NCBI GenBank assembly: GCA_963762145.1
Contig: CAVXJS010000011.1
Location: forward strand, 512,001 to 576,000
Source: an uncultured Candidatus Rokubacteria bacterium
GTDB lineage: Bacteria; Methylomirabilota; Methylomirabilia; Rokubacteriales; CSP1-6
Length of the DNA: 64,000 nucleotides
Direction: 5' to 3'
Positions 1 to 64,000 of this stretch are shown here, one piece after another. Each line of letters opens with the position of its first letter. Position 1 is the stretch's first letter. The notes under the pieces were generated by a model. The model was not told the origin of the DNA, did not search any database, and worked only from the letters and a program-made list of their open reading frames with translations. The translations under genes and the position numbers were made by a program.

Positions 1-224
1 CGAGCCTCGAGCTGGGCGAGATCGTGATGGAGCATCTCCAGAAGCTGGACCAGGTGGCCTACGTGCGGTTCGCCTCGGTGTACCGCCAGTTCAAGGACAT
101 CTCCCAGTTCATGGACGAGGTGAAGCACCTGATCAAGGACGACAAGCCGGCGAAGGTCGCTCCCAGCAAGCCGAAGGCCTCGCGCCAAGCGGTAGACCAC
201 CCCTCACCCTGCCCTCTCCCCTGA
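1..224 (+). CDS. nrdR: Transcriptional repressor NrdR, C-terminal part (5' truncated by window)
   Basis: [28 protein letters not shown] is the NrdR ATP-cone C-terminal signature. Confidence 0.93.
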
Positions 225-237
225 GGGGAGAGGGGGA
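200..237. repeat. BoxC/REP-like palindromic repeat
   Basis: CCCCTCACCCTG-CCCTCTCCCC-TGA-GGGGAGAGGG between convergent gene ends; related copy at 6710-6745. Confidence 0.65.
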
Positions 238-1124
238 TGAGGAGGGACGGCTCTTGTAGTTGTCAGCGCCACGCCCGCGATCACGCCGCAGGCGCCGATC
301 CAGTGGTACCAGCGGATCGGCTCGCCCACCATCAGCCAGGACAGCCCCAGCACCAGGAACGGGATCAGGTTCGTGAACACCGCGGCGCGGCCCGGTCCGA
401 CCGTGCGCACCGCCTGGTAGAACGCGATGTGCGCGGGCGTCCCCAGCAGGGAGCTGTAGAGCACGACCACCACCGCCACCCACGAGGCCCCGGCGAAGCT
501 CTGCCAGGGCCGTTCCAGGAGGGCCAGCGGGAGCAGCAGGCCCGCCGCCACCACGTGGGCGCCCGCCAGCATCTGCAGCGGCGAGAAGGTGGACCGGTTG
601 GCACGGGTGTAGAGCGTGTAGGTCACCCAGAGCATCTGGGAGATCAGGATGATCACGTCGCCCCGGTTCGCCGACAGCGTCCGGAGCACATCGAGTGACC
701 CCCGTGCGATCGTGAGCACCACCGCCACCATCGTGAGCGCGATCCCGGTCAGGTTCAGGGCGGACAGGCGCTCGCGCAGCATCGCCGAAGCCGCGAGCGC
801 CACCACCACCGGCGCCGCCGCCCCGAGGATCCCCGCGTTGGCGGGGGTGGTGAACATCATGCCGGTGTACCAGAGTGTGGAGTTGCCCACGAATCCGGTG
901 ACCCCGAGCACGATCACCGCGGTCAGGTCGCGACGGGCGAGCGGCGGCAGCGGGCCCTCGAGGATGCGGGACGCGAGCATGAGCAGCGGCGCGGCGATGA
1001 GCGCGCGCAGGGCCGCGAGCGTGAGCGGTCCGAGCTCGGAGAGGCCGAGCTTGGCGAGCGGGAAGTTACCGGCCCAGATGAGGGCCACGACGAACAGGAG
1101 GAGGTAGGCGTCGCGGTGAGTCAC
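204..1124 (-). CDS. DMT/EamA family transporter
   Basis: 306 aa, about 10 TM segments, IWAGNF start motif, two EamA repeats. Confidence 0.9.
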
Positions 1125-1135
1125 GGGAGATGGAA

Positions 1136-1184
1136 CGGCCCTGCCGGGATGGGGCCGACAGGGCCGAGCGCCACGAGGGGCGCC
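1136..1184 (-). terminator. Two GC-rich hairpins directly downstream of the Lys-rich micro-ORF
   Basis: Minus strand: GGCGCC-cctcgt-GGCGCT, then CGGCCCTGTCGG-ccccatc-CCGGCAGGGCCG (12-bp stem); U-tract is weak. Confidence 0.55.
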
Positions 1185-1226
1185 TTACTTCTTCTTTTTC
1201 TTCTTCGCGGCCTTCTTCTTCGCCAT
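1185..1226 (-). CDS. 13-aa lysine-rich micropeptide MAKKKAAKKKKKK
   Basis: ATG GCG AAG AAG AAG GCC GCG AAG AAG AAA AAG AAG AAG TAA, preceded by [15 protein letters not shown] and a consensus-like promoter. Confidence 0.75.
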   Translation of the reverse strand: MAKKKAAKKKKKK

Positions 1227-1276
1227 CGTGTCACCCCCCTCCCGATCCCCGCGCGTCCGGCGGTCGATCTGTCCGG

Positions 1277-1305
1277 ACTCTAGGGGAGGGCCCAAAACGT
1301 GTCAA
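1277..1305 (-). promoter_or_regulatory. Sigma70-type promoter of the micropeptide gene
   Basis: TTGACA (1305-1300), 17-nt spacer, TAGAGT (1282-1277). Confidence 0.75.
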
Positions 1306-1369
1306 GAGGAAAATACCCGATAGAGGGGTCGTAACGCACTGCAGCCCCCACATCTTGGGGGCGGGACGG

Positions 1370-2059
1370 CTAGGTCTTCTCGAGCTTCTCGTGGGCGGAG
1401 GACGGCTTGCGATGCTCGCGGCGCTTCACGTACTCCTGGTTGAGCGGCACGCCCTTCTTGCAGAGCGGGCAGGTGTCGACGCTGTAGGTGGGGAAGTCGC
1501 GGCTCACGAGGCTGAAGATCTCCTTGCCGTCGATCACCGCCTTCTTGGTGCGTCGCCACAGCGCGCCGATGCCGATCACCTGGCCGCCCAGCTCCTCCAC
1601 GAGCTGCGAGAGCAGCCGCACGGTGGTGCCCGAGCTCACCAGGTCTTCCACGATGAGCACCTTCGTCCCGGTGCGGATGAACCGCTGGAACTCGACGGGC
1701 AGACTCACGCGGCGCTTGCCCGCGCTGACGCCCTTGGTGCCGTAGGCCAGCGTCGGCCGGGAGGGATGCGCGCGGGCCACGCAGTGCGACAGGATCAGGG
1801 CGCCCGGCCCGGTGGAGAGCACGACGTCGATGGGCCACTGCGCGAAGTGCTTGGCGATGACCGCCCCGAGGCCCTCGGTGAAGGAGGCCTCGGTGGTGAC
1901 CAGGGTCTTCTCGATGTACTCGCTGGTGTGGTGGCCCGACGGCAGCAGCACGTGGTCGTTGGCGTGGTAGGCGCCGGTGCGCTTGAGGATCTCGAGATGG
2001 ATCTTCTCGCGTACCTCGGCGTCCATCTGGCTGTCGGATTGTCGCGGCGGCGGGGCCAT
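1370..2059 (-). CDS. Type I phosphoribosyltransferase, orotate PRT (PyrE)-like
   Basis: HVLLPSGHHTSEYIEK, PRPP loop VLIVEDLVSSGTT, C-terminal CPLC; start may instead be 2026. Confidence 0.8.
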   Translation of the reverse strand: MAPPPRQSDSQMDAEVREKIHLEILKRTGAYHANDHVLLPSGHHTSEYIEKTLVTTEASFTEGLGAVIAKHFAQWPIDVVLSTGPGALILSHCVARAHPSRPTLAYGTKGVSAGKRRVSLPVEFQRFIRTGTKVLIVEDLVSSGTTVRLLSQLVEELGGQVIGIGALWRRTKKAVIDGKEIFSLVSRDFPTYSVDTCPLCKKGVPLNQEYVKRREHRKPSSAHEKLEKT

Positions 2060-2128
2060 CAGTCGCTCAAGGATGACGGCCGGGCCGCGGCGTGTCAACT
2101 CGAAAGTGGGCGTGCTAGACTGCCGCGC

Positions 2129-2812
2129 ATGAGGCTCCTGGCGCTCGAAACCGCCACGCTCGCGGGCGGGGCCGCGCTGATCGAGGAGGGGCGCCTCGTC
2201 GGCGAGAGCCGGCTCAACATCGCCCTCACGCACTCCGAGCGGCTCATGGCCGTCGTGGACCGCCTGCTCCAGGACTGCGGATGGGACGTGGCGAGCCTGG
2301 ACGCCCTCGCGGTGTCCATCGGCCCGGGCTCGTTCACCGGCCTCCGGGTCGGCGTGGCCACCGCCAAGGGGCTGGCCCTGGCGCTGGAGATCCCGGTGGC
2401 GCCGGTACCCACGCTCGACGCGCTCGCCGCCACGCTGCCCTTCGCGGACGCGGCGGTGTGCCCGCTGCTCGCGGCGCGGCGCGACGAGGTCTACGGCGCG
2501 CTCTACCGATGGAGCGGCTCGGCGATGGAGCGGCAGTGGGAGTACCTGGCGCTGCCGCCCGAGGCGGTGGCCGCCCGCCTCGAGGCGCCCGTGATCGTGC
2601 TGGGCGACGGGGTCGCGGCGTGTCGGCCGTTTCTCGCCCGGCTCGGTCCCGGGGTCCGCGAGGCCGATCCCGTGCATTCGCTGCCGTCGCCGGCGGCGGT
2701 GGGCGCGCTGGGCCACGCGATCCTCGTCGCGGGCGGCGGCATCCCGGCGGAGCAGCTGGCGCCGCTCTACCTGCGCCCCTCCGAGGCCGAGCTGAGGGCG
2801 CGTCATGCGTGA
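2129..2812 (+). CDS. tsaB: tRNA t6A biosynthesis protein TsaB
   Basis: MRLLALETA, HSERL, SIGPGSFTGLRVG, PLYLR motifs; followed by rimI. Confidence 0.93.
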   Translation: MRLLALETATLAGGAALIEEGRLVGESRLNIALTHSERLMAVVDRLLQDCGWDVASLDALAVSIGPGSFTGLRVGVATAKGLALALEIPVAPVPTLDALAATLPFADAAVCPLLAARRDEVYGALYRWSGSAMERQWEYLALPPEAVAARLEAPVIVLGDGVAACRPFLARLGPGVREADPVHSLPSPAAVGALGHAILVAGGGIPAEQLAPLYLRPSEAELRARHA

Positions 2813-3281
2813 GGCGCCGCCCGCGGACGTGACGCTCGAGCCGATGACGCTCGAGGACCTGGACGACGTCCTGGTGATCGAGCGCGCGTCGTTCCAGACT
2901 CCGTGGTCCCGCGGCGCGTTCCGCTACGAGCTGACCCAGAATCGCGTCGCGCGGTGCTCGGTGGCCCGCTGGCAGGGCCGGCTCGTCGGCTATCTCTGCC
3001 TCTGGGAGATCGGCCACGAGATCCACGTCACCAACCTGGCCACGCACCCCGACGTGCGCCGCCACGGCGTGGCGCGCGCGCTGCTGGGCGCGGTGCTCGA
3101 CGACGCGCGGGAGCGCGCGGTGACCCTGGCCTTCCTCGAGGTGCGCCCCACCAACTCGGAGGCCCTCGGGCTCTACGAGCGCTTCGGCTTCCGGGTGATC
3201 GGCCGCCGCAAGGGCTACTACTTCGACACCGGCGAGGACGCCCTGGTGATGGAGGCCCGCCTGAGCGGGGAGGTGCTCTGA
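2805..3281 (+). CDS. rimI: Ribosomal protein S18 alanine N-acetyltransferase
   Basis: PWS, LEVRPTN, GRRKGYY, EDALVM motifs. Confidence 0.93.
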   Translation: MREAPPADVTLEPMTLEDLDDVLVIERASFQTPWSRGAFRYELTQNRVARCSVARWQGRLVGYLCLWEIGHEIHVTNLATHPDVRRHGVARALLGAVLDDARERAVTLAFLEVRPTNSEALGLYERFGFRVIGRRKGYYFDTGEDALVMEARLSGEVL

Positions 3282-4249
3282 CCGACCTCGTCCGCCGGAT
3301 GCTCGACGGCGACCGCCTGGCGCTGGCGCGCCTGATCACCCGGGTCGAGAATCGGCTGCCCGACGTGCCGGAGATCATGCGCGCCGTCCACGCCGCGCAC
3401 CGGGCGCGCCTACGTGCTCGGCAGTCACGGGACCGCCCGGTGCCGGGCAAGTCGACCCTGGTCGACCGGCTGATGCGCCTGCCTGCGCGCCGAGCAGCTC
3501 CCGGTCGGCGTGATCGCGGTGGATCCCTCGAGCCCGTTCACGGGCGGCGCGGTGCTCGGCGACCGCATCCGCATGCAGGCCCACACGCTCGACCCGGGCG
3601 TGTTCATCCGCAGCATGGCGACGCGCGGCAGCCTGGGCGGGCTGGCCCGCGCCACCGGCGACGTGATCAAGCTGATGGACGCCTTCGGCTTCCCGTGGAT
3701 CATCATCGAGACCGTCGGGGTCGGGCAGACCGAGCTCGACATCATCCGCCAGGCCGACACCACGGTGGTCGCGCTGGTGCCGGAGTCGGGCGACTCGATC
3801 CAGGCCATGAAGGCGGGGCTGATGGAGGTCGCCGACATCTTCGTGGTCAACAAGGCCGATCGCGACGGCGCCCACGCCCTGATGGCCGACATGCGCTTCA
3901 GCGTGCACCTGCACTACACGAGCGGGGCCGGCGCCAAGGACGTGGACTGGGAGGTGCCGGTGCTGGCCGCCCAGGCCGCCAACGACGTGGGCATCGACGC
4001 CCTGCTCGCCGACGTGCGGAAGCACCGCGCCGCCCTCGAGCAGGCCGGCGCGCTCGAGAAGCGGCGCCAGGCGCGCCGCCGCGCGGAGCTGGAAGCGCTG
4101 CTGGTCGAGGAGTTCACCGCGCAGGTCACGGCGCGCGTGCAGACCGATCCCGGCTCGCGCGCACGCTCGCCGCGGTGTCCACCGGCGCGCTCGATCCCTA
4201 CTCGCGCGGTGGCCGCAGATCCTGTCGCCAGACCCTCACGCGGCCTTGA
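3278..4249 (+). CDS. meaB: MeaB/ArgK GTPase, frameshifted (probable sequence errors)
   Basis: LARLITRVE, PGKSTL, AVDPSSPFTGGAVLGDRIRM, ETVGVGQ, VNKAD across several frames. Confidence 0.88.
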   Translation: MTDLVRRMLDGDRLALARLITRVENRLPDVPEIMRAVHAAHRARLRARQSRDRPVPGKSTLVDRLMRLPARRAAPGRRDRGGSLEPVHGRRGARRPHPHAGPHARPGRVHPQHGDARQPGRAGPRHRRRDQADGRLRLPVDHHRDRRGRADRARHHPPGRHHGGRAGAGVGRLDPGHEGGADGGRRHLRGQQGRSRRRPRPDGRHALQRAPALHERGRRQGRGLGGAGAGRPGRQRRGHRRPARRRAEAPRRPRAGRRAREAAPGAPPRGAGSAAGRGVHRAGHGARADRSRLARTLAAVSTGALDPYSRGGRRSCRQTLTRP

Positions 4250-4310
4250 CACCGCCTTCGAGCCGACTCACGCGTATCAGCCCGATCGTCGCCCTGAACG
4301 GAGGAGCCTG

Positions 4311-6340
4311 ATGTTGCCTTCGCAACACTGGTACGGGATCGTTCCCGGCTGGCTGATCTTCTACGCGATGATCGCGGTGGCGCGGCGCGCTGTTCGCGCG
4401 GCGGGCCTGGTCTTCCTCGTGCGCCTCCTGCTCAAGGGCAAGCCGATGCCGCGCTGGGACCACGTGCCCGACGCGCGTCGGCCGCGTGCTCGTCTACGTG
4501 TTCGCCCAGGCCCGGCTCATCGCCGGCGACTTCTGGCCGGGGCTCATGCACGCGACCATCTTCTGGGGCTTCATGGTCCTCACCCTCGGCACCATCGAGT
4601 TCTTCGGCCGCGGGCGTCACGGAGTCGTTCTTCCTGCCGCTCCTGTCCGACACGGCGCGCTACCTGGTCCTCCAGGACCTCTTCAGCGTCGCTCGTGATC
4701 GCGGCGGTCGGGCTACGCGCGTCTTCCGGCGGCTCGTCACGCGGCCGCGCGCCTCACCCTGTCGCACCGAGGGCCTGGTCATCCTGCTGCCTGATCTTCG
4801 GCCTCATGGTGACGGACCTGCGTGGCCGACGCCGGGCCGCATCGTGCTCGCCCCGGCGCCGCACGACCACTGGCCGTTCGCGGGCAGCGCCATCGCCGGC
4901 CGCTCGCCGGGCTCTCCCGCGGGCGCGGTCACGGTGGTCTTCCACGCGGCGTGGTGGCTGCACGCCGCGGCCTGCTCCTGGGCTTCCTGGTGCTGGCTGC
5001 CGTACTCGAAGCATCTGCACGTCCTGGCCGCGCCGCTCAACGTGTTCTTCGCCCCGCTCGAGCCGAAGGGGCAGTTCCGCACGCATGGACCTCGAGAACG
5101 CCGAGACCTTCGGGGTCGGGCGCGCTCACCGACCTCACCTGGAAGGATCTCTTCGACACCTACAACTGCACCGAGTGCGGCCGCTGCACCTCGCGCTGCC
5201 CGGCCAACATGAGCGGCAAGGAGCTCGACCCGAAGCTGCTGATCCTGCACCTGCAGGAGCGCCTGCTCGAGGAGGCTCCGGCGCTCGCTGGCGCCAGCCG
5301 GGCGCCAACGGGCGCCGGCGCACGCCGAGGCGCTGGTGCGGCGACGTCATCCACGACAACGTGCTCTGGGCCTGCACCACGTGCCGCTGGTGCGTGGACG
5401 CCTGCCCGGTCTTCATCGAGCACGTGCCGAAGATCGTCGGACATGCGGCGCTGGCTGGTGCTCACCGAGTCGCGCTTCCCCGCCGAGCTGCAGCCGGCGT
5501 TCCGCAACCTCGAGACCAACGGCAACCCGTGGCAGATGTCCTGGCAGACGCGCGCGGACTGGGCCGCGGACCTCGGGCGTGCGCACGATGACGCGACGTC
5601 CAGCGAGGCCGAGTACCTCTACTGGGTCGGCTGCTACGGCTCCTTCGACGAGCGCAACAAGAAGGTGGCGCGCGCGCTTCGTCAAGCTCCTCCAGGCGGC
5701 GGGCGTGGACTTCGCGATCCTCGGCAACGAGGAGAAGTGCACCGGCGAGCCGGCGCGGCGGCTGGGCCACGAGTACCTCTACCAGACGCTGGCCCAGGGC
5801 AACGTCGAGACGCTCAAGCAGTACAAGTTCCAGAACATCGTCACCGCGTGCCCGCACTGCTTCAACACGATCAAGAACGAGTACCCGGACTTCGACGGCC
5901 ACTTCCGGGTGATCCACCACACCCAGCTCCTCGACGACCTCGTCGCGCTCGGGGCGGCTCCAGCCGCGCGCGAGAGCGACGGCGAGCGCATCACCTACCA
6001 CGACGCGTGCAACCTCGGCCGCTACAACGACATCTACGACGAGCCGCGGCGCGTGCTCGCCTCGTCGACGCGCGGCCGAGCTGGTCGAGATGGAGCTGTC
6101 ACCGCTCGACGCGGCTTCTGCTGCGGCGGCGGCGGCGGGCGCGCGTGGATGGAGGAGCACGAGGGCCGGCGCGTGAACCAGCTGCGGGTGGAGCAGGCGA
6201 TGGAGGTGAAGCCCGACATCCTGGCCTCCGCCTGCCCGTTCTGCCTGACCATGTTCGAGGACGGGGTGAAGGCGAAGGAGGTCGGCGACAAGATCAAGAC
6301 CCGCGACATCGCCGAGCTGCTCGCCGAACGCCTGGAGTAG
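4311..6340 (+). CDS. Membrane-bound HdrD/GlpC-like (FadF-type) Fe-S oxidoreductase, multiple frameshifts
   Basis: TM N-terminus, CTECGRCTSRCP, CTTCRWCVDACP, CCG domains (ACPHC, YHDACNLGR, FCCGGGGG, ACPFC). Confidence 0.85.
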
Positions 6341-6356
6341 CCCGGAGCCGGCGGCC

Positions 6357-6762
6357 GTGAAGGAACTGCTCTTCGCCCTGCCGCGGCTCGGCCGCATGCT
6401 GATCTCGCTGGCCGGCGACCGCGACGTCCCGACCGCGGCGAAGGTGGTGCTCGCCGCGCTGGCCGTCTACCTGGTGAGCCCGATCGACCTGATCCCGGAC
6501 TTCATCCCGTTGCTGGGCTATGCTCGACGACCTGCTGCTGGCCGCGGTGGTGGTGGACGGCGTGCTGAACTTCGTCGACCGGCCGATGCTGCTGCGCTAC
6601 TGGCCGGGCTCGGCCGACTCACTCGAGCGCATCGCCGTCGTCGCGCGCCGCCTGGCCCGCTGGGTTCCCAACCGCATCAAGGCGCGCATCTTCGGCGGGG
6701 CGCAGAAATCCCTCTCCCCACCAGGGAGTGGGCCGGGTGAGGGGGCGAGCGAGTCCCGATGA
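6357..6762 (+). CDS. YkvA/DUF1232 membrane protein, frameshift near 6520
   Basis: YLVSPIDLIPDFIP..G.LDD motif split over two frames. Confidence 0.85.
6710..6745. repeat. BoxC/REP-like palindromic repeat, second copy
   Basis: CCCTCTCCCCACCAGGGAGTGGGCCGGGTGAGGGGG, inverse of the 200-237 element. Confidence 0.6.
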
Positions 6763-6796
6763 TCCCCGGCCGCCCGGGCGATTGACGGGAGCGCCC

Positions 6797-8276
6797 ATGG
6801 GGGCACGATCGGGCGAGCAGTTCCTGCAAGGGCTGCGCAGCACCAAGCGTCAGCTATGGCTCGAAGGGGAGCGCGTGGACGACGTGACCACGCATCCGGC
6901 GCTCGCGGGCGCGGCGCAGACGCTGGCCGGGGTGTTCGATCGGGTCCGCGCGTTCTCCGACGAGTGCCTGGTCCCGGACCCGGAGACGGGCGAGCCGCTC
7001 AACGTCGGGCACATGATCCCGCGCTCGGTCTCGGATCTGAAGCGTCGGAACCGGGGCCTCGCGCGCATCGCGGAGGCCACCGTCGGCCTCATGGGGCGCA
7101 CCCCCGACTACATGAACGTGAAGTTCGCGAGCTTCGCGGGGCGCTGGAAGGACTGGCTGGGCGCGGACGGCCGGAACGAGGAAGGGGCCCACAACCTCGT
7201 CGCGTTCCAGAAGCGGCTCGCGCGCGAGGACGTCTCGCTCACCCACACGATCATCCACCCGACCATCGACAAGGCGACGGATTCCCAGATCGTGGGGAAT
7301 CCGGTGCCCGTGCACAAGGTCGGGGAGTCCCGGGCGGGGGTCGTGGTGCGCGGCGCCCGCATCCTGGCGACCCTCGCGCCGTTCGCCGACGAGATCGCGG
7401 TCTACCCGGCGCACCCGCTGCCGCCGGGGGCCGAGGCCTACGCGCTGGCCTTCTCGATCCCGGTGGACACGCCCGGGGCTGCTCTTCCTGTGTCGCGACA
7501 GCGCGGCCGCACCCGGCGCGGACGTGTTCGATCGGCCGCTGGCGAGCCGCTTCGACGAGCAGGACGCCTTCGTGATCTTCGACGACGTCGAGATCCCGCG
7601 CGAGCGACTGTTCCTCGACGGGCCGCATCGACCTCTACAACACCGTGACCACGACCGGCCTGCGCGACAACATGACGAACCAGACCACGCATCCGCGCGC
7701 TCACCAAGCTCGAGTTCGCCTACGGCCTCGCCTGCCGCATGGCCGAGGCGATCGGCGACGCGAGCCCGACGACGCAGGAGATGCTGGGCGAGCTGCTCGA
7801 CTACGTCGAGGTGACCCGCAGCGCGGTCCTCCTCTCGGCCGAGCACGGGCGGGACGTGGGCGAGGGGGTGTGGTTTCCCGACGGCCGGCCCCTCGCCCCC
7901 ATGCGGTCGCTCCTGGCGACGTGGTTCCCGCGGGTGAACGAGATCATCATGCTCATCGGCAGCCACAATCTCCTGGCCGCGCCGAGCCGGCGGCTGTTCG
8001 ACGACGCGGATGCTCCGCCCGCTGATCGACGAGTTCCTGCACGGCGCGAAGGACGTCGGCGCCGAGGAGCGGGCCGCCCTGTTCCGCCTCGCGTGGGATT
8101 TCGTCGGGTCGACCCTCGCGGGCCGGAACGTGCTCTACGAGCGGTTCTACCTCACCTCGGCGGCACGCAACCGCATCACCCACCACCTGCGAAACGCGGA
8201 CCGGACCCGCGCCTACGGGCTGGTCGACGGCATCCTGGCGGCCGGACGCCGGGCGGGGAGGCTCGGCGGGGCGTAG
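6797..8276 (+). CDS. 4-hydroxyphenylacetate 3-monooxygenase-like flavin oxygenase component, frameshifted
   Basis: [55 protein letters not shown]. Confidence 0.85.
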
Positions 8277-8382
8277 GAGCACCCGGCCGCTGCGCCGGGT
8301 AGGCAGCCGCGCGCTTATGGCGTGCCCTCGGATCTTGTGCTACGTTCCCTGGCCCGTGAACAGTCTCGAGGAGGCCCGCATC

Positions 8383-8475
8383 ATGGACGCCGAGCATCGT
8401 CGCCTGGAAGAGAGCCGCAGCAAGGCCGCCGCGAACACGGACGTGGCGCCGGCGCGTCCCACCCGCAGGCGCTGA
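8383..8475 (+). pseudogene. 30-aa ORF resembling the N-terminus of a GH63-like glucosidase (gene relic)
   Basis: Strong RBS GAGGAGG; MDAEHRRLEESR parallels [10 protein letters not shown] of the glucosidase starting at 18503; stop abuts the GH13 start. Confidence 0.4.
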
Positions 8476-8476
8476 C

Positions 8477-9934
8477 ATGCTCTATCAGATCAACACGCGC
8501 GTCTGGCTGACGGAGCTGTCACGGACGCTGGCGCGGCCGGCCACCCTCGATGATCTGTCGGAGGCCGAGCTGGACCGCATCGCCGGGATGGGGTTCGACT
8601 GGATCTGGTTCCTGAGCGTGTGGCGCACCGGGCCGGCCGGGCAGCGGGTGTCACGCGCTCTTCCCGAGTGGCGGCGGGAGTTCGAGGAGACGCTGCCGGA
8701 CCTGCGCGACGATGACATCGCCGGATCCGGGTTCGCGATCACCGGCTACACCGTGCATCCGGACCTCGGCGGTGACGCGGCCCTGGCGCGCCTGCGCGAG
8801 CGCCTCCGGAAGCGCGGCCTCCGGCTGATGCTCGACTTCGTCCCGAACCACACCGGCCTGGATCACCCGTGGGTGGAGGACCACCCCCAGTACTACATTG
8901 CGGGGACCGACGTCGATCTGGCGCGGGCGCCCCAGAACTACACGTGGGTGAAGCGGCGACGGGGCGACCTCCTGCTCGCCCATGGTCGGGACCCGTACTT
9001 CGCGGGCTGGCCGGACACGCTGCAGCTCGACTACAGCAATCCGGCCACCCAGGAGGCGATGATCGGCGAGCTGCTCAAGATCGCCGGCCAGTGTGACGGG
9101 GTGCGCTGCGACATGGCAATGCTCGTCCTGCCGGACGTTTTCGAGCGGACCTGGGGGCAGCGGGCCCCGCTGTTCTGGCCGGAGGCCACGCGGCGGGTGC
9201 GGGAGCGGGTGCCGGGGTTCCGCTTCATGGCCGAGGTCTACTGGGACCTCGAGTGGGCGATGCTCGAGCAGGGGTTCGACTACGCCTACGACAAGCGGCT
9301 GTACGACCGCCTGCGCGAGGGGCACGCGCGGCCGGTGCGAGAGCACCTGCTGGCCGGGCTCGACTTCCAGAACAAGCTCGCCCGGTTCCTGGAGAACCAC
9401 GACGAGCCCCGGGCGGCGGCGACCTTCGCGCCAGCCATGCACGAGGCCGCCGCCGTCATCACGTTCCTGTCGCCGGGCCTGCGGTTCTTCCATGAGGGGC
9501 AGCTCGAGGGCCGCCGGAAGCGCATCTCGCCCCACCTGGTCCGCGCGCCCCTGGAGCCGGTCGACGCCGCGCTGCGCCAGTTCTACGACGGCCTCCTGGC
9601 GGTGCTCCGGCAACCGGTCGTTCGCGACGGCCAGTGGCGCCTGCTCGACTGCGCGCCGGCGTGGGAGGGCAACTGGACGTCGGACGGCTTCATCGTCTGG
9701 TCCTGGCAGGCCCAGAACGGCCAGCAACGGCTGGTCGCCGTGAACTACGCGCCCAACCAGGGCCAGTGCTACGTGCGGCTGCCGTTTGCCGAGCTGAGCG
9801 GCCGGACGGTGCAGCTCAACGATCTGACGGGGCCCGCCAGCTACGATCGCGATGGCGGCGATCTGGCGTCGCGGGGCCTCTATCTAGACCTGCCGCCCTG
9901 GGGGTACCACGTCTTCGAGATGACCGCCGCGTGA
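8477..9934 (+). CDS. GH13 alpha-amylase family protein
   Basis: LDFVPNH, DGVRCDMA, AEVYW, FLENHDE catalytic regions. Confidence 0.92.
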   Translation: MLYQINTRVWLTELSRTLARPATLDDLSEAELDRIAGMGFDWIWFLSVWRTGPAGQRVSRALPEWRREFEETLPDLRDDDIAGSGFAITGYTVHPDLGGDAALARLRERLRKRGLRLMLDFVPNHTGLDHPWVEDHPQYYIAGTDVDLARAPQNYTWVKRRRGDLLLAHGRDPYFAGWPDTLQLDYSNPATQEAMIGELLKIAGQCDGVRCDMAMLVLPDVFERTWGQRAPLFWPEATRRVRERVPGFRFMAEVYWDLEWAMLEQGFDYAYDKRLYDRLREGHARPVREHLLAGLDFQNKLARFLENHDEPRAAATFAPAMHEAAAVITFLSPGLRFFHEGQLEGRRKRISPHLVRAPLEPVDAALRQFYDGLLAVLRQPVVRDGQWRLLDCAPAWEGNWTSDGFIVWSWQAQNGQQRLVAVNYAPNQGQCYVRLPFAELSGRTVQLNDLTGPASYDRDGGDLASRGLYLDLPPWGYHVFEMTAA

Positions 9935-9968
9935 CGAAGCGGTGATGCAGCCCGGGTGGCGGCCCCGC

Positions 9969-10391
9969 CTAGACCGCCGCCTGTGCGAGCAGGCCGGCGA
10001 ACGCGGAGAGCAGCTCGCGGTCCCGCGGATACGTGAGCAGTTTGGTGGCGGCCCGGAGGCCGAGCCAGCGGATGGCGCCGACCTCGTTGCGCGGCTCCGC
10101 CTCGCCCCGGACCACCGTCATGGTCCAGTAGCGGACGACCTTCGCCCGGCCCTTGCGGTCGTGGTAGGAGGTGGACGGCAGCTCGAGGTCGAGCTGACAG
10201 CGGAGCCCGGTCTCCTCCTCCACCTCGCGGAGGGCGCACTCCCTGTGGGTCTCGCCCGGCTCGAGCTTGCCCTTCGGGAAGGACCAGTCTCGCCGCTGGG
10301 CACGATAGATGAGCAGCACCTCGGCCTCGCCGCGCTCGTTCCGCCGCGAGATCACGCCGCCCGCCGCCCGGACCACGCCGTTGAACGCCAT
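9969..10391 (-). CDS. NUDIX hydrolase
   Basis: PKGKLEPGETHRECALREVEEETG Nudix box; start MAFNG after GGAGG. Confidence 0.92.
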   Translation of the reverse strand: MAFNGVVRAAGGVISRRNERGEAEVLLIYRAQRRDWSFPKGKLEPGETHRECALREVEEETGLRCQLDLELPSTSYHDRKGRAKVVRYWTMTVVRGEAEPRNEVGAIRWLGLRAATKLLTYPRDRELLSAFAGLLAQAAV

Positions 10392-10506
10392 TCGTTGAGG
10401 CCTCCCTTTTTGAGTTTGCGTCAGGGCCTCGGAAAATGTCCAAGAAATTTCTGGGCGGACGCACGATTTGACGCTCCCGTAACCGTCGTGCAACAAACGC
10501 GGGAGG

Positions 10507-11013
10507 CTACGAGGCGGAAACGGCAGGCCGGTACTGCTCTACCGCGGGCGGTGGGAACGCGCCGGCGCGGCGCTCGCGATCGATGGCCGCTACCGTCTCC
10601 GTCACCTCTCGCTGCCAGGCGGACGGGATGGTGCCGGCCTCCACCTCGCGTCGATACTCGTCCCGGTCCAGCCACACGGCCCCGCCGTCAGCCCGGATCA
10701 GCAGGTCGAGCTTCAGGTCGACGAAGGAGAGCATCCCCTCGTACTCCTCCGGGGGCGCGCAAAGGTCGACATGGTGCCCGACCAGGCTCCCGAGCCCGTC
10801 GTGCACCGTGGTGATCGTGTACCAGCGGCCCGGGAAGAAGAACAGGGACCAGGTGAAGCCCGGACCCGCCAGGACCACGCCGCCCTTCGTCTTGGGGCGG
10901 CCCGCGGGACCGATGGCCACCACGGCCTGAGGGAGCGCCGCCACCTCGTATCGGAGGAGCCGCGGGTCCAGATCGGGCGCGTGCCGGAGATCGGCGAACT
11001 TCCGGTTCAGCAC
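10507..11013 (-). CDS. DUF402 (FomD/Ntdp-like) protein
   Basis: WYTI, HVDLCAPP, FVDLKLDLLI, WLDRDEY; GTG start overlaps the upstream stop. Confidence 0.75.
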   Translation of the reverse strand: MLNRKFADLRHAPDLDPRLLRYEVAALPQAVVAIGPAGRPKTKGGVVLAGPGFTWSLFFFPGRWYTITTVHDGLGSLVGHHVDLCAPPEEYEGMLSFVDLKLDLLIRADGGAVWLDRDEYRREVEAGTIPSAWQREVTETVAAIDRERRAGAFPPPAVEQYRPAVSAS

Positions 11014-12587
11014 TACAGTTTCGCAACCGCCCGGGAGAGGGCGGTCCGAAGCCGCTGGCCGGCCACGCGCTTCCACGGCCGCTTCAACGTGCGCTGCAAG
11101 GTGCGCAGCTCCGCCTGCTTGAGCTTGAGGTACCGGCCCACGGAGTCGGCCACCGCGGGTTCCGTCGAGACGTCCGAGCTGCGCATCAGGAAATCACGGA
11201 GCAGGCCGATCGTCACGTCGGCATCATGCAGCTCCCCGATGTGGTCCTGGAGATCGACGAGCGCCTCGAGGACGTCCGAGAGACCCGGCCCCAGCGGCTC
11301 GGCGAAGAATTCGAGCAGATACCGCAGGCGCTTGTCCTCGATCCGCAACGAGTGAATCGTCTCGATGGGCGCCCACTCCATGACCGTTTCATAGGCCCGC
11401 AACCGGGCGTAGTGGTCCCAGATCTCCGTGGGCAGGACGTGACGGACCAGGCGGGGCCGGGGCAAGTCATCCGAGGTGTCCTTCACTCCGGCGCCCTTCG
11501 ATGAGAGGAATTCGGCGAAACGCTGCGTGAAATCACGATAGGCTTCGTCATCGAGATGGCTCAGCAGCTTATGCCGTGCTTCGTCTCGCCGTGCGCGCCA
11601 TTCGTCGAGGAGGGGATCGAGCGCGGCGGCCTCGCCTTTCCGCGACGCGCCATAGGCCTCGGCCGCTTCGATCACGACGTCGAGGTCGCGCACCTCGCCC
11701 AGGTGGCCGGCCAGAGCTCGCAACTCGTCGCGGAAGGCTCCAACCGCCTTACGCTTGAAGTAGGGCAAGGCGATGCGGAAGGCGGCTCGCTGGCGGCGGG
11801 TCGCGACGCGCATGCGGTGGAGGGCTTCGGCGTCCTCGCCCTTGCGGGTGCCGGCCTCGTTGGCCAGCATGCGCTCGAAGTGAAAACGCAGGATCGTCCG
11901 TCCGGCCTCGGCCATCGACTCGTCGGCACGGACATCCGGCGCCCGCTTCTTCTTGGGCGTCGGCGCTCCGGACGTGTCGTCCAACAGGGCGAGCGCCCGT
12001 TCGAACTTGGAAGTCGATTGAGCTTTCAGGCCATACGGCCGAAGCGCCGCGGCGATGGCGTGAAGATCGTCTACCCGGCCCGAGGCTCCCAGCTCGATTT
12101 CGATCTCGCGGGCGAGCGATCTGCGTCCGGCTATGTTGGCTTCGACGGTATCGAGCGAGAGCTCGCCCACGACCCGATCCCCGCGTTCCACCGCGCGGCT
12201 GATCCGGAGCTGGCGGAGGGAGAACAGCTCGCCGAGAGGCCGACCTTCGCTCAGGCGGGTGACGGTGTCGTGAGCCGGACTCGCCGGCCAGTCCGCCGGG
12301 GTCGACTTCGGGGGCACTTCGCCTTCGTGCTCTTCACGCTGATGCACGGCGCCGTCCGCCCCGCCCAATCCCTTCACGGTCAGCAGCCAATGACGACCCG
12401 CTTCGCCCTCACGCAGCCGGCAGGCGTAGCCGCCGCGCAGGAGGTCGCGGTGCGCCGTGTCGAGGTAGTGATCGAGCACCTGCCGCTCTCCCATGGGGCG
12501 GAGGGCGTAGTCGCCCAGTGCTCGGAGCTCGAGCAGGGTGTCGAACTGGGCGGGCTCGGATACGGCATATTTGGCTTCGATTTCCAT
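11013..12587 (-). CDS. CYTH plus CHAD domain protein
   Basis: MEIEAKY, DHYLDT, EIEIEL (CYTH); LHRMRVATRR, RDLDV, LQDHIGELHD (CHAD). Confidence 0.9.
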   Translation of the reverse strand: MEIEAKYAVSEPAQFDTLLELRALGDYALRPMGERQVLDHYLDTAHRDLLRGGYACRLREGEAGRHWLLTVKGLGGADGAVHQREEHEGEVPPKSTPADWPASPAHDTVTRLSEGRPLGELFSLRQLRISRAVERGDRVVGELSLDTVEANIAGRRSLAREIEIELGASGRVDDLHAIAAALRPYGLKAQSTSKFERALALLDDTSGAPTPKKKRAPDVRADESMAEAGRTILRFHFERMLANEAGTRKGEDAEALHRMRVATRRQRAAFRIALPYFKRKAVGAFRDELRALAGHLGEVRDLDVVIEAAEAYGASRKGEAAALDPLLDEWRARRDEARHKLLSHLDDEAYRDFTQRFAEFLSSKGAGVKDTSDDLPRPRLVRHVLPTEIWDHYARLRAYETVMEWAPIETIHSLRIEDKRLRYLLEFFAEPLGPGLSDVLEALVDLQDHIGELHDADVTIGLLRDFLMRSSDVSTEPAVADSVGRYLKLKQAELRTLQRTLKRPWKRVAGQRLRTALSRAVAKL

Positions 12588-12709
12588 CGGGGCTGGCCTC
12601 GCGGTGATTATAGTCGTAAACGCGGGGAGACGGGCCCTCGGCCGAGGGTTTCTTCCGTCAGCACGAGCTCCACTATCGTGGCCGACGAGCCGACCGGAAG
12701 CTCAGCGGC

Positions 12710-12726
12710 TAGGCCTAAGGTCCTAT
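12710..12726. promoter_or_regulatory. Recurrent operator-like motif, copy 1 (TAGGCCTAAGGTCCTAT)
   Basis: One of six similar 17-mers at gene boundaries. Confidence 0.6.
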
Positions 12727-12907
12727 ATACTGCCAGCCGGTCGCCGGCTTGAAATGCGTCCCACGGCTCGCGAGCGGGAGCGTCCGTCAGACGCGGTCTT
12801 CTCGATCTGGCAGGGGGTTCGAAGCCGTGCTCGGCTGACGGTTCGGCTGCGTGGCGGAGAAGTGCTCAGCCGTAGTGCCCGGAGGCGCTGCAAGCGAGAG
12901 GCAGTGT

Positions 12908-14326
12908 ATGAAGACCAAGGTCAAGCAATTGTCACCAATGGATAGCACGAATGGTCACGGCACCGCGCTCAGCGACGCGCCGTATCGCTCTCAGGCCGAG
13001 CGCCGGGCCGAGGGAAAGCGGCTGCGCGACGCCGTGCCTCGCACTGAGCATAGCGGATGGAAGCCGCCCATGGAGCGTCCTGATCCGGTCGAGCTGGTGC
13101 TGGCGCAGAACGAGGGCAGGGTGCTGGACCTCGTGCCGATTCGCCACGGTCGCATGTCACAGTCGGCCTTCGCCTTCTATCGCGGGACCGCCGCGATCAT
13201 GGCCGCCGACCTGGCCCACACCCCGAGCACCGGCCTCAGGGTGCAGGCCTGTGGCGACGCCCATCTTTCGAACTTCGGGGCCTTTGCCACGCCCGAGCGC
13301 GGCCTGATCTTCGACGTCAATGACCTGGATGAAACGCTTCCCGCCCCATGGGAATGGGACGTCAAGCGCTTGGCCGCCAGCGTGGTCCTGGCCGGGCGGC
13401 ATATCCAGCTCAAACAGAAAGAGACGGCGCGCGCCGCACGCGCCGCGGTGCGCTCATACCGGGAACACATGGCGGAGTACGCCTTCATGAAAGCGCTGGA
13501 CATCTGGTACGACCGGATCGACCTGCAACGCCTGCTCGATGCGACGCCGGACGAAGAGACGCGCGCGCAGACGATCAAAGCTGTCGAGAAGGCGCGCGGC
13601 CGCACTGTGGCCGAGCACGATTTCCCAAAGCTCGCCGAGCACGTTCGCTCGACGCCGCGCATCAAGGATAATCCACCGCTCATCTTCCATGCCGCCGACA
13701 TGGCGGGCGACGAGGACATCAAGGCAGCATGGGCGCTCTACCACGACGCACTGCCCGAGCACATGCGCGTCCTCTTCGACCGCTTTCATCTGTGCGACAT
13801 GGCGGTGAAGGTCGTTGGCGTGGGCAGCGTCGGTACGATGTGCTTGATCGCCCTCTTCATGGCCGCGGACGACGACCCGCTGTTCCTGCAGATCAAGCAG
13901 GCAAGGCAGTCGGTGCTTGAGCCCTTTGCCGGGAAGAGTCTGCACGGCAACCACGGTCAGCGCGTCATCGTCGGCCAGCGCCTGATACAGTCGGCGAGCG
14001 ACAGCTTCCTGGGGTGGACGCAGTCACAGCGAGGGAACCACTTCTACATACGCCAGCTCCGCGACATGAAGATTTCGGCGGACATTGACAGCTGGCACGA
14101 TCAGGTACTGCGGCGATACGCGGGACTGTGCGGGTGGGCGCTGGCGCGAGCGCACGCTCGCTCGGGCGACGCGGCCATGATCGCGGGCTACATGGGATCG
14201 GGCGGCACCTTGGACGAGGCGATCTGCGACTTTGCCGGCGACTATGCCGATCAGGCCGAGCGTGATCACAAGGCGTTCGTCAAGGCGATCAGAGAGGGAC
14301 GGGTCAAAGCGGTCATTGAGTCCTAG
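12908..14326 (+). CDS. DUF2252 family protein
   Basis: IRHGRM, FYRGTAA, CGDAHLSNFG, FDVNDLDE, KVVGVGSVG, LARAHARSGD. Confidence 0.92.
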   Translation: MKTKVKQLSPMDSTNGHGTALSDAPYRSQAERRAEGKRLRDAVPRTEHSGWKPPMERPDPVELVLAQNEGRVLDLVPIRHGRMSQSAFAFYRGTAAIMAADLAHTPSTGLRVQACGDAHLSNFGAFATPERGLIFDVNDLDETLPAPWEWDVKRLAASVVLAGRHIQLKQKETARAARAAVRSYREHMAEYAFMKALDIWYDRIDLQRLLDATPDEETRAQTIKAVEKARGRTVAEHDFPKLAEHVRSTPRIKDNPPLIFHAADMAGDEDIKAAWALYHDALPEHMRVLFDRFHLCDMAVKVVGVGSVGTMCLIALFMAADDDPLFLQIKQARQSVLEPFAGKSLHGNHGQRVIVGQRLIQSASDSFLGWTQSQRGNHFYIRQLRDMKISADIDSWHDQVLRRYAGLCGWALARAHARSGDAAMIAGYMGSGGTLDEAICDFAGDYADQAERDHKAFVKAIREGRVKAVIES

Positions 14327-14335
14327 GCTGGCGGC

Positions 14336-15547
14336 ATGAGCAATACCGGAGTGGAGGGGTCGAAGCCGCTACCGGACCCGTACGACTTCTCGCTGGTCCT
14401 GGGCGGCCCCCTGTTCCAGCTCGTCGCGCGCGCCCGTCTGTCCGGCAACGCGCTGGAGCTGCTGGTCCGCCGGGTCATCGTGATCTCGCTCTTCGCATGG
14501 CTCCCGCTGTTGATCCTGTCGATGCTGGGTGGGCGCGCGTGGGGTGACGGGGTGACGGTGCCGTTCCTGGTGGACCTCGAGGTGCATGCCCGGTTCCTGC
14601 TGGCGCTGCCCCTGCTCATCGTGGCGGAGCTGGTGGTGCACCAGCGGATGCGCCCGGTGGCTCGGCAGTTCCTGGAGCGCGGCCTGATTCCCGAGAGGTC
14701 CCGGGCGCGGTTCGACCTCGCCATGGCCTCCGCCGTGCGCCTCCGAAACTCGATAGCGGCGGAAGTGTTGCTGATTGCATTGGTGTACCTCGTCGGCGCG
14801 CTCTATGTCTGGCCTCGGTTCAACATCGGCCTGGCGGTGTCGACGTGGTATGCGGTGCCGACCGGCGGCGGCCAGCACCTGTCTCCGGCCGGGTGGTGGC
14901 TCGTCTATGTGAGCCTTCCGCTGTTCCAGTTCATCCTCTTCCGCTGGTATTTCCGGTTGTTCGTGTGGGTGCGTTTCCTCTGGCAGGTGGCGCGGTGCGA
15001 GCTCAGCCTGGTACCCACGCACCCGGATCGTGCCGGCGGCCTCGGCTTCCTGTCTCTTACCGTGGTCGCGTTCGCGCCCGTGCTGCTGGCCCACGGAGTG
15101 CTGCTCTCCGGGCTGATCGCCGATCGGATCTTCTTTCACGCCGCGAGCCTGCTGGACTTCAAGGCGCAGGTGGCCGTGGTCGTCGTCTTCCTGCTGGCGA
15201 TCGTGTTGGGGCCGCTCCTGCTCTTCATGCCGCACCTCGGATCGGCGAGGCGCGTCGGTCTGCGCGAGTACGGGACCCTGGCCCAGCGCTACGTACGGGA
15301 GTTCGACGACAAGTGGCTCCGCGGGCGCGCGCCGGCCGACGAGCCGCTGGTGGGGAGCGCAGACGTCCAGTCCCTCGCGGACCTGGGCAATAGCTTCGAG
15401 CTCGTCCGGAGTATGCGCGTCGTGCCGTTCACGAGGGACACCTTGGTCCAGCTCGCGGTGATCACGCTTCTGCCGCTGGTCCCGCTCCTCCTCACGATGG
15501 TGTCGCTGGAGGAGCTGTTGAAGGGCCTGCTCAAGGTCGTGTTCTGA
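14336..15547 (+). CDS. Conserved hypothetical integral membrane protein
   Basis: 403 aa, multiple TM; FSLVLGGPLF, THPDRAGGLGFL, DVQSLADL. Confidence 0.8.
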   Translation: MSNTGVEGSKPLPDPYDFSLVLGGPLFQLVARARLSGNALELLVRRVIVISLFAWLPLLILSMLGGRAWGDGVTVPFLVDLEVHARFLLALPLLIVAELVVHQRMRPVARQFLERGLIPERSRARFDLAMASAVRLRNSIAAEVLLIALVYLVGALYVWPRFNIGLAVSTWYAVPTGGGQHLSPAGWWLVYVSLPLFQFILFRWYFRLFVWVRFLWQVARCELSLVPTHPDRAGGLGFLSLTVVAFAPVLLAHGVLLSGLIADRIFFHAASLLDFKAQVAVVVVFLLAIVLGPLLLFMPHLGSARRVGLREYGTLAQRYVREFDDKWLRGRAPADEPLVGSADVQSLADLGNSFELVRSMRVVPFTRDTLVQLAVITLLPLVPLLLTMVSLEELLKGLLKVVF

Positions 15548-15555
15548 GTCGGGCG

Positions 15556-15572
15556 TAGCCCTAAGGTCCCAT
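15556..15572. promoter_or_regulatory. Recurrent motif, copy 2 (TAGCCCTAAGGTCCCAT)
   Basis: 15/17 identical to copy 1. Confidence 0.5.
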
Positions 15573-15768
15573 AGCGGTGCGTCCGGACTGAGCTAGAGTC
15601 GGCAGATCGGCAAGTTCTTTTCGTAGGGACGGCAAACAGACAGCCTCCGCCCCCTCCCTGACCTCGCGCCGGGGGCGCAACCCGGCGGCACTTGCGCGCC
15701 GCGCGGATCGGCCCCCGCCTAGACTGCTTCTCCTCAGGGCTGGATGAGGTTCGCGCCTTGGCAATCCC

Positions 15769-18503
15769 TCAATCCCCGCCCTTCTTTTCTCCGCCCACCT
15801 GCTCCCTCACGAGCCGGGCGGACACTTGCCCGAGCTCCAGCTCCAGGTCCTTGGTGTCGATACGCCCGAACAGGTCGAGCAGGCGCGCGACCAACCCGGT
15901 CCACCCCGTCTGGTGGCTGGCGCCGAGCCCCGCGCCGTTGTCACCCTGGAAGTATTCGATAGAAGAGGATCAGATCGCGCCAGTGCGGATCGTCCTGGAA
16001 CTTGGCGGTCCCGCCGTACACCGGCCGCCGTCCGTTGGCGTCGCGCAGGAACGTACTGGCCAGCCGGCGGGAGAGCTCTCGGGCCACTTCGAAGAGCGTC
16101 ATGTACTGCCCCGAACCCGTCGGACATTGAACCTTGAAGTCATCGCCGTAGAAGCTATACAGGTTCAAGAGCGCGCGGACCAGCAGGGCATTGACGGGCA
16201 TCCAGACGGGGCCCCGCCAGTTGGAGTTGCCGCCGAACATCCCGGTATTCGATTCGCCCGGCAGGTACTGGACCTTGTATTCCTGACCCCCGACGTGAAA
16301 CACGAACGGATGATCCAGGTGATACCGCGAGACCGAGCGAATCCCGTGGGGCCCGAGAAACTCGTTCTCGTCGAGCATGTAGGCGAGCACGCGCTCCAGC
16401 TTCTGCTTGTTGAGGATCGACAAGAGACGCCGTCCTTTGTAGCCGACGAACCCCTCGTCGGTCGGGGCCACATGGGACACGACCTTGGGATGGCGTTTCT
16501 TGAACAGGGCGATCATCTCCATCAGCTTCGGATAAGCGACTGGCCGCATCCCCCTCGAACACCGTCGACGCACACAGCGGCAGGAGCCCCACCAGCGACC
16601 GCACCTTCAAGCGCATCGCCTGGCCGTCGGGCAGCCGCAGCAGATCGTAGAAGAATCCGTCCTGTTCGTCCCACATCTCGTCGTGATGCTCGCCGATGCG
16701 GTCCATCGCGTAGGCGATCCACACGAAATGCTCGACGAACTTGTAGGCGATCTCTTCGTACATCGGGTCGTATTCGGTGAGAATGAGGGCGATCTCCAGC
16801 ATGTTCTGGCAGTAAAACGCCATCCAGGCCGTCCCGTCCGCCTGCTCCAGCGAGCCGCCCGTGGGGAGCTGGGCGCTCCGGTCGAAGACGCCGATGTTGT
16901 CGAGGCCGAGAAATCCCCCGGCGAACACGTTGCGCCCGGCGGGGTCCTTGCGGTTGACCCACCAGCTGAAGTTCAGCATCAACCCCTGAAACGACCGCTC
17001 CAGGAACCGCAGATCCGCCCGGCCGAGGGTCCGCTCCGTCTTGTAGAGGAAGAGGGTGGCCCAGGCGTGCACCGGGGGATTCACATCGCCGAAGTTCCAC
17101 TCGTAGGCGGGAATTTGCCCATTGGGGTGGGCATAGAGACCGCGCAGCATCAGCAGCAGCTGCTCCTTGGCGAAATCAAAGTCCACCAGCGACAGGGAGA
17201 TCGTGTGGAACGCCAGGTCCCAGGCCGCATACCAGGGGTACTCCCACTTGTCCGGCATCGAGATCACATCGGCGTTCAGCATGTGAAACCATTCCGTGTT
17301 CCGCACGCCGCGGCCAGCGGATTCCATGAGCGGATGACTCCGGTGCTCCTGAAGCCATCGATCCAGATCGAAGTAGTAGTACTGCTTGCTCCACAGCATG
17401 CCCGCCAGCGCCTGGCGGTGCACCCGCCGTTCATCTTCGTTCAGCGAGGTCGGCGAGATCCGATCGTAGAACTCGTCCGCGTCGGCGAGTCGGCTCTTGA
17501 ATATCCCCTCGAAGTCGCCAAAGGCCTTGTCCACCCGGGCGGCCGCCAGACGGAGGCGGACGGTCTGGCTTCCGCCTCCGGGCACGTCGAGGACATAGTG
17601 GGCCGCCGCCTTGGTCCCGACCTTGGCGGGGTTCACCGCCTCGCCGCGGCCCGAGATGACGTACTCGTGGAAGGCGTCCTTGACATACGGGGTCGCATTG
17701 GGCTGGCTCCAGAGCCGGGACGCGTTGCTCTCATTCTCGGTGAAGAGCAACTCCGGGGCGCCATCGCAATGCAGCCAGTACTCGCCCAGCTCAGGGTGGG
17801 TGGTCTGAATGGTGCCGGGTCCCACCTCGCGAAGCGACGGCTTCGGCTGATCGTCGCCCCACGACCAGGTGTTGCGGAACCAGAGGGTCGGCAAGAGACG
17901 AAGCCGGGCCGCTTCGGGTCCCCGATTATGCACGGTGATGCGAACGAGGACGTCTTCCGGGCCCTTCTTCGCGTACTCGACGAACACGTCGAAATAGCGG
18001 TCGTCGCCGAAGACGCCGGTATCGAGCAGCTCGTACTCGAACTCTTCCCGCGACCTGTTTCGATTCGTGTCGATCAGGTCCCGGTAGGGATACTCCCGCT
18101 GCGGGTACTTGTAGAGATACTTCATGTACGAGTGGGTCGGGGTGCTGTCGAGGTAGAAGTAGTACTCCTTCACGTCCTCGCCATGGTTCGCCTCGCTGTT
18201 GGTGAGCCCGAACAGGCGCTCCTTCAGGATAGGGTCCTGCCCGTTCCACAACGCCAGCGCGAAGCACAGCTGTTGCTTGTCATCGGAGAGGCCCGCAAGC
18301 CCGTCCTCGCCCCACCGGTAGGCTCGGGAGCGGGCCTGATCATGGGTGAAGTAGTCCCAGGCGTTGCCGTCCTCGCTGTAGTCCTCGCGGACCGTCCCCC
18401 ACTGGCGCTCGCTGAGATAGGGGCCCCATTTTTTCCACGGGATGTGTGTCTCGCGGGCCTCGTTCAAGCGTTTCTGCTCTGTGACATCCTTCAGAATAGC
18501 CAT
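15769..18503 (-). CDS. MGH1/GH63-like glycoside hydrolase (glucosidase), frameshifts near 16540 and 15958
   Basis: [37 protein letters not shown]-terminal [17 protein letters not shown] in a third frame. Confidence 0.88.
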
Positions 18504-18607
18504 GTCGCGCCTCCTACCCTCCCCAGGACAGGAGTTTCCCGAACAACATCGTCACCGCCACGGTCACCGTGAACGCCCACCATTCGCTCATCGCGAGATC
18601 CTCCTGA

Positions 18608-19042
18608 TCAGCTGCCCTTGACCCAGGTCTGGGTCTTGTAGAAGACGCCGAGGTAGCCGCGGACCTTGAGCTTGCCTTCCTCGGTCCAGACCTCCGCCTT
18701 GTAGACCTTGCCGTCCTCCGGGTCCAGGATCGTGCCGCCCTTGAAGCGATCTCCGTCGGGCTTGAGGTCCTTCATGATGACGAGGCCGATGATCGGCTTG
18801 TCCTTGTCGTCGCCCTTGCAGGCGGTGCAGGTCTTCGGCTTGCCCGCCTTGTCAGTGGGCTCGGTCAGGCCCGTGATCGTGCCGGTCAGCTTGCCGCCCT
18901 GCTCGGTGATCTGCACCTCGGATACCGGCTTGCCGGTCTTCTCGTCGATCGTCTGCCACTTGCCGATCGGTGCCTCGGCCGCCGCGGCCAAGCCGACACC
19001 GGCCACCATACCCAGAACCACCAATCCCCACGTTCGCCTCAT
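18608..19042 (-). CDS. DUF2147 exported protein
   Basis: Signal peptide; GKWQTID, CTAC, GTILDPEDGKVY, VRGYLG..QTW. Confidence 0.88.
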   Translation of the reverse strand: MRRTWGLVVLGMVAGVGLAAAAEAPIGKWQTIDEKTGKPVSEVQITEQGGKLTGTITGLTEPTDKAGKPKTCTACKGDDKDKPIIGLVIMKDLKPDGDRFKGGTILDPEDGKVYKAEVWTEEGKLKVRGYLGVFYKTQTWVKGS

Positions 19043-19064
19043 GGACAGCCTCCTCTCCGGTTGG

Positions 19065-19325
19065 TCAGTTCTGGAAGACCTTGGTCGACTCCACGGTGAC
19101 GGCCTTGCCCCACCAGCTCTGGGTCTGGGCCGCGGCCACATCGGACCGAGTGACCCTCGGATTGGCTTCCTGCGCGTCATTGCGGATCGAGAAGCCCATG
19201 TGCTGGTCGGACGCGAAGTGCGAGGTGTGGCCCCGCCACTCGGCCCACTCCTCGGCCGTCGCGCAGCCACCGGCCGCCAAGATGCTGCCACCCACCAGAA
19301 GTGCCTTCATTGCCCGTGTGCTCAT
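19065..19325 (-). CDS. Small hypothetical lipoprotein
   Basis: 86 aa, lipobox-like AAGGC, RBS GGGGGAG. Confidence 0.7.
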   Translation of the reverse strand: MSTRAMKALLVGGSILAAGGCATAEEWAEWRGHTSHFASDQHMGFSIRNDAQEANPRVTRSDVAAAQTQSWWGKAVTVESTKVFQN

Positions 19326-19408
19326 CGCGCTCCCCCAAGGGTGAAGATTGAAATACGGCCACGGCTCAGGATGCCGCTGAGACTAGTCCCGAAGGCGCAG
19401 CCCGCCTA

Positions 19409-19425
19409 TAGGACCAAGTGCCTAT
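19409..19425. promoter_or_regulatory. Recurrent motif, copy 3 (TAGGACCAAGTGCCTAT)
   Basis: Intergenic, upstream of the lipoprotein gene. Confidence 0.5.
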
Positions 19426-19442
19426 GTCCACCCTCGTCTCGG

Positions 19443-20459
19443 TCAGCGGCCGGCGGCGCCGGGCAGCCCGGCGCGGATGCGGCGCGAGAAGTCCGGCGCC
19501 TGATCGGCAGCCTGGGCGGCGGCGTTGACGCGGGAGCGTCGCTGGAGCTCCTCGAAGGGTAGGCTCCGGTCCATGCGGCCCGACTCGTAGACGTAGGCCG
19601 GCGCGTAGCCGCTCACGAGTACCTTCCAGGACAAGGGGAGGGAGTCCTGGTTCACGCGGGTGTTCATGAGGATCGCGGTGGTGCAGTTGGTGGTGAGCGT
19701 GTTGTAGAACTCCGGGCGCTCGCGCAGCGTGTTCATCTGGCGCACGTATTCGAGGAAGATGCTCCGGATGTTCTCGGGGGGCACGCGCAGGGGGTAGACG
19801 TAGAAGTCCTCCGGCGGGTCCTTGCGATAGTTGGTCCTGAGCCGGACCACGTCGCGCTCGTCGGCCACGACGTAGTAGAGCTCGTACTGCCGGAAGAAGC
19901 CCTTGACCGAGGAGTAGCCCTCGCCCTTCTCCTTGCGGGCCTCGATGGAAATGGCGAGGTGGTCGTCGCCGAAGCCGAACGAGACGAAGAGGTGGGCGAT
20001 GGCCGGCCCCATCCAGTACACGGCCATGAGGTCCCCCGAGTCCAGCTTCTTCAGGTCGTAGGTGCGATCGGAATAGGCGGGGGTGAAGTCGGTCTCGGTG
20101 CGGTAGTCGAAGTTCCTGACGTTGTGCACCGTGACCTGGTCGCCGTCGATCGTCGCGTAGGCGAGCCGGGCGACCTCGGGCTGCCAGTCGCGCTCGTTCG
20201 ACGGCTGGATGCCGCTCCATCAGCCCGCGATTGCGACAAGCGCGACCGCGAAGGCGGGCAGGGCAAACCGGAGGCCCCGATGAAGCACGAGCGCGACGAC
20301 GGCGGTGAGCCCGGCCACGCCGTACGCGGCGGCCAGGACGAGCCGCCCCTTGTCGCCGCCGGGCCCCACGACCGTCAGAGCCAGCGCGCCCCAGCCCGTG
20401 AGCGCCAGCACCGCGAGAGCTGCGAGCCAGCGAACCGAGCCGGTCAGGAAGCGGCGCAC
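19443..20459 (-). pseudogene. DUF4105 (Lnb-like) protein interrupted by in-frame TGA at 20222-20220
   Basis: One frame: AIAG*WSGIQPSNERDWQPEVA...HNVRNFDY...AHLFVSFGF...YNTLTTNCTT. Confidence 0.75.
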
Positions 20460-20515
20460 GAGCCTTCACCCTCGAGCATCGGGGGGAGTGTGTCCGTCCA
20501 GGTCTGCTCGGTCAA

Positions 20516-20532
20516 TAGGCCGAAGGTGTTAT
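20516..20532. promoter_or_regulatory. Recurrent motif, copy 4 (TAGGCCGAAGGTGTTAT)
   Basis: Between divergent genes; 14/17 identical to copy 1. Confidence 0.55.
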
Positions 20533-20594
20533 TGTCGGGGCGCTCGCGTCCTCATATGCTGCCGGTCGTGCCCGACCCAACCCTGAGGAGGAGG

Positions 20595-21845
20595 ATGTCC
20601 ATGGTGAAGTGCTGGAGACATGTGTCCACGGCGTGCATGTTCGTGCTGACGGTCGCCGGCGGTGCCGCCGCGGCGGAGTACGAGACGCCGAAGAACCGCT
20701 CGGCCAAGGACGTCCTCCCGACGGCGGTGGCCGCGGGCGCCGACTACACGGTCAGCGACCTGGTGGTGGCCGACGGCTACATGTACCACTTCAAGGTCAA
20801 GTCGCCGTATGCCACCTTCGACGCGACCGGGACGGGCGCCCTCCGCAAGCTGGAGCATGAGATCTGGGCCATCGGCCAGCTCAAGCAGGTGACGAAGAGC
20901 GAGGCCTTCCTCAAGTCGCTCAAGGACCAGGCGGGCAAGCCGCTGGTCTTCGCCAAGGACGTCATCACGAAGCCGGGCGAGACGCTGAGTGGCATTCCGA
21001 AGGGGGTCGGCCGTCTCTTCAGCAATGCCTCGACCGCGATCACCAACACGAGGGACCCGAGCCAGGAAAGCGCCGCCAAGGAGCTTCTGCTCGTCGGGTC
21101 CTTCAAGCGCGACTATGCGGCCCGCTTCGAGGTGGATCCCTACTCGAGCAACCCGGTGCTGCAGGCCGAGCTGGACAAGATCGGCACGGCGGCGGCGTAC
21201 GGCTCCTGGACGGCCTCGGCGGCGATGATCCCGATCTCGGGCCCCGCCAGCAGCGTGATCACCGCGACGAGCCTGTCCAAGTCCTTCAACAATATCCTCT
21301 CGACCGAGCCCCCGTCTCGCATTCGCGTCATCAACGAGGAGAAGCTGGGGCAGATGGGGATCGCGCCCGATCTCGCCAAGCACTACCTCGACCACCCGGT
21401 CTTCACGCCCCGCCAGGACCTGCTCCTGGTGGACTCGCTGCATCGCCTCGGGGCGGCCACGGGGCGGAATGCGTACGTGACCGCGGCCATGGCGGCCGCG
21501 GACGAGGTCGAGGCCAACTTCTTCGTCAACATGGCCCAGATCCTCCGCGGGTACCACGAGAAGCAGGGTCCGATCAGGGGCATCACCATGGTCGGGCCTT
21601 TGACCGTGGCGCAGACCAAGTCCGGGGCGGCGCTGATTCCGTTCGCGCTGGACCACGGCGTGTGGACCGAGAGTGCCGACAAGCTCAGCCAGCAGTTGAA
21701 GGCCAGCTACCGCGCTCCCGGCTTCAACGGCAACTTCGAGTTCTGGGTCACCGGGACCTTGTCGCCCAACGCGAAGCAGCAGCTCCAGGCTCGCGGCTTC
21801 ACCGTCGTCGAGCAGGTCGGCGGGCGCATCGACATCGTCGACTGA
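20595..21845 (+). CDS. Hypothetical exported protein
   Basis: RBS GAGGAGGAGG, signal peptide ending AAA-AE, typical codon usage. Confidence 0.8.
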   Translation: MSMVKCWRHVSTACMFVLTVAGGAAAAEYETPKNRSAKDVLPTAVAAGADYTVSDLVVADGYMYHFKVKSPYATFDATGTGALRKLEHEIWAIGQLKQVTKSEAFLKSLKDQAGKPLVFAKDVITKPGETLSGIPKGVGRLFSNASTAITNTRDPSQESAAKELLLVGSFKRDYAARFEVDPYSSNPVLQAELDKIGTAAAYGSWTASAAMIPISGPASSVITATSLSKSFNNILSTEPPSRIRVINEEKLGQMGIAPDLAKHYLDHPVFTPRQDLLLVDSLHRLGAATGRNAYVTAAMAAADEVEANFFVNMAQILRGYHEKQGPIRGITMVGPLTVAQTKSGAALIPFALDHGVWTESADKLSQQLKASYRAPGFNGNFEFWVTGTLSPNAKQQLQARGFTVVEQVGGRIDIVD

Positions 21846-21873
21846 GGACCCTTCTCCTGCTAGAGTTCCCTCG

Positions 21874-23724
21874 ATGCGAGTGCTTGGAGTCGTCCTGGCG
21901 GCCCTCGTCTGGCCGCTCCTGGCATGGGCCGGAACCGCCACCGCGGCGGATTCCGACCGGCCGCGGCACGTGCTACTCCTGTACGCCGAGTCCCGGCTCC
22001 TGCCCGGGATCGTGGACGGCGATACGGCTTTCCGCTCGACGGTGGCGTCGGGACCGGGCGCGCCGGTGGTCTTCCATACCGAGTTCCTCGATTTGCCGCC
22101 CACGCCCAGCGCGGCCTACGAGCAAGGCCTGCGGGATCTGCTCCGGATCAAATACCAGGATGTTCACCTCGACCTGATCATGGCGTTTGGCCCCCGGGCG
22201 CTGGGCACCGCGCTCGACCACCGTGGCGAGCTGGGTCCCCGCGTACCGATCGTGTTCGCGGCGGTGGACTCGCCCGACGGCCTCGTGCTTCCGAGCGACG
22301 TCACCGGTGTTCAGATGACCATCTCCGCGAGGGACACTCTCGAGGCCGCGCTGCGGCTGCAGCCCGAAACCCGACGCGTCGTCGTGGTCGGGGGCACGGG
22401 CGGGCTCGACCGACGCTGGGTGGCTGCGGTCCGGGTGGTGCTTGCCGACGCGCCGGCGCATCTTGAGTTCACGTATCTGACGGACCTGGCGCTGGAAACG
22501 GTTGCGGCGAGGCTGGCTGACCTACCCGATAGGACCATCGTGTTGCTGGTCGCATTCCTTCGCGACACCGACGGCCGAAACCTCTCGACGCCAGAGGCTC
22601 TGCATAGATTGGCCAAGTCATCGCGGGTGCCGATCTATGGGCTGGGGGCCACCCTCATCGGGGAGGGAGTAGTCGGTGGCCGTCTGATCGACTTCGAGAG
22701 CCATGGCACCCAGGCGGGAAAGCTCGCGGCGCGGCTGCTCCGAGGTGACAAGCTCGGGCCTTCCGATATCGTCATGCAGGATACGAACGCCTACATGTTC
22801 GACTGGCGCCAGCTCCAGCGCTGGGGGCTCAAGGAGAGTCGCCTGCCTCCGGGTAGCGTGATCCGGTTCCGGGAGCCGTCGGCCTGGGAGCGGTACCGGT
22901 GGCCGATCATCGGGACGCTGGTGGTCGTCCTCCTCGAGTCGCTGCTGATCGCGGGCCTGGTGCTGCAGCGGGCGCGCCGGAGGCGAGCGGAGGCGGAGGC
23001 GAGCGTGCAGCGGAGCCAGCTCGCCCATTTCCAGCGGGTGACTGCGGTGGGGGAGCTGACCGCCACGCTGGCGCACGAGATCAACCAGCCGCTCGGCGCG
23101 ATCGTGAGCAACGCGGAGGCGGCGCGCCGACTCGTGGACCCGGCGGAGCCGAAGGGAGCCGAGCTGCGGGAAACGCTCGGCGATATCATCGACGACGGGC
23201 AGCGCGCGTCGGAGGTGATCCGGCGCGTGCGCGTGATGCTTCGGACGGGGCCGGCAGAGCACAAGCCGTGCGACGTCAACAGGCTCATCGTCGAGGTGCT
23301 CGGGTTTCTGGCCGCGGACCTGACGCGCGCCGGGGTCTCGACGGAGCTGCGCCTGCAAGAGGGGCTGCCCCTGGTGCCCGGAGACGGCGTCCAGCTCCAG
23401 CAGGTGATCCTGAACCTCGTGCTCAACGGGGAGGACGCGATGGCCGACGCCCCCGAGGGGGCCCGGTGGCTGACCGTCGAGACGGCGGCACGGGCGCCGG
23501 GCACCGTGGAGGTGAAGGTCCGGGACACCGGGGTCGGGATCAAGGAAGGCGATGTCGAGCACATCTTCGAGCCGTTCGTCACCACCAAGGTATCGGGGCT
23601 CGGCATGGGGCTGTCGATCAGCCGGTCGATCGTCGTGGCCCACCGCGGCACGATCCGGGCCGAGCGCAACCCGGACCGGGGCTTGAGCATCCACGTCGAG
23701 CTGCCGTGCGGCGTGGGCTCGTGA
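21874..23724 (+). CDS. Sensor histidine kinase with periplasmic ABC-substrate-binding-like domain
   Basis: LAHEINQPL H-box, NLVLNG, DTGVG, FVTTK, GMGL. Confidence 0.92.
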   Translation: MRVLGVVLAALVWPLLAWAGTATAADSDRPRHVLLLYAESRLLPGIVDGDTAFRSTVASGPGAPVVFHTEFLDLPPTPSAAYEQGLRDLLRIKYQDVHLDLIMAFGPRALGTALDHRGELGPRVPIVFAAVDSPDGLVLPSDVTGVQMTISARDTLEAALRLQPETRRVVVVGGTGGLDRRWVAAVRVVLADAPAHLEFTYLTDLALETVAARLADLPDRTIVLLVAFLRDTDGRNLSTPEALHRLAKSSRVPIYGLGATLIGEGVVGGRLIDFESHGTQAGKLAARLLRGDKLGPSDIVMQDTNAYMFDWRQLQRWGLKESRLPPGSVIRFREPSAWERYRWPIIGTLVVVLLESLLIAGLVLQRARRRRAEAEASVQRSQLAHFQRVTAVGELTATLAHEINQPLGAIVSNAEAARRLVDPAEPKGAELRETLGDIIDDGQRASEVIRRVRVMLRTGPAEHKPCDVNRLIVEVLGFLAADLTRAGVSTELRLQEGLPLVPGDGVQLQQVILNLVLNGEDAMADAPEGARWLTVETAARAPGTVEVKVRDTGVGIKEGDVEHIFEPFVTTKVSGLGMGLSISRSIVVAHRGTIRAERNPDRGLSIHVELPCGVGS

Positions 23725-24347
23725 GCACCGAGCCGGTCGTCTACGTCATCGACGATGACCCGTCCTTTCGCAAGGCGGTCTCGCGCCTCCTGCGGTCGGC
23801 CGGCCTCGCGGTGGAGACCCTGGGATCGGCCCGGGAATTCCTGGAGCGTCCCGCGGAGGATCGCCCGTCGTGCCTCGTCCTCGACATCCGCATGCCGGGT
23901 CCGAGCGGCATGGATCTCCAGGCGGCCCTCCAGGAGGCGCAGCGGGACATCCCGATCGTCTTCGTGACCGGCCACGGGGACGTGTCCACGGGGGTCCGCG
24001 CCATGAAGGGCGGGGCGGTGGATTTTCTGGAGAAGCCCTTCCGCGGCCAGGATCTCCTGGCCTGCGTCCAGCGCGGCCTCACCCGCAGCCAGCAGAGCCG
24101 GGGGGAGCGCGCCGAGCGTGCCGAGGTCGAGCGGCGCTTCGCCACCCTGACCGCCCGCGAGCGGGACGTGCTGCGGCTCGTGGTCACCGGGATGCTCAAC
24201 AAGCAGATTGCCGGGGAGCTCGGCATCGCGGAGCAGACGGTGAAGATACACCGGGGCCACGTGACGCAGAAGATGCAGGCGGGGTCCGTCGCCGAGCTGA
24301 TCCAGATGGTCGGGAAGCTCGGTCCTCTCGCTTTCCAGCGCGCCTGA
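23721..24347 (+). CDS. FixJ/TtrR/StyR-type response regulator (REC plus LuxR HTH)
   Basis: VIDDD, LDIRMP, DFLEKP, LTARERDV..GMLNKQIA..TVKIHR. Confidence 0.92.
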   Translation: MSTEPVVYVIDDDPSFRKAVSRLLRSAGLAVETLGSAREFLERPAEDRPSCLVLDIRMPGPSGMDLQAALQEAQRDIPIVFVTGHGDVSTGVRAMKGGAVDFLEKPFRGQDLLACVQRGLTRSQQSRGERAERAEVERRFATLTARERDVLRLVVTGMLNKQIAGELGIAEQTVKIHRGHVTQKMQAGSVAELIQMVGKLGPLAFQRA

Positions 24348-24361
24348 GGGCGGGATGGTTC

Positions 24362-24378
24362 TAGACCGAAGGCTCTAT
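24362..24378. promoter_or_regulatory. Recurrent motif, copy 5 (TAGACCGAAGGCTCTAT)
   Basis: Immediately after the regulator gene, upstream of the next REC gene. Confidence 0.5.
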
Positions 24379-24476
24379 GGCGGGTCACCGCCCGGGGGGT
24401 CCAGACTGTGAGCACGTGGTGAGCAGCGTGACGACGACGACTCGCCCGCAACCGTTCCGAGCGAAGCGAGGTACCC

Positions 24477-24848
24477 GTGTCCGATCCGTTGAGCATCACG
24501 GTAGTGGAAGACGATTCCTCGTTCCGGCGCGCGCTCCGTCGCCTGCTGAGCGGCGCGGGATACACCGTCGCCACGTTTGCCTCCGCCGAGGAGTTCCTGG
24601 CCTCGAACTCCTCGAGGGTGACGGACTGCCTCGTGCTGGACATCCACCTCGGCGGCATGAGCGGGTTCGACCTTCAGGAGCGCCTGGCGGCCGCTGGGGC
24701 CCCGATTCCAACGGTCTTCATCACGGCACTCGACGATCCGGCGACGCGCGCGCGCGCGCGGGCGGGCGCGGCCTACCTCCGGAAGCCATTCCGTGAGGGC
24801 GCCCTCGTCGGCGCCATTCAGCAGGCGCTCGAGAGCCGGGGCGCCTAG
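24477..24848 (+). CDS. Single-domain response regulator
   Basis: VVEDD, LDIHL, FITA, LRKP. Confidence 0.88.
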   Translation: MSDPLSITVVEDDSSFRRALRRLLSGAGYTVATFASAEEFLASNSSRVTDCLVLDIHLGGMSGFDLQERLAAAGAPIPTVFITALDDPATRARARAGAAYLRKPFREGALVGAIQQALESRGA

Positions 24849-24860
24849 AACAGGGAAGGC

Positions 24861-26795
24861 ATGAAAGACTACGCAAGGAGGATGTGGCTGGTTGGCGTGG
24901 TGCTGCTGACCTGCGCCTGCGCGACGCCCGTCGGCGTCACCCACGTCAACACCCAGTCGATGTACCGCTCGGTGACCTCGAGCGTGCTCTCGGCCGAGCA
25001 GCCCGAGCCCGTACTCCGAGCAGCTCCTGACGCGCCTCGGGCTCGTGGAGCGCTTCGACAAGGACCCGGAGCTGGTCCTGGCCGCGCTCCGGGGGCCCGG
25101 GGAGGGCCTGAGCCGCGAGTACCTCTTCGTCCTCTCCGAGCTGTCCTTCTACCACGCGATGAAGAGCCAGAAGCCCGAGTACTTCCTCGCCTCCGCGGTG
25201 TACGCGTGGGCCTTCGTGGTGGGCAAGACGGACGAGGCGCGCGTCGATCCGCTCGATCCGCGGTTCCGGCTGGCCGCCAACCTCTACAACCTCGGGCTGG
25301 CCCAGGGGCTTGCCGGTGCCGAGGAGGCGACGGTCGTGCTCGAGCCGGGCACGCGGCGACTGCCGTTCGGCCAGATCGAGATCAGCGTGGACGAGAAGAT
25401 GCTGCTCTGGTCCGGCTATCGCATGACGCGGTTCATCTCGCTCGGCGAGTACAAGGTCCGCGGCTTCCTCAATCGCTACCGCCAGGCTGGCGTCGGTGCG
25501 CCGCTCGCCGCGGAGCTGGCCGCCAGCCGGCCAAGGCCTCGAGGCCGAGGAGGCGCGCAAGCGGATCCCCCCGCGGCTCAAGGTGCCGGTGACGGCGGTG
25601 CTGCGCATCGAGGACGTGTCGGCGGGCATCGCCACGGGAAATCTCGCGCGGCCGGATCGAGGTGTATGCGGCCGACGCGGCGACGACGGTGGAGAGCAAC
25701 GGGCGCAGCGTGCCGCTCGAGCTCGAGCCCACCGCGGCGCTGGCCTACCAGCTCGAGGGCGCCCCGGTCTGGGACACCGAGCTCGGCGCGTTCCTCTCGG
25801 CGCTGCGGCCGCTGTCGGCCGAGGGGCTGTTCATGATGCATCCCTATCGGCCCGGGCGCGTCCCGGTCGTGCTGGTCCACGGCACGGCCTCGAGCCCGGC
25901 GCGGTGGGCCGACATCGTCAACGAGATCCAGAACGATCCGAAGCTCCGCGGGCGCACCCAGTTCTGGATGTTCACCTACAACACGAGCAACCCGATCCTG
26001 CTCTCCGCCAGCGATCTGCGGCTCGGGCTCCAGCGCATCCGCAAGGAGGTCGATCCCGACGGGCGCGATCCGGCCCTCGACCAGATCGTGGTGATCGGCC
26101 ACAGCCAGGGCGGGCTGCTGACGCGCCTCATGGTCACCGACAGCGGTACCCGTTTCTGGGACGCCGTCACCGACGTGCCCTTCGAGAAGGTCGACGTGAG
26201 CCCCGAGACGCGGGCCCTGATCCAGCGGTCCATGTTCTTCGACCACCAGCCGTACATCAAGCGGGTGATCTTCGTCGCCACCCCGCACCGGGGCAGCTTC
26301 CGGGTCTCCTCGTTCGTGCTGGGCGCGGTCCGGAAGCTCGTGACCCTGCCGCTCACGGTGGTGGGCGGCATCGCTGAGCTGGCGACCAAGAACACGGGTT
26401 TGCCGAAGGAAGCGGCGCCGACCGCAGTGGACAACATGCGACCGGGGAACCGGTTCGTGCGAACCCTCTCGGAGAGCCCGATCGCGCCCGGAGTCACCGC
26501 GCACTCGATCATCCCGGTCACGGGCCTGGGGCTGCCGGCGGGACAGGACGACGGCGTCGTGACGTACGAGAGCGCCCACATCGAGGGCGTCGCCTCGGAG
26601 AAGATCGTCCGCTCCACCCACTCGACCCAGAGCACGCCGGCGACCATCCTCGAGGTGCGGCGGATCCTCTACGAGCATCTGGGGATCGCGTGCGGCCTCG
26701 AATGCGACGTGCCGGACCGGGTCGACGCGGCGGTGGCAGGCGTGCCCAAGCCGGAGCCGGCCGCCGTGAACCCGGAAGAAATACAGGACCCCTGA
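24861..26795 (+). CDS. Lipoprotein alpha/beta hydrolase (esterase/lipase), frameshifted
   Basis: Lipobox-like TCAC; VHGTASS, GHSQGG, TPHRGS, DGVV; spread over several frames. Confidence 0.82.
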
Positions 26796-26839
26796 GCAGT
26801 TAAGATGAGACCCAGCCGCCGAGCGAGCAAAGGAGAAAT

Positions 26840-27727
26840 ATGACTTTTCCGCGTGGAGCGAGAGCAATGCTTTGTCGATCTGGGCTCGCGATCTTCGCCG
26901 TGCTCCTGGCCCTGGTTGGCCCGGCCCTCGGCCAGGAGATCCGGCCGACGCTCGACAAGATCAAGGAGACCGGTGTCTTCCAGCTGGGCTACCGGGAGAC
27001 GTCCCGTCCATTTTCCTTCCGCGGCACCGACGGTCAGCCCGCCGGATTCTCGGTCGAGCTCTGCCAGCGGGTGGCCGGCGGGGTCCGGCAGTCGCTGAAG
27101 CTGCCCGAGCTCAAGGTCGCCTGGGTGACGGTGACGCCGGCCGACCGTATTCCGCAGCTCGTCAAGGGCGCGATCGATCTCGAGTGTGGGTCGACCACGA
27201 TCACATTCGGGCGCATGGAGCAGGTCGCGTTCAGCCACATGATCTCGGTCGACGGCGGGAGCCTGCTCGCCACCGCCGCCTCCGGCATCGGCAGCGTGAA
27301 GGACCTCGCCGGCAAGCGTGTCGGCGTGATCCTCAACACGACCACCGAGAAGGCCCTCACCGCGGCGCTGGCCGGTGCGAGTGTTCAGGCGACGGTGATC
27401 CCGGTGACCGAGGTCGGTGCGGGCCTGCAGGGGCTGGAGGAGGGGCGGCTCGACGCCTACGCCTCGGATCGCATCCTGCTTGCGAGCCTGCTGACGACCG
27501 CCAAGGACCCGGCGAAGCTCCGGCTGAGCGACGAGTTCTTCTCGTACGAGCCATACGGGCTCATGCTGCGTCGGGGGGACAATGCCTTTCAGGCGCAGGT
27601 GAACCGCACGCTCTCCGGGCTGTATCGCTCGGGGCTCGTCCAGATCTACGAGCGGTGGTTCGGGCCCTTCGCGAAGGCCAGCCCGCTGGTGAAGGCTCTC
27701 TACCTGCTTCATAGCTGGCCGGACTGA
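26840..27727 (+). CDS. Amino-acid ABC substrate-binding protein (GltI-like)
   Basis: LGYRE..PFS, GFSVELC, DLECGSTT, EPYGLM. Confidence 0.88.
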   Translation: MTFPRGARAMLCRSGLAIFAVLLALVGPALGQEIRPTLDKIKETGVFQLGYRETSRPFSFRGTDGQPAGFSVELCQRVAGGVRQSLKLPELKVAWVTVTPADRIPQLVKGAIDLECGSTTITFGRMEQVAFSHMISVDGGSLLATAASGIGSVKDLAGKRVGVILNTTTEKALTAALAGASVQATVIPVTEVGAGLQGLEEGRLDAYASDRILLASLLTTAKDPAKLRLSDEFFSYEPYGLMLRRGDNAFQAQVNRTLSGLYRSGLVQIYERWFGPFAKASPLVKALYLLHSWPD

Positions 27728-27755
27728 TCGTGAAGAACCTCATGCTGGAGGTGCC

Positions 27756-28793
27756 GTGATGAGCGGAAATAGCTGGCGGTGGGCGGCCCTGGCGCTCGCG
27801 CTCCTGTTCGCAGCGCCCTCTCTCGGAGAGGGCGAGACGCTCAACGAAGCCTACCGCCGCGTCCTCACGTCGGTGGCTGTGATCCGCGCCCGCGGCTCGG
27901 AGGTGACGGCCGAGGGCACGGTCACCTTCAAGGAGACCGGCTCGGGTGTGCTGATCTCGGCGGACGGGAAGGTGGCGACGGCCGCGCACGTGGTCCAGAC
28001 GATGGAGGACATCACCGTGGAGTTCCTCGGCGAGGAGCCGGTGGCCGCGCGCGTCATCTCCTCCGAGCCATGGGCCGACATCTCGATCATCCAGCTCTCG
28101 GTGGTGCCGCGCGACGCCACGGTGGCGAAGCTCGCCGACTCCGACCCCGTCGTCGTCGGCGATCCGGTCTTCATCGTCGGCGCGCCCTACGGTCTGAGCT
28201 ATTCGCTGAGCCAGGGAGTCATCAGCGCGCGATGGGCCCCCAACACGATCACCAAGGACTTCCCGCTGGCCGAGTTCTTCCAGACCGATGCGGTGATCAA
28301 TACCGGCAACTCCGGCGGGCCGATGTTCTCCCGGACGGGTGAGCTGATCGGGATCATCAGCCACAACATCACGAAGTCGGGTGGGAGCGAAGGGCTCGGG
28401 TTCGTCGTCACCACGAATACCGTGAGAAAGCTGCTGGTGGAGCGGCGGCGCGGGTGGTTCGGGGTCGAGCTCGTGCTGGTGTCGGGGGCGGCGGCCCAGG
28501 CCCTCAAGATCCCGCAGGCGGGCGGGTTTCTCGTGAAGCAGGTGGTCAAGGACTCGATGGGCGGTCGGATCGGGCTCAGGAGAGGGGACCGCATCGGCAT
28601 CGTGGACGGTCAGCAGCTCCCCATCGGGGGGGATATCATCCTCTCGATCATGGGCATCCCCGCGACCAGCAACGAGCAGCGCCCCGCAGTCCTCAAGGCA
28701 CTCGAGTCCCTCAAGATAGGCGATGACCTGCGAGTCACCGTCCTCCGCGACGGCAAGGTCGTGGAGCTCACGACGAAGTTCACCGGCTTCTAG
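27756..28793 (+). CDS. Trypsin-like serine protease with PDZ domain (HtrA-like)
   Basis: TAAHVV, QTDAVINTGNSGGP. Confidence 0.9.
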   Translation: MMSGNSWRWAALALALLFAAPSLGEGETLNEAYRRVLTSVAVIRARGSEVTAEGTVTFKETGSGVLISADGKVATAAHVVQTMEDITVEFLGEEPVAARVISSEPWADISIIQLSVVPRDATVAKLADSDPVVVGDPVFIVGAPYGLSYSLSQGVISARWAPNTITKDFPLAEFFQTDAVINTGNSGGPMFSRTGELIGIISHNITKSGGSEGLGFVVTTNTVRKLLVERRRGWFGVELVLVSGAAAQALKIPQAGGFLVKQVVKDSMGGRIGLRRGDRIGIVDGQQLPIGGDIILSIMGIPATSNEQRPAVLKALESLKIGDDLRVTVLRDGKVVELTTKFTGF

Positions 28794-29958
28794 GCCGCAG
28801 CTGCGCCAGGTACGCCGCCGCACCGAGTAGCGGCACCATACCGGCGGTGACGAGCGCGCCGCCGAAGCCCCACGCGCCCGCTGCGAGGCCCAGTCCCCAG
28901 GGGCCCAGGAGCTGGGCCATGTCCGCCCCGAGGCCAAAGGTGTTCATGGCGGCGCTGCGGCCCTCGGGAGGGGCCGCCTCGCCGACGAGGGCGGGAAGGA
29001 CCACGAAGGCCACGCCGAAGAGCGCGCCGTAGGCCATCGCCAGGATCACGAACACGGGCAGCCCCCCGGCGAGACTCATGCCGATCAACGTGACCGCGAC
29101 CCCGACCATGGCCGGGAGGAGCACGATGCGCTGGCCGTAGCGGTCGGCCAGACGTCCGGCGAGCAGCCGGCTGGCTGCGGCGCCCACCTGCGACCCGAGG
29201 AAGAGGATCCCGGGATTTCCGACGCCGCGCCCGAGTGCCCACAAGGGCAGGAACGCCGAGAAGCCGGTGTTCGGCACCTGGGCGCAGAAGTTCAGGAACG
29301 CGGGCAGCAGACCTTCCCGGCGGAAGTTTGCTCGCAGCGCATAGGGGTGCGCGCGGCCCAGAGGCCGAAACGCGCTGAGGGTCGCGGAGAAGCAGGCTCC
29401 GCTCAAGAGGGCCGCCGAGACGGCCCCGATGGCGACGGCGACGAGACGCTCGGAGGGGAGGGCGCCTTCCGACCGGAACCCCTGGTAGAGCCCGACCAGT
29501 ACCGGCGGGCCAATGCCCACCCCGAGCGTGATCCCCAGCGCGACGTAGCCCTGCACCTCGCTGCCGCGTCCGGCCGGGGCCACCTCGACCGCGAGCGTGT
29601 AGAACGCGGTGGTGCCGATGCTGAACGCCACGCCGGTGAGCACCCGGTTCGCCAGCACCGCCCACCCGGTGGGGGCCAGCAGCAGCGCCGCCGCGCCCGC
29701 GAGCAGGCCGAGGGCGAGCACCAGGGGCGCGCGCCGCCCGAACGCGTCCAGGATCCAGCCGCCGAAGGGACGCACGCAGAGCTGGGCGACGCCGGTGGCC
29801 CCGAGCATGAAACCGATGCTGCGGGCGTCGTAGCCGTGGTCGTGCAGGAACAGCGGCAGCACCGCGATGACGCCGAAATGGCCGGCCGTCCACAGGAGCA
29901 GACCGCTCATGAGGGCGAGCACGTTCCGCTTGAGCGTCACCGCCGCGATCTCTTTCAC
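28780..29958 (-). CDS. MFS transporter
   Basis: 12 TM; GWILDAFGRR, GRLADRYG. Confidence 0.9.
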   Translation of the reverse strand: MKEIAAVTLKRNVLALMSGLLLWTAGHFGVIAVLPLFLHDHGYDARSIGFMLGATGVAQLCVRPFGGWILDAFGRRAPLVLALGLLAGAAALLLAPTGWAVLANRVLTGVAFSIGTTAFYTLAVEVAPAGRGSEVQGYVALGITLGVGIGPPVLVGLYQGFRSEGALPSERLVAVAIGAVSAALLSGACFSATLSAFRPLGRAHPYALRANFRREGLLPAFLNFCAQVPNTGFSAFLPLWALGRGVGNPGILFLGSQVGAAASRLLAGRLADRYGQRIVLLPAMVGVAVTLIGMSLAGGLPVFVILAMAYGALFGVAFVVLPALVGEAAPPEGRSAAMNTFGLGADMAQLLGPWGLGLAAGAWGFGGALVTAGMVPLLGAAAYLAQLRPRSR

Positions 29959-30002
29959 ATCTCTCCTCCGCGGACAGGCTACGACCCCGCGCTCGACCAG
30001 AT

Positions 30003-30021
30003 CGGTACGAAATCCGTACTG
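30003..30021. promoter_or_regulatory. Inverted repeat, probable HxlR-family operator
   Basis: CGGTACG-AAATC-CGTACTG between the divergent MFS and HxlR genes. Confidence 0.5.
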
Positions 30022-30053
30022 CGGGGCCGCTAGGGCCGGCGTATCGTCGGAGC

Positions 30054-30761
30054 ATGAAGAGCTACGGTCAGTTCTGCTCGATGGCGCGCGCGCTCGATCT
30101 GCTCGGGGAACGGTGGACGCTGCTCATCGTGCGCGAGCTCCTGTGCGGGAGCCGTCGCTTCGGGGAGATCCAGCGCGGGATCCCGCGCATCTCCCGCACC
30201 ATGCTCGCGGCGCGCATCCGCGAGCTGGCCGACGCCCTCGTGATCGAGCGCCTCGACGGCGACGGCGGGCCGGAGTACCGGCTGACCACCGCGGGACTCG
30301 AGCTCGCGGCGGTTGTCCGCGAGCTGGGCACGTGGGGCCAGCGGTGGCTCCCGCGCGCGCTCGCGACGAAGGAGCTGGATCCGCACGTCCTCATGTGGGA
30401 TATCCACCGCCGGGTGCGCCGAGATGCCCTGCCGGAGAAGCCTCTCGTCGTCCGCATCGAGCTCACCGACGTGCGCGGCGCCGCGGCTCGCCACTATCTC
30501 CTGCTCCGGCGCAGCGAGGTGTCGCTCTGCACCGTCAATCCCGGCTTTCCGGAAGAGCTGTGCCTCCAGGCCACCCGCCGAGTCCTGGTCGGCTGGTGGC
30601 GGGGAGACCTGACCTTCCGCCAGGCGCTCGAGGCAGGCCTGGTGCTCGAGGGCCGGCGCGACTGGGTGCGCGCGTTTCCGGGCTGGTTCGAGCGCTACCT
30701 GTTCGCGGCGGTGGAGCCCGCCTCCCACGGGCCCGCAGCTGCGACGGGAGGTCACCACTAA
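30054..30761 (+). CDS. HxlR family winged-helix regulator
   Basis: YGQFCSMARALDLLGERWTLLIVREL. Confidence 0.9.
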   Translation: MKSYGQFCSMARALDLLGERWTLLIVRELLCGSRRFGEIQRGIPRISRTMLAARIRELADALVIERLDGDGGPEYRLTTAGLELAAVVRELGTWGQRWLPRALATKELDPHVLMWDIHRRVRRDALPEKPLVVRIELTDVRGAAARHYLLLRRSEVSLCTVNPGFPEELCLQATRRVLVGWWRGDLTFRQALEAGLVLEGRRDWVRAFPGWFERYLFAAVEPASHGPAAATGGHH

Positions 30762-30775
30762 GACCAAGGTCCTAT
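30759..30775. promoter_or_regulatory. Recurrent motif, copy 6 (TAAGACCAAGGTCCTAT)
   Basis: Upstream of the MlaC-like gene; 14/17 identical to copy 1. Confidence 0.55.
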
Positions 30776-30872
30776 TTCTCTGTGCCCGGCGAGGGCCACA
30801 ATGGTTGTTGGCCCGGGAGCCGTAGGTTGAGGATGGAGGCGCCAGGCACCGGGGGAATTCAGCGCGCGGCCG

Positions 30873-31574
30873 ATGCGCGTGCTGAGAGGATCGCCTATGG
30901 GCTTGCCGGTGCGGTGGCATGGGGTTGTCCTCGGTGCGCTGGTCCTGCTGTGGGTGTCTCCGGCGCGTGTGAGCGAGGCAGAACCTCCAAGCGACGTGCT
31001 CCGGGCCGCCTTCGGAGACGCCAACGCGATTCTCACCGACCCGGGAACGGCAGAGCATCCCGCCGACCGCCTCGTCGCCATCCGGACCCTCTTCGGCAGG
31101 GTGTTCGACTTCCGGGGCGCGGCCGAGCGCTCGCTCGGAGGCCAATGGCAGGCGAGTAGCCTGGCGGAGCAGAACGAGTTCACGCGGCTCTTCACCGAGT
31201 TCATGCAGCGCGGCTTCGTCTACTGGCTGGCCTCGGTGGCGGACGTCGACCCGAGCGGTGCGGGGGTCACGGTCCACTTCCTGCGGGAGTCCGTCGATCA
31301 CGAGACCGCGACCGTGCAGGTCGCGGTCCTCGGCCGGGGCGGGAGACTGATTCCCCTGAGCCACGACCTGGTCTACCGCGACCGACGCTGGATGGTGCGC
31401 GACGTCACGATCGAGGGCGTCAGCCTGGTGGCGAACTATCGGGCCCAGTTCGAGCGCGTGATCCGGGCCTCGTCCTATCCCGAGCTCATCAAGCGGATGA
31501 GGATCCGGATCGCCACCGGGCTGATGCTGCTGGAGCCGGTGGGGAGGGGCGCCGCCGGCGACACGCAAAAGTGA
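30873..31574 (+). CDS. MlaC/Ttg2D family phospholipid-binding protein
   Basis: FDF..AERSLG..W, WMVRDVTIEGVSLVANYRAQF; start uncertain. Confidence 0.85.
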   Translation: MRVLRGSPMGLPVRWHGVVLGALVLLWVSPARVSEAEPPSDVLRAAFGDANAILTDPGTAEHPADRLVAIRTLFGRVFDFRGAAERSLGGQWQASSLAEQNEFTRLFTEFMQRGFVYWLASVADVDPSGAGVTVHFLRESVDHETATVQVAVLGRGGRLIPLSHDLVYRDRRWMVRDVTIEGVSLVANYRAQFERVIRASSYPELIKRMRIRIATGLMLLEPVGRGAAGDTQK

Positions 31575-31584
31575 GCCGGACGTT

Positions 31585-32460
31585 CTATCCGAGGACGTCC
31601 TGCTTGAAGCGCTCGAGCGTTCTCGCGTGCTCCTCGGGGCCCGGAAGGCCGAGCCCCATCGTGTTGACGCACAGGTGCGTGATGCCGCGCATCGCACGCC
31701 ACGCGGCCATCTCCTTGGCACGCTCCTCCGGAGGCACCCGCGCCAGGGCCACCCGCCCCTCGATCCCGAACGTGGTCGGGTCGCGGCCCGCCTCCCGGAC
31801 GAGGCCGAGGAGACGGTCCACGGTGTCCTGCGCGGCGGGGCCGGGACGGAAGGTCTGCAGCGTGATCCAGCCGTCCGCGAGGCGGGCCGCGCGGCGGAGG
31901 ACCGCCTCGGCTTCGCCCCCCATCCAGACGGGAATCGGCCGCTGGACGGGCAGCGGATTGATCCCGGCGTCGGGCACGCGGTGCCACCGGCCGGCGTAGG
32001 TCACCAGCTCGCGCGTCCACAGGAGCCGCATGACCTCGAGCTGCTCCTCGATCCGCTTGCCGCGATCGTGGATGTTCTCGCCGAGGGCCTCGAACTCGAC
32101 CGGGCTCCAGCCGACCCCGACGCCCAGGCGCAGCCGTCCGCCCGAGAGCACGTCCACCTCGGCCGCCTGCTTGGCGACGAGCGTGGTCTGGCGCTGCGGC
32201 AGGATGAGGACGCCCGTGACCAGCTCGATGCGCCGCGTGACCGCGGCACAGAACGCGAAGAGCGCGAAGGGCTCGTGGAAGGCGTGCCGGTAGTCGAACT
32301 GGCTGTCCCAGCCTCCCGGCCGATCGGGGTTGGCGCCGACCACGCTGTCGAAGGCGAGCATGTGCGTGTACCCCATCGCCTCGACGGCCTGGGCATAGTC
32401 GCGGATCATCGCCGGATCCTGCCCGATCTCGGTCTGGGGGAAGACCACTCCGGTCTTCAT
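31585..32460 (-). CDS. LLM class F420-dependent oxidoreductase
   Basis: MKTGVVFPQTEIG, FHEP, LILPQRQT.LVAKQAAEVD.LS.GR. Confidence 0.9.
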   Translation of the reverse strand: MKTGVVFPQTEIGQDPAMIRDYAQAVEAMGYTHMLAFDSVVGANPDRPGGWDSQFDYRHAFHEPFALFAFCAAVTRRIELVTGVLILPQRQTTLVAKQAAEVDVLSGGRLRLGVGVGWSPVEFEALGENIHDRGKRIEEQLEVMRLLWTRELVTYAGRWHRVPDAGINPLPVQRPIPVWMGGEAEAVLRRAARLADGWITLQTFRPGPAAQDTVDRLLGLVREAGRDPTTFGIEGRVALARVPPEERAKEMAAWRAMRGITHLCVNTMGLGLPGPEEHARTLERFKQDVLG

Positions 32461-32486
32461 GGGCCGATCGTCATGGCTGGCTGACC

Positions 32487-33335
32487 TCAGGCGCGGCCCT
32501 GCGGCCCGCCGCGGAGCTTGGGATCGAGGAGATCGCGGAGCGCATCGCCCAGCATGTTGAAGCCGAAGACGGCCAGGCTGATGGCGATGCCGGGGAAGAT
32601 GGCCATCCACGGGGCCTGGATCATGTAGGTCCGGCCCGAGCCGCTGAGCATGGCGCCCCAGGACGGGGTCGGGGGCGGCACGCCGAAGCCGAGAAAGCTC
32701 AGCGCGGACTCGGCCAGGATCGCCACGCCGAGCCCCAGCGTGACGACCACCATGATCGGAGCGGCGATGTTGGGAAGGATGTGCCGCGCGATGATCTGCC
32801 AGTCCTGGCAGCCGGTGGCCCGGGCCACCTCGATGTACTGGTTCTCCCGGATGGCCAGGACGGCGCTCCGGATGATCCGCGCGTTGCCGGCCGTGCCGCC
32901 GATCCCCAGGGCCAGGATCACGTTGCCCAGGCCCTGGCCCAGCATGGCCATGATGGTCAGGAGCACCACGAGCCCCGGGAAGGCCATCAGCGTGTCGATG
33001 CACCGCTGCAGGACGATGTCGATGCGGCCCCCGTAGTAGCCGGACAGGACGCCGATGACGGTGGCCAGGAGCGTGCTGAGGGCCACCGCGCCGAGCCCGA
33101 GGAGCATGGAGATGCGCGCGCCGTGGATGACCCGGCTCAGGATGTCGCGTCCGAAATCGTCCGTGCCGAGGGGATGATGGAGGCTCGGCGCCTGCAGGCG
33201 GTCGCTCGATTTCACCTTGATCGGGTCGTAGGGCGCCAGCACCGGAGCCAGGAGCGCGGTGGCCACGAGACCGAGGATGAGGAGGCCGCCCAGCGCGCCC
33301 AGCGGCTTGCCCCGCAGCAACCTGACCACGGACAT
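32487..33335 (-). CDS. Peptide/nickel ABC permease (DppC-like)
   Basis: HPLGTDDFGRD, HILPN, ESALSFLG, PSWG. Confidence 0.92.
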   Translation of the reverse strand: MSVVRLLRGKPLGALGGLLILGLVATALLAPVLAPYDPIKVKSSDRLQAPSLHHPLGTDDFGRDILSRVIHGARISMLLGLGAVALSTLLATVIGVLSGYYGGRIDIVLQRCIDTLMAFPGLVVLLTIMAMLGQGLGNVILALGIGGTAGNARIIRSAVLAIRENQYIEVARATGCQDWQIIARHILPNIAAPIMVVVTLGLGVAILAESALSFLGFGVPPPTPSWGAMLSGSGRTYMIQAPWMAIFPGIAISLAVFGFNMLGDALRDLLDPKLRGGPQGRA

Positions 33336-33343
33336 GCCCGCTC

Positions 33344-34288
33344 CTATCCGAACCGGATCCGCGGGTCGAGGAAGCCGTAGACCACGTCGATCATCAGGTT
33401 GAGCACGATGACCGCGGTGGCCAGGAACAGGTTGATGCCCTGGATGACGGGGTAGTCACGCCAGGTGATGGCGTCGAGCAGGAACTTCCCCATGCCGGGG
33501 ATGACGAAGATGCTCTCCATGATGACGGTCCCGCCCAGGAGGGCCGAGAGCTGGAGGCCCATCACGGTGACCACCGGGATCATCGCGTTCTTGAGCACGT
33601 GCCGGAAGATGACGAGGGACTCCGGCAGACCCTTGGCCCACGCGGTGCGGACGTAGTCCTCGCGCAGCACCTCGAGCACCATGGAGCGCGTCATGCGCAT
33701 GACGCTGGCCGACAGGGCGAGGCCCAGGATGATGGCGGGGAGCAGGAGCTGGGAGAGGTTCTTCACCGGGTCGCGGGCGAACGGCGTGTAGCGCATCGGC
33801 GGCACCCACTGCCACCAGATCGACGCGCCCACGATGACCACGGTGGCCATCCAGAAGCTGGGGACGGACAGGCCGCCGATGGCGCCGGTCCGGAACAGGT
33901 AGTCGAGCCAGGTATCCTGCCGGACCGCCGAGAAGATGCCGGTGGGCACCGCGATCAGGAGGCCGAAGAGCATGGCGAGCACGGCCAGCTCGAGGCTGAC
34001 CGGCAGGCGGCGCAGGATCTCGTCCAGGACCGGCTCCTTGGTCCAGAACGACACGCCCAGGTCGCCCCGCAGGACTTTCCCGACATAGGTGACGTACTGG
34101 CGATGGAACGGTTGATCGAGGCCCAGCATCTGCTCGAGCTTGGTCTTGTCGGCCGCGTAGCCCTGCTCGCTCATCATGAGGGTCACGATGTCGCCGGGCA
34201 GGAGCCGGATGATGGAGAAGACCAGCAGGGTGACGAGGGCGAGCGTCGGCACCAGCAGCATGAGCCGGCGGAGAACGTAACGGGACAT
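33344..34288 (-). CDS. Peptide/nickel ABC permease (DppB-like)
   Basis: GDLG.S, DYVRTAWAKGL, RDYP. Confidence 0.92.
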   Translation of the reverse strand: MSRYVLRRLMLLVPTLALVTLLVFSIIRLLPGDIVTLMMSEQGYAADKTKLEQMLGLDQPFHRQYVTYVGKVLRGDLGVSFWTKEPVLDEILRRLPVSLELAVLAMLFGLLIAVPTGIFSAVRQDTWLDYLFRTGAIGGLSVPSFWMATVVIVGASIWWQWVPPMRYTPFARDPVKNLSQLLLPAIILGLALSASVMRMTRSMVLEVLREDYVRTAWAKGLPESLVIFRHVLKNAMIPVVTVMGLQLSALLGGTVIMESIFVIPGMGKFLLDAITWRDYPVIQGINLFLATAVIVLNLMIDVVYGFLDPRIRFG

Positions 34289-34332
34289 GGGCGGGACGTA
34301 TCCCCGGCGTGCTGCCGCTCGCTAGCCGATCC

Positions 34333-35928
34333 TCACGCCTTCTTGCCGTCGAGCCAGATCTCCTCGTAGCGCTGGTCGTAGGCGTTGATCGGCACCGTGT
34401 AGTTCTTCACCCAGGGCTGGACGCCGTAGTGCACGACCGGGGTGTAGAGGAACACGTTCGGGGCGTCGTCCAGCAGCATCCGCTGGATCTGGTGGACCAT
34501 GTCCACGCGCTTCTTCAGATCGAGGAGCTTGGCCTGCTCGTCGATGAGGCGGTGGATCTCCTTGTTGCCCCACCGGTAGTACGTGGCGGTGGCGCCGTAG
34601 TACGGACGGATGGCCTCCTCGGGCTCCTCTCCGGTGAGCGCGGTGTGCACGCTCATCGAGTAGTCGTACGAGTAGCTCTTGTTGTAGTACTGGGCCATCT
34701 CCATGGGCTTCAGGTTGACCTGGATGCCCACCTTGGCGAGCTGATCCTTCACCACCTGGGCGCTCTTCACGTTGTCGCCGGGGCTGCCGACGATGAGCTC
34801 GGTCTCGAAGCCGTTGGGGTAGCCCGCCTCGGTGAGCAGGCGCTTGGCCTTCTTGAGATCGAACTCCGGCCGCGCGGACGCGGGCAGGGCCCACGGCTTC
34901 CGGTAGGTGGGGATGGGGCCGGTCATGGTCGCGCCCCAGCCGCTCCGCACGATCTCGATGAACTCCTCCTGCCGGATGGCGGCCTGGATGGCCTGGCGCA
35001 CCTTCTTCTCGGTGAAGGGGGGCTTGAGCGGGCGCTGCTCGTCGTAGGGCCGCGTCCGCAGCACGATGGGGAACATCGTGGTGATCTCGGCCACCGTGAT
35101 CCGGGCGTTCGAGGCCTTGATCGAGGGCACGTCGGCGAACTCGAGCAGGGAGATGTCGGTCTGCTGCCCGCGGAACGCGGCGGTGGCCGCGGCGGGATCG
35201 ATGACGTACTGGATGCGGACCTCGTCCAGGTAGGGCAGCCCCTTCTTGAAGTAGTGCGGGTTCTTGACGAACAGCGCCTCCTGCTCGCGCCGGTACTCCT
35301 GCATGATGAACGGCCCGGTGCCGATCGCGTGGCGCTGCAGATCGCCGTGCTTCTCCACCACCTCGCGCGCCACGATCACCGTCCAGGGATTGGCGATGTA
35401 GTTCAGGAACGGCGCGTACGGCTCCTTGGTCTTGAAGACGATCGTGTACTTGTCCGGGGTCTGGATGCTGGCCAGCTTGCCCAGGAAGAAGTAGGCGTGC
35501 TGGAACTTCCCCGGCTGGTCCGTCATCTGACGCTCGATGCTGTACTTGACGTCCTCCGACGTGAGCTCCCGCCCGTTCACCGGCGGCACGTTGTGGAACT
35601 TGACGCCCTGTCGCAGCTTGAAGGAGTACGTGACGTCGTCCTTCTGCTCCCAGCTCTCGGCCAGGTCCGGCAGGATCTTCGTGCCGTCGTGGTTGAACTT
35701 CAGGAGGGCGTTGTACGTCTGGTGGATCACCTGCAGCGCGGCGCCCCACGTCTCGAGGTGCGGGTCGATGCCGCGGATGGGTCCGCTCCGTACCACCAGG
35801 GTGCCGCCTCGCTTGGCGTCGCCCTTGTCCTGGCCCCACGCGATCCGGGGTGAGGCCGCCGCCAGGCCCGCGCCGACGACCCCGGCATGGAGAAAGCTAC
35901 GTCGCGACACGTGATCGGCAGGCTTCAT
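34333..35928 (-). CDS. Family 5 ABC substrate-binding protein with Tat signal
   Basis: SRRSFL; PDLAESW, FKLRQGVKFH, GTGPF. Confidence 0.9.
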   Translation of the reverse strand: MKPADHVSRRSFLHAGVVGAGLAAASPRIAWGQDKGDAKRGGTLVVRSGPIRGIDPHLETWGAALQVIHQTYNALLKFNHDGTKILPDLAESWEQKDDVTYSFKLRQGVKFHNVPPVNGRELTSEDVKYSIERQMTDQPGKFQHAYFFLGKLASIQTPDKYTIVFKTKEPYAPFLNYIANPWTVIVAREVVEKHGDLQRHAIGTGPFIMQEYRREQEALFVKNPHYFKKGLPYLDEVRIQYVIDPAAATAAFRGQQTDISLLEFADVPSIKASNARITVAEITTMFPIVLRTRPYDEQRPLKPPFTEKKVRQAIQAAIRQEEFIEIVRSGWGATMTGPIPTYRKPWALPASARPEFDLKKAKRLLTEAGYPNGFETELIVGSPGDNVKSAQVVKDQLAKVGIQVNLKPMEMAQYYNKSYSYDYSMSVHTALTGEEPEEAIRPYYGATATYYRWGNKEIHRLIDEQAKLLDLKKRVDMVHQIQRMLLDDAPNVFLYTPVVHYGVQPWVKNYTVPINAYDQRYEEIWLDGKKA

Positions 35929-36049
35929 GGCGAGTCTCCCTGTTCTCCGTTGAGCAGGTCCCGTGGTGGTGGCTCGGAGGATGGCCTGTCCGACGGTCGG
36001 AGTCAAGGACCCGGGCGCCGTCCCGTATACTCGAGGCGAGGAGGCCCGC

Positions 36050-36355
36050 ATGCGTCCCGCTCCGGTTCATGCTCCCCGCCGCGCCACGTTCTCCGTGGGG
36101 GGCCGGCGCCTCGGGGCCCGTGTCGCCGCCGACGTGGACGGCTACACCGTGGAGTCGACCGACTTCCCGGCCTGCTGGGCGTTCGCGCCCACGCTGGATG
36201 GAGCGCTGGAGAGCCTCGCCGAGCAGGTCGCCCCCGCCCTCGCGGCTCGGCCGCTCCCGCCGCTGCCCCCCCACTCGCTGGACCGTCGTCCCGATCTGCG
36301 GGCCAGGTTCGCCCGCGTGGTGGCCCGCGCGCTCGGCCACCGGATCGACTCCTAG
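36050..36355 (+). CDS. Small HicB-like protein
   Basis: DGYTVESTDFPACWAFAPTLDGALESL resembles the HicB N-domain; RBS GAGGAGG; TATACT upstream. Confidence 0.5.
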   Translation: MRPAPVHAPRRATFSVGGRRLGARVAADVDGYTVESTDFPACWAFAPTLDGALESLAEQVAPALAARPLPPLPPHSLDRRPDLRARFARVVARALGHRIDS

Positions 36356-36434
36356 CGGCCGGATCGGGAATGAGGGAGCGCCGTCCGATTGCACGGCGCT
36401 CCACGGTGCCGCTATACTCAGCGTCGCCTGAAAC

Positions 36435-39400
36435 ATGCACGACGACCCTGGCGGTTCCGACCCCGGTGCGGCAGCCGCGTGGCTCGCGGGCGGTGGCGAG
36501 ATGGGCGGGCGCATCCGCCGCCTGGAGTGGGCGTCCACTCCGCTGGGCCCCACCGACACGTGGCCGCAGAGTCTCCGCAGCGCCGTCAGCATCCTGCTGC
36601 CCTCGAAGGCGCAGATCTGCCTGTTCTGGGGATCGGAGCTGATCAAGCTCTACAACGACGCCTACATCCCGGTCCTCGGCCAGAAGCATCCCGGGAGCCT
36701 GGGCCACCCGGCGCGCGAGGTATGGGTCGAGATCTGGGAGGTCCTGGGGCCCTTGCTGGAGGGCGTCGTCGCCACCGGCGAGGCGTTTCGCGGCGTGGAC
36801 TACCCCTTCTACCTCGATCGCCACGGCTTCACCGAGGAGACGTACTTCGACGTCTCGTATGACCCGGTGCGGGACGAATCCGGCAAGGTGGGCGGCGTGT
36901 TCTGCATCGTCAGCGAGACCACCGGCCGGGTCCTGAGCGAGCGGCGCCTCCGGACCCTGCGCGATCTGGGACGGGCCAGGGAAGGCCGGTCGCCGGCGGA
37001 GGCGGGCACCCTGGCGTTGGCCGCGCTCGCGGCGAATCCCAAGGACGTGCCGTTCGTGAGCCTCTATCTGCTCGACGGGGGCGGCTCCGTCGCGAACGCC
37101 CTGGGCTCGGTCGGTGTTCCGGCCGGCGGCGCCCTCAGCCCGGCGGAGATCGCGCTGGATGACCCCCGATGGGGCCTCGCCGAGATCGCCCGGAGCGGCC
37201 GACCCCGTGTCCTGCAGGCGGACCCCGCGGGCGCGCCCGAGGCCGCCGCCCCGGACCGGACGCTGATCCATCCGATCCTCCGAGCGGGCCAGTGTGCCGG
37301 ATTCATGATCGCGAGGACCAGCCGCTTCGCGGCGCTCGAGGGCGACTATCGCGATTTCTTCGACCTGGTCGCCGCCCAGATCGGAACCGCGGTGACGCAG
37401 GCGTCCTCCTACGAGGAGGAGCGGAAGCGGGCCGAGGCGCTCGCCGAGCTCGACCGCGCGAAGACGACGTTCTTCAGCAACATCAGCCACGAGTTCCGGA
37501 CGCCCCTGACGCTGATGCTCGGGCCGCTCGAGGACCTGTTGCAGGGGATGCCGGCGGTCGGCCGCCCGGACTATCGCGAGTCGCTCGTGGTGATTCACCG
37601 CAACGGCCGGCGCCTGCTCAAGCTGGTCAACGCGCTACTCGATTTTTCCCGGATCCAGGCCGGGCGGCACGACGCCCGCTACGAGCCGACCGACCTCGGC
37701 GCGGTCACCGCGGAGCTGGCAGCCGTCTTCCGCTCGGCGATCGAGCAGGCGGGGCTCACCTTCGACGTGCGCTCCCCCGCCGGGGCCGCGCCGGTGTACG
37801 TCGATCGCGGGATGTGGGAGAAGATCGTCCTGAACCTGCTGTCCAACGCGTTCAAGTTCACGTTCGAGGGGGCGATCGCGGTCGAGCTCGTCGATCGGGC
37901 GGCGTCGGTCGAGCTGATCGTGCGCGACAGCGGCATCGGCATCTCGCCGGCCGAGATCGATCGCGTCTTCGACCGCTTCCACCGGGTCGAGAACGCACGC
38001 GCCCGTACGCACGAGGGCTCGGGCATCGGCCTCGCGATGGTGCAGGAGCTGGTGCGCCTGCATGGAGGGACGGTACGGGTCGAGAGCGTGCCCGGCCGGG
38101 GCAGCGCGTTCACGGTGACGCTGCCCCGGGGGAAGGCGCACCTGCCGCCGGCCCGGATCGTGGCCGGCTCCACCGGCGCGGACCGGACCAGCCTCGGCGA
38201 GTTCTTCGTGGAGGAGGCGCTCGGCTGGCTTCCCGATGCCGACCCCTCGGTGGAGGAGACGGCCGGGTCGATTCCCGAGCCCGACGGCAGCGCGGCGACG
38301 GCGGGGCGCGTCCGCATCCTGGTCGCCGACGACAACGCGGACATGCGGGAGTACGTGACCCGGCTCCTCCGCTCGCACTGGGACGTCGAGGGTGTCGGCG
38401 ACGGCCACGCGGCGCTGGCCGCGCTCCGGGCCCGTCCGGCCGGGCTCCTGCTGGCCGACGTCATGATGCCCGGCCTCGACGGGTTTGGCCTGCTGCGCGC
38501 GGTGCGCGACGACCCCGCGACGCGCGACACGCCGGTCATCCTGCTGTCGGCCCGGGCGGGCGAGGAGTCGCGCGTCGAAGGGCTGGAGGCGGGTGCCGAC
38601 GACTACGTGATCAAGCCGTTCTCGGCGCGAGAGCTCCTCGCCCGGATCGAGGCGACCCTCCGGCTGCGCCAGCTGCGCGAGCAGGCGGAGGCCGAGCGCC
38701 GGGTCCTGCTCGATCGGGAGCAGGTGGCGCGCCGGGAGGCGGAGGAGAAGACCGAGATCCTCGAGACGATCAACCGCATCGGGCAGCGGCTGACCGCCCA
38801 GACCGATCTCGCCGCGCTCGTCCAGTCGTTCACGGATGAGGCCACCCGGCTGACCGGCGCTCGGTTCGGCGCGTTCTTCTACAATGTCGTCGGCGCGCCG
38901 GGCGAATCGTACACGCTGTACACCATCTCGGGCGTGCCGCGGGAAGCATTCGAGAAGTTTCCCCTGCCGCGCAACACCGACCTGTTCGGACCGACCTTCC
39001 GGGGTGAGCGCATCATCCGGCTCGCCGACGTGAAGCAGGACCCGCGCTACGGCCGCAATGCGCCGCACTTCGGCATGCCGCGGGGGCATCTGCCGGTGAC
39101 GAGCTATCTCGCGGTGCCCGTCGTCTCCCGCACCGGTGACGTGATCGGCGGCCTCTTCCTGGGCCACGAGCAGGCCGGCGTGTTCCCGGAGCGGCTCGAG
39201 CCGATCATGGCCGGGGTGGCGGCGCAGCTCGCGATCGCGATCGACAACGCGCGCCTGCTCGAGAAGGAGCAGCGGGCCCGCGCCGCGGCCGAGGAGGCGA
39301 GCCGGGCGAAGGACGAGTTCCTCGCGGTGCTCTCGCACGAGCTCCGCACCCCGCTGAACGCGGTCTACGGCTGGGCGCGCATGCTGCGGGCGAGAGAGGT

Positions 39401-40451
39401 CGAGGGGGAGGCCGCGAAGCGGGCGCTGGACGTCATCATGCGGAACGCGGACGCCCAGGTTCAGCTCATCGACGACATGCTGGACGTGTCCCGCATCGTC
39501 TCCGGCCGGATGCGGCTCGACGTGCGCCCGGTCGATCTGCGGGCCGTCGTGGACGCCGCGCTCGATGCGGTCCGCCCCGCCGCCGAGGCCAAGGACCTCC
39601 GGCTGCAGGCGGTGCTCGATCCCAAGGCATTCGCGATCTCCGGGGACCCCGACCGGCTCCAGCAGGTCGTCTGGAACCTGCTCATCAATGCGGTGAAGTT
39701 CACCGAGCGGGGCGGGCGGGTCCAGGTCGAGCTGCAGCGGGCGAACTCACGCGTGCAGATCATCGTCAGCGACACCGGGCAGGGCATCGGTCCGGACGTG
39801 CTGCCGCACGTGTTCGAGCGCTTCCAGCAGGGCGACAGCACGTCGACGCGGCGTCACGCCGGGCTCGGCCTGGGCCTGGCGCTCGTCCGGCATCTCGTCG
39901 AGCTGCACGGGGGCACCGTCGAAGCGTTCAGCGCCGGGGAGGGCCAGGGCTCCGTCTTCACCGTGAACCTTCCCGTGGCCATCGCGCGCGACGCCACCGC
40001 GGGGGAGATGCCGCCCGCGGGCGCGCGCGTGCACCCGACGGCCGTCGTGACCGACGGGCCGCGAGGCCCATCGCTGCAGGGCCTGCGAATCCTCGTCGTG
40101 GACGACGACCGGGACGGGCTCGACCTGGCCGCGACGATCCTGACCAACAGCGGCGCCCAGGTCCAGACCGCCAGGTCGGCCGCCGAGGGCTTCGAGATCC
40201 TCCGGACGTGGCGGCCGGATGTCCTCGTCTCCGACATCGAGATGCCCGCCGAGGACGGTTATGCGTTCATCCGGCGGGTGCGCGGGCTCGACGGCCCGAT
40301 CGCCCGGACCCCGGCGGTGGCCCTCACCGCCTACGGTCGCGTCGAGGAGCGGCTGCGCACGCTCGCGGCCGGCTACAGCATGCACGTCCCGAAGCCGGTG
40401 GATCCCGCCGAACTGGCCACCATCGTGGCCAGCCTCGCGGGGCGCACCTGA
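36435..40451 (+). CDS. Hybrid histidine kinase: PAS-GAF-HisKA-HATPase-REC-GAF-HisKA-HATPase-REC
   Basis: Two H-boxes (SHEFRTP, SHELRTP) and two REC domains. Confidence 0.93.
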   Translation: MHDDPGGSDPGAAAAWLAGGGEMGGRIRRLEWASTPLGPTDTWPQSLRSAVSILLPSKAQICLFWGSELIKLYNDAYIPVLGQKHPGSLGHPAREVWVEIWEVLGPLLEGVVATGEAFRGVDYPFYLDRHGFTEETYFDVSYDPVRDESGKVGGVFCIVSETTGRVLSERRLRTLRDLGRAREGRSPAEAGTLALAALAANPKDVPFVSLYLLDGGGSVANALGSVGVPAGGALSPAEIALDDPRWGLAEIARSGRPRVLQADPAGAPEAAAPDRTLIHPILRAGQCAGFMIARTSRFAALEGDYRDFFDLVAAQIGTAVTQASSYEEERKRAEALAELDRAKTTFFSNISHEFRTPLTLMLGPLEDLLQGMPAVGRPDYRESLVVIHRNGRRLLKLVNALLDFSRIQAGRHDARYEPTDLGAVTAELAAVFRSAIEQAGLTFDVRSPAGAAPVYVDRGMWEKIVLNLLSNAFKFTFEGAIAVELVDRAASVELIVRDSGIGISPAEIDRVFDRFHRVENARARTHEGSGIGLAMVQELVRLHGGTVRVESVPGRGSAFTVTLPRGKAHLPPARIVAGSTGADRTSLGEFFVEEALGWLPDADPSVEETAGSIPEPDGSAATAGRVRILVADDNADMREYVTRLLRSHWDVEGVGDGHAALAALRARPAGLLLADVMMPGLDGFGLLRAVRDDPATRDTPVILLSARAGEESRVEGLEAGADDYVIKPFSARELLARIEATLRLRQLREQAEAERRVLLDREQVARREAEEKTEILETINRIGQRLTAQTDLAALVQSFTDEATRLTGARFGAFFYNVVGAPGESYTLYTISGVPREAFEKFPLPRNTDLFGPTFRGERIIRLADVKQDPRYGRNAPHFGMPRGHLPVTSYLAVPVVSRTGDVIGGLFLGHEQAGVFPERLEPIMAGVAAQLAIAIDNARLLEKEQRARAAAEEASRAKDEFLAVLSHELRTPLNAVYGWARMLRAREVEGEAAKRALDVIMRNADAQVQLIDDMLDVSRIVSGRMRLDVRPVDLRAVVDAALDAVRPAAEAKDLRLQAVLDPKAFAISGDPDRLQQVVWNLLINAVKFTERGGRVQVELQRANSRVQIIVSDTGQGIGPDVLPHVFERFQQGDSTSTRRHAGLGLGLALVRHLVELHGGTVEAFSAGEGQGSVFTVNLPVAIARDATAGEMPPAGARVHPTAVVTDGPRGPSLQGLRILVVDDDRDGLDLAATILTNSGAQVQTARSAAEGFEILRTWRPDVLVSDIEMPAEDGYAFIRRVRGLDGPIARTPAVALTAYGRVEERLRTLAAGYSMHVPKPVDPAELATIVASLAGRT

Positions 40452-40455
40452 CCCG

Positions 40456-41130
40456 CTAGGCGAAGGGATCGACCTCGTCGGCGTAGCACACCGGCGAGGC
40501 CAGCGCGCCCGGCTTGCCCGGGGTCGCCGCTCCGAGGAAGGCGAGCCCGGCCGGGTCGCGCCGGTACACGCCGCGCTCGGTCACGATCCAGTCCATCGGC
40601 ACGTCCCAGGCCTGGGGCCGGATGGTCGGCAGCCGGCCCAGCTCGTAGCCGACGCCGATGGCGATGGGCCGCCCCGGCCGGCCCGCCAGGGACCGGTCGA
40701 AGAACCCACCCCCGTAGCCCAGACGATGACCGGCGTCGTCCCAGCCGTTGAGCGGCACCAGCACGACGGTGGGCACGACCGGCTCGGAGCTCGCCGGATA
40801 GGGGATGCCGAGCGCGCCCGTGGCGAGCGCCACGCCGGGATGCCACTCGCGGAAGACGAGCGGCCGGCGCGGCGCCACGACCACCGGCAGCGCCGTCACC
40901 GCGCCGCGCGCGCGCAGTGCGTCGGCCAGGGGGCGCGCGTCGTACTCTCCGCGCATCGGCCAGCAGAACGCCACCGTCGCGCCCGCCAGGCCGGGGAACG
41001 CGCGCTCCAGATGGGCGTCGATGCGCCGGCGGAAGTCCTCGAGCGTGGCGGGGTCGAGGCGCTCGCGCGCGGCGATCAGCCGCTGGCGCTCGGCCGCCCG
41101 CCAGGTGGAGAGCTCGTCGGAGGTCATCAC
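40456..41130 (-). CDS. 5-formyltetrahydrofolate cyclo-ligase
   Basis: LVPL..D..GHRLGYGGGFFDR, WDVPMD.IVTE. Confidence 0.92.
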   Translation of the reverse strand: MMTSDELSTWRAAERQRLIAARERLDPATLEDFRRRIDAHLERAFPGLAGATVAFCWPMRGEYDARPLADALRARGAVTALPVVVAPRRPLVFREWHPGVALATGALGIPYPASSEPVVPTVVLVPLNGWDDAGHRLGYGGGFFDRSLAGRPGRPIAIGVGYELGRLPTIRPQAWDVPMDWIVTERGVYRRDPAGLAFLGAATPGKPGALASPVCYADEVDPFA

Positions 41131-41212
41131 GCCGTCATGTTATATATACCCCCCATGCCGACCTTTCGACACGGCGACGCCACGATCTACTAGAGGCGGG
41201 GGAGGAACCGCG

Positions 41213-43087
41213 ATGGCCGAGCCGGCGGAGCGCCACGAGTTCCAGGCCGAGGTCCGCGAGCTGCTGGACCTCATGATCCATTCGCTGTACTCGCACAAGG
41301 ACATCTTCCTGCGCGAGCTGATCTCCAACGCCTCCGACGCGCTCGACAAGATCCGCTTCGAGGCCCTGAGCCGCCCGGGGCTGGCCTCGGGCGAGCTCGC
41401 GATCACCCTGGAGGTCGACTCCGCGGCCCGCACCCTGGCGGTGCACGACAACGGCATCGGCATGAGCCGGGCGGAGGTGGTCGAGAACCTCGGCACGATC
41501 GCGCGCTCGGGCACGCGGGAGTTCCTGCGGGCCATCCGCGAGGCCAAGGCGGCGGCCGCCCCGGAGCTGATCGGGCAGTTCGGGGTCGGCTTCTACGCGA
41601 GCTTCATGGTCGCCGACCGCATCACGGTTCTCACCCGGCGCGCGGGCACGGAGGAGACCACCCGCTGGGAGTCGACCGGCGACGGCAGTTACACGCTCGA
41701 CGCGGCCGAGCGCCCGGCGGCCGGGACCACCGTCACCCTCCACCTCAAGCCGCAGGACGAGGACGACGGGCTCAACGACTACACGCAGGCGTGGGTGCTC
41801 AAGGACATCGTCAAGCGCTACTCCGACTTTGTGACGTATCCCATTCGCCTGCAGGACGAGACGCTGAACTCGATGAAGGCGATCTGGGCCCGCGAGCGGG
41901 ACACGGTCACCGAGGACGAGCACCGCGAGTTCTACAAGCACGTCAGCCACGACTGGAACGACCCGCTCGAGCACCTGAGCGTGCACATGGAAGGGAGCTT
42001 CGAGGCGCGCGCCCTGCTCTACATCCCGTCGAAGGCGCCCTTCGACATGCACGACCGCGAGGGCGGCCACCGCGGCCTCTCCCTCTACGTCAAGCGCGTC
42101 TTCATCATGGACGACTGGCGCGAGCTGCTGCCGCCGCACCTGCGCTTCGTGCGTGGTGTCGTGTCCGCGGACGACCTGCCGCTGAACGTCTCGCGCGAGA
42201 TCCTCCAGAAGAACCGTCAGATCCAGGCCATCCGCAAGTACCTGGTGCGACGACTCCTGGCCGCGCTCAAGGAGATGAAGGAGGAGCGGGCGGAGCGGTA
42301 CCGGACCTTCTGGGGCGAGTTCGGCGCGGTCCTCAAGGAGGGGCTTCTCGGGCTCGAGGAGGAGCCGGAGCGCCTCCTCGAGCTGGTGCTGTCTGCGTCC
42401 ACCGAGGGGCCGGCCCTCACCTCGCTCGGCGAGTACGTATCGCGGATGAAGACCGGGCAGCCCGCCATCTACTACCTGACCGCCGCGTCCCGGGAGGCGG
42501 CCGAGCGGTCGCCCCACCTGGAGGCGGTCCGGGCGCGCGGCTACGAGGTGCTGTTCTTCCTGGACCCGATCGACGAGCTGTGGCTGCGCATGCGGCGGGA
42601 GTTCGAGGGCAAGCCTCTCACGTCGGTGAGCCAGGGCGGGGTCGACCTCGGCGCGGGGGAGGACGGGAAGCAGGAGGGCGCTGTCCCGGAAGAGATCGGG
42701 GAGCGCTTCAAGGAGCTGCTCCTCGCGCTGCGGACGGCGCTGCAGGACGACGTGAAGGACGTGCGCCTCTCGGAGCGGCTCACCTCGTCTCCGGCGTGCC
42801 TGGTCGGCGAGCCCGGCGACCTCAGCGCGCACATCGAGGAGCTGCTGCGCCGGAGCGGCCGCGAAGTGCCGAAGGCGAAGCGGGTGCTCGAGGTGAATCC
42901 GTCGCACCCGCTGCTGACGCGGCTCCTGGCCTTTCACGCGGCGCACGCCGCCGACGAGCGCTTCCGTCGCTACGCGGAGCTGCTGCTCGGCCAGGCGATC
43001 CTGGCCGAGGGGGGCACGCTGCCCGATCCCGCCGCGTTCAGCCGGCGGCTGGCCGAGCTTTTGGTGGAGGCCGCGGGGGACCATTGA
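41213..43087 (+). CDS. htpG: Molecular chaperone HtpG (Hsp90)
   Basis: FQAEV, FLRELISNASDA, IGQFGVGFY, LPLNVSREILQ. Confidence 0.96.
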   Translation: MAEPAERHEFQAEVRELLDLMIHSLYSHKDIFLRELISNASDALDKIRFEALSRPGLASGELAITLEVDSAARTLAVHDNGIGMSRAEVVENLGTIARSGTREFLRAIREAKAAAAPELIGQFGVGFYASFMVADRITVLTRRAGTEETTRWESTGDGSYTLDAAERPAAGTTVTLHLKPQDEDDGLNDYTQAWVLKDIVKRYSDFVTYPIRLQDETLNSMKAIWARERDTVTEDEHREFYKHVSHDWNDPLEHLSVHMEGSFEARALLYIPSKAPFDMHDREGGHRGLSLYVKRVFIMDDWRELLPPHLRFVRGVVSADDLPLNVSREILQKNRQIQAIRKYLVRRLLAALKEMKEERAERYRTFWGEFGAVLKEGLLGLEEEPERLLELVLSASTEGPALTSLGEYVSRMKTGQPAIYYLTAASREAAERSPHLEAVRARGYEVLFFLDPIDELWLRMRREFEGKPLTSVSQGGVDLGAGEDGKQEGAVPEEIGERFKELLLALRTALQDDVKDVRLSERLTSSPACLVGEPGDLSAHIEELLRRSGREVPKAKRVLEVNPSHPLLTRLLAFHAAHAADERFRRYAELLLGQAILAEGGTLPDPAAFSRRLAELLVEAAGDH

Positions 43088-45360
43088 GCCGCCCGCCGCG
43101 AGCGCCCGGAGTCCCGCTCCGTAGACGGCTATTCCTGCTCGTCGCGGCGGGCATCGTGCCGCTGGTCATCATGTCGGGCATCGGCCTCTACGCGCTCGCC
43201 CAGCAGCAGCGGACCCAGGCCGAGCGAATCGGCCTCGAGCTCGCGAGGGCTCTGGCGACGGCGGTCGACGGGGAGCTGCGCAGCTCGATCGCGGCGCTCC
43301 AGTCCCTCGCCACCTCCGTCGCGCTCGAGCGCGACGACCTGCCCGCGTTCCGGGAGCGGGCCCGGCGCATCCTCGAGATCCAGCCGCACTGGGCCGCGGT
43401 GTTTCTCGCCGACCCGTCCGGCAAGCGACTGATCGACACCCGATTTCGCCAGCGGATCGACCTCCCGATCATCGAGAAGGAGAGCTTCGATCGGGTCCTG
43501 CGCACGCGCGCCCCCGCGGTGGGCAACCTCGCCCAGAGCCCGGCGGGCGCATTGTTGTTTCCGGTGCGCGCGCCGGTCATGCAGAGCGGCGAGCTGCGGT
43601 ACGTGCTCACCGCCCTCGTGAAGCCCGAGCTCATCCTGCAGGTCGTCACGCGCCAGCGCGTGCCCACCGACTGGATCATCTCGATCTTCGATGGACAGGG
43701 CCTGCGGGTGGCCCGGTCCCGCGCGCACGAGCAGAGCCTGGGCGGGCGGCCTTCGCCGACCCTGCAGGCGATGATGGCGACGGGAGCCGACGAAGGGGTC
43801 GGGCAGACCCGCGACCTCGAAGGGGGCCGGAACTATGCCTCGTTCAGCCGGCTCACGGAGAGCGGCTGGACGGTCGCCCCCGGCATCGCCGCCGCCTTCG
43901 TCGAAGGCGCGGCGTACCGATCGCTGGCGATCTACGGGAGCGGCATCCTGCTCTCGATCGCCCTCGGAGTGGTCGGCGCGATCGGCGTCGCGCGCAGCAT
44001 CAACCGGCCGATCGCAGACCTCCGCGCCTCGGCGCAGGCGCTCGGTCGCCGCGAGGCCCTGACCGTGCTGGAGACCTCGATCCAGGAGATCCGCGACGTG
44101 GCGGACGCTCTGGCGGTCGCGGCGGACGAGCGCGCGATCGGCGAGGCGCAGCGCGAGGAACTGCTGCGTCGGGAGCAGCAGGCGCGGGCGACGGCCGAGG
44201 CGGCCAATCGGGCGAAGGACGAGTTCCTGGCCGTGCTCTCGCACGAGCTGCGGACGCCCCTCAACGCGGTCTACGGCTGGGCCCGTGTGTTGCAGGGCGG
44301 TCAGGTCCACGGCGAGGCGGCCGAGCGGGCGCTCGCCACGATCGTCCGAAACGCCGACGCGCAGGTGCAGCTCATCGACGACCTGCTCGACGTCTCGCGG
44401 GTCGCCTCGGGCAAGATGCGTCTGGACGTCCGGCCGGTCGATCTGCCCGCGGTCATTGAGGCGGCGGTGGACGCAGTCCAGCCCGCGGCGGCGGCCAAGG
44501 CGATTCGTGTCCAGACCATGCTCGACCCCCGGGCGGGGGCGACCAGCGGAGACCCGGCCCGCCTCCAGCAGGTCGTGTGGAACCTGGTGATGAACGCGGT
44601 GAAGTTCACGCCGAAGGGTGGGCGGGTCCAGGTCCACCTGCAGCGGGTCAACTCGCACGTCGAGATCGTGGTCAGCGACACCGGCCAGGGCATCGCTCCC
44701 GACCTGCTGCCCGTCATCTTCGACCGTTTCATCCAGGCGGACAGCTCGAGCACCCGGGGGCACGGAGGGCTCGGGATCGGGCTGGCGCTCGTCAAGCATC
44801 TGGTGGAGCTGCACGGGGGCAGTGTGTCGGCCCAGAGCTCCGGAGAAGGTCAGGGTGCGACCTTCATCGTCAGGCTGCCGGTGTCCCTCGCGGAGATAGC
44901 CGCCGGCACCGCCGCGCGCCTGCATCCCACCGCGGTGGAGACCGAGGCGCTGGCCCCTGGACTCCGGCTCGACGGGCTGCGCGTGCTGGTCGTGGACGAC
45001 GACCTGGACTCGCTGGAGCTGGAGTCCTCGATCCTCATCGGGGCCGGCGCCGAGGTGAGGGCGTGTCTCTCCGCGCCCGACGCGCTCGCGAAGCTGCGGG
45101 AGTGGCGTCCCGACGTGCTCGTGTCGGACATCGAGATGCCGGGCGAGGACGGGCACTCGCTGATCCGCCGGGTGCGCGCCCTCGACCGCGAGCACGGAGG
45201 CGAGACGCCCGCGGTGGCCCTCACCGCGTACGGGCGCACCCAGGACCGGATGCGCTCGCTCACCGCCGGCTACACGATGCACGTGCCGAAGCCGGTGGAT
45301 CCGGGGGAGTTCACGACGATCGTGGCGAGCCTCGCCGCGCGGCCGGGTCAGCCGAGGTAG
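43084..45360 (+). CDS. Membrane hybrid histidine kinase (Cache-HAMP-HisKA-HATPase-REC)
   Basis: Two TM segments, SHELRTP, REC; TTG start overlaps the htpG stop (start uncertain). Confidence 0.9.
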   Translation: MSRPPRAPGVPLRRRLFLLVAAGIVPLVIMSGIGLYALAQQQRTQAERIGLELARALATAVDGELRSSIAALQSLATSVALERDDLPAFRERARRILEIQPHWAAVFLADPSGKRLIDTRFRQRIDLPIIEKESFDRVLRTRAPAVGNLAQSPAGALLFPVRAPVMQSGELRYVLTALVKPELILQVVTRQRVPTDWIISIFDGQGLRVARSRAHEQSLGGRPSPTLQAMMATGADEGVGQTRDLEGGRNYASFSRLTESGWTVAPGIAAAFVEGAAYRSLAIYGSGILLSIALGVVGAIGVARSINRPIADLRASAQALGRREALTVLETSIQEIRDVADALAVAADERAIGEAQREELLRREQQARATAEAANRAKDEFLAVLSHELRTPLNAVYGWARVLQGGQVHGEAAERALATIVRNADAQVQLIDDLLDVSRVASGKMRLDVRPVDLPAVIEAAVDAVQPAAAAKAIRVQTMLDPRAGATSGDPARLQQVVWNLVMNAVKFTPKGGRVQVHLQRVNSHVEIVVSDTGQGIAPDLLPVIFDRFIQADSSSTRGHGGLGIGLALVKHLVELHGGSVSAQSSGEGQGATFIVRLPVSLAEIAAGTAARLHPTAVETEALAPGLRLDGLRVLVVDDDLDSLELESSILIGAGAEVRACLSAPDALAKLREWRPDVLVSDIEMPGEDGHSLIRRVRALDREHGGETPAVALTAYGRTQDRMRSLTAGYTMHVPKPVDPGEFTTIVASLAARPGQPR

Positions 45361-45380
45361 GCCACGAACAGGAGAACGAC

Positions 45381-45707
45381 ATGACGCTCGACTGCCTGCT
45401 GATCGTCACCGCCGAGGTGGACACCGCGGTCGAGGAGGAGTGGAACCGGTGGTACGACACCGTGCACCTGCCGGACGCCCTCCGGTGTCCCGGCGTGCGG
45501 AGCGGCCGGCGCTACGTGTCCTCGGGCGACGTCTCGGAGACCGCGAACGGGCGCACGGAGCGGGCGGCCCGACGCATCTACACGACGATCTACGAGCTCG
45601 ACGGTCCGGAGGCCACGGCCACCCCGGAGTTCCAGGCCATGCGGGGCTGGTACCAGTTCGCGCCCCACGTGCGCTCGCGCACGCAGACCATCGTGCCGGT
45701 GCGCTGA
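45381..45707 (+). CDS. DUF4286/EthD-like dimeric alpha-beta barrel protein
   Basis: EEWNRWYDTVHLPD...PG...RRY...YEL; RBS AGGAG. Confidence 0.75.
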   Translation: MTLDCLLIVTAEVDTAVEEEWNRWYDTVHLPDALRCPGVRSGRRYVSSGDVSETANGRTERAARRIYTTIYELDGPEATATPEFQAMRGWYQFAPHVRSRTQTIVPVR

Positions 45708-45715
45708 GGGCCCGA

Positions 45716-46546
45716 TCAGCCCTTCCGGGCGGCCTTGCCGTCCTTGTGGACCAGGGCGACCGCGGCCTCGGGGGTGAGGACGCGGAAGGCCATCGTCTCG
45801 ACCAGGTAGAGCCGCACCGCGCGGTCGGTGTGACTCTGGTAGGCGATCGACAGGTCGCGGCCGATCGTGAGCTCGAAGTCGCCCCCGCGGAGGCTCAGCA
45901 CCACCGCGCCCTTGACCGCGGGCGCCCAGACGAGCGGGCCGTCCACCAGCTTGCGGACCACGTTCAGCACCGGGTAGCCGCCGTCGCCCACCGCCTGGGT
46001 GAGGCCGGTGTAGTAGCGCGGCCCCATCGCGATGGCGTAGGGCCCGTCCACGCCGGCCAGGCGCAGGAGCCGGGTCGCCTCCGCGATGCTGTGCGGGTAC
46101 TCCTGGTAGTCGTCGGGGATCGGCAGGATCGGATGGGACGACGCCTGCTCGATGCCCTTGATCCCGCCCGCCGCGTAGCCGTGGAAGATGGCGGTGTCCT
46201 CGGCGAGGGCGATGCGGGTGGCGGCGTCGATCAGGGGCTGCAGCTCCGGGTCCTCCGCGCCGCGCTCGACCGCATCCATCTCCTCGCGCGACAGCTCGAA
46301 GTACGAGCGCAGCTCGATCAGGGACAGCGCCTGCCGCCGGGAGGCCTCGACGTCGGGGGCCGGCGCGCTGCTCAACGGCTCGCGGCGTCCGGTGTTCACC
46401 GCCGCCGCGGTCGGACCGAGCGGCCCGTCGAAGTCCACCAGCTTGCGGCCCGCGAGCTTCAGCTTGAGGACCCGGCTGGCCTCGTCGTCGATCTCCTTCC
46501 ACGCCGCGGTCGAGATGGGGGCGAGCTCCCGCTTCAGGTTGTTCAC
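45716..46546 (-). CDS. Family 1 encapsulin shell protein (Linocin M18)
   Basis: MNNLKRELAPIS..AW..ID.EA, GPLG, GGDFEL.IG.DLSI.Y. Confidence 0.95.
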   Translation of the reverse strand: MNNLKRELAPISTAAWKEIDDEASRVLKLKLAGRKLVDFDGPLGPTAAAVNTGRREPLSSAPAPDVEASRRQALSLIELRSYFELSREEMDAVERGAEDPELQPLIDAATRIALAEDTAIFHGYAAGGIKGIEQASSHPILPIPDDYQEYPHSIAEATRLLRLAGVDGPYAIAMGPRYYTGLTQAVGDGGYPVLNVVRKLVDGPLVWAPAVKGAVVLSLRGGDFELTIGRDLSIAYQSHTDRAVRLYLVETMAFRVLTPEAAVALVHKDGKAARKG

Positions 46547-46923
46547 AGGCTCTGACCCCCCTTGAGGCTGCCGATGCCGAGCGAGCCGCCGCCGGCCCCG
46601 TCGTCGCCCTCCTCGCCGCCGGCTCCGGCCTGCTCCAGCGCGATCAGCGAGCCGCTCGTGAACAGGTACTCCTTCAGGTGCGCGTCCATCTTGGCGTCAC
46701 GCCGCCGGTACCACTCGAGCAGCATGGCGAAGTGCTCCTTCTCCTCGTCGCGGTTGTGGGCCAGGATGTCCTTCAGGTCCTGGTCGGTCGCCGCGTCGAC
46801 GCGCTGATCGTACCAGTCGGCCGCCTCGAGCTCCTCCTGCATGGAGGTGAGCGCCCGGTGGTTGTCCAGGGTCTCCGGCCGCAGCTTGCTTTCCGATTCG
46901 TGATAGCCCGCCGAGTTCGCCAT
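46543..46923 (-). CDS. Encapsulated ferritin-like protein (EncFtn/Flp) with cargo-loading peptide
   Basis: EELEAADWYDQR, HNRDEEKEH, C-terminal GGSLGIGSLKG. Confidence 0.95.
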   Translation of the reverse strand: MANSAGYHESESKLRPETLDNHRALTSMQEELEAADWYDQRVDAATDQDLKDILAHNRDEEKEHFAMLLEWYRRRDAKMDAHLKEYLFTSGSLIALEQAGAGGEEGDDGAGGGSLGIGSLKGGQSL

Positions 46924-47023
46924 CGCCGCTCCTTTAGGAGGTCACGTGAGACGCCACGATACCCCAGGCGCCCGCGCGCTTCAACCGGGGCCGTGCTATC
47001 GTAGCGCCGCGCGGAGGGCACCC

Positions 47024-48277
47024 ATGGACGGGACACTCATCGTCAACGCGACGATCCTCGACGGCAGCGGAGCGGCGCCCTTTCCCGGCGACGTGCGGGT
47101 GGAGGGCCAGCGCATCGTCGCGGTGCAACGGGGCGGGGGATTGCCGCGCGGATCGGCGCGGGTCATCGACGCCACCGGCGCCACGCTGATGCCCGGGCTC
47201 ATCGAGCCGCACGGCCACGTGAGCTATCCCGACGCGGCCCGCAATTCCGACTTCACGCGCCTGCCGCCCGAGGAGCACCTGCTGGTCACCATCCGCAACG
47301 CCAAGACCTTGCTCGACTGCGGGTACACGAGCGTGCTGTCGGCGGCCTCGGCCAAGCCGCGCCTCGACATCGTGGTCCGCAACGAGATCGAGGCCGGCCG
47401 CATCCCCGGGCCGCGCTACCTCGCCAATGGCCCGGAGATCACCGTGACCGGCGGGCTGGGCGACGAGAACGCGCTGCACCTGCCGCACGTCGAGACGCCG
47501 ACCTTCGCCTGGGTCGCCGACGGGCCCGACGAGATCCGCCGGGTGTGCCGCCTGCTGCTGCGCGAAGGCACCGACCTGCTGAAGCTGAACATCTCGGGCG
47601 ACACCGGGCCGCGCAACTCGCGCTCCCAGCGCGCGGTGATGAGCGACGCGGAGGTGGAGGCGGCCGCGGAGGTCGCGCGCGCCGGCGCGGTGCGGGTGTG
47701 CGCCCACGCCCGCAGCGCCGAGTCGGTGAAGATGTGCGTGCGGCACGGAGTGGGCATCATCTACCACGCCAACTTCGCGGACGAGGAGGCCCTCGATCTC
47801 CTCGAGGCCAATCGCGACTGGTGCTTCGTCGCGCCCGCGTTGGGCCTCACCTACCAGGCGTGCTACGCGGCGAGCGAGTGGGGCTTCACGCCCGAGATGG
47901 CGCGCGAGCGCGGGCTCCTGGAAGAGCTCGAGGTCTCGGTGGTCACCATGGGCGAGATGCGCAAGCGCGGGATCCGCGTGCTGCCGGGCGGCGACTACGG
48001 CTTCGCCTGGAACCCGCACGGCACCTACGCGCGAGACCTGCTCCTCTTCGTGGACGTGCTCGGCTTCTCGCCGATGGAGACGCTGGTCGCGGCCACCCGG
48101 ATGGGCGGCGAGATCATGGGGCGGCCCGACGAGCTGGGGCAGGTGAAGGCGGGCTATCTCGCGGATCTGCTGCTGGTGGACGGCGACCCGTTGACCGACA
48201 TCAAGCGGCTCCAGCGTCAGGACGCGCTGCTCATGATCATGAAGGACGGCCAGCTGCACAAGGGAGGAACGCGATGA
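47024..48277 (+). CDS. Metal-dependent amidohydrolase
   Basis: MPGLIEPHGH, AHA, GGDYG, GYLADLLLVDGDP. Confidence 0.9.
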   Translation: MDGTLIVNATILDGSGAAPFPGDVRVEGQRIVAVQRGGGLPRGSARVIDATGATLMPGLIEPHGHVSYPDAARNSDFTRLPPEEHLLVTIRNAKTLLDCGYTSVLSAASAKPRLDIVVRNEIEAGRIPGPRYLANGPEITVTGGLGDENALHLPHVETPTFAWVADGPDEIRRVCRLLLREGTDLLKLNISGDTGPRNSRSQRAVMSDAEVEAAAEVARAGAVRVCAHARSAESVKMCVRHGVGIIYHANFADEEALDLLEANRDWCFVAPALGLTYQACYAASEWGFTPEMARERGLLEELEVSVVTMGEMRKRGIRVLPGGDYGFAWNPHGTYARDLLLFVDVLGFSPMETLVAATRMGGEIMGRPDELGQVKAGYLADLLLVDGDPLTDIKRLQRQDALLMIMKDGQLHKGGTR

Positions 48278-48741
48278 TCGCCCGACTCGCTCGACGGTTC
48301 GCCCTGATCGCGACGCTGATCCTGGTGTCCGCCGGCGCCGCTTCGGCCCAGGACTGCACCGGCACCATCACCGCCGACGAGGCGATGAAGGCCGAGATGG
48401 CGCGGTACACCGCGCAGACCGCGAACGACTTCGCGGCGATGGAGAAGCTGTTCGGCAACGATCTCACCTACAACCACTCTTCCGCGGTCACCGACGACAA
48501 GGCGAAGTACATCGACGGGATGCGGTCGGGCCGGACGAAGTATCGCAAGATGACGCCCAACGGCGACGTCAAGGCGCGCACCTACGGCTGCGTCGCGATC
48601 ATCACCGGCACTGCGGTGTACGAGGTGACGGCGGGGGGTCAGGATCGCACCGTGCCGCTGCGCTTCACCGCCATCTGGGCGAAGCGAGCGTCGGGGCTCG
48701 AGTTCATCTCGTGGCAGTCGACCGGCATTCCTAACCAGTAG
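48274..48741 (+). CDS. Exported NTF2-like/DUF4440 protein
   Basis: Signal peptide; DLTYNHSS, ISWQST. Confidence 0.82.
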   Translation: MIARLARRFALIATLILVSAGAASAQDCTGTITADEAMKAEMARYTAQTANDFAAMEKLFGNDLTYNHSSAVTDDKAKYIDGMRSGRTKYRKMTPNGDVKARTYGCVAIITGTAVYEVTAGGQDRTVPLRFTAIWAKRASGLEFISWQSTGIPNQ

Positions 48742-48747
48742 CGGGGG

Positions 48748-48764
48748 TTGGCAGCGGTTCTGCA
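48748..48764 (+). promoter_or_regulatory. Putative sigma54 -24/-12 promoter
   Basis: TTGGCAGCGGTTCTGCA (GG-N10-GC). Confidence 0.55.
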
Positions 48765-48792
48765 TAAGTGATGGGCGGGAGGTGTCACGCCC

Positions 48793-49254
48793 ATGACACA
48801 GGGAACCGAGCGATTCATGCGAAGGCGGGTGGCGACGGTCGTGCTCGCCGCGAGCCTGCTGGTGAGCGGTTGCGCGTGGCGAAGCACGGGCGGCCCGCCC
48901 CCCGGGATGCACGATCTCATCGGGACGTGGCACGGCGACATCGGGCAGCCGGGCGGCTCGCTGTATGCGGTCGAGGCCCAGGCCGCCCTCGAGATCAAGC
49001 CCGACGGCACGTTCTCCGCCATCGTCACACCCGCGCGAGGCTCGAACAACCTCGCGCGGCGGTCGAGCTGGTCGGGCGTCGTGGTCGGCGACGGAGACCG
49101 GGTCACGTTCCAGAGCGCGCAGGGGCCCTCACTGACGCTGGTTCGGTCCCGGGACCACCTCTACGGGGTGGCCAGCGACCCGTTGACCGCCATGGGCGTC
49201 ATGATCGACTTCGAGCGGTCGGCGGGCGATCGGCGGACGGTCGGTAGGCGGTAA
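48793..49254 (+). CDS. Hypothetical lipoprotein
   Basis: Lipobox VSGC; DLIGTWHG...IKPDGTF. Confidence 0.7.
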   Translation: MTQGTERFMRRRVATVVLAASLLVSGCAWRSTGGPPPGMHDLIGTWHGDIGQPGGSLYAVEAQAALEIKPDGTFSAIVTPARGSNNLARRSSWSGVVVGDGDRVTFQSAQGPSLTLVRSRDHLYGVASDPLTAMGVMIDFERSAGDRRTVGRR

Positions 49255-49300
49255 GAAGTTCAGGGTCGAAACGGGGCCGTCGTCCGCCGAGGGCGGGCGG

Positions 49301-49705
49301 CTACTTCACGCGCTCCAGCTTGGCGGAGCCGCGCCCGTCGGCGCGCATGAAGAGGAGCACGTCCTTACCTGCCTCCTGGGACCACGTGACGCTGCCCGCC
49401 GAGTTGGCGGACTGAAACGACGCCTTGCCGCCGGCCACCGTGATCTTCCCCGCCGTGCGGCTCCCGTTTCCCGAGACGCCCTCGTACGAGCCGTCCGGCT
49501 TGATCCGGATCGCCGCCGCCGACGTGCCGGCGATCGCGCGCCAGTCCCCGGCCAGGCTCTTCACGTCGAGCGCGCCGTGGGGCTGGGCGGCCTTGCCGAC
49601 GCTGCTGGCTTCCACGTACCGGTACTGGGCTCCCGCGTCTCCGGCGACGAGGAGGATGCCCACGCCGAGCCCCGTGGCCACTGCGATTCGAATCGATCGT
49701 CTCAT
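49301..49705 (-). CDS. Hypothetical exported protein
   Basis: Signal peptide; SLAGDWR...IRIKPDGSY; RBS GGAGG. Confidence 0.72.
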   Translation of the reverse strand: MRRSIRIAVATGLGVGILLVAGDAGAQYRYVEASSVGKAAQPHGALDVKSLAGDWRAIAGTSAAAIRIKPDGSYEGVSGNGSRTAGKITVAGGKASFQSANSAGSVTWSQEAGKDVLLFMRADGRGSAKLERVK

Positions 49706-49740
49706 GGTGGTGTGCGCCTCCCGATGAAGGAGGTAAGAAG

Positions 49741-49756
49741 TGCACGTTAGGGGCCA
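49741..49756 (-). promoter_or_regulatory. Putative sigma54 promoter
   Basis: Minus strand TGGCCCCTAACGTGCA (GG-N10-GC). Confidence 0.45.
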
Positions 49757-49864
49757 TGCGCGCGGCGAGATATTTGGCCTACTTGGAGCCCCGGGCGACG
49801 GCCGGCGTGACGGTGAGCGTCGCTCGGCTTGACGAAGCGTCGATTTGGACTGATCCTCCAGCGC

Positions 49865-50686
49865 ATGGGAACGATCACCACGAAGGACGGCACCCAGATC
49901 TACTACAAGGACTGGGGAAGCGGTCCGCCGATCGTGTTCAGCCATGGCTGGCCCCTGAGCGCGGACGCGTGGGACGATCAGATGCTGTTCCTCGGCGCGC
50001 GCGGCTACCGCTGCATCGCCCACGACCGCCGGGGTCACGGGCGGTCGAGCCAGCCCTGGAGCGGCAACGAGATGGACACCTACGCCGACGACCTCGCGGC
50101 GCTGGTGGAGGCACTCGATCTCAACGGCGCGGTCCACGTCGGGCACTCGACCGGCGGCGGCGAGGTCGCCCGCTACCTGGGCCGCCACGGCACGAAGCGG
50201 GTGGCCAAGGCGGTGCTGATCGGCGCGGTGCCGCCGATCATGCTGAAGACCGCCGCCAACCCGGATGGTCTGCCGATGGAAGCGTTCGATCAGATCCGGA
50301 CCGGCGTCCTCACGGACCGCTCGCAGTTCTTCAAGGATCTCTCCGGGCCGTTCTATGGCGCCAACCGGTCGGGCGCCAAGGTCTCGCAGGGCCTGCGCGA
50401 CTCGTTCTGGCTCCAGGGCATGCTGGCCGGCTTCAAGGGCGTCTTCGACTGCATCAAGGCCTTCTCGGAGACGGACTTCACCGAGGACCTCAAGACGATC
50501 GACGTGCCGACGCTGATCCTGCACGGCGACGACGACCAGATCGTGCCGATCGGCGCCTCCGCGATGCGGTCGGCGAAGCTGGTCAAGAGCGCCACGCTCA
50601 AGGTCTACCCGGGCCTGCCGCACGGCATGTGCTCGACGCACAAGGTGCAGATCAACGCCGATCTGCTCGCGTTCCTCAAGGCATGA
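49865..50686 (+). CDS. Non-heme chloroperoxidase/perhydrolase (alpha/beta hydrolase)
   Basis: [37 protein letters not shown]. Confidence 0.93.
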
Positions 50687-51150
50687 GCGCGCCAATCGCG
50701 AGACGGAGCCTCCTGGTCGGAACCGCGGCCCTCCTGGTCGCCGGCGCGGGCGGACGCCTCGCGGGCGCGGCGGCGAAGCCCACGATCACGGTCCACAAGT
50801 CGCCGACCTGAGGCTGCTGTGCGGCGTGGGTCGGGCACCTGCGCGCGGGCGGTTATCCGGTGACGGCGGTTGACCTCGAGGATCTCGCGCCCATCAAGCG
50901 GAAGCTCGGCGTGCCGCGCGCGCTGCAGAGCTGCCACACCGCGGCGGTCGAGGGTTACGTCATCGAGGGGCACGTCCCCGCCGACCTGATCGACCGTCTG
51001 CTGCGCGAGCGGCCTTCCGTGGTCGGCCTCGCGGTACCGGGCATGCCCGTGGGCTCTCCCGGGATGGAGGCGCCGGGCCAGGCCGCCGATCGCTACCAGG
51101 TGCTCGCGTTCGATCAGAAGGGGCACACCACCGTCTTCGCCAGCCGCTGA
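50683..51150 (+). CDS. CopG/DUF411 metal-binding protein, Tat signal, in-frame UGA (50809-50811) probably selenocysteine
   Basis: One frame: RRSLL...[16 protein letters not shown]...SCHTA...EGHVP...[11 protein letters not shown]; 155 aa with U43. Confidence 0.85.
50812..50854 (+). promoter_or_regulatory. Candidate bacterial SECIS hairpin
   Basis: GGCUGC-UGUGCGG-c-GUG[GGUCGGG]CAC-CUGCGCG-cgg-GCGGUU; apical loop opens with G, 17 nt after UGA. Confidence 0.65.
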
Positions 51151-51196
51151 GCGGGCCGCGCGTCGCTTCGCGACGGCCCCGTGATAGACTCCCGCC

Positions 51197-52393
51197 GTGC
51201 TGTCCACGCTCGAAGCCCGAGAGGGCCACGGGCCCCTGAGCGGCGTCATCGTGCTCGATCTGAGCGGCTACGTGGCCGGTCCCTACGGCTGCACCCTGCT
51301 CGGCGACCAGGGCGCCCTCGTCATCAAGATCGAGCCGCCCGAGGGCGACAACCTCCGCAACTACCCGTCCACCATCCCGGGGGAGAGCCGGGCCTTCCTC
51401 GGGGTCAATCGCAACAAGCGCGGCCTCGGCCTCGACCTCAAGCATCCCGACGGCCTGGGCGTGCTGCGCCGGCTGGTCGAGCGCGCCGACGTGCTGGTCC
51501 ACAACTTCCGGCCGTCGGTGCCCGCGCGCCTGGGCATCGACTACGACCGGATGCGGGCGCTGAACGAGCGCCTGATCTACTGCGCGCTGACCGGCTACGG
51601 TGATCGGGGGCCGCTCAAGGACCGCGCCGGCTACGACCAGGTGCTCCAGACCATGACCGGCATCTGCGAGGAGCAGGGCAAGCCGGGCGATCCCCAGATC
51701 GTCTACGGCTCCGCGGTGGACTTCTACACGGCCTCGCTGCTGGCCTTCGCGGTCTCCTCCGCGCTCTTCGAGCGCTCGCGCACCGGGCGCGGGCAGCACC
51801 TGAGCGTATCGCTCCTGCGCGGCGCGCTCACGATGCAGGCAACCCGGCTCGTTTGGGTGGACGGCGAGCCGCGCGACGTCTGGCGCGACATGCGCTCGGG
51901 AGGCATCACCGGCATCCACCCCACGAAGCACGGCAGCCTCTACATCTCGGCCAACACGCCCCACTTCTGGAAGGCCCTGTGCGAGCTGACCGGGCTGGCC
52001 GAGCTCGCGGGCGATCCCCGCTTCGACACGGTGCGGAAGCGGGCCGAGCACGAAGCGGTGCTCGTCCCGCAGCTGCGCGCGGCGCTGCAGGCGCGCACCG
52101 CGGTCGAGTGGGAGGCGCACTTCGGCGAGCGGGTGCCCTGCGCGGCGGCGCGTCCGGTGGAGGACATGTTCGATCATCCGCAGGTGGCCGCCGAAGGCAT
52201 CCTGGCGAGCTTCGAGCATCCGGGCGTGGGGCACTACCGCGGGATGGCGCACCCGGTCCGCTTCGGCGAGGGCCCGCCGCCCGCGCCCTTCGCGGCGCCG
52301 CAGCTCGGACAGGACTCCCGGAAGATCCTCGCGAGCCTCGGCTACTCCGACGCGGAGATCGAGCGACTGCGCGGCGCGCGCACGGTGGTCTGA
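51197..52393 (+). CDS. Class III CoA-transferase (CaiB/BaiF)
   Basis: AGPY, VIKIEPP.GD, NRNKR, NFRP, GYD. Confidence 0.92.
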   Translation: MLSTLEAREGHGPLSGVIVLDLSGYVAGPYGCTLLGDQGALVIKIEPPEGDNLRNYPSTIPGESRAFLGVNRNKRGLGLDLKHPDGLGVLRRLVERADVLVHNFRPSVPARLGIDYDRMRALNERLIYCALTGYGDRGPLKDRAGYDQVLQTMTGICEEQGKPGDPQIVYGSAVDFYTASLLAFAVSSALFERSRTGRGQHLSVSLLRGALTMQATRLVWVDGEPRDVWRDMRSGGITGIHPTKHGSLYISANTPHFWKALCELTGLAELAGDPRFDTVRKRAEHEAVLVPQLRAALQARTAVEWEAHFGERVPCAAARPVEDMFDHPQVAAEGILASFEHPGVGHYRGMAHPVRFGEGPPPAPFAAPQLGQDSRKILASLGYSDAEIERLRGARTVV

Positions 52394-52395
52394 TC

Positions 52396-53292
52396 GTGGC
52401 CGACCTCCTGATGCGGAGCAAGCTCTTCGTGCCGGCCTCGCGGCCCGAGCTCTTCGCGAAGGCGCTGGCCGGCGACGCCGACGCGCTCTCGTTCGATCTG
52501 GAGGACGCGGTCCAGGAGAGCCGGAAGGCCGACGCGCGCGGGATCCTGGAAGGATTCCTTCGCCAGGCCGCCGAGCGGCCGCCCGGCAAGATCTTCCCCG
52601 GCAAGATCTTCATAGTCCGCGTGAACGGGCTGACGACCCCGCACTTCGAGGCGGACCTCGCGGCGGTGGTGCGGCCGGGGGTGGACATGATCAACCTGCC
52701 CAAGCCCGAGTCCGCGGAGGACGTGCGGGCCGCGGCCGCGGCGCTCGCCCGCGTGGAGGCGGAGCGGGGGATCGACCGCCCGGTGGGCATCCTCGCCAAC
52801 GTCGAATCGCCGCGAGGGCTTCGGCTGGCGCTCGAGATCGCGACGGCGCATCCGCGCGTCGTCGGACTCCAGCTCGGCCTGGGCGATCTCTTCGAGCCCT
52901 TCGGCATCGACCGGGCGGACGCGCGCGCGGTTCACGCCATGCAGCTCGCGGTGCGGGTGGCCGCGGCGGAGGCGGGCATCTGGGCCTGCGACACGGTCTA
53001 CGGGACGGTGGCGGATCCCGAGGGCTTCACGCGCGAGGCGGAAGTCGCGCGGCGGCTCGGCTTCATCGGCAAGTCCTGCATCCATCCCACCCAGGTCCCG
53101 CTCGCGAACGCAGTGTTCCGGCCGACCGATCTCGAGATCGCGGCCGCGCGGCGGGTCGTCGAGGCGGCGCGGGGCGCCGAGCGCAGCGGGGTCGGAGCCT
53201 ATCTGGTCGACGGCCGCATGATCGACATTCCGTTCGTCACGCGCGCCGAGGCAATCCTGGCCGCGGCCCGCCGGCTGGGCCTGACCGGCTGA
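52396..53292 (+). CDS. CitE-like CoA ester lyase (HpcH/HpaI family)
   Basis: RSKLFVP, DLEDAV, LPKPE, GKSCIHP, DGRMID. Confidence 0.9.
   Translation: MADLLMRSKLFVPASRPELFAKALAGDADALSFDLEDAVQESRKADARGILEGFLRQAAERPPGKIFPGKIFIVRVNGLTTPHFEADLAAVVRPGVDMINLPKPESAEDVRAAAAALARVEAERGIDRPVGILANVESPRGLRLALEIATAHPRVVGLQLGLGDLFEPFGIDRADARAVHAMQLAVRVAAAEAGIWACDTVYGTVADPEGFTREAEVARRLGFIGKSCIHPTQVPLANAVFRPTDLEIAAARRVVEAARGAERSGVGAYLVDGRMIDIPFVTRAEAILAAARRLGLTG
52582..52611 (+). repeat. Perfect 15-bp in-frame tandem duplication
   Basis: CCCGGCAAGATCTTC x2 encodes PGKIF-PGKIF. Confidence 0.85.
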
Positions 53293-53295
53293 GGG

Positions 53296-54867
53296 TCAGG
53301 AGTCGATCCGGCGCTCGTCGAGGTCCAGCTCCCGCTCGAGCGCCCGCAGCACGTCGTCGTCGATCGCGCCCTCCGCGCGCAGCCGCAGGAGCGCCTCGCG
53401 CTCCGAGTCGATCACGGTGCGCTGGATCTCGCGGTGCTCGATGATCTCCCGATCCTCTTCGCCCGCGCCCGCCGCGTCCCGCTGCCGCTCCACGTGCTCC
53501 GACTGGTGCTCGAAGGTCTCGCGCAGCCGATCGAGCAGGGGGCGGTGGTTCGGCCACACCGGATAGAGGGTGTCGATCCGCCGCCGGGCGGCCTCGACGA
53601 GCTGCTGGCGCGCGCGGGCTTCTTCCTCGCGCAGCTCCGGATCGGTGCCCAGCCGCAGCCTCCGGATCAGCCACGGCAGGCTGAGCCCCTGGCCCAGCAG
53701 CGTGAACACGATGACGGTCACGGTCACGATCACGAGCGCTTCGCGCGCGGGAAAGGGCGCGCCGCCGGGCAAGCTGAGCGGGAGGGCGAGCGCGAGGGCG
53801 AGGGAGACGGCGCCGCGCATCCCGGCCCACGAGAGCACCAGCGCGTGCGCGAGGAAGCGGGGCGGGCGCGGCTCGCGCCGCACGGCGCACGCCAGGAGCT
53901 CGCTCGGGAAGATCCAGAGCGCGCGGACCGCGAGCAGGACCAGGCTCACGACGAGGCCGATGCCGACCAGCCGGAGGGCGGTGGCGGGCTCGAGCGAGCG
54001 CAGGAGGAACGGGACTTCCAGGCCGGTGATGATGAAGACCACCCCGTTCAGCAGGAAGGTGACCGTCTCCCACACCGCGCGCCCGGTGAGGCGGGCGTCG
54101 GCCCCCATCATGCGCGAGCCGCGGCGGCCGAGGTAGAGCCCCGCGACCACCGCCGCGATCACCCCGGAGGCGCCGAGCTCGTGGGCCGGCAGGAACGCGG
54201 CGTAGGGCGTCAGGAGCGAGAGCGTGATCTCGACCGGCGTGTCCTCGATGCGCTCGCGCACCTTCGCGATGATCCAACCCACCGCGAGGCCGATCGCCAG
54301 GCCGCCCAGCATGGCGCTCACGAAGGTCCCGACGCCGGCGGACGCCTTGAACGAGCCTCCGACGGCCACCGCGATCGCGATGCTGTAGATCGAGAGCGCG
54401 GTGGCGTCGTTCAGGAGGCTCTCGCCCTCCAGGACCGATACGATCCGCCGCGGGACGGCCAGGCGGGAGGCGACCGCGGCCGCCGCGATCGCGTCGGGCG
54501 GCGCCACGATCGCGCCGAGTGCGATGGCCACCGCCCACGGGATGCCGGGGATCAGAGCGTGCACCACCGCGGCCACCGCGAGCGCACTGACGACGACCAG
54601 GCCGACCGCGAGCGAGCCGATCGTGCCCAGGTTGGCGCGCAGGCTCCGCAGGGGCGTGAAGAAGGCCGCGATGTAGAGGAGCGGAGGCAGGATGAAGAGG
54701 AAGATGAGATCCGGGTCCACCTCGACATGCAGGGTGCCCGGCACCAGCCCGAGCACGAGTCCGCCGATGACGAGGAAGATCGGGTAGGCGATGCCGAGTC
54801 GCCGCGCGATCGTGACGAGCGCGGCGACCGCGATGAGCAGAGCCAGGACGAGCTGGGCGCTCTGCAT
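53296..54867 (-). CDS. CPA1 Na+/H+ antiporter
   Basis: PPDAIAA, EGESLLNDAT, GMRGAVSLA. Confidence 0.93.
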   Translation of the reverse strand: MQSAQLVLALLIAVAALVTIARRLGIAYPIFLVIGGLVLGLVPGTLHVEVDPDLIFLFILPPLLYIAAFFTPLRSLRANLGTIGSLAVGLVVVSALAVAAVVHALIPGIPWAVAIALGAIVAPPDAIAAAAVASRLAVPRRIVSVLEGESLLNDATALSIYSIAIAVAVGGSFKASAGVGTFVSAMLGGLAIGLAVGWIIAKVRERIEDTPVEITLSLLTPYAAFLPAHELGASGVIAAVVAGLYLGRRGSRMMGADARLTGRAVWETVTFLLNGVVFIITGLEVPFLLRSLEPATALRLVGIGLVVSLVLLAVRALWIFPSELLACAVRREPRPPRFLAHALVLSWAGMRGAVSLALALALPLSLPGGAPFPAREALVIVTVTVIVFTLLGQGLSLPWLIRRLRLGTDPELREEEARARQQLVEAARRRIDTLYPVWPNHRPLLDRLRETFEHQSEHVERQRDAAGAGEEDREIIEHREIQRTVIDSEREALLRLRAEGAIDDDVLRALERELDLDERRIDS

Positions 54868-54926
54868 GGTGCTCGGCAGCCTAGCACACGCGTTCGGGCG
54901 CTGGACGCTGATGCTATTCTTCGGGC

Positions 54927-57236
54927 ATGGACGCGACCACCGTCGTCGATCCGGTCTGCGGGATGGACGTGACGCCCGGCGACGCGGCGGGCGGCAGCGC
55001 GGAGCACGCCGGGACGACCTACTGGTTCTGTAATCCGAGCTGCCGGGAGCGCTTCATCGCGGATCCGGCGCGCTTTCTCCACCGATCCGCGTCCGCGCCC
55101 GAGGGGCGGGGCTCGGGGCGGGACCCGCGGATCTACACGTGCCCGATGCACCCGGAGGTGCGCCAGGCCGGGCCCGGGAGCTGCCCCAAGTGCGGCATGG
55201 CGCTCGAGCCGCTCGAGGTCACCGCCGACGAGGGCCCGAGCCACGAGCTCGTGGACATGACCCGGCGCTTCTGGGTGAGCCTCGCCCTCACCGTGCCGGT
55301 GCTCGCCCTCGCGATGGGGGAGATGCTCGCGCCGGGGCTGCTCGCCGCGCTCGGCCCCACCGGGTGGCTCTGGAGCCAGCTCGTCCTCGCCACGCCGGTG
55401 GTGCTGTGGGGCGGCTGGCCGTTCTTCGTGCGCGGCTGGCAGTCGCTGGTCACGCGCAACCTGAACATGTTCACGCTGATCGCGCTGGGCACGGGCGCCG
55501 CGTTCGGGTACAGCGTCTTCGCGGCCCTGTTTCCGGACACGCTCCCGCACGCGATGCGGCACGGCGGCGTGCCGCCCGTGTACTTCGAGGCCGCGGCCGT
55601 CATCACCACGCTGGTGCTGCTGGGGCAGGTCCTGGAGCTGCGGGCCCGCAGCGCGACCTCCGGCGCCATCCGGGCGCTGCTGGGTCTCCAGCCCAGGACC
55701 GCCCGCCGCCTCCGCGAGGACGGCCGCGAGGAGGACGTACCGCTCGAGCACGTCGCGGTGGGCGACCGGCTGCGGGTACGGCCGGGCGAGCGCGTGCCGG
55801 TGGACGGCGCGGTGCTGGAGGGCCGAAGCGCGGTGGACGAGGCTCTGGTCACCGGCGAGCCGATCCCGGTGGAGAAGGAGCCGGGCAGCCGCGTGACCGG
55901 CGGAACCGTCAACGGCACCGGCGGCTTCGTCATGCGCGCGGACCGGGTCGGCGCCGACACCCTGCTGGCGCAGATCGTTCGCATGGTCGGGGAGGCGCAG
56001 CGGAGCCGCGCGCCCATCCAGCGCCTGGCCGACCAGGTCTCCGCCTGGTTCGTCCCGACGATGGTGGCGGTGGCGGTGCTGACCGCGCTGGGGTGGGGAC
56101 TCTTCGGACCGGAGCCGCGCGTGGTCTACGCACTCGTCAACGCGGTCGCGGTGCTGATCATCGCGTGCCCGTGCGCGCTCGGTCTGGCGACCCCCATGTC
56201 CATCATGGTGGCGACCGGGCGCGGCGCCCAGGCGGGCGTGCTGATCAAGCACGCGGCCGCGCTCGAGACGCTCGAAAAGGTCGATACGCTCCTCGTGGAC
56301 AAGACGGGCACGCTCACCGAAGGCAAGCCGCGCCTCGTCTCGGTGGTCGCCACCGACGGGGTGACCGACGCCGAGATCCTGGCCCTGGCCGCCGGGCTCG
56401 AGCGCGGCAGCGAGCATCCGCTCGCCGCCGCCATCCTGGCCGCCGCCGCCGAGCGGGGCGTGCCGTCGAGCTCGGTCGGCGCGTTTCGCTCGCTCACCGG
56501 GCGCGGCGTGACCGGCGAGGCCGCAGGCCGTCGCGTGGCGCTCGGCAACGCGCGCCTCCTCGAGGAGCTGGGCCTCGACGCGGGCGAGCTCGGGAAGCGC
56601 GCGGAGGCCCTGCGCGAGGAAGGGCAGACGGTGGTGTTCCTGATCGCGGGCGATGCGGTCGTGGGCCTCCTCGGCGTCGCGGATCCCATCAAGGCGAGCG
56701 CGGGCCGGGCGGTCCGCGATCTCCAGGGGGAAGGTCTGCGCGTGATCATGGTCACCGGCGACAGCGCGGCCACCGCGCGGGCGGTCGCCCGCACCCTCGG
56801 ACTCGACGACGTGATCGCCGAGGTCTTGCCGGAGCGGAAGGCCGAGATCGTCCGCCGCTTCCAGGCCGAGGGCCACGTGGTGGCCATGGCCGGCGACGGC
56901 GTCAACGACGCGCCGGCCCTCGCGGCGGCCGACGTGGGCATCGCCATGGGCACGGGCACGGACGTGGCGATGGAGAGCGCCGACATCACCCTGGTCCGGG
57001 GCGACCTGGGCGGCATGGTGCGGGCGCGCCGGCTCGCCCGCGCGACCATGCGAAACATTCGCCAGAATCTCGTCTGGGCCTTCCTCTACAACGCCCTCGG
57101 GGTGCCGGTCGCGGCGGGCCTGCTCTACCCGTTCGCCGGCCTGCTGCTCAGCCCGATGCTCGCGAGCGCGGCGATGAGCCTCAGCTCGGTGTCGGTGATC
57201 GCCAACGCGCTGCGGCTCCGCCGCGTGCCGCTCTGA
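54927..57236 (+). CDS. copA: Cu(I)-translocating P1B ATPase with YHS domain
   Basis: [39 protein letters not shown]. Confidence 0.93.
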
Positions 57237-57327
57237 GTGTCAGCCGCGCCAACGCGAGGCTGACAGCCACCTGACATTGCCCTCGGGCGTCATGCCCGAA
57301 GGCCTTGTATCGCAAGCAGTTTTCGGC

Positions 57328-57342
57328 TGGCCCGCTTCTTGC
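57328..57342 (+). promoter_or_regulatory. Putative sigma54 promoter
   Basis: TGGCCCGCTTCTTGC (GG-N10-GC) 22 nt before the ATG at 57365. Confidence 0.55.
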
Positions 57343-57364
57343 GATTCCCGCCGGTCACGCACTC

Positions 57365-58126
57365 ATGAACGCAACCCGGGCGGTCGAGGTCGAGCAGGAC
57401 GCACGGAGATGCCCGCGTCAGCGGGTCTCCTGGCTGGTCACGGTGGCGGCGGGATCCCGCCAGTTCCAGGGGCGAACGAAGGACGTGAGCGCCTCCGGCG
57501 CCAAAATCTTGTTGAAGGAGCGGCCGGCGCTCGGCGTCGAGGTGGGGCTGTCCTTCCGTCCTCCCGGCCGGCGCCCGCTCGAGACGCGCGCGCTCGTCTG
57601 GCGGCTCGATTCCGAGGGATTGGCGTGCATGTTCGTGGGCACGCAGAAGCCCGAGTTCCTCGAGGCCGTGACGCCCCGCCAGGCCCCGAGCCCGGTCCGG
57701 GTGGCGCCGCCCCCGGTGGTCCTGCCTCCGGTGCTCCCGCCCCCGGTGGCCCCGCCCCAGTCGGCGGCGGGCGCCGTGCTCCTGGCCACCGTGGACACGG
57801 GCTTCCGCGCGATCGCGCTCGACACGCTGGGTCGCAGCGGCTACACGGTGCTCGACGCGGGGTCGCAACCCTTGCTGGCTCTGCGCATCGCGGAGGAGCA
57901 CCGGGACACGATCACGCTCATCCTCATCGCGTCGGACCTGCGGCTCATGAATGGCGAGCCGCTGGCCAAGCGTCTCACCCCGCTGCTGCCGTCGGCCAAG
58001 CTCGTGCTGATGTCGAGCCGGTCGACGCCGAATCCGGCCGGTCCCGGGGCGCTCTGGCTGCCGACGCCCTGCACCGACGGTGAGCTGACGGCGCAGATCC
58101 GCCAGATCCAGGCCGATCGCGGCTAG
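57365..58126 (+). CDS. PilZ domain plus Pro-rich linker plus degenerate receiver domain
   Basis: RRCPR and DVSASG PilZ motifs; REC-like C-terminus lacking the acidic pocket. Confidence 0.75.
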   Translation: MNATRAVEVEQDARRCPRQRVSWLVTVAAGSRQFQGRTKDVSASGAKILLKERPALGVEVGLSFRPPGRRPLETRALVWRLDSEGLACMFVGTQKPEFLEAVTPRQAPSPVRVAPPPVVLPPVLPPPVAPPQSAAGAVLLATVDTGFRAIALDTLGRSGYTVLDAGSQPLLALRIAEEHRDTITLILIASDLRLMNGEPLAKRLTPLLPSAKLVLMSSRSTPNPAGPGALWLPTPCTDGELTAQIRQIQADRG

Positions 58127-58599
58127 TGCCCGTTGCCCTTGACCGCCTCGGACAGAGCCGCGGCGAGATTGTGGTTGGCCGAGGTCAGGTGCGGGTGCAC
58201 GGCGAGGGCGCGCCGGAAGAGCGCGGCGGCCTCCCGGAACTGGCCGAGCGCCATGTGACAGAGCCCCTGGCCGGACAGGGCCCCGAAGTGACTCGGATTC
58301 CGCGCTAGCGTCTCCTCGCAGTCGGCCACCGCTCCCGCATAGTCCTCCGCCACGTAGCGCGCCGTCGCCCGCTTGTTCCATCCCTCCGCGAAGTCGGGCG
58401 CGCGCCCGATGATGCGGCCAAAGAGGGCGATCGCGTCCTCCAGCTCGCGACGCTCCATCGCCTCGACGCCCTGGCGGAGGAGCCGATCCACCTCCGGAAT
58501 GCCCGAGCGGCACCAGATCTCCCAGAGCGCGGCCTCCGCCCGGGCGGCCAGGACGGGATCGGGTCCACGGAGCGCGGCGAGGGCCTCGGTCTCGGTCAT
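58123..58599 (-). CDS. TPR protein
   Basis: [24 protein letters not shown]. Confidence 0.85.
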
Positions 58600-58632
58600 G
58601 CGCCCCCGGTCATGCGCTCCCCGGTCATGCGC
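58593..58632. repeat. Three direct copies of CGGTCATGCGC
   Basis: Copies at 58593, 58607 and 58622, overlapping the TPR start codon. Confidence 0.8.
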
Positions 58633-58690
58633 TCAAGGTTACTTGACGGGCAGCCCCATTGGCCAGATGCTGCTGCCCGGAGGCGCGCGG

Positions 58691-59014
58691 ATGCCGGATC
58701 AGGATCGGATCGAGGAGTTCAAGGAAGTGGTCGAGATCATGCCGGACGATCCGGTGGTGCGCTTCGGCCTCGCAGGCGCCTATCTGGACGCCGGCCAGGC
58801 CGACGCGGCGGTCGTCGAGTACGGCGAAGCCATTCGCCTCAAGCCCGACTACTCTGCGGCCCACCGAGGCCTGGGCCGGGCGCTCGAGCGCGCGGGCCGG
58901 GTCGCGGAGGCCAAGGCCGCCTACGCCAGGGGTCTCGAGGTGGCGCGCACGACCGGGGATCTCCAGACCGGGAAGGAGATCGAGGTCTTCCTCCGGAGGC
59001 TCGAGAAGACCTAG
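58691..59014 (+). CDS. Small TPR protein
   Basis: PDD..RFGLA, PDYSAA..LG, GDLQT.KEI. Confidence 0.82.
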
Positions 59015-59472
59015 TGGCGATCTGGGTGGATGCCGACGCCTGTCCCCAGGTCATCAAGGAGATCCTGTACCGGGCCGCCGAGCGCGCGCAGGTGGTGACG
59101 ACGCTGGTCGCCAACACGTCCCTCCGTGTCCCGTCCTCGCCCTTCATCCGGACCCTCCGCGTGGACCACGGCTGGGACGTGGCGGACCAGCGGATCGTGG
59201 AGCAGGTGGGGCCCGGCGATCTGGTGGTGACGGCGGACATCCCGCTCGCCGCGCTCGTGATCGCGCGCGGCGCGCAGGCGCTGGACCCGCGCGGGGAGCT
59301 CTACACCGAGGACAATGTCCAGGAGCGCCTGGCGGTGCGGAACCTGATGCAGGGCCTGCGGGCGGGCGGCGACCTGATCGCCGGCCCCGCGCCCTTCTCC
59401 CCGAGCGATCGGCAGCGCTTCGCCAATCACCTCGACCACTTCCTGACGCGTCGAGGCCCCGCCGGCGACTAG
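59014..59472 (+). CDS. YaiI/YqxD (UPF0178) protein
   Basis: [25 protein letters not shown]. Confidence 0.92.
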
Positions 59473-60020
59473 CCAAGCGCCGGCCTCCGCAACACCGCCG
59501 GCTCGATCGCCACGCTCCGATCCGCGTCCGCCATCCAGATCTGACCGTCCTGGATCGTGCACGTGACCCGCATGTTCCGCTGCGCCAGCTTCGCGAGCGC
59601 CCGCGTGGCCGCGAAGGGCAGGTTGACGACGGTCAGGTTCTCGGCGCGCTCCAGCGCGGCGCCCGCCTGCTCCCACCAGAGATCGGCGCCTCGTCCCCCG
59701 TAGCTGTAGACGACCACCGCTTCCGCGCGGCCGCACGCCCGCCGGATCCGCTTCTCGTCCGGCTGGCCCACGTCGATCCAGAGCTCGATGGCACCGGTCA
59801 GGTCCTTCCGCCAGAGATCGGGCTCGTCGTCGGTGCCGAGCCCGCGCCCGAAGGCCAGCGCCTCGTGCGCGTGCCGCGCGAAGGCCAGCAGCCGCACCAT
59901 CATGCGCTCGTCGGTCTCGGACGGGTGCCGCGCGATCGTGAGGGCGTGATCGTGGTAGTAGGCCCGGTCGATGTCCGCGATCTCGAGGGCAACCTTGAAG
60001 ATGGTCGCGTTCTGGGCCAT
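59469..60020 (-). CDS. yaeQ: YaeQ family protein
   Basis: [27 protein letters not shown]. Confidence 0.93.
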
Positions 60021-60100
60021 GGGCGATACTGGCCCGCCGGGCGGGCGCGGTCAAGGAAGGCGCGGGCCGTGCTATCCTCCCGGCGAGGAGGCACGGGACC

Positions 60101-61650
60101 ATGATCGTTCCGCTCACGCTGGGCGACTTCCTGGAGCGCGCCGAGCTCGTGTACGGGGACCGCGAGGCGGTGGTCGACGAGCCGAATCCGCCGGGCGGCG
60201 GCCTCGGCCGCTTCACCTACGCGGAGCTCGCCGCGATGGCCCGCAGCCTCGCCGCCGCGCTCGACGACCTCGGCGTCGGGCGAGAACGACCGCGTCGCCA
60301 TCGTCTCGCCCGAACGCCGCGCGCTTCCTCATCGCCCTCTTCGGGGTCAGCGTGTTCGGGCGCGTGCTCGTGCCGGTGAACTTCCGGCTCAACGCCGAGG
60401 AGATCCGCTACATCATCGAGCACTCCGGCTCGTCCGTGCTGCTGGTCGACCCCGAGCTGGACGAGGCCCTGCGCGACATCCCGGTGAAGCACCGGTTCGT
60501 GCTGGGCAGCGCGCACCGACCCGCAGCTCTTCCTGCGCCAGGGCGCGACGCCCCGCTTCCGGGTCACCGACGAGAACGCCACGGTCTCGATCAACTACAC
60601 CTCCGGCACCACCGCGCGGCCCAAGGGCGTGCAGCTCACCCACCGCAACTTCTGGCTGAACGCGGTCACGTTCGGCTGGCACCTGGCGATGACCGACCGC
60701 GACGTGTACCTGCACACGCTGCCGACGTTCCACTGCAACGGCTGGGGCATGCCGTACGCGCTCACCGCCATGGGCGTGCGCCAGGTCATCATCCGGAAGA
60801 TCGACGGCGAGGAGATCCTGCGCCGCGTGGAGGCCGAGGGCGTGACCCTCTTCAACTGCGCGCCCGCGGTGATCGCCGCGGTGCTCGACGCGGCGGCGGC
60901 GCGGCGCGCCAAGGGCGCGGCGGTGCCCGGCCGCGGGCGCGTGCGCGTGGTCATCGCGGGCGCGCCGCCGCCGTCGAAGACCATCGAGCGCATCGAGACC
61001 GAGCTCGGCTGGGAGTTCATCCAGATCTACGGCCTCACCGAGACGTCGCCGCTGCTCACCATCAACCGCGCGCCCGCGGAGTGGGACGGCCTCGATCCGG
61101 TCGAGCGCGCGCGGCGCCTGTCGCGCGCGGGCGTGCCCGCGGTGGGCGTGCGCATGCGCGGTCGACGCCGAGGGCGAGGTGCTCGCGCGCTCCAACCACG
61201 TCTTCGAGGGCTACTGGAACCAGCCCGCGGAGACGGCCAAGGCGATCGTGGACGGCTGGTTCCACACCGGCGACGGCGGCTTCACCGAGGGCGCGTACAT
61301 CGCGATCACGCGACCGGAAGAAGGACGTCATCATCACCGGCGGCGAGAACGTCTCGTCCATCGAGGTGGAGGACTGCCTCTTCCAGCATCCCGCGGTGGC
61401 CGAGGTCGCGGTGATCGGCGTGCCCGACGAGAAGTGGGGCGAGACGATCAAGGCCCTCGTCGTGCTGCGGCCCGGCGCCGCCTGCACCGAGCGGGAGCTG
61501 ATCGAGCACTGCCGGAGCCGCATGGCGCACTACAAGTGCCCGACGTCGATCGAGCTGCGCGACGCGCTCGTCCGCACCGCCACCGGCAAGCTCCAGAAGT
61601 TCAAGCTGCGCGAGCCGTACTGGTCGGGCCGCGAGCGGAAGGTGAACTAG
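60101..61650 (+). CDS. Acyl-CoA synthetase (AMP-binding), frameshifted
   Basis: YTSGTTARPKG, YGLTE, GWFHTGD, GGENVSS.EVE, TGKLQK. Confidence 0.88.
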
Positions 61651-61667
61651 GCGCGCGGGGTTCAATC

Positions 61668-61688
61668 ACGGCGGTCGAGTGCCGCCGT
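61668..61688. terminator. Hairpin between convergent genes
   Basis: ACGGCGG-tcgagtg-CCGCCGT. Confidence 0.45.
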
Positions 61689-63090
61689 CTAGGAGCCTGG
61701 TCCCGTAGGTGGCGAGGCGGGTCCGAGTTCTCGTCTCGCGCGCGGGTGCAACACGTCGATCGCCCAGCGCACGTCCAGCCGCTCCCCGAACCACTGGGGG
61801 AGCCCCGTCCGCGGATGAAGGGTGAGCCCCTGCGCGGCGTTCTGCGCCCGGATGGCACTCGCCGGATCAGCCGGCACCGCCGCCGGCGTGGGGACCTCGG
61901 GCAGCGGCCGGCCATCCGGACGTCGGAACTGGAGCGAGCCGTCGGGTAGGCGCTCGAGATGGTAGCCCTCCTCGTGCACCGCCCGATGATGCCGGCGGCA
62001 GAGGAGCGCGAGGTTCGAGAGCTTCGTCGGCCCTCCGTGGGCCCAATGCCGCACGTGATGGCCCTCGGCGATCCGGACGTTACACCCCGGGAAGCGGCAG
62101 GTCTTGTCCCGATGCTGCAGCGCCCGCCGTAACGCCGGCGGGATCGTGCGCGTCCTGGCTCCAACTTCGACCACCCGCCCGTCCGCGTCGTGCCGCATCA
62201 CCACCCGGCTGGCGTCACACGCCAGCCGCTGCGACGTTTCCGCGGAAACGCGCGCTCCCTCCTCTAGCACGGACTGCCCCGGGGTGGCCGGGTCCGTCAG
62301 GACGGCCGCGTCCACGTGCACCACCACCTGGTACCGCTCCCCGGGCGCGCCCGGGTCGAGCGCGTGATGCAGCGCCGTCTCCGCCAACAGGGCCAAGGCG
62401 TCGGCCTGCTGCTGGGGGCGCGTCGGAACCTCGGTGGCGGGGTCCGTGGCCGGCTGAGCGGCTTCGATCAGCACGTCGGCGCTGGTACAGGGTCTCGCGG
62501 GCCGCGTCCAGCGCTCGCAGGAGGAGCGCGCCGACGTCCGGGGTCAGGCGCCCGCGGAGGACCACCGTGCCGTCCTCATCCTGGTGGACGTGAAGGGCCC
62601 GCCCGGCGTGCTGCCGCGTGGCCTCGCGCGCGTCGGCCTGTCCGTCGAAGCGGCGCCAGCCGCGGACGAGGCTCTCCACGTGGGCCGCCGTGCCGGCGCG
62701 CCCCACCGCGAGCAGCCGGGCTTCGGTCTCCGGGGTCGCGATGCGGGTCAGAGCACGGACCTTCGCATAGGAGAGCTCGCCCCGCGCCAGGGCCTCGGCC
62801 AGGGCGGGCAATGTCCCGAGGGCACGCGCGACCCGGACGCGCTCGCGGGCGGCGCCCAGGTCCAGGCTCACGCGCCACGCCAGCCACTCGGCGCAGGAGC
62901 GGAAGCCGTGCTGCCAGCCGCGGCGGGCGTCGAACTCGCGGAGGAGCGCGAGCAGACGCGCCGTGGCCGCCTCGAGGTGAGCGGAGAGCTCGGCGATCTG
63001 GTCACCCAGGCGATCCAGCTCGGCGAGGTGTGGCGGGTCGGGCTGCGCTGGCTGCAACGGGCCGGAAAGATCCGGCGGAAGTGGGAACAT
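61689..63090 (-). CDS. DUF222 (13E12/Rv1128c-like) HNH endonuclease, frameshift near 62475
   Basis: SCAEWLAWR, GELSYAKVRALTR, RRLACDA-like motif, RDKTCRFPGC, HHVRHW..GG.T.LSNL.LLCRRHH.VH. Confidence 0.88.
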
Positions 63091-63424
63091 GGTGAGTCTC
63101 CCTTCTTGCTGGGACGACTCTACACCCCGGATTCGGCGGGCCCGCCCCGCGCCGAGGAGCAGCGAGCGCGAGGCGCGGCATGATTCTTCGTCCGTCGCGG
63201 CCCGATCGCGCCTCACGCGGCGAGGGCGACCCGCTGGTTCCCTATTTCTCGGCAGCCCTCGAAGAACGGATCGCGTCACCCGGGGAACCTGTCAAGACCA
63301 AAGTGAGGCTTGACACCGATTCGATAGTTTGATAAATCTGGAAATACAGAATGAGACTGACAGGAGGGGAGGACGGGATGAGTGATCCGACCGCAGGCCT
63401 GACGGTGAGCCGGAGGGCCACCCG

Positions 63425-63733
63425 ATGAAGGCCATCGCGCGCCCTCCCATGTCCCAGCTCCTGGCGAGCGACGAGCACGCCGAGGCGTTCAAGGCCCTGG
63501 CGCACCTCAGCCGCCTCGAGGTCTTCTTCTTCCTGGTCCGCGCGGGCAAGGAGATGTCGGTGGGCGAGATCCAGGCCGAGGTCGAGATCCCGGGCCCGAC
63601 GCTGTCCCACCACCTGGACCTGCTCCGGCGGGCCGGACTCGTCGAGAGCCGCAAGGAAGAGCGGTACATCTACTATTCCGTGAAGCGGGACGCGGTGACG
63701 ACGCTGGTGCGTCTGCTCACCGCGTGCTGCTAG
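63425..63733 (+). CDS. arsR: ArsR/SmtB repressor with C-terminal CC
   Basis: FKALAH..RL, TLSHHL..L..AGLV, ends LLTACC; TTGACA at 63310. Confidence 0.85.
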   Translation: MKAIARPPMSQLLASDEHAEAFKALAHLSRLEVFFFLVRAGKEMSVGEIQAEVEIPGPTLSHHLDLLRRAGLVESRKEERYIYYSVKRDAVTTLVRLLTACC

Positions 63734-63744
63734 AGGAGGATCCC

Positions 63745-64000
63745 ATGAGCGCCAAAGTGCATCTGCACTGCACGTGTCGGACCTGGCCAAGAGCCGGGAG
63801 TTCTACGAGAAGTTCCTCGGGACCGGGCCGGTCAAGGTGAAGGCAGGGCTACGTGAAGTTCCTGCCCGAATGGGCTCCGGTCAACCTGGCCCTGTCCGGC
63901 GGCGGGGCGGCCGGCGCGGGCACGATCGATCACGTCGGCGTCCAGGTGGACGCGGTGCCCACGGTGGTGGCCGAGCTCGCGCGCGTCAAGGCGGCGGGGC
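63745..64000 (+). CDS. ArsI/CadI family VOC protein (partial, frameshifted)
   Basis: KVHLH..VSDL..S.EFY, YVKF...VNLAL, DHVGVQV. Confidence 0.78.

Follow-up and report, generated by a model that had tools for sequence, protein, structure and literature searches.

Our analysis confirmed a free-standing micro-gene on the minus strand of the window (the whole 64,000-nucleotide stretch that was analyzed, from an uncultured Candidatus Rokubacteria bacterium), which encodes the 13-residue oligolysine peptide MAKKKAAKKKKKK. Comparison of the copies establishes its anatomy, the conservation of its open reading frame (ORF) and expression signals, its multi-copy state and its independence from any one downstream gene. 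We give about an even chance to the reading that this is a protein-coding gene whose oligolysine product, a polycation, is itself the functional agent; in that reading, we infer that the gene is transcribed and translated, and that an abundant peptide binds polyanions.

Anatomy of the micro-gene

A reading of the sequence alone had listed a TTGACA-17-TAGAGT promoter, a leader of about 45 nt, a 13-codon ORF with nine Lys codons, a Shine-Dalgarno (SD) sequence and a TAA stop, two GC hairpins after the stop, and a co-oriented EamA gene 60 nt downstream with no clear SD. All of these elements are present on the minus strand (Table 1).

Table 1. Coordinates of the micro-gene, its signals and its neighbors in the window
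Feature	Position	Strand	Basis
Hairpin GCCCCC-AAGAUGU-GGGGGC, directly 3' of the stop codon that ends the upstream phosphoribosyltransferase gene	1344..1362	-	sequence
A/T-rich GTATTTT in 70% GC DNA, abutting the -35 box on its upstream side	1310..1316	-	sequence
Promoter, sigma-70-type: TTGACA (1305-1300), 17-nt spacer, TAGAGT (1282-1277)	1277..1305	-	promoter scan
Predicted 5' leader, ~44 nt	1227..1271	-	start site inferred from -10 position
SD region GGGAGGGGGGTGA, 4 nt upstream of the ATG	1231..1243	-	sequence
Micro-ORF, 13 codons: ATG (1226-1224), TAA (1187-1185)	1185..1226	-	sequence
Hairpin 1: GGCGCC, loop CCUCGU, GGCGCU; first base directly after the stop codon	1167..1184	-	sequence, fold
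Hairpin 2: 12-bp stem CGGCCCUGUCGG / CCGGCAGGGCCG, loop CCCCAUC	1136..1166	-	sequence, fold
Pyrimidine-rich tail UUCCAUCUCCC, from hairpin 2 to the EamA start	1125..1135	-	sequence
EamA-family (DMT) transporter gene, GTG start at 1124	204..1124	-	Pfam EamA, E = 7e-43

The promoter scores 10/12, and a scan of positions 900-1600 returned 1 site against 0.1 expected from shuffles. Its -35 box is invariant, and its -10 box varies only among TAGAGT, TATTGT, TAAAGT, TAGCAT and TAGTGT, with TA...T kept. The A/T-rich stretch next to the -35 box (GGTATTTT) is unchanged in 15/15 same-genus loci and reads TGTATTTT or GGATTTT in more distant copies of the window-type locus (locus B); it may play a UP-element-like role. 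Further upstream, the hairpin behind the phosphoribosyltransferase gene retains the core CCCCAAGAT(A/G)TGGGG at most of the 15 loci of the genus, and is likely a terminator that shields the micro-gene from upstream transcription. The leader is near-invariant in the genus; in other genera its 5' half varies and its 3' half (GACGCGCGGGGATCGGGAGG) is kept.

Each copy carries an SD of 8-13 nt matching the 3' end of the 16S rRNA of this genome, GGAUCACCUCCUUUCU. For the window copy, the 13 nt pair with this end only if four G.U pairs are allowed (by our own pairing), and the SDs of the paralogues, (GAAA)GGAGGTGA(TC), show perfect complementarity over 8-12 nt. The ORF reads ATG GCG AAG AAG AAG GCC GCG AAG AAG AAA AAG AAG AAG TAA. 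With 9 Lys and 3 Ala among its 13 residues, the peptide resembles a Lys/Ala-rich low-complexity DNA-binding segment in composition only.

Beyond the stop codon, hairpin 1 keeps its stem while its loop differs in sequence and length, and a G.U pair becomes A-U in one locus (L004). Hairpin 2 is more constant, with 10 of its 12 pairs identical in 20/20 aligned sequences from several genera; of the remaining two pairs, one shows a single U.G-to-U-A change and the other a single change on both sides. Neither hairpin occurs a second time in the genome, which rules out a dispersed-repeat origin. Hairpin 2 might act as a partial terminator or as a stabilizer; no terminator with a T-run turned up on this strand in a simple scan, and just two U follow the hairpins. 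The pyrimidine-rich tail may pair with the SD (GGGGGGUG : CAUCUCCC), a pairing predicted in both the MFE and the consensus fold, with one compensatory case only among 20 window-type loci. The z-score of the single-sequence fold is -1.07, and covariation across the 20 loci of the consensus fold is uninformative because hairpin 2 is nearly invariant. The EamA gene starts exactly 60 nt past the micro-ORF stop, with the tail and no SD before it, and its product has weak NCBIfam matches to amino-acid and metabolite exporters, all far below the cut-off.

Conservation of the family and selection on its peptide

A degenerate pattern of the ORF matched once in the 6.26-Mb, 70% GC genome and its backward control matched 0 times, and only four micro-ORFs of this genome, at three places, are both Lys-rich and preceded by a GGAGGTGA-type SD. 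The same ORF pattern gave 0 matches in 2.9 million viral contigs. The claim that such an ORF is unlikely to be a product of chance is thus borne out, and the family is kept across the order. To follow the family in related genomes, as the sequence-only reading had proposed, we used a strict pattern (GGTGA-N3-9-RTG GCN AAR AAR AAR GCN RCN AAR AAR AAR), with its backward version as control. Of 251 genomes of the phylum, 139 contained this pattern, and nearly all of these belong, by record titles, to Rokubacteriales, the order of the window; the backward control gave 0 everywhere. By family, the counts were 115/158 (f1), 21/21 (f4), 1/1 (f2) and 1/68 (all other families). Many of the 43/158 f1 genomes that lack the strict pattern are incomplete MAGs, and variant copies are also possible there. 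A wider genome screen for micro-ORFs behind G[GA]AGGTGA re-found the known copies only, and was too noisy because GAAGGTGA is common within genes.

Among close relatives, the full region was matched in 20/20 same-genus genomes and the peptide is identical in 15/15 same-genus loci. Within the genus, conservation is higher across the entire predicted transcript, with its untranslated parts, than in the flanking genes. Throughout the order, the family takes the form MAKKKA[A/T]KKKK(K)(K), with ORF, SD, start and stop kept, a fixed and conserved K3-A-A/T-K4 spacing, and a length of 11-13 aa in 148/157 collected copies. Paralogues of 23-24 aa exist alongside these peptides; they matched 0 NCBIfam and Pfam families at E up to 10, and phmmer likewise found nothing similar to the 24-aa paralogue in the PDB (0 matches at E up to 10 among all chains of at least 20 residues).

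Two syntenic loci, the window-type locus and a tandem locus, together hold 2-4 copies per genome. The tandem copies are followed by an intrinsic terminator and then by a convergent rpmB, with no co-oriented downstream gene, in 15/15 loci, and this locus adjoins both rpmB and relA/spoT in the same 15/15. At the window-type locus, EamA lies downstream of the micro-gene in 20/26 cases, and in 4/4 loci of family f4. The two genes, which the sequence-only reading had proposed to check for joint occurrence, thus travel together at most window-type loci and not in general: the micro-gene is kept at this locus without EamA in five lineages (L024, L026, L061, L104 and L113), is kept beside an internally shortened EamA in L076 and L095, and faces a convergent gene at the tandem loci.

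The amino acid sequence of the micro-ORF is under selection, as judged by how the copies vary. The Ala codons vary synonymously (GCG, GCC, GCT and GCA), Lys gives way only to Arg or Thr (AAG to CGG is among the changes), length variants of 11, 12 and 13 aa stay in frame, and ATG swaps with GTG. The stop codons of 38 copies are TAA in 16, TAG in 22 and TGA in 0, as compared with 59% TGA, 34% TAG and 6.6% TAA among 1995 long ORFs of the genome. It is these synonymous Ala changes, restricted Lys changes and non-TGA stops, together with the recurrence of the peptide with other codons, that place selection on the peptide.

That recurrence extends beyond the phylum, as at least 19 archaeal-labelled and at least 13 non-Rokubacteria bacterial-labelled loci, spanning 26-73% GC, encode the same peptide behind a GAGGTG-type SD. 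Copies in DPANN archaea and in other phyla are sporadic, with mixed AAA and AAG codons, and in one DPANN class the peptide is rare (3/251 sampled genomes). In the archaeal copies the SDs are of ordinary length (6-7 nt) and T-rich terminators lie downstream; the peptide sequence stays constant between phyla, whereas its nucleotides, its leader, the length of its SD and the 3' structures do not. In 14 low-GC archaeal copies, AAG makes up 51/102 Lys codons, against 229/824 in flanking Pfam-supported genes, and the longest A-run is at most 8, as expected if a translated ORF avoids slippery poly-A. Since the peptide is of low complexity, convergence may account for its presence in other phyla.

Candidate functions of the micro-gene

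In the reading that we prefer, a strong promoter of its own, an extended ribosome-binding site and 3' stabilizing hairpins would drive the micro-gene, yielding an oligolysine of 11-13 residues; the Met of the window copy would probably be removed, leaving AKKKAAKKKKKK with its nine Lys. The peptide would be an abundant, diffusible polycation that neutralizes and condenses polyanions, most likely RNA and ribosomes or DNA, and in this sense a genetically encoded stand-in for a polyamine or a histone-H1 tail. EamA would be a passenger in the lineage of the window, probably expressed through hairpin read-through. The sequence-only reading had already offered a strongly expressed, minimal histone-H1-like polycation as one of two inferences, and this part of it remains the best fit to the comparative evidence (ORF, SD, start and stop kept, codons varying, multiple copies, non-TGA stops), with strong expression and binding as its conditional part. 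A peptide of 11-13 aa may undergo fast degradation, which would count against a polycation. None of the known families of RNA- or DNA-binding proteins is matched by the 23-24-aa paralogues, an observation that sits poorly with a nucleic-acid polycation. The conserved untranslated parts and the near-invariant hairpin 2 point to a function at the RNA level that the polycation model does not explain. Across 24 public sequencing runs from 14 studies, 6 of them RNA, the share of sampled words found was 0.13-0.45 and reached half in none, and these runs gave no evidence on expression or habitat. Keyword and peptide-string literature searches found no description of such a gene.

The conserved untranslated parts bring us to an unlikely alternative, in which the function resides in the small mRNA and its translation: either a long SD would hold 30S or 70S ribosomes in the manner of rreB, or the AAG run would report Lys-tRNA supply or tRNA-Lys modification and thereby control how stable the transcript itself and its read-through products are. 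The extended SD (8-13 nt complementary to the 16S 3' end) fits this idea, as do a 5' leader and 3' hairpins that are ultra-conserved above neighboring coding sequence, and a hairpin 1 that abuts the stop codon, so that a terminating ribosome must open it. Precedents are rreB, a 165-nt mRNA that binds 30S subunits and is weakly translated (PMC5711450), and the abrB leader of B. subtilis, whose AAG-containing peptide senses MnmE-dependent tRNA modification (PMC13733827). This alternative is opposed by the persistence of the peptide across phyla that share neither its nucleotides nor its SD length, leader or 3' structures, by the ordinary SDs of the archaeal copies, by a tolerance of Lys-to-Arg changes that a Lys-codon sensor should not show, and by multiple tandem copies, which fit a need for dosage better than a sensor. 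The sequence-only reading's second inference, a Lys-sensing leader peptide controlling the EamA exporter, is very unlikely in our estimate, also when widened to a lysine- or translation-responsive attenuator that might be a lineage-specific add-on. An ORF with Lys at 9/13 codons does lie upstream of EamA with two hairpins between them, EamA has neither an SD nor room for a promoter of its own, the linkage counts given above speak for a connection, and the polycysteine uORFs reported for mycobacteria (10.1101/834739) offer a precedent for amino-acid sensing by homopolymeric-codon uORFs. Yet the micro-gene outlives the loss or shortening of EamA, the paralogous copies have no co-oriented gene to control, T-rich terminators follow the archaeal copies, Lys-to-Arg substitutions are seen, and even the best NCBIfam matches of EamA, far below the cut-off, assign it no substrate. 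Neither the single-sequence nor the consensus fold predicted a mutually exclusive terminator/antiterminator pairing; the two hairpins appear independent and hairpin 2 a stable local hairpin, and in the consensus fold the ORF start alternatively pairs with the 3' arm of hairpin 1. With rpmB converging on the tandem copies and EamA missing from five lineages that keep the micro-gene, attenuation of EamA fails as a general explanation, and the claim of a Lys-sensing leader has to be given up as the general function. Co-transcription of EamA by read-through, with a local regulatory side-effect, may still occur, because EamA is the usual neighbor and has no promoter room. A linkage of 20/26 exceeds what a pure passenger model needs.

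A different protein-level function, in which the peptide is a specific ribosomal or ribosome-associated micro-protein that fills an rRNA pocket as bL37, bS22 or Thx would, rather than a general polycation, is distinctly unlikely. Its signals resemble those of a highly expressed gene, the tandem locus adjoins rpmB and relA/spoT, the K3-A-A/T-K4 spacing is fixed, and unannotated basic ribosomal proteins of 24-33 aa provide a precedent. Against these points, rpmB is convergent and not co-transcribed, the 23-24-aa paralogues resemble nothing in NCBIfam, Pfam or the PDB chains, and a low-complexity sequence gives little binding specificity. Moreover, the sister orders, which have similar ribosomes, showed no K-rich micro-ORF in 12 rpmB neighborhoods (0/12) and carry the strict pattern in 1/68 genomes. 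We regard as highly improbable that the unit is a non-coding small RNA, or that the opposite strand carries the true gene in the form of a Leu/Phe-rich ORF, the Lys ORF being incidental in either case. The whole unit is indeed conserved at the nucleotide level, a 55-aa ORF (1116..1283, plus strand) is open in the window, and antisense ORFs span 91/99 high-GC copies. But SD, start, frame and a TAA or TAG stop are kept on the Lys strand in every copy, Ala third-position variation is non-synonymous on the opposite strand, and a spanning antisense ORF is missing from 12/31 low-GC copies and elsewhere ranges from 21 to 132 codons, so that the Leu/Phe-rich ORF is not conserved. Rfam gave nothing near the gathering score in 800-1700 and no match at the paralogous loci; it detected rRNA and tRNA only in the control locus.

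Returning to the oligolysine polycation, a broader proposal can be put forward tentatively. Prokaryotes may encode free oligolysine as the shortest known conserved free-standing coding family (11-13 codons), multi-copy and strongly expressed across Rokubacteriales and with an independent origin or spread in DPANN archaea and several other phyla; its product would be a polyamine-like counter-ion condensing RNA, DNA or polyphosphate, or else an unseen ribosomal micro-subunit. If the peptide is made, the size floor for a conserved trans-acting gene product drops to about 11 residues, and a multi-copy gene family across a major soil lineage has been missed by standard annotation. A genome-encoded oligolysine would, if true, join polyamines and nucleoid proteins as a new class of polycation in the cell, and would bear on the physical chemistry of the ribosome and nucleoid, on condensates with RNA or polyphosphate, and on simple cationic peptides as early partners of RNA.

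Comparison with known systems

Lys/Ala-rich, histone-H1-like tails are found in nucleoid proteins such as mycobacterial HupB, Chlamydia Hc1 and AlgP. The oligolysine shares with them an AKKA/AKKK-type composition and an expected non-specific neutralization of DNA charge. In these proteins the tails or repeats belong to chains about 10 times longer, some with a folded domain, whereas the micro-gene encodes one repeat-length unit: many repeats or a folded domain in at least about 100 aa characterize the H1-like class, and 148/157 copies have 11-13 aa.

Thx and eL41 are tiny basic ribosomal proteins, and bL37, bS22 and bL38 extend this group with lengths of about 24-33 aa and specific mixed sequences. 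These three are thus longer than the 11-13-aa oligolysine, with which they are compared here by sequence only. According to a report on them, bS22, bL37 and bL38 are tiny, highly basic, unannotated ribosomal proteins found only by cryo-EM, with Lys and Arg making up 61% of bS22 (10.1101/2023.04.16.537070). Very short, very basic and overlooked by annotation pipelines, they are in these respects like the oligolysine, and their presumed seat in rRNA pockets is charge-based.

With attenuator leaders (trpL-type leaders, the polycysteine uORFs and the abrB leader), the micro-gene shares a short upstream ORF of one codon type, co-oriented with the next gene and separated from it by hairpins. It differs from them in having no predicted terminator/antiterminator alternatives, in surviving the loss of the downstream gene, in having paralogues that are terminal cistrons, and in tolerating Lys-to-Arg changes.

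A further close layout is that of rreB and rreR of Alphaproteobacteria. There, rreB has a 17-nt SD and a 14-aa ORF, and the stability of its mRNA depends on the start codon (PMC5711450; Hahn et al., 2016). Like rreB and rreR, the micro-gene would form a monocistronic small mRNA of ~150-170 nt (the transcript being predicted here) with a sigma-70-type promoter, 3' hairpins, an unusually long SD, a clade-conserved ORF (13-18 codons across these genes) and equally conserved untranslated parts. The rreB SD has 16-17 nt of perfect complementarity running into a GTG start, whereas that of the micro-gene has 8-13 nt, a 4-9-nt spacer and mostly ATG; neither the window copy nor its paralogues reach at least 16 nt of perfect 16S complementarity extending to the start codon. 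RreB is described as bearing aromatic residues, and the oligolysine peptide has none; RreB and RreR have no mutual similarity in that description (PMC5711450). The micro-gene family also departs from rreB and rreR in its multiple, tandem copies and in the recurrence of its peptide in other phyla.

The micro-gene locus and its conservation within the genus

The window (C11:512001-576000) belongs to an assembly of 6.26 Mb with 70% GC. Our re-reading of its minus strand reproduced the coordinates and description that the sequence-only reading had given for the promoter, leader, Shine-Dalgarno region (SD), 13-codon micro-ORF, hairpins and EamA transporter gene. The promoter scored 10/12 in a promoter scan and was the sole site in positions 900-1600, where 0.1 was expected from shuffles; the same scan revealed no T-run terminator on the minus strand, and Rfam gave no match at the locus. 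The EamA gene (204..1124, minus) and a convergent nrdR-like ORF (24..224, plus) overlap at their 3' ends by 21 nt (window 204-224).

Features of the micro-gene locus, in order along the minus strand
Feature	Position	Strand	Basis or remark
GC hairpin directly 3' of the stop of the phosphoribosyltransferase-like gene	1362-1344	minus	sequence
A/T-rich GTATTTT stretch	1316-1310	minus	sequence
Promoter: -35 TTGACA, 17-nt spacer, -10 TAGAGT	1305-1300 (-35); 1282-1277 (-10)	minus	promoter scan
Predicted leader, ~44 nt		minus	sequence
SD GGGAGGGGGGTGA	1243-1231	minus	sequence
Micro-ORF ATG GCG AAG AAG AAG GCC GCG AAG AAG AAA AAG AAG AAG TAA	1226 (ATG); 1187-1185 (TAA)	minus	encodes MAKKKAAKKKKKK
Hairpin 1	1184-1167	minus	first base is the base after the stop codon
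Hairpin 2, 12-bp stem	1166-1136	minus	sequence
Tail UUCCAUCUCCC between hairpin 2 and EamA start		minus	sequence
EamA-family gene, GTG start	1124	minus	Pfam EamA 7e-43

A degenerate pattern of the ORF matched once in the whole window genome and its backward control not at all, which bears out the earlier claim that the micro-ORF exceeds chance. The 301-nt region was matched in 20/20 same-genus genomes (82-95% identity), and conservation in relatives, proposed earlier as a check, was found: the peptide is identical in all 15 fetched same-genus loci, the window's own included. The alignment of these loci is near-invariant from the -35 box through the end of hairpin 2. Within the ORF, codon 2 changes from GCG to GCA or GCC, one TAA is replaced by TAG, and nothing else varies; the -10 box takes only the forms TAGAGT, TATTGT and TAAAGT, and many third positions are variable in the flanking coding sequences. 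More distant window-type loci retain the A/T-rich stretch, CTTGACA, a TA...T -10 box, the SD, the ORF and both hairpins.

A micro-gene family of the Rokubacteriales

A whole-genome scan for Lys-rich micro-ORFs identified three besides the window gene, all behind an SD of GGAGGTGA type. Two form a tandem pair on contig C15, MPKRKKAVKKGGKKKATKKGKRK (23 aa) followed by MAKKKKAAKKKKK (13 aa). The former, a Lys/Arg/Gly-rich paralogue (G000:C15:112138-112209; L037:4139-4210, minus), lies directly upstream of the 13-aa copy, and similar forms of 21-24 aa occur in loci L025, L035 and a few others; the 23-24-aa paralogues have no Pfam, NCBIfam or PDB chain match. The third, MAKGRSMKKEKKKPKKEKK, is a Lys/Glu-rich ORF of 19 aa (G000:C21:997250-997309; L038:4051-4110, minus). 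Its SD shares bases with the stop codon of a 99-aa ORF lying upstream, and 6-8 nt beyond its end comes the GTG that opens an ABC-F (Uup/EttA-like) ATPase gene. This 19-aa ORF is kept in place in 14/14 same-genus loci and, unlike the window gene, has the look of an upstream ORF, poly-basic and translationally coupled to the gene of a ribosome-associated ABC-F factor.

Elsewhere in this genome, contig C9 carries 21 AAA codons (63-nt poly-A) at G000:C9:876582-876749, inside 70% GC, near two inverted copies of AGAAAGGGAGGTGA (C9:872394 and 874970), behind both of which comes the same 13-codon ORF; this region could reflect faulty assembly, foreign DNA or a repeat. A 32-aa ORF, MSWETPEFIEVKMDAEINSYQDDFEREPDDRF, behind GGGAGGTGA (G000:C10:69044, plus), presumably resembles a PqqA-type precursor peptide.

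The family occupies two kinds of locus. Locus B is the window's own (phosphoribosyltransferase, micro-ORF, EamA, convergent nrdR). Locus A holds the tandem form, and tblastn with proteins of the window genome recovered the order relA/spoT, zincin peptidase, AbiEi_2/HTH-like gene, micro-ORFs, convergent rpmB (L28) and recG in 15/15 loci. Elsewhere in the order, loci of further genera and families contain between one and three copies of MAKKKA[A/T]KKKK(K) in tandem, with a separate hairpin behind every copy. In the window genome, the locus A unit is closed by a terminator (11-bp stem plus T-run), and the stretch separating the HTH gene from the tandem micro-ORFs shows no sigma-70-like promoter. 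The AbiEi_2/HTH-like gene (L037:4244-5284, minus; Pfam 4.3e-5), immediately 5' of the micro-ORFs in all 15 loci, stands without an AbiEii-type partner in housekeeping surroundings (relA/spoT, rpmB, recG); it may act as their regulator or share a transcript with them.

A strict pattern (GGTGA, 3-9 nt, RTG GCN AAR AAR AAR GCN RCN AAR AAR AAR) was present in 139/251 genomes of the phylum, or 136/248 without the unpublished G116, G232 and G233, which all match, and its backward control in none; many genomes without a match are incomplete MAGs or carriers of variants outside the pattern. By family, it occurred in 115/158 genomes of f1 (112/155 without the unpublished ones), 21/21 of f4, 1/1 of f2, 0/1 of f3 and 0/1 of f5, and in 1/68 of the other families of the class combined. 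In the same-genus genomes G007 and G012 the region is present at 82% identity, yet the strict pattern was not matched. No K-rich micro-ORF was found near rpmB in 12 neighbourhoods of sister orders, a result independent of the unpublished G084, which enters the L28 tally only. Since the strict pattern is nearly absent elsewhere in the phylum and these neighbourhoods lack the ORF, the family is, as judged from these genomes, an innovation of the Rokubacteriales within the phylum or retained only there.

We compared the codons of 38 micro-ORFs, drawn from 22 loci that a similarity search had supplied. Ala is encoded by GCG, GCC, GCT and GCA, and Lys by AAG or AAA, with replacements solely to Arg (AGG, CGG, AGA) or Thr; the start codon is ATG or GTG, and any difference in length amounts to whole codons. 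The sequence comparison indicates that selection acts on the peptide, and we consider it probable that the ORF is translated and its product selected. Stops (TAA 16, TAG 22, TGA 0) depart strongly from those of 1995 long high-GC3 ORFs of the window genome (TGA 1181, TAG 683, TAA 131), a comparison to which no formal statistic applies because the 38 copies are related; a bias away from TGA is in the direction typical of highly expressed genes. The SDs are long, copies reaching GAAAGGAGGTGA or GGAGGTGATC, and the 16S 3' end of the window genome is GGAUCACCUCCUUUCU.

Copies of the peptide outside the Rokubacteria

We scanned one genome of each GTDB species for the exact pattern, which yielded at least 119 stretches. 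Among the matches listed, 80 loci were fetched with flanks; 76 had an in-frame ORF (85 ORFs in total), and 37 of these 76 were labelled other than Rokubacteria/Methylomirabilota. Five of these 37 (L088, L104, L106, L109 and L122) have, despite such labels, flanks of Rokubacteria type, probably through faulty binning. L088, L104, L109 and L122, titled Nitrosocosmicus, Acidoferrum and Deferrimicrobiaceae, share the Rokubacteria-type locus down to identical hairpins, at a GC content of 66-70%, and their MAGs probably contain mis-binned Rokubacteria contigs.

The other 32 of the 37 comprise 19 with archaeal labels (Woese-, Pace-, Nano-, Aenigmatarchaeota and others) and 13 bacterial ones (Brocadiales, Eisenbacteria, FCPU426, Spirochaetia, Armatimonadetes, Verrucomicrobiota, Patescibacteria and others). 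Read by eye, all 19 archaeal copies among the matches listed have a GAGGTG-like motif 5-10 nt 5' of the ATG, and T-rich sequence follows most; no SD precedes the listed bacterial copies L064, L072, L078, L092, L103 and L119, and the copy in L064 may form the end of an ORF that is longer. Neighbours vary by lineage (an M50 peptidase gene upstream in seven DPANN loci, DHH/DNA ligase in three, FtsK or SecA in bacteria), and codons differ freely from those of the Rokubacteria copies. AAG accounts for 51/102 Lys codons in 14 archaeal copies of low GC vs 229/824 in flanking Pfam-supported genes, and A-runs in these copies do not exceed 8. The exact peptide is rare in these groups, with 3/251 sampled genomes in the class holding L091 and none among 2.9 million viral contigs. 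What recurs across lineages is the peptide, rather than the RNA sequence; because the search demanded this exact peptide and the sequence is of low complexity, the recurrence may reflect shared ancestry, transfer or convergence.

Candidate functions and known counterparts

The sequence-only reading had offered a Lys-sensing leader attenuating EamA as one function. The micro-gene does travel with EamA in part: of the window-type loci with 400 nt or more of sequence downstream, 20/26 continue into full EamA, whereas EamA is internally shortened in two (L076, L095) and absent in four (L026, L061, L104, L113). These counts are not independent, some loci being the same genome fetched twice. In L024 the micro-gene leads directly to convergent nrdR, and four f4 loci have EamA behind a different hairpin. 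Given EamA in most window-type loci and in these four, it is the ancestral neighbour, and it is probably transcribed by read-through, since hairpin 2 ends so close to its start (11 nt, up to ~40 nt in some species). As the function of the family, however, attenuation fails, because the micro-gene outlives EamA, paralogues and archaeal copies have no co-oriented gene downstream, and in the predicted folds hairpin 2 forms a stable structure locally and no antiterminator competes with it; at most, attenuation could be a local add-on.

A function at the level of a small mRNA, like that of rreB, is kept alive by RNA sequence constancy, above all in hairpin 2, that exceeds what a terminator needs. 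Across 20 aligned sequences from several genera, 10/12 stem pairs of this hairpin are invariant and the other two are each altered in one sequence; neither locus-specific hairpin occurs again in the window genome, and the SD is predicted to pair with the CAUCUCCC tail, with covariation nearly nil. As described in PMC5711450, rreB is a small mRNA whose SD spans 17 nt and whose ORF encodes 14 aa; this mRNA attaches to 30S subunits, is translated weakly and has its stability governed by the start codon. However, the feature defining that class, perfect complementarity to 16S over 16 nt or more, is missing from the micro-gene.

We give about an even chance to a free-standing micro-gene, predicted to be strongly expressed, whose oligolysine product would diffuse and act as a polycation on RNA/ribosomes or DNA; its expression, abundance and binding are what we infer. 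Neither the peptide strings nor such a gene was found in a literature search that left out about 1.7 million PubMed Central articles and supplements. A precedent is given by the tiny basic ribosomal proteins bS22, bL37 and bL38, overlooked by annotation (10.1101/2023.04.16.537070); searches with the 23-24-aa paralogues, however, brought up no family or PDB chain. The closest known kinds are very small basic proteins and small mRNAs.

Follow-up and report, generated by a model that had tools for sequence, protein, structure and literature searches.

The closest described relative of the gene reported here is CopG of Pseudomonas aeruginosa (PDB 6WIS, 6WJE), for which the primary paper is reportedly that of Hausrath et al. 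2020. In the accessible text of PMC7558416 CopG appears as a periplasmic protein with a thioredoxin-like domain that holds a tetranuclear copper cluster through a CxCC motif and two methionines, and it is proposed to oxidize Cu(I) to Cu(II) and to pass copper on to cuproproteins. Three groups of selenoproteins are also relevant for comparison. The first are thioredoxin-fold selenoproteins with a UxxC motif, among them the Sec forms of thioredoxin, glutaredoxin, DsbA-like and DsbG-like proteins. Periplasmic formate dehydrogenase alpha subunits, the second group, are Sec-containing Tat substrates. The third are the soft-metal handling selenoproteins listed in Table 1 of a 2026 review, where, in the accessible text, UxxC is the commonest motif and Methylomirabilota are reported to have the largest predicted bacterial selenoproteome (PMC13188914).

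We analyzed a window of 64 000 nt (the whole stretch of DNA under study) from an uncultured soil bacterium, a member of Candidatus Rokubacteria in the phylum Methylomirabilota. On the plus strand, the frame 50683–51150 encodes 155 residues including U43, ends FASR and has its terminal stop TGA at 51148–51150. As had been stated originally, translation of this frame reveals no frameshift, and the only break is the TGA at 50809–50811, which follows HKSPT. The features referred to below are the following:

50683..51150, plus strand: Sec-form DUF411/CopG coding sequence, one frame if TGA 50809–50811 is read as U (Pfam DUF411; PDB 6WIS)
50683..50775, plus strand: predicted signal peptide, residues 1–31, containing A-R-R-S-L-L and a hydrophobic core, with A-A-A ahead of K32; cleavage site placed by eye
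50809..50811, plus strand: in-frame UGA, putative selenocysteine codon (U43), which 6WIS and 79 Cys-form loci match with the leading Cys of C-G-C-C
50809..50820, plus strand: U-G-C-C motif (U43 G44 C45 C46), the C-x-C-C metal-site motif of the family and, as U-x-x-C, a thioredoxin-fold redox motif
50813..50853, plus strand: SECIS-like stem-loop within the coding sequence, with core stem 50824–50831/50837–50844, loop CGGGC at 50832–50836 and lower stem 50813–50823/50844–50853
50923..51066, plus strand: Pfam DUF411 core, residues 81–128, with conserved S-C-H-T, E-G-H-V-P and P-G-M-P-x-G-S-P-G-M stretches
49829..50686, plus strand: upstream alpha/beta-hydrolase gene (context), whose stop TGA at 50684–50686 overlaps ATG 50683 as ATGA

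The single frame with its in-frame TGA and hairpin is confirmed as an observation. The ATGA overlap with the upstream stop was also found as predicted, and the two genes are possibly co-transcribed; for the upstream ORF 49829–50686 Pfam gives alpha/beta hydrolase only. Contigs from RNA libraries (runs X16 and X17, whose records are identical and count as one) cover 50989–51195 only, with the UGA outside, and are no proof of transcription. In the mechanical ORF list the gene appears as two entries, 49756..50811 and 50860..51150; the second is 96 aa long from a GTG, and this is the split that the original prediction had pointed out. The protein database entry for the window's own gene likewise holds only this 96-aa piece (P0050), and a length of 96–109 aa was observed in 20 of the best 120 of more than 7900 database proteins of the DUF411 family (E ≤ 1e-20). 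All three short entries inspected (P0050, P0051 and P0071) begin downstream of the UGA, from which we conclude that gene callers truncate Sec-form genes.

Membership of the predicted protein in the DUF411/CopG family, as originally proposed, is borne out by profile, structure and predicted fold. Residues 81–128 match Pfam DUF411 (PF04214) over profile positions 1–48 of 48, scoring 96.3 bits where the cut-off is 27 (E 8.6e-28), and residues 34–153 match CopG in PDB 6WIS/6WJE with an E-value of 1.3e-33, an alignment in which U43 faces the leading cysteine of CGCC. In an alignment of 57 sequences (A3), T42, C43, C45 and C46 are invariant and the U43 column is an invariant Cys in the 56 Cys-form homologs, so that the UGA falls exactly on a motif Cys, as had been claimed. 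Since Sec is the selenium analogue of Cys, the C-x-C-C motif is thus present with one substitution. The residues C84, H85, H97, M121 and M128 are invariant in the same alignment and present in the window protein. An AlphaFold2 model with Cys in place of Sec reached a pLDDT of 87.9 and places U43 after strand 35–39 and directly before helix 44–55. Searching with this model, Foldseek returned 6wis_A with an E-value of 6.1e-17, a target-normalised TM-score of 0.91 and an rmsd of 1.6 Å, at 46% identity to Pseudomonas CopG over 125 structure-aligned columns; the next matches, all weak, were thioredoxins, NrdH and glutaredoxins. The predicted fold thus agrees with that of 6WIS, which is thioredoxin-like and extended at the C-terminus. 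The protein therefore resembles P. aeruginosa CopG in Pfam family, fold, motif position, Cys-His, His and Met-x6-Met. It differs in that the first motif Cys is replaced by a putative Sec, whose UGA codon is accompanied by a SECIS-like hairpin, that its gene lies outside a copper-resistance cluster, and that its leader carries a twin-arginine motif. With the UxxC selenoproteins it shares the position of Sec at the N-terminal Cys of CxxC before helix 1, the coexistence of Cys-form homologs and a SECIS-type element just 3' of the UGA, although its motif is U-x-C-C and a multi-copper site is predicted rather than a simple dithiol/disulfide centre. As in the soft-metal handling selenoproteins of Table 1 of PMC13188914, Sec would stand in place of a metal-ligand Cys; those proteins belong to other folds and families, and a soluble exported oxidoreductase containing a Cys-bridged Cu4 cluster is not among them.

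We then compared the codon at the U43 position in 125 homologous loci and found TGA in 46 and Cys (TGC/TGT) in 79, while Trp never occurred; the TGA is thus not peculiar to one assembly. The TGA loci comprise 36 of the 45 fetched loci of the same phylum, five loci named Chloroflexota, three Gemmatimonadota, one Rokuibacteriota and one 'delta proteobacterium' MAG. There are Cys forms with 89–90% identity (P0002). In contigs from two further soil studies, TGA likewise stands at the place of 50809–50811 (X8 record 29; X10 record 5, 0 differences). Eight Cys-form loci (L066, L082, L085, L087, L091, L109, L117 and L130) were missed by a strict motif regular expression; they are counted as Cys among the 79 and left out of the hairpin statistics, which use 71 Cys forms. 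The tallies '33 of 61' and '65 of 251' include the genomes G029 and G243, whose loci lie outside the 125 counted.

For the leader, the basis of the original prediction of Tat export is a twin-arginine motif. Tat substrates carry an S/T-R-R-x-F-L-K-like motif ahead of a hydrophobic core; the window protein has A-R-R-S-L-L, and the pattern RRx-hydrophobic-hydrophobic was found in 35 of the 37 same-phylum Sec forms compared to 2 of 10 same-phylum Cys forms; however, no TAT_signal Pfam match at E ≤ 0.01 and no NCBIfam match at E ≤ 1 were obtained. The stretch has a low pLDDT of 48–54 in the model, and the Chloroflexota Sec forms have lipobox-type leaders instead of twin-arginine ones. Periplasmic formate dehydrogenases combine a twin-arginine leader with an in-frame UGA as well, although they are large molybdoenzymes of unrelated fold and function. 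A table of predicted Tat substrates, as far as its accessible part goes, includes both COG0243, 'anaerobic dehydrogenases, selenocysteine-containing', and COG3019, 'predicted metal-binding protein' (PMC3305326).

The gene neighbourhood was analyzed for a link with copper. Genes for copper export or oxidases are frequently, not universally, linked to DUF411/CopG genes. Such linkage was not found for the window gene or among the commonest neighbour families of the Sec forms, and we regard it as a tendency of the family, not as a defining feature. A P1B-type ATPase gene, copA, with YHS and HMBD domains, does lie at 54927–57236, about 3.8 kb downstream as predicted, but the link is weak: a CoA-transferase gene and an opposite-strand Na/H exchanger gene lie between, and the neighbourhood is not conserved. 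When 85 neighbour ORFs around the 46 Sec-form loci were scanned, chosen by a filter on G+C at third positions and by nearness so that some may be wrong, no conserved neighbourhood was found and this line of evidence was rejected. None of the 25 commonest of the 63 Pfam families in this set is a copper family, and the commonest family, alpha/beta hydrolase, accounts for 4 of the 85 ORFs. Accordingly, the earlier designation as a copper redox protein keeps its basis in homology with CopG but receives no support from the gene neighbours.

In a rival reading, the protein is a real selenoprotein whose substrate is not copper; the UxxC site would instead target a different soft metal or metalloid (Hg, Ag, As, Se) or disulfides of the envelope. 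The copper neighbourhood that is not conserved around the 46 Sec-form loci and the P1B ATPase that is not adjacent within the window would fit such a protein, as would the thioredoxin, NrdH and glutaredoxin folds among the next structural matches. Furthermore, many catalogued bacterial UxxC selenoproteins are thiol oxidoreductases or linked to Hg or As, according to the accessible text of PMC13188914. Against this, the family-invariant C45, C46, C84, H85, H97, M121 and M128 are all kept, Pseudomonas CopG, a family member with the identity given above, binds copper, and the sole studied member of the family, as described in the accessible text of PMC7558416, is a copper protein. We therefore consider a substrate other than copper unlikely, and homology points to a copper-redox role for the Sec form of CopG.

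Next, we investigated the hairpin, located 15–35 nt past the UGA. RNAfold paired 50825–50831 with 50837–50843, leaving the apical loop CGGGC, which begins 20 nt past the UGA; a rule of the bSECISearch type expects the apical loop 16–37 nt after the UGA. The loop contains a G and lies just 3' of the UGA, as in the criterion for bacterial SECIS elements, and the genome's own selD has a hairpin whose loop is equally far from the UGA of that gene. The stem described originally is the same hairpin, but the loop GGUCGGG at 17 nt results from reading the top three pairs as open. Core stem pairing was kept in 91.3% of 368 cells across the 46 Sec forms, compared to 22.8–63.3% in slid controls, with double-sided change in five of the eight core pairs. 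On four of five measures 0 of 500 shuffles matched the observed values, counts that overstate the case because related sequences are not independent. Within the phylum, Sec forms keep 7.70 of 8 core pairs (all eight in 29 of 37) and Cys forms 5.50; about five of the eight pairs are kept in Cys forms too because the conserved W-V-x-H-L codons force part of the stem. The third position of the Arg codon is C in 35 of the 37 same-phylum Sec forms versus 2 of 10 Cys forms, and that of the Leu codon is G or A in all 37, with G in 4 of 10 Cys forms. Third codon positions in the Sec forms are fixed in the stem while they vary freely at two loop positions. In L032 the loop-closing pair is C-G instead of U-A, a change that involves two amino-acid substitutions (V to A, H to R). 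Hairpins of different sequence occur at the same place in L077, L081 and L112, and of the nine Sec forms outside the phylum, three (L065, L076 and L101) have only weak hairpins there, of −2.4 to −5.3 kcal/mol. The hairpin is thus conserved in the Sec forms in both pairing and third-position pattern, and this conservation, unlike the folding energy, exceeds chance. Folding energy itself was rejected as evidence for a SECIS element: at 70% G+C the z-score is −0.85, with 35 of 200 shuffles folding at least as well, and the mean MFE over the 45 nt past the codon is alike in same-phylum Sec (−20.5 kcal/mol) and Cys forms (−20.0 kcal/mol). An RNAalifold consensus did not recover the hairpin (−1.27 kcal/mol), and an Rfam scan of 50000–52000 at E ≤ 10 returned three chance matches and no SECIS family.

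It is conceivable that the TGA simply terminates translation, leaving either a pseudogene or a short signal-peptide ORF followed by a DUF411 fragment of 96–113 aa from a downstream start. Gene callers do read the locus in this way, the folding energy is unremarkable and Sec insertion is a prediction; however, the TGA is kept at the exact codon in 46 loci of several phyla with the frame and the amino-acid sequence conserved on either side of it, and a product started downstream would have neither the signal peptide nor the C-x-C-C motif that is invariant in the family. The window offers a contrast in another in-frame TGA (20220–20222, minus strand, in an Lnb_N protein), which is shared by 0 of 7 homologous places, with Tyr or Ala at the position in the five relatives inspected, and it was rejected as a Sec codon. 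Termination at U43 is accordingly very improbable.

The machinery for selenocysteine insertion was searched in the same assembly, and selA, selB, selC and selD were all found. The selA gene lies at C9:753893–754987 (500 bits) with a selB wing domain adjoining it, the tRNA-Sec gene (selC, tca) at C9:756629–756726, and selD is present in two copies, of which one is itself interrupted by a TGA within the frame (context CAG-U-ASK). The presence of selA was also considered as a discriminator between genomes with the two forms and rejected, since it was observed in 8 of 10 Sec-form genomes and in 9 of 10 Cys-form controls of similar phyla. In genome G259 (L112) neither selA nor selB was found above the cut-off, and in G253 (L081) selB was found and selA was not. 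Without selenocysteine, a near-cognate tRNA for Trp or Cys could read through the UGA, or TGA could be reassigned. Such a reading is compatible with the sequence alone but hardly credible, as TGA ends 19 of the 27 confident ORFs of the window (including the Sec-form gene and its upstream neighbour) and so is not reassigned genome-wide, the homologs have Cys and never Trp in this column, the assembly holds a full Sec system with a Sec-type selD, and conservation of the hairpin is confined to the Sec forms.

Taken together, the original interpretation as a Sec-containing CopG is supported by selABCD, the alternation of TGA and Cys, the contigs of other studies, the hairpin, and the family with its predicted fold, and these sequence data strongly suggest that CopG has a genuine selenoprotein form, not catalogued before, with a UGCC (UxxC) motif. 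We consider it highly probable that the complete explanation is an exported thioredoxin-fold CopG whose UGA is decoded as Sec via the hairpin and which acts in copper redox chemistry by homology. In this proposal the insertion of Sec, the route of export, the binding of copper and the function in redox chemistry are deduced rather than observed. The UGA at 50809–50811 would be decoded by the organism's SelA, SelB, tRNA-Sec and SelD under the direction of a SECIS-type hairpin in the coding sequence 15–35 nt downstream, which would place a selenol at the first C-x-C-C cysteine to give U-G-C-C. Directly before helix 1, U43 would occupy the position of the attacking residue in the CxxC (in this case UxxC) of thioredoxin folds. 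If Pseudomonas CopG is a guide, a chalcogenide-bridged copper cluster may be held by the motif together with the conserved Cys-His and the Met pair, and Cu(I)/Cu(II) would be interconverted or handed over outside the cytoplasm. Selenium would make the ligand or redox centre more nucleophilic and more tolerant of oxidation, and would lower its pKa.

With respect to novelty, DUF411/CopG is missing from the 119 prokaryotic selenoprotein families tabulated in the 2026 review (PMC13188914). Nothing relevant on DUF411, CopG or copper is contained in the accessible texts of BSepDB (PMC13326102) and deep-Sep (PMC12013277), although their supplementary lists, as well as those of Peng 2016 and Deng 2026, could include DUF411; the latter study reportedly predicts 63 selenoproteins in one Methylomirabilota MAG. 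Our literature search, judged for CopG by titles and abstracts, returned no paper linking DUF411, CopG or COG3019 with selenoproteins, and NCBIfam has no model for the window protein. COG3019 is presumably the COG of DUF411.

If the proposal is correct, Sec-form CopG would be a new family in the prokaryotic selenoproteome, abundant in a little-studied soil phylum. Its genes are systematically mis-called as fragments of 96–109 aa without signal peptide and metal motif, for which annotation pipelines would need a rule. The two forms would provide a naturally occurring exchange of Sec and Cys at a single ligand of a predicted Cys-bridged Cu4 cluster, and because Cys forms exist at about 90% identity, the role of selenium at the copper centre is directly testable with U43 and C43 proteins. 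The chances seem to us evenly balanced that a widespread, unannotated family of this kind exists in soil Methylomirabilota, Chloroflexota and Gemmatimonadota, in which a selenolate bridges or caps an envelope Cu4 cluster and Sec and Cys have been interchanged repeatedly. Such a family would provide a natural Se–Cu cluster protein and would tie the use of selenium to extracytoplasmic copper redox homeostasis.

The Sec-CopG gene forms one frame from ATG 50683 to TGA 51148-51150 whose sole interruption is the TGA at 50809-50811; with this codon read as selenocysteine (U43) the product has 155 residues and ends in FASR. As the original prediction held, the mechanical ORF list cuts this single frame in two (49756..50811 and 50860..51150), which translation confirmed, and the start codon shares the sequence ATGA with the TGA that ends the upstream gene. 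In the large protein database the entry for this gene is the 96-aa 3' piece only (P0050). The gene lies in the following neighbourhood:

45716-46923, minus strand: encapsulin and EncFtn-like cargo genes (Linocin_M18, 2.6e-88; EncFtn-like, 6.7e-36)
between this pair and the alpha/beta hydrolase: amidohydrolase
49829-50686, plus strand: alpha/beta-hydrolase ORF, adjoining Sec-CopG upstream
50683-51150, plus strand: Sec-CopG
51197-52393: family III CoA-transferase, next after Sec-CopG
53296-54867, strand opposite to Sec-CopG: Na/H exchanger
54927-57236, plus strand: P1B ATPase with an N-terminal YHS domain and an HMBD domain

The encapsulin shell gene stands immediately downstream of the cargo gene, as an iron-storage nanocompartment pair.

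The protein scores 96.3 bits against Pfam DUF411 (PF04214; cut-off 27), and its residues 34-153 match the solved CopG structures 6WIS and 6WJE with an E-value of 1.3e-33. In this alignment U43 falls on the first Cys of the CopG C-G-C-C motif, so that the UGA does sit on a motif Cys and Sec-CopG differs from CopG in its predicted Sec there. An AlphaFold2 model, computed from 57 aligned sequences with Cys substituted for Sec (mean pLDDT 87.9), superimposes on 6wis_A with a TM-score of 0.91 (target-normalised) and an rmsd of 1.6 Å, followed by weak matches to thioredoxins, NrdH-redoxins and glutaredoxins. Helix 44-55 of the model is entered from strand 35-39, which puts U43 directly ahead of helix 1; in the model it thus stands where a thioredoxin-fold CxxC has its attacking Cys, and U-G-C-C fits the pattern UxxC. 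The 57 aligned sequences agree without exception at T42, C43 (U in Sec-CopG), C45, C46, W49, C84, H85, H97, M121 and M128.

Next, we compared the codon at the U43 column across homologues. Searches with the protein gave a match in 33 of 61 related genomes and in 65 of 251 genomes of the phylum (the unpublished genomes G029 and G243 are counted in both), and a scan of a named genome collection added loci of which 80 were kept. Among the 125 loci fetched for the codon count (L009-L133, G029 and G243 left out) we observed TGA in 46 and a Cys codon in 79, with in-frame amino-acid conservation on either side, which bears out the predicted conservation of TGA at a Cys column. Of the 45 loci from the window's phylum, Methylomirabilota (Rokubacteria), 36 are Sec forms, and the closest named database proteins bear this phylum label too; the other ten Sec forms go under the names Chloroflexota (5), Gemmatimonadota (3), Rokuibacteriota (1) and 'delta proteobacterium' (1). 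The protein of one locus on a contig named Rokubacteria (L054) does not differ from that of L034, a relative in the same order. In a quick maximum-likelihood tree built from the 125 proteins, at least 10 Sec/Cys changes are required, at least three of them forced by well-supported branches, and a 97% branch parts four Chloroflexota Sec forms from the Methylomirabilota-centred Sec clade. Cys forms of about 90% identity exist (P0002), and one Cys form (L015) occurs inside the window's own genus. DUF411 is present twice in some related genomes (G013, G041, G046 and G215): the copies of G013, of the same genus, lie at C8:425189-425653 and C39:67319-67774, the second also flagged with a TGA, while in G046 one copy is a TGA form (L021) and the other has no internal stop. 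The TGA itself recurs in contigs from two other soil metagenome studies, record 29 of run X8 (50522-50852) showing no difference across 50809-50811 and record 5 of run X10 (50795-50945) spanning it with 0 differences. RNA-library contigs span only 50989-51195, in two runs with identical records, and are not proof of transcription.

The own assembly (6.26 Mb, 25 contigs, 70% G+C, completeness 88%), in which the window occupies C11:512001-576000, contains selA, selB, selC and selD, selB being found as its wing domain and selD above the cut-off twice:

C9:753893-754987: selA, 500 bits
C9, immediately adjoining selA: selB wing domain
C9:756629-756726: tRNA-Sec, anticodon tca
C11:419505-420437: selD with in-frame TGA, context CAG-U-ASK (L003), on the window's own contig, some 92 kb upstream
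C14:136744-137655: second selD, without TGA

The first selD is a selenoprotein gene too, and a hairpin that forms a near-perfect palindrome stands 15 nt past its UGA; the loop-to-UGA distance equals that in Sec-CopG. Since TGA is the ordinary stop of 19 of the 27 confident window ORFs, it is not reassigned genome-wide. For genomes from outside the relatives, selA was found in 8 of 10 with a Sec form versus 9 of 10 Cys-form controls; G253 yielded selB and no selA, and G259 neither, in assemblies that may be incomplete. The window holds another in-frame TGA (20220-20222, minus strand), which in a 340-residue frame (19446-20465) separates N-terminal membrane helices from a periplasmic Lnb_N (PF13387) domain. 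None of seven homologous places (five in relatives, two own-genome paralogs) shares it and the five relatives have Tyr or Ala instead; rather than a Sec codon, it therefore seems to be a nonsense mutation, an error of assembly or a sign of a later start.

The predicted SECIS-like hairpin is present and conserved in Sec forms, although its energy is unremarkable and neither an RNAalifold consensus nor Rfam returned it. In the RNAfold structure the loop CGGGC is closed by a stem of 50825-50831 and 50837-50843, the lower stem reaching 50813 and 50853. Folding energy (z = -0.85; same-phylum Sec forms -20.5 versus Cys forms -20.0 kcal/mol) is by itself no evidence for a SECIS; the evidence is the conservation pattern. 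Across the 46 Sec forms, which are related to each other and include the one from which the structure was derived, 91.3% of the cells of the 8-pair core are paired versus 22.8-63.3% with slid partners, five core pairs have changed on both sides, and on four of five measures none of 500 shuffles came up to what was observed. Of the 8 pairs, the 37 Sec forms of the phylum retain 7.70 (all 8 in 29), its 10 Cys forms 5.50. Part of the stem is dictated by conserved W-V-x-H-L codons, which counts against a SECIS. Third codon positions in the stem are fixed in these Sec forms (Ala GCG 37/37, Leu CTG/CTA 37/37, Arg CGC 35/37), while Cys forms have C for Leu in 6/10 and G for Arg in 8/10; the two third positions in the loop are free in the Sec forms (G 21, C 16; G 17, C 11, T 6, A 3). 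In L032 the loop-closing U-A became C-G through two amino-acid changes, one at a nearly invariant His. Hairpins of different sequence stand at the same place in other phyla (L077 and L112, 8 bp; L081, 6 bp; L116, L068, L093) and are merely weak in L065, L076 and L101. In the Chloroflexota L065, L076, L081 and L101, where they are weak or differently placed, the SECIS may have another shape.

Residues 1-31 resemble a signal peptide (A-R-R-S-L-L, hydrophobic core, A-A-A), and 35 of the 37 Sec forms of the phylum show a twin-arginine pattern; the same four Chloroflexota Sec forms carry lipobox-type leaders (L-x-x-C), not twin-arginine. With these leader features and no match to a Tat HMM in Pfam or NCBIfam, an extracytoplasmic location is likely and the Tat route plausible.

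According to a review, CopG uses CxCC and two methionines to bind a tetranuclear Cu cluster, and the oxidation of Cu(I) to Cu(II) and the handing on of Cu have been proposed as its role (PMC7558416). A P1B ATPase does lie downstream, as predicted (54927-57236), but no copper gene recurs beside Sec forms (85 neighbour ORFs, 46 loci, 63 Pfam families), so that homology to CopG is what suggests a copper role. Table 1 of PMC13188914 includes YHS-domain proteins among the selenoprotein families; the ORF list gives no in-frame TGA in this ATPase. That table (May 2026; 119 families/subfamilies, given with motif and Pfam or NCBIfam identifier) has no DUF411, PF04214, CopG or UxCC entry. Full-text literature searches gave no paper linking DUF411, CopG or COG3019 to selenoproteins, the main texts of BSepDB and deep-Sep mention no such selenoprotein, and NCBIfam has no model for the protein. 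As the same paper reports a Methylomirabilota MAG predicted to carry 63 selenoprotein genes (PMC13188914), the family may already be present, unnamed, in such a list.

The gene structure, the family, the Sec/Cys alternation, the Sec machinery and the conservation of the hairpin are shown by these data; Sec insertion, the route of export and the metal and redox role are inferred. We propose that SelB carrying Sec-tRNA(Sec) would recognise the hairpin as the ribosome arrives at the UGA, so that Sec is inserted, and that the Tat system would export the pre-protein, probably folded. In the mature thioredoxin-like domain, copper would be held by U43, C45, C46, the conserved Cys-His and the Met pair, and the protein would then act as CopG does, a selenolate replacing the first thiolate. 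By established chemistry, a selenolate at that place would be in its deprotonated form at neutral pH, with tighter Cu(I) binding than a thiolate and more resistance to irreversible over-oxidation. We regard Sec-CopG as a known copper protein in a Sec form that arises via the known bacterial Sec mechanism; its genes are widespread, yet mis-annotated as fragments.
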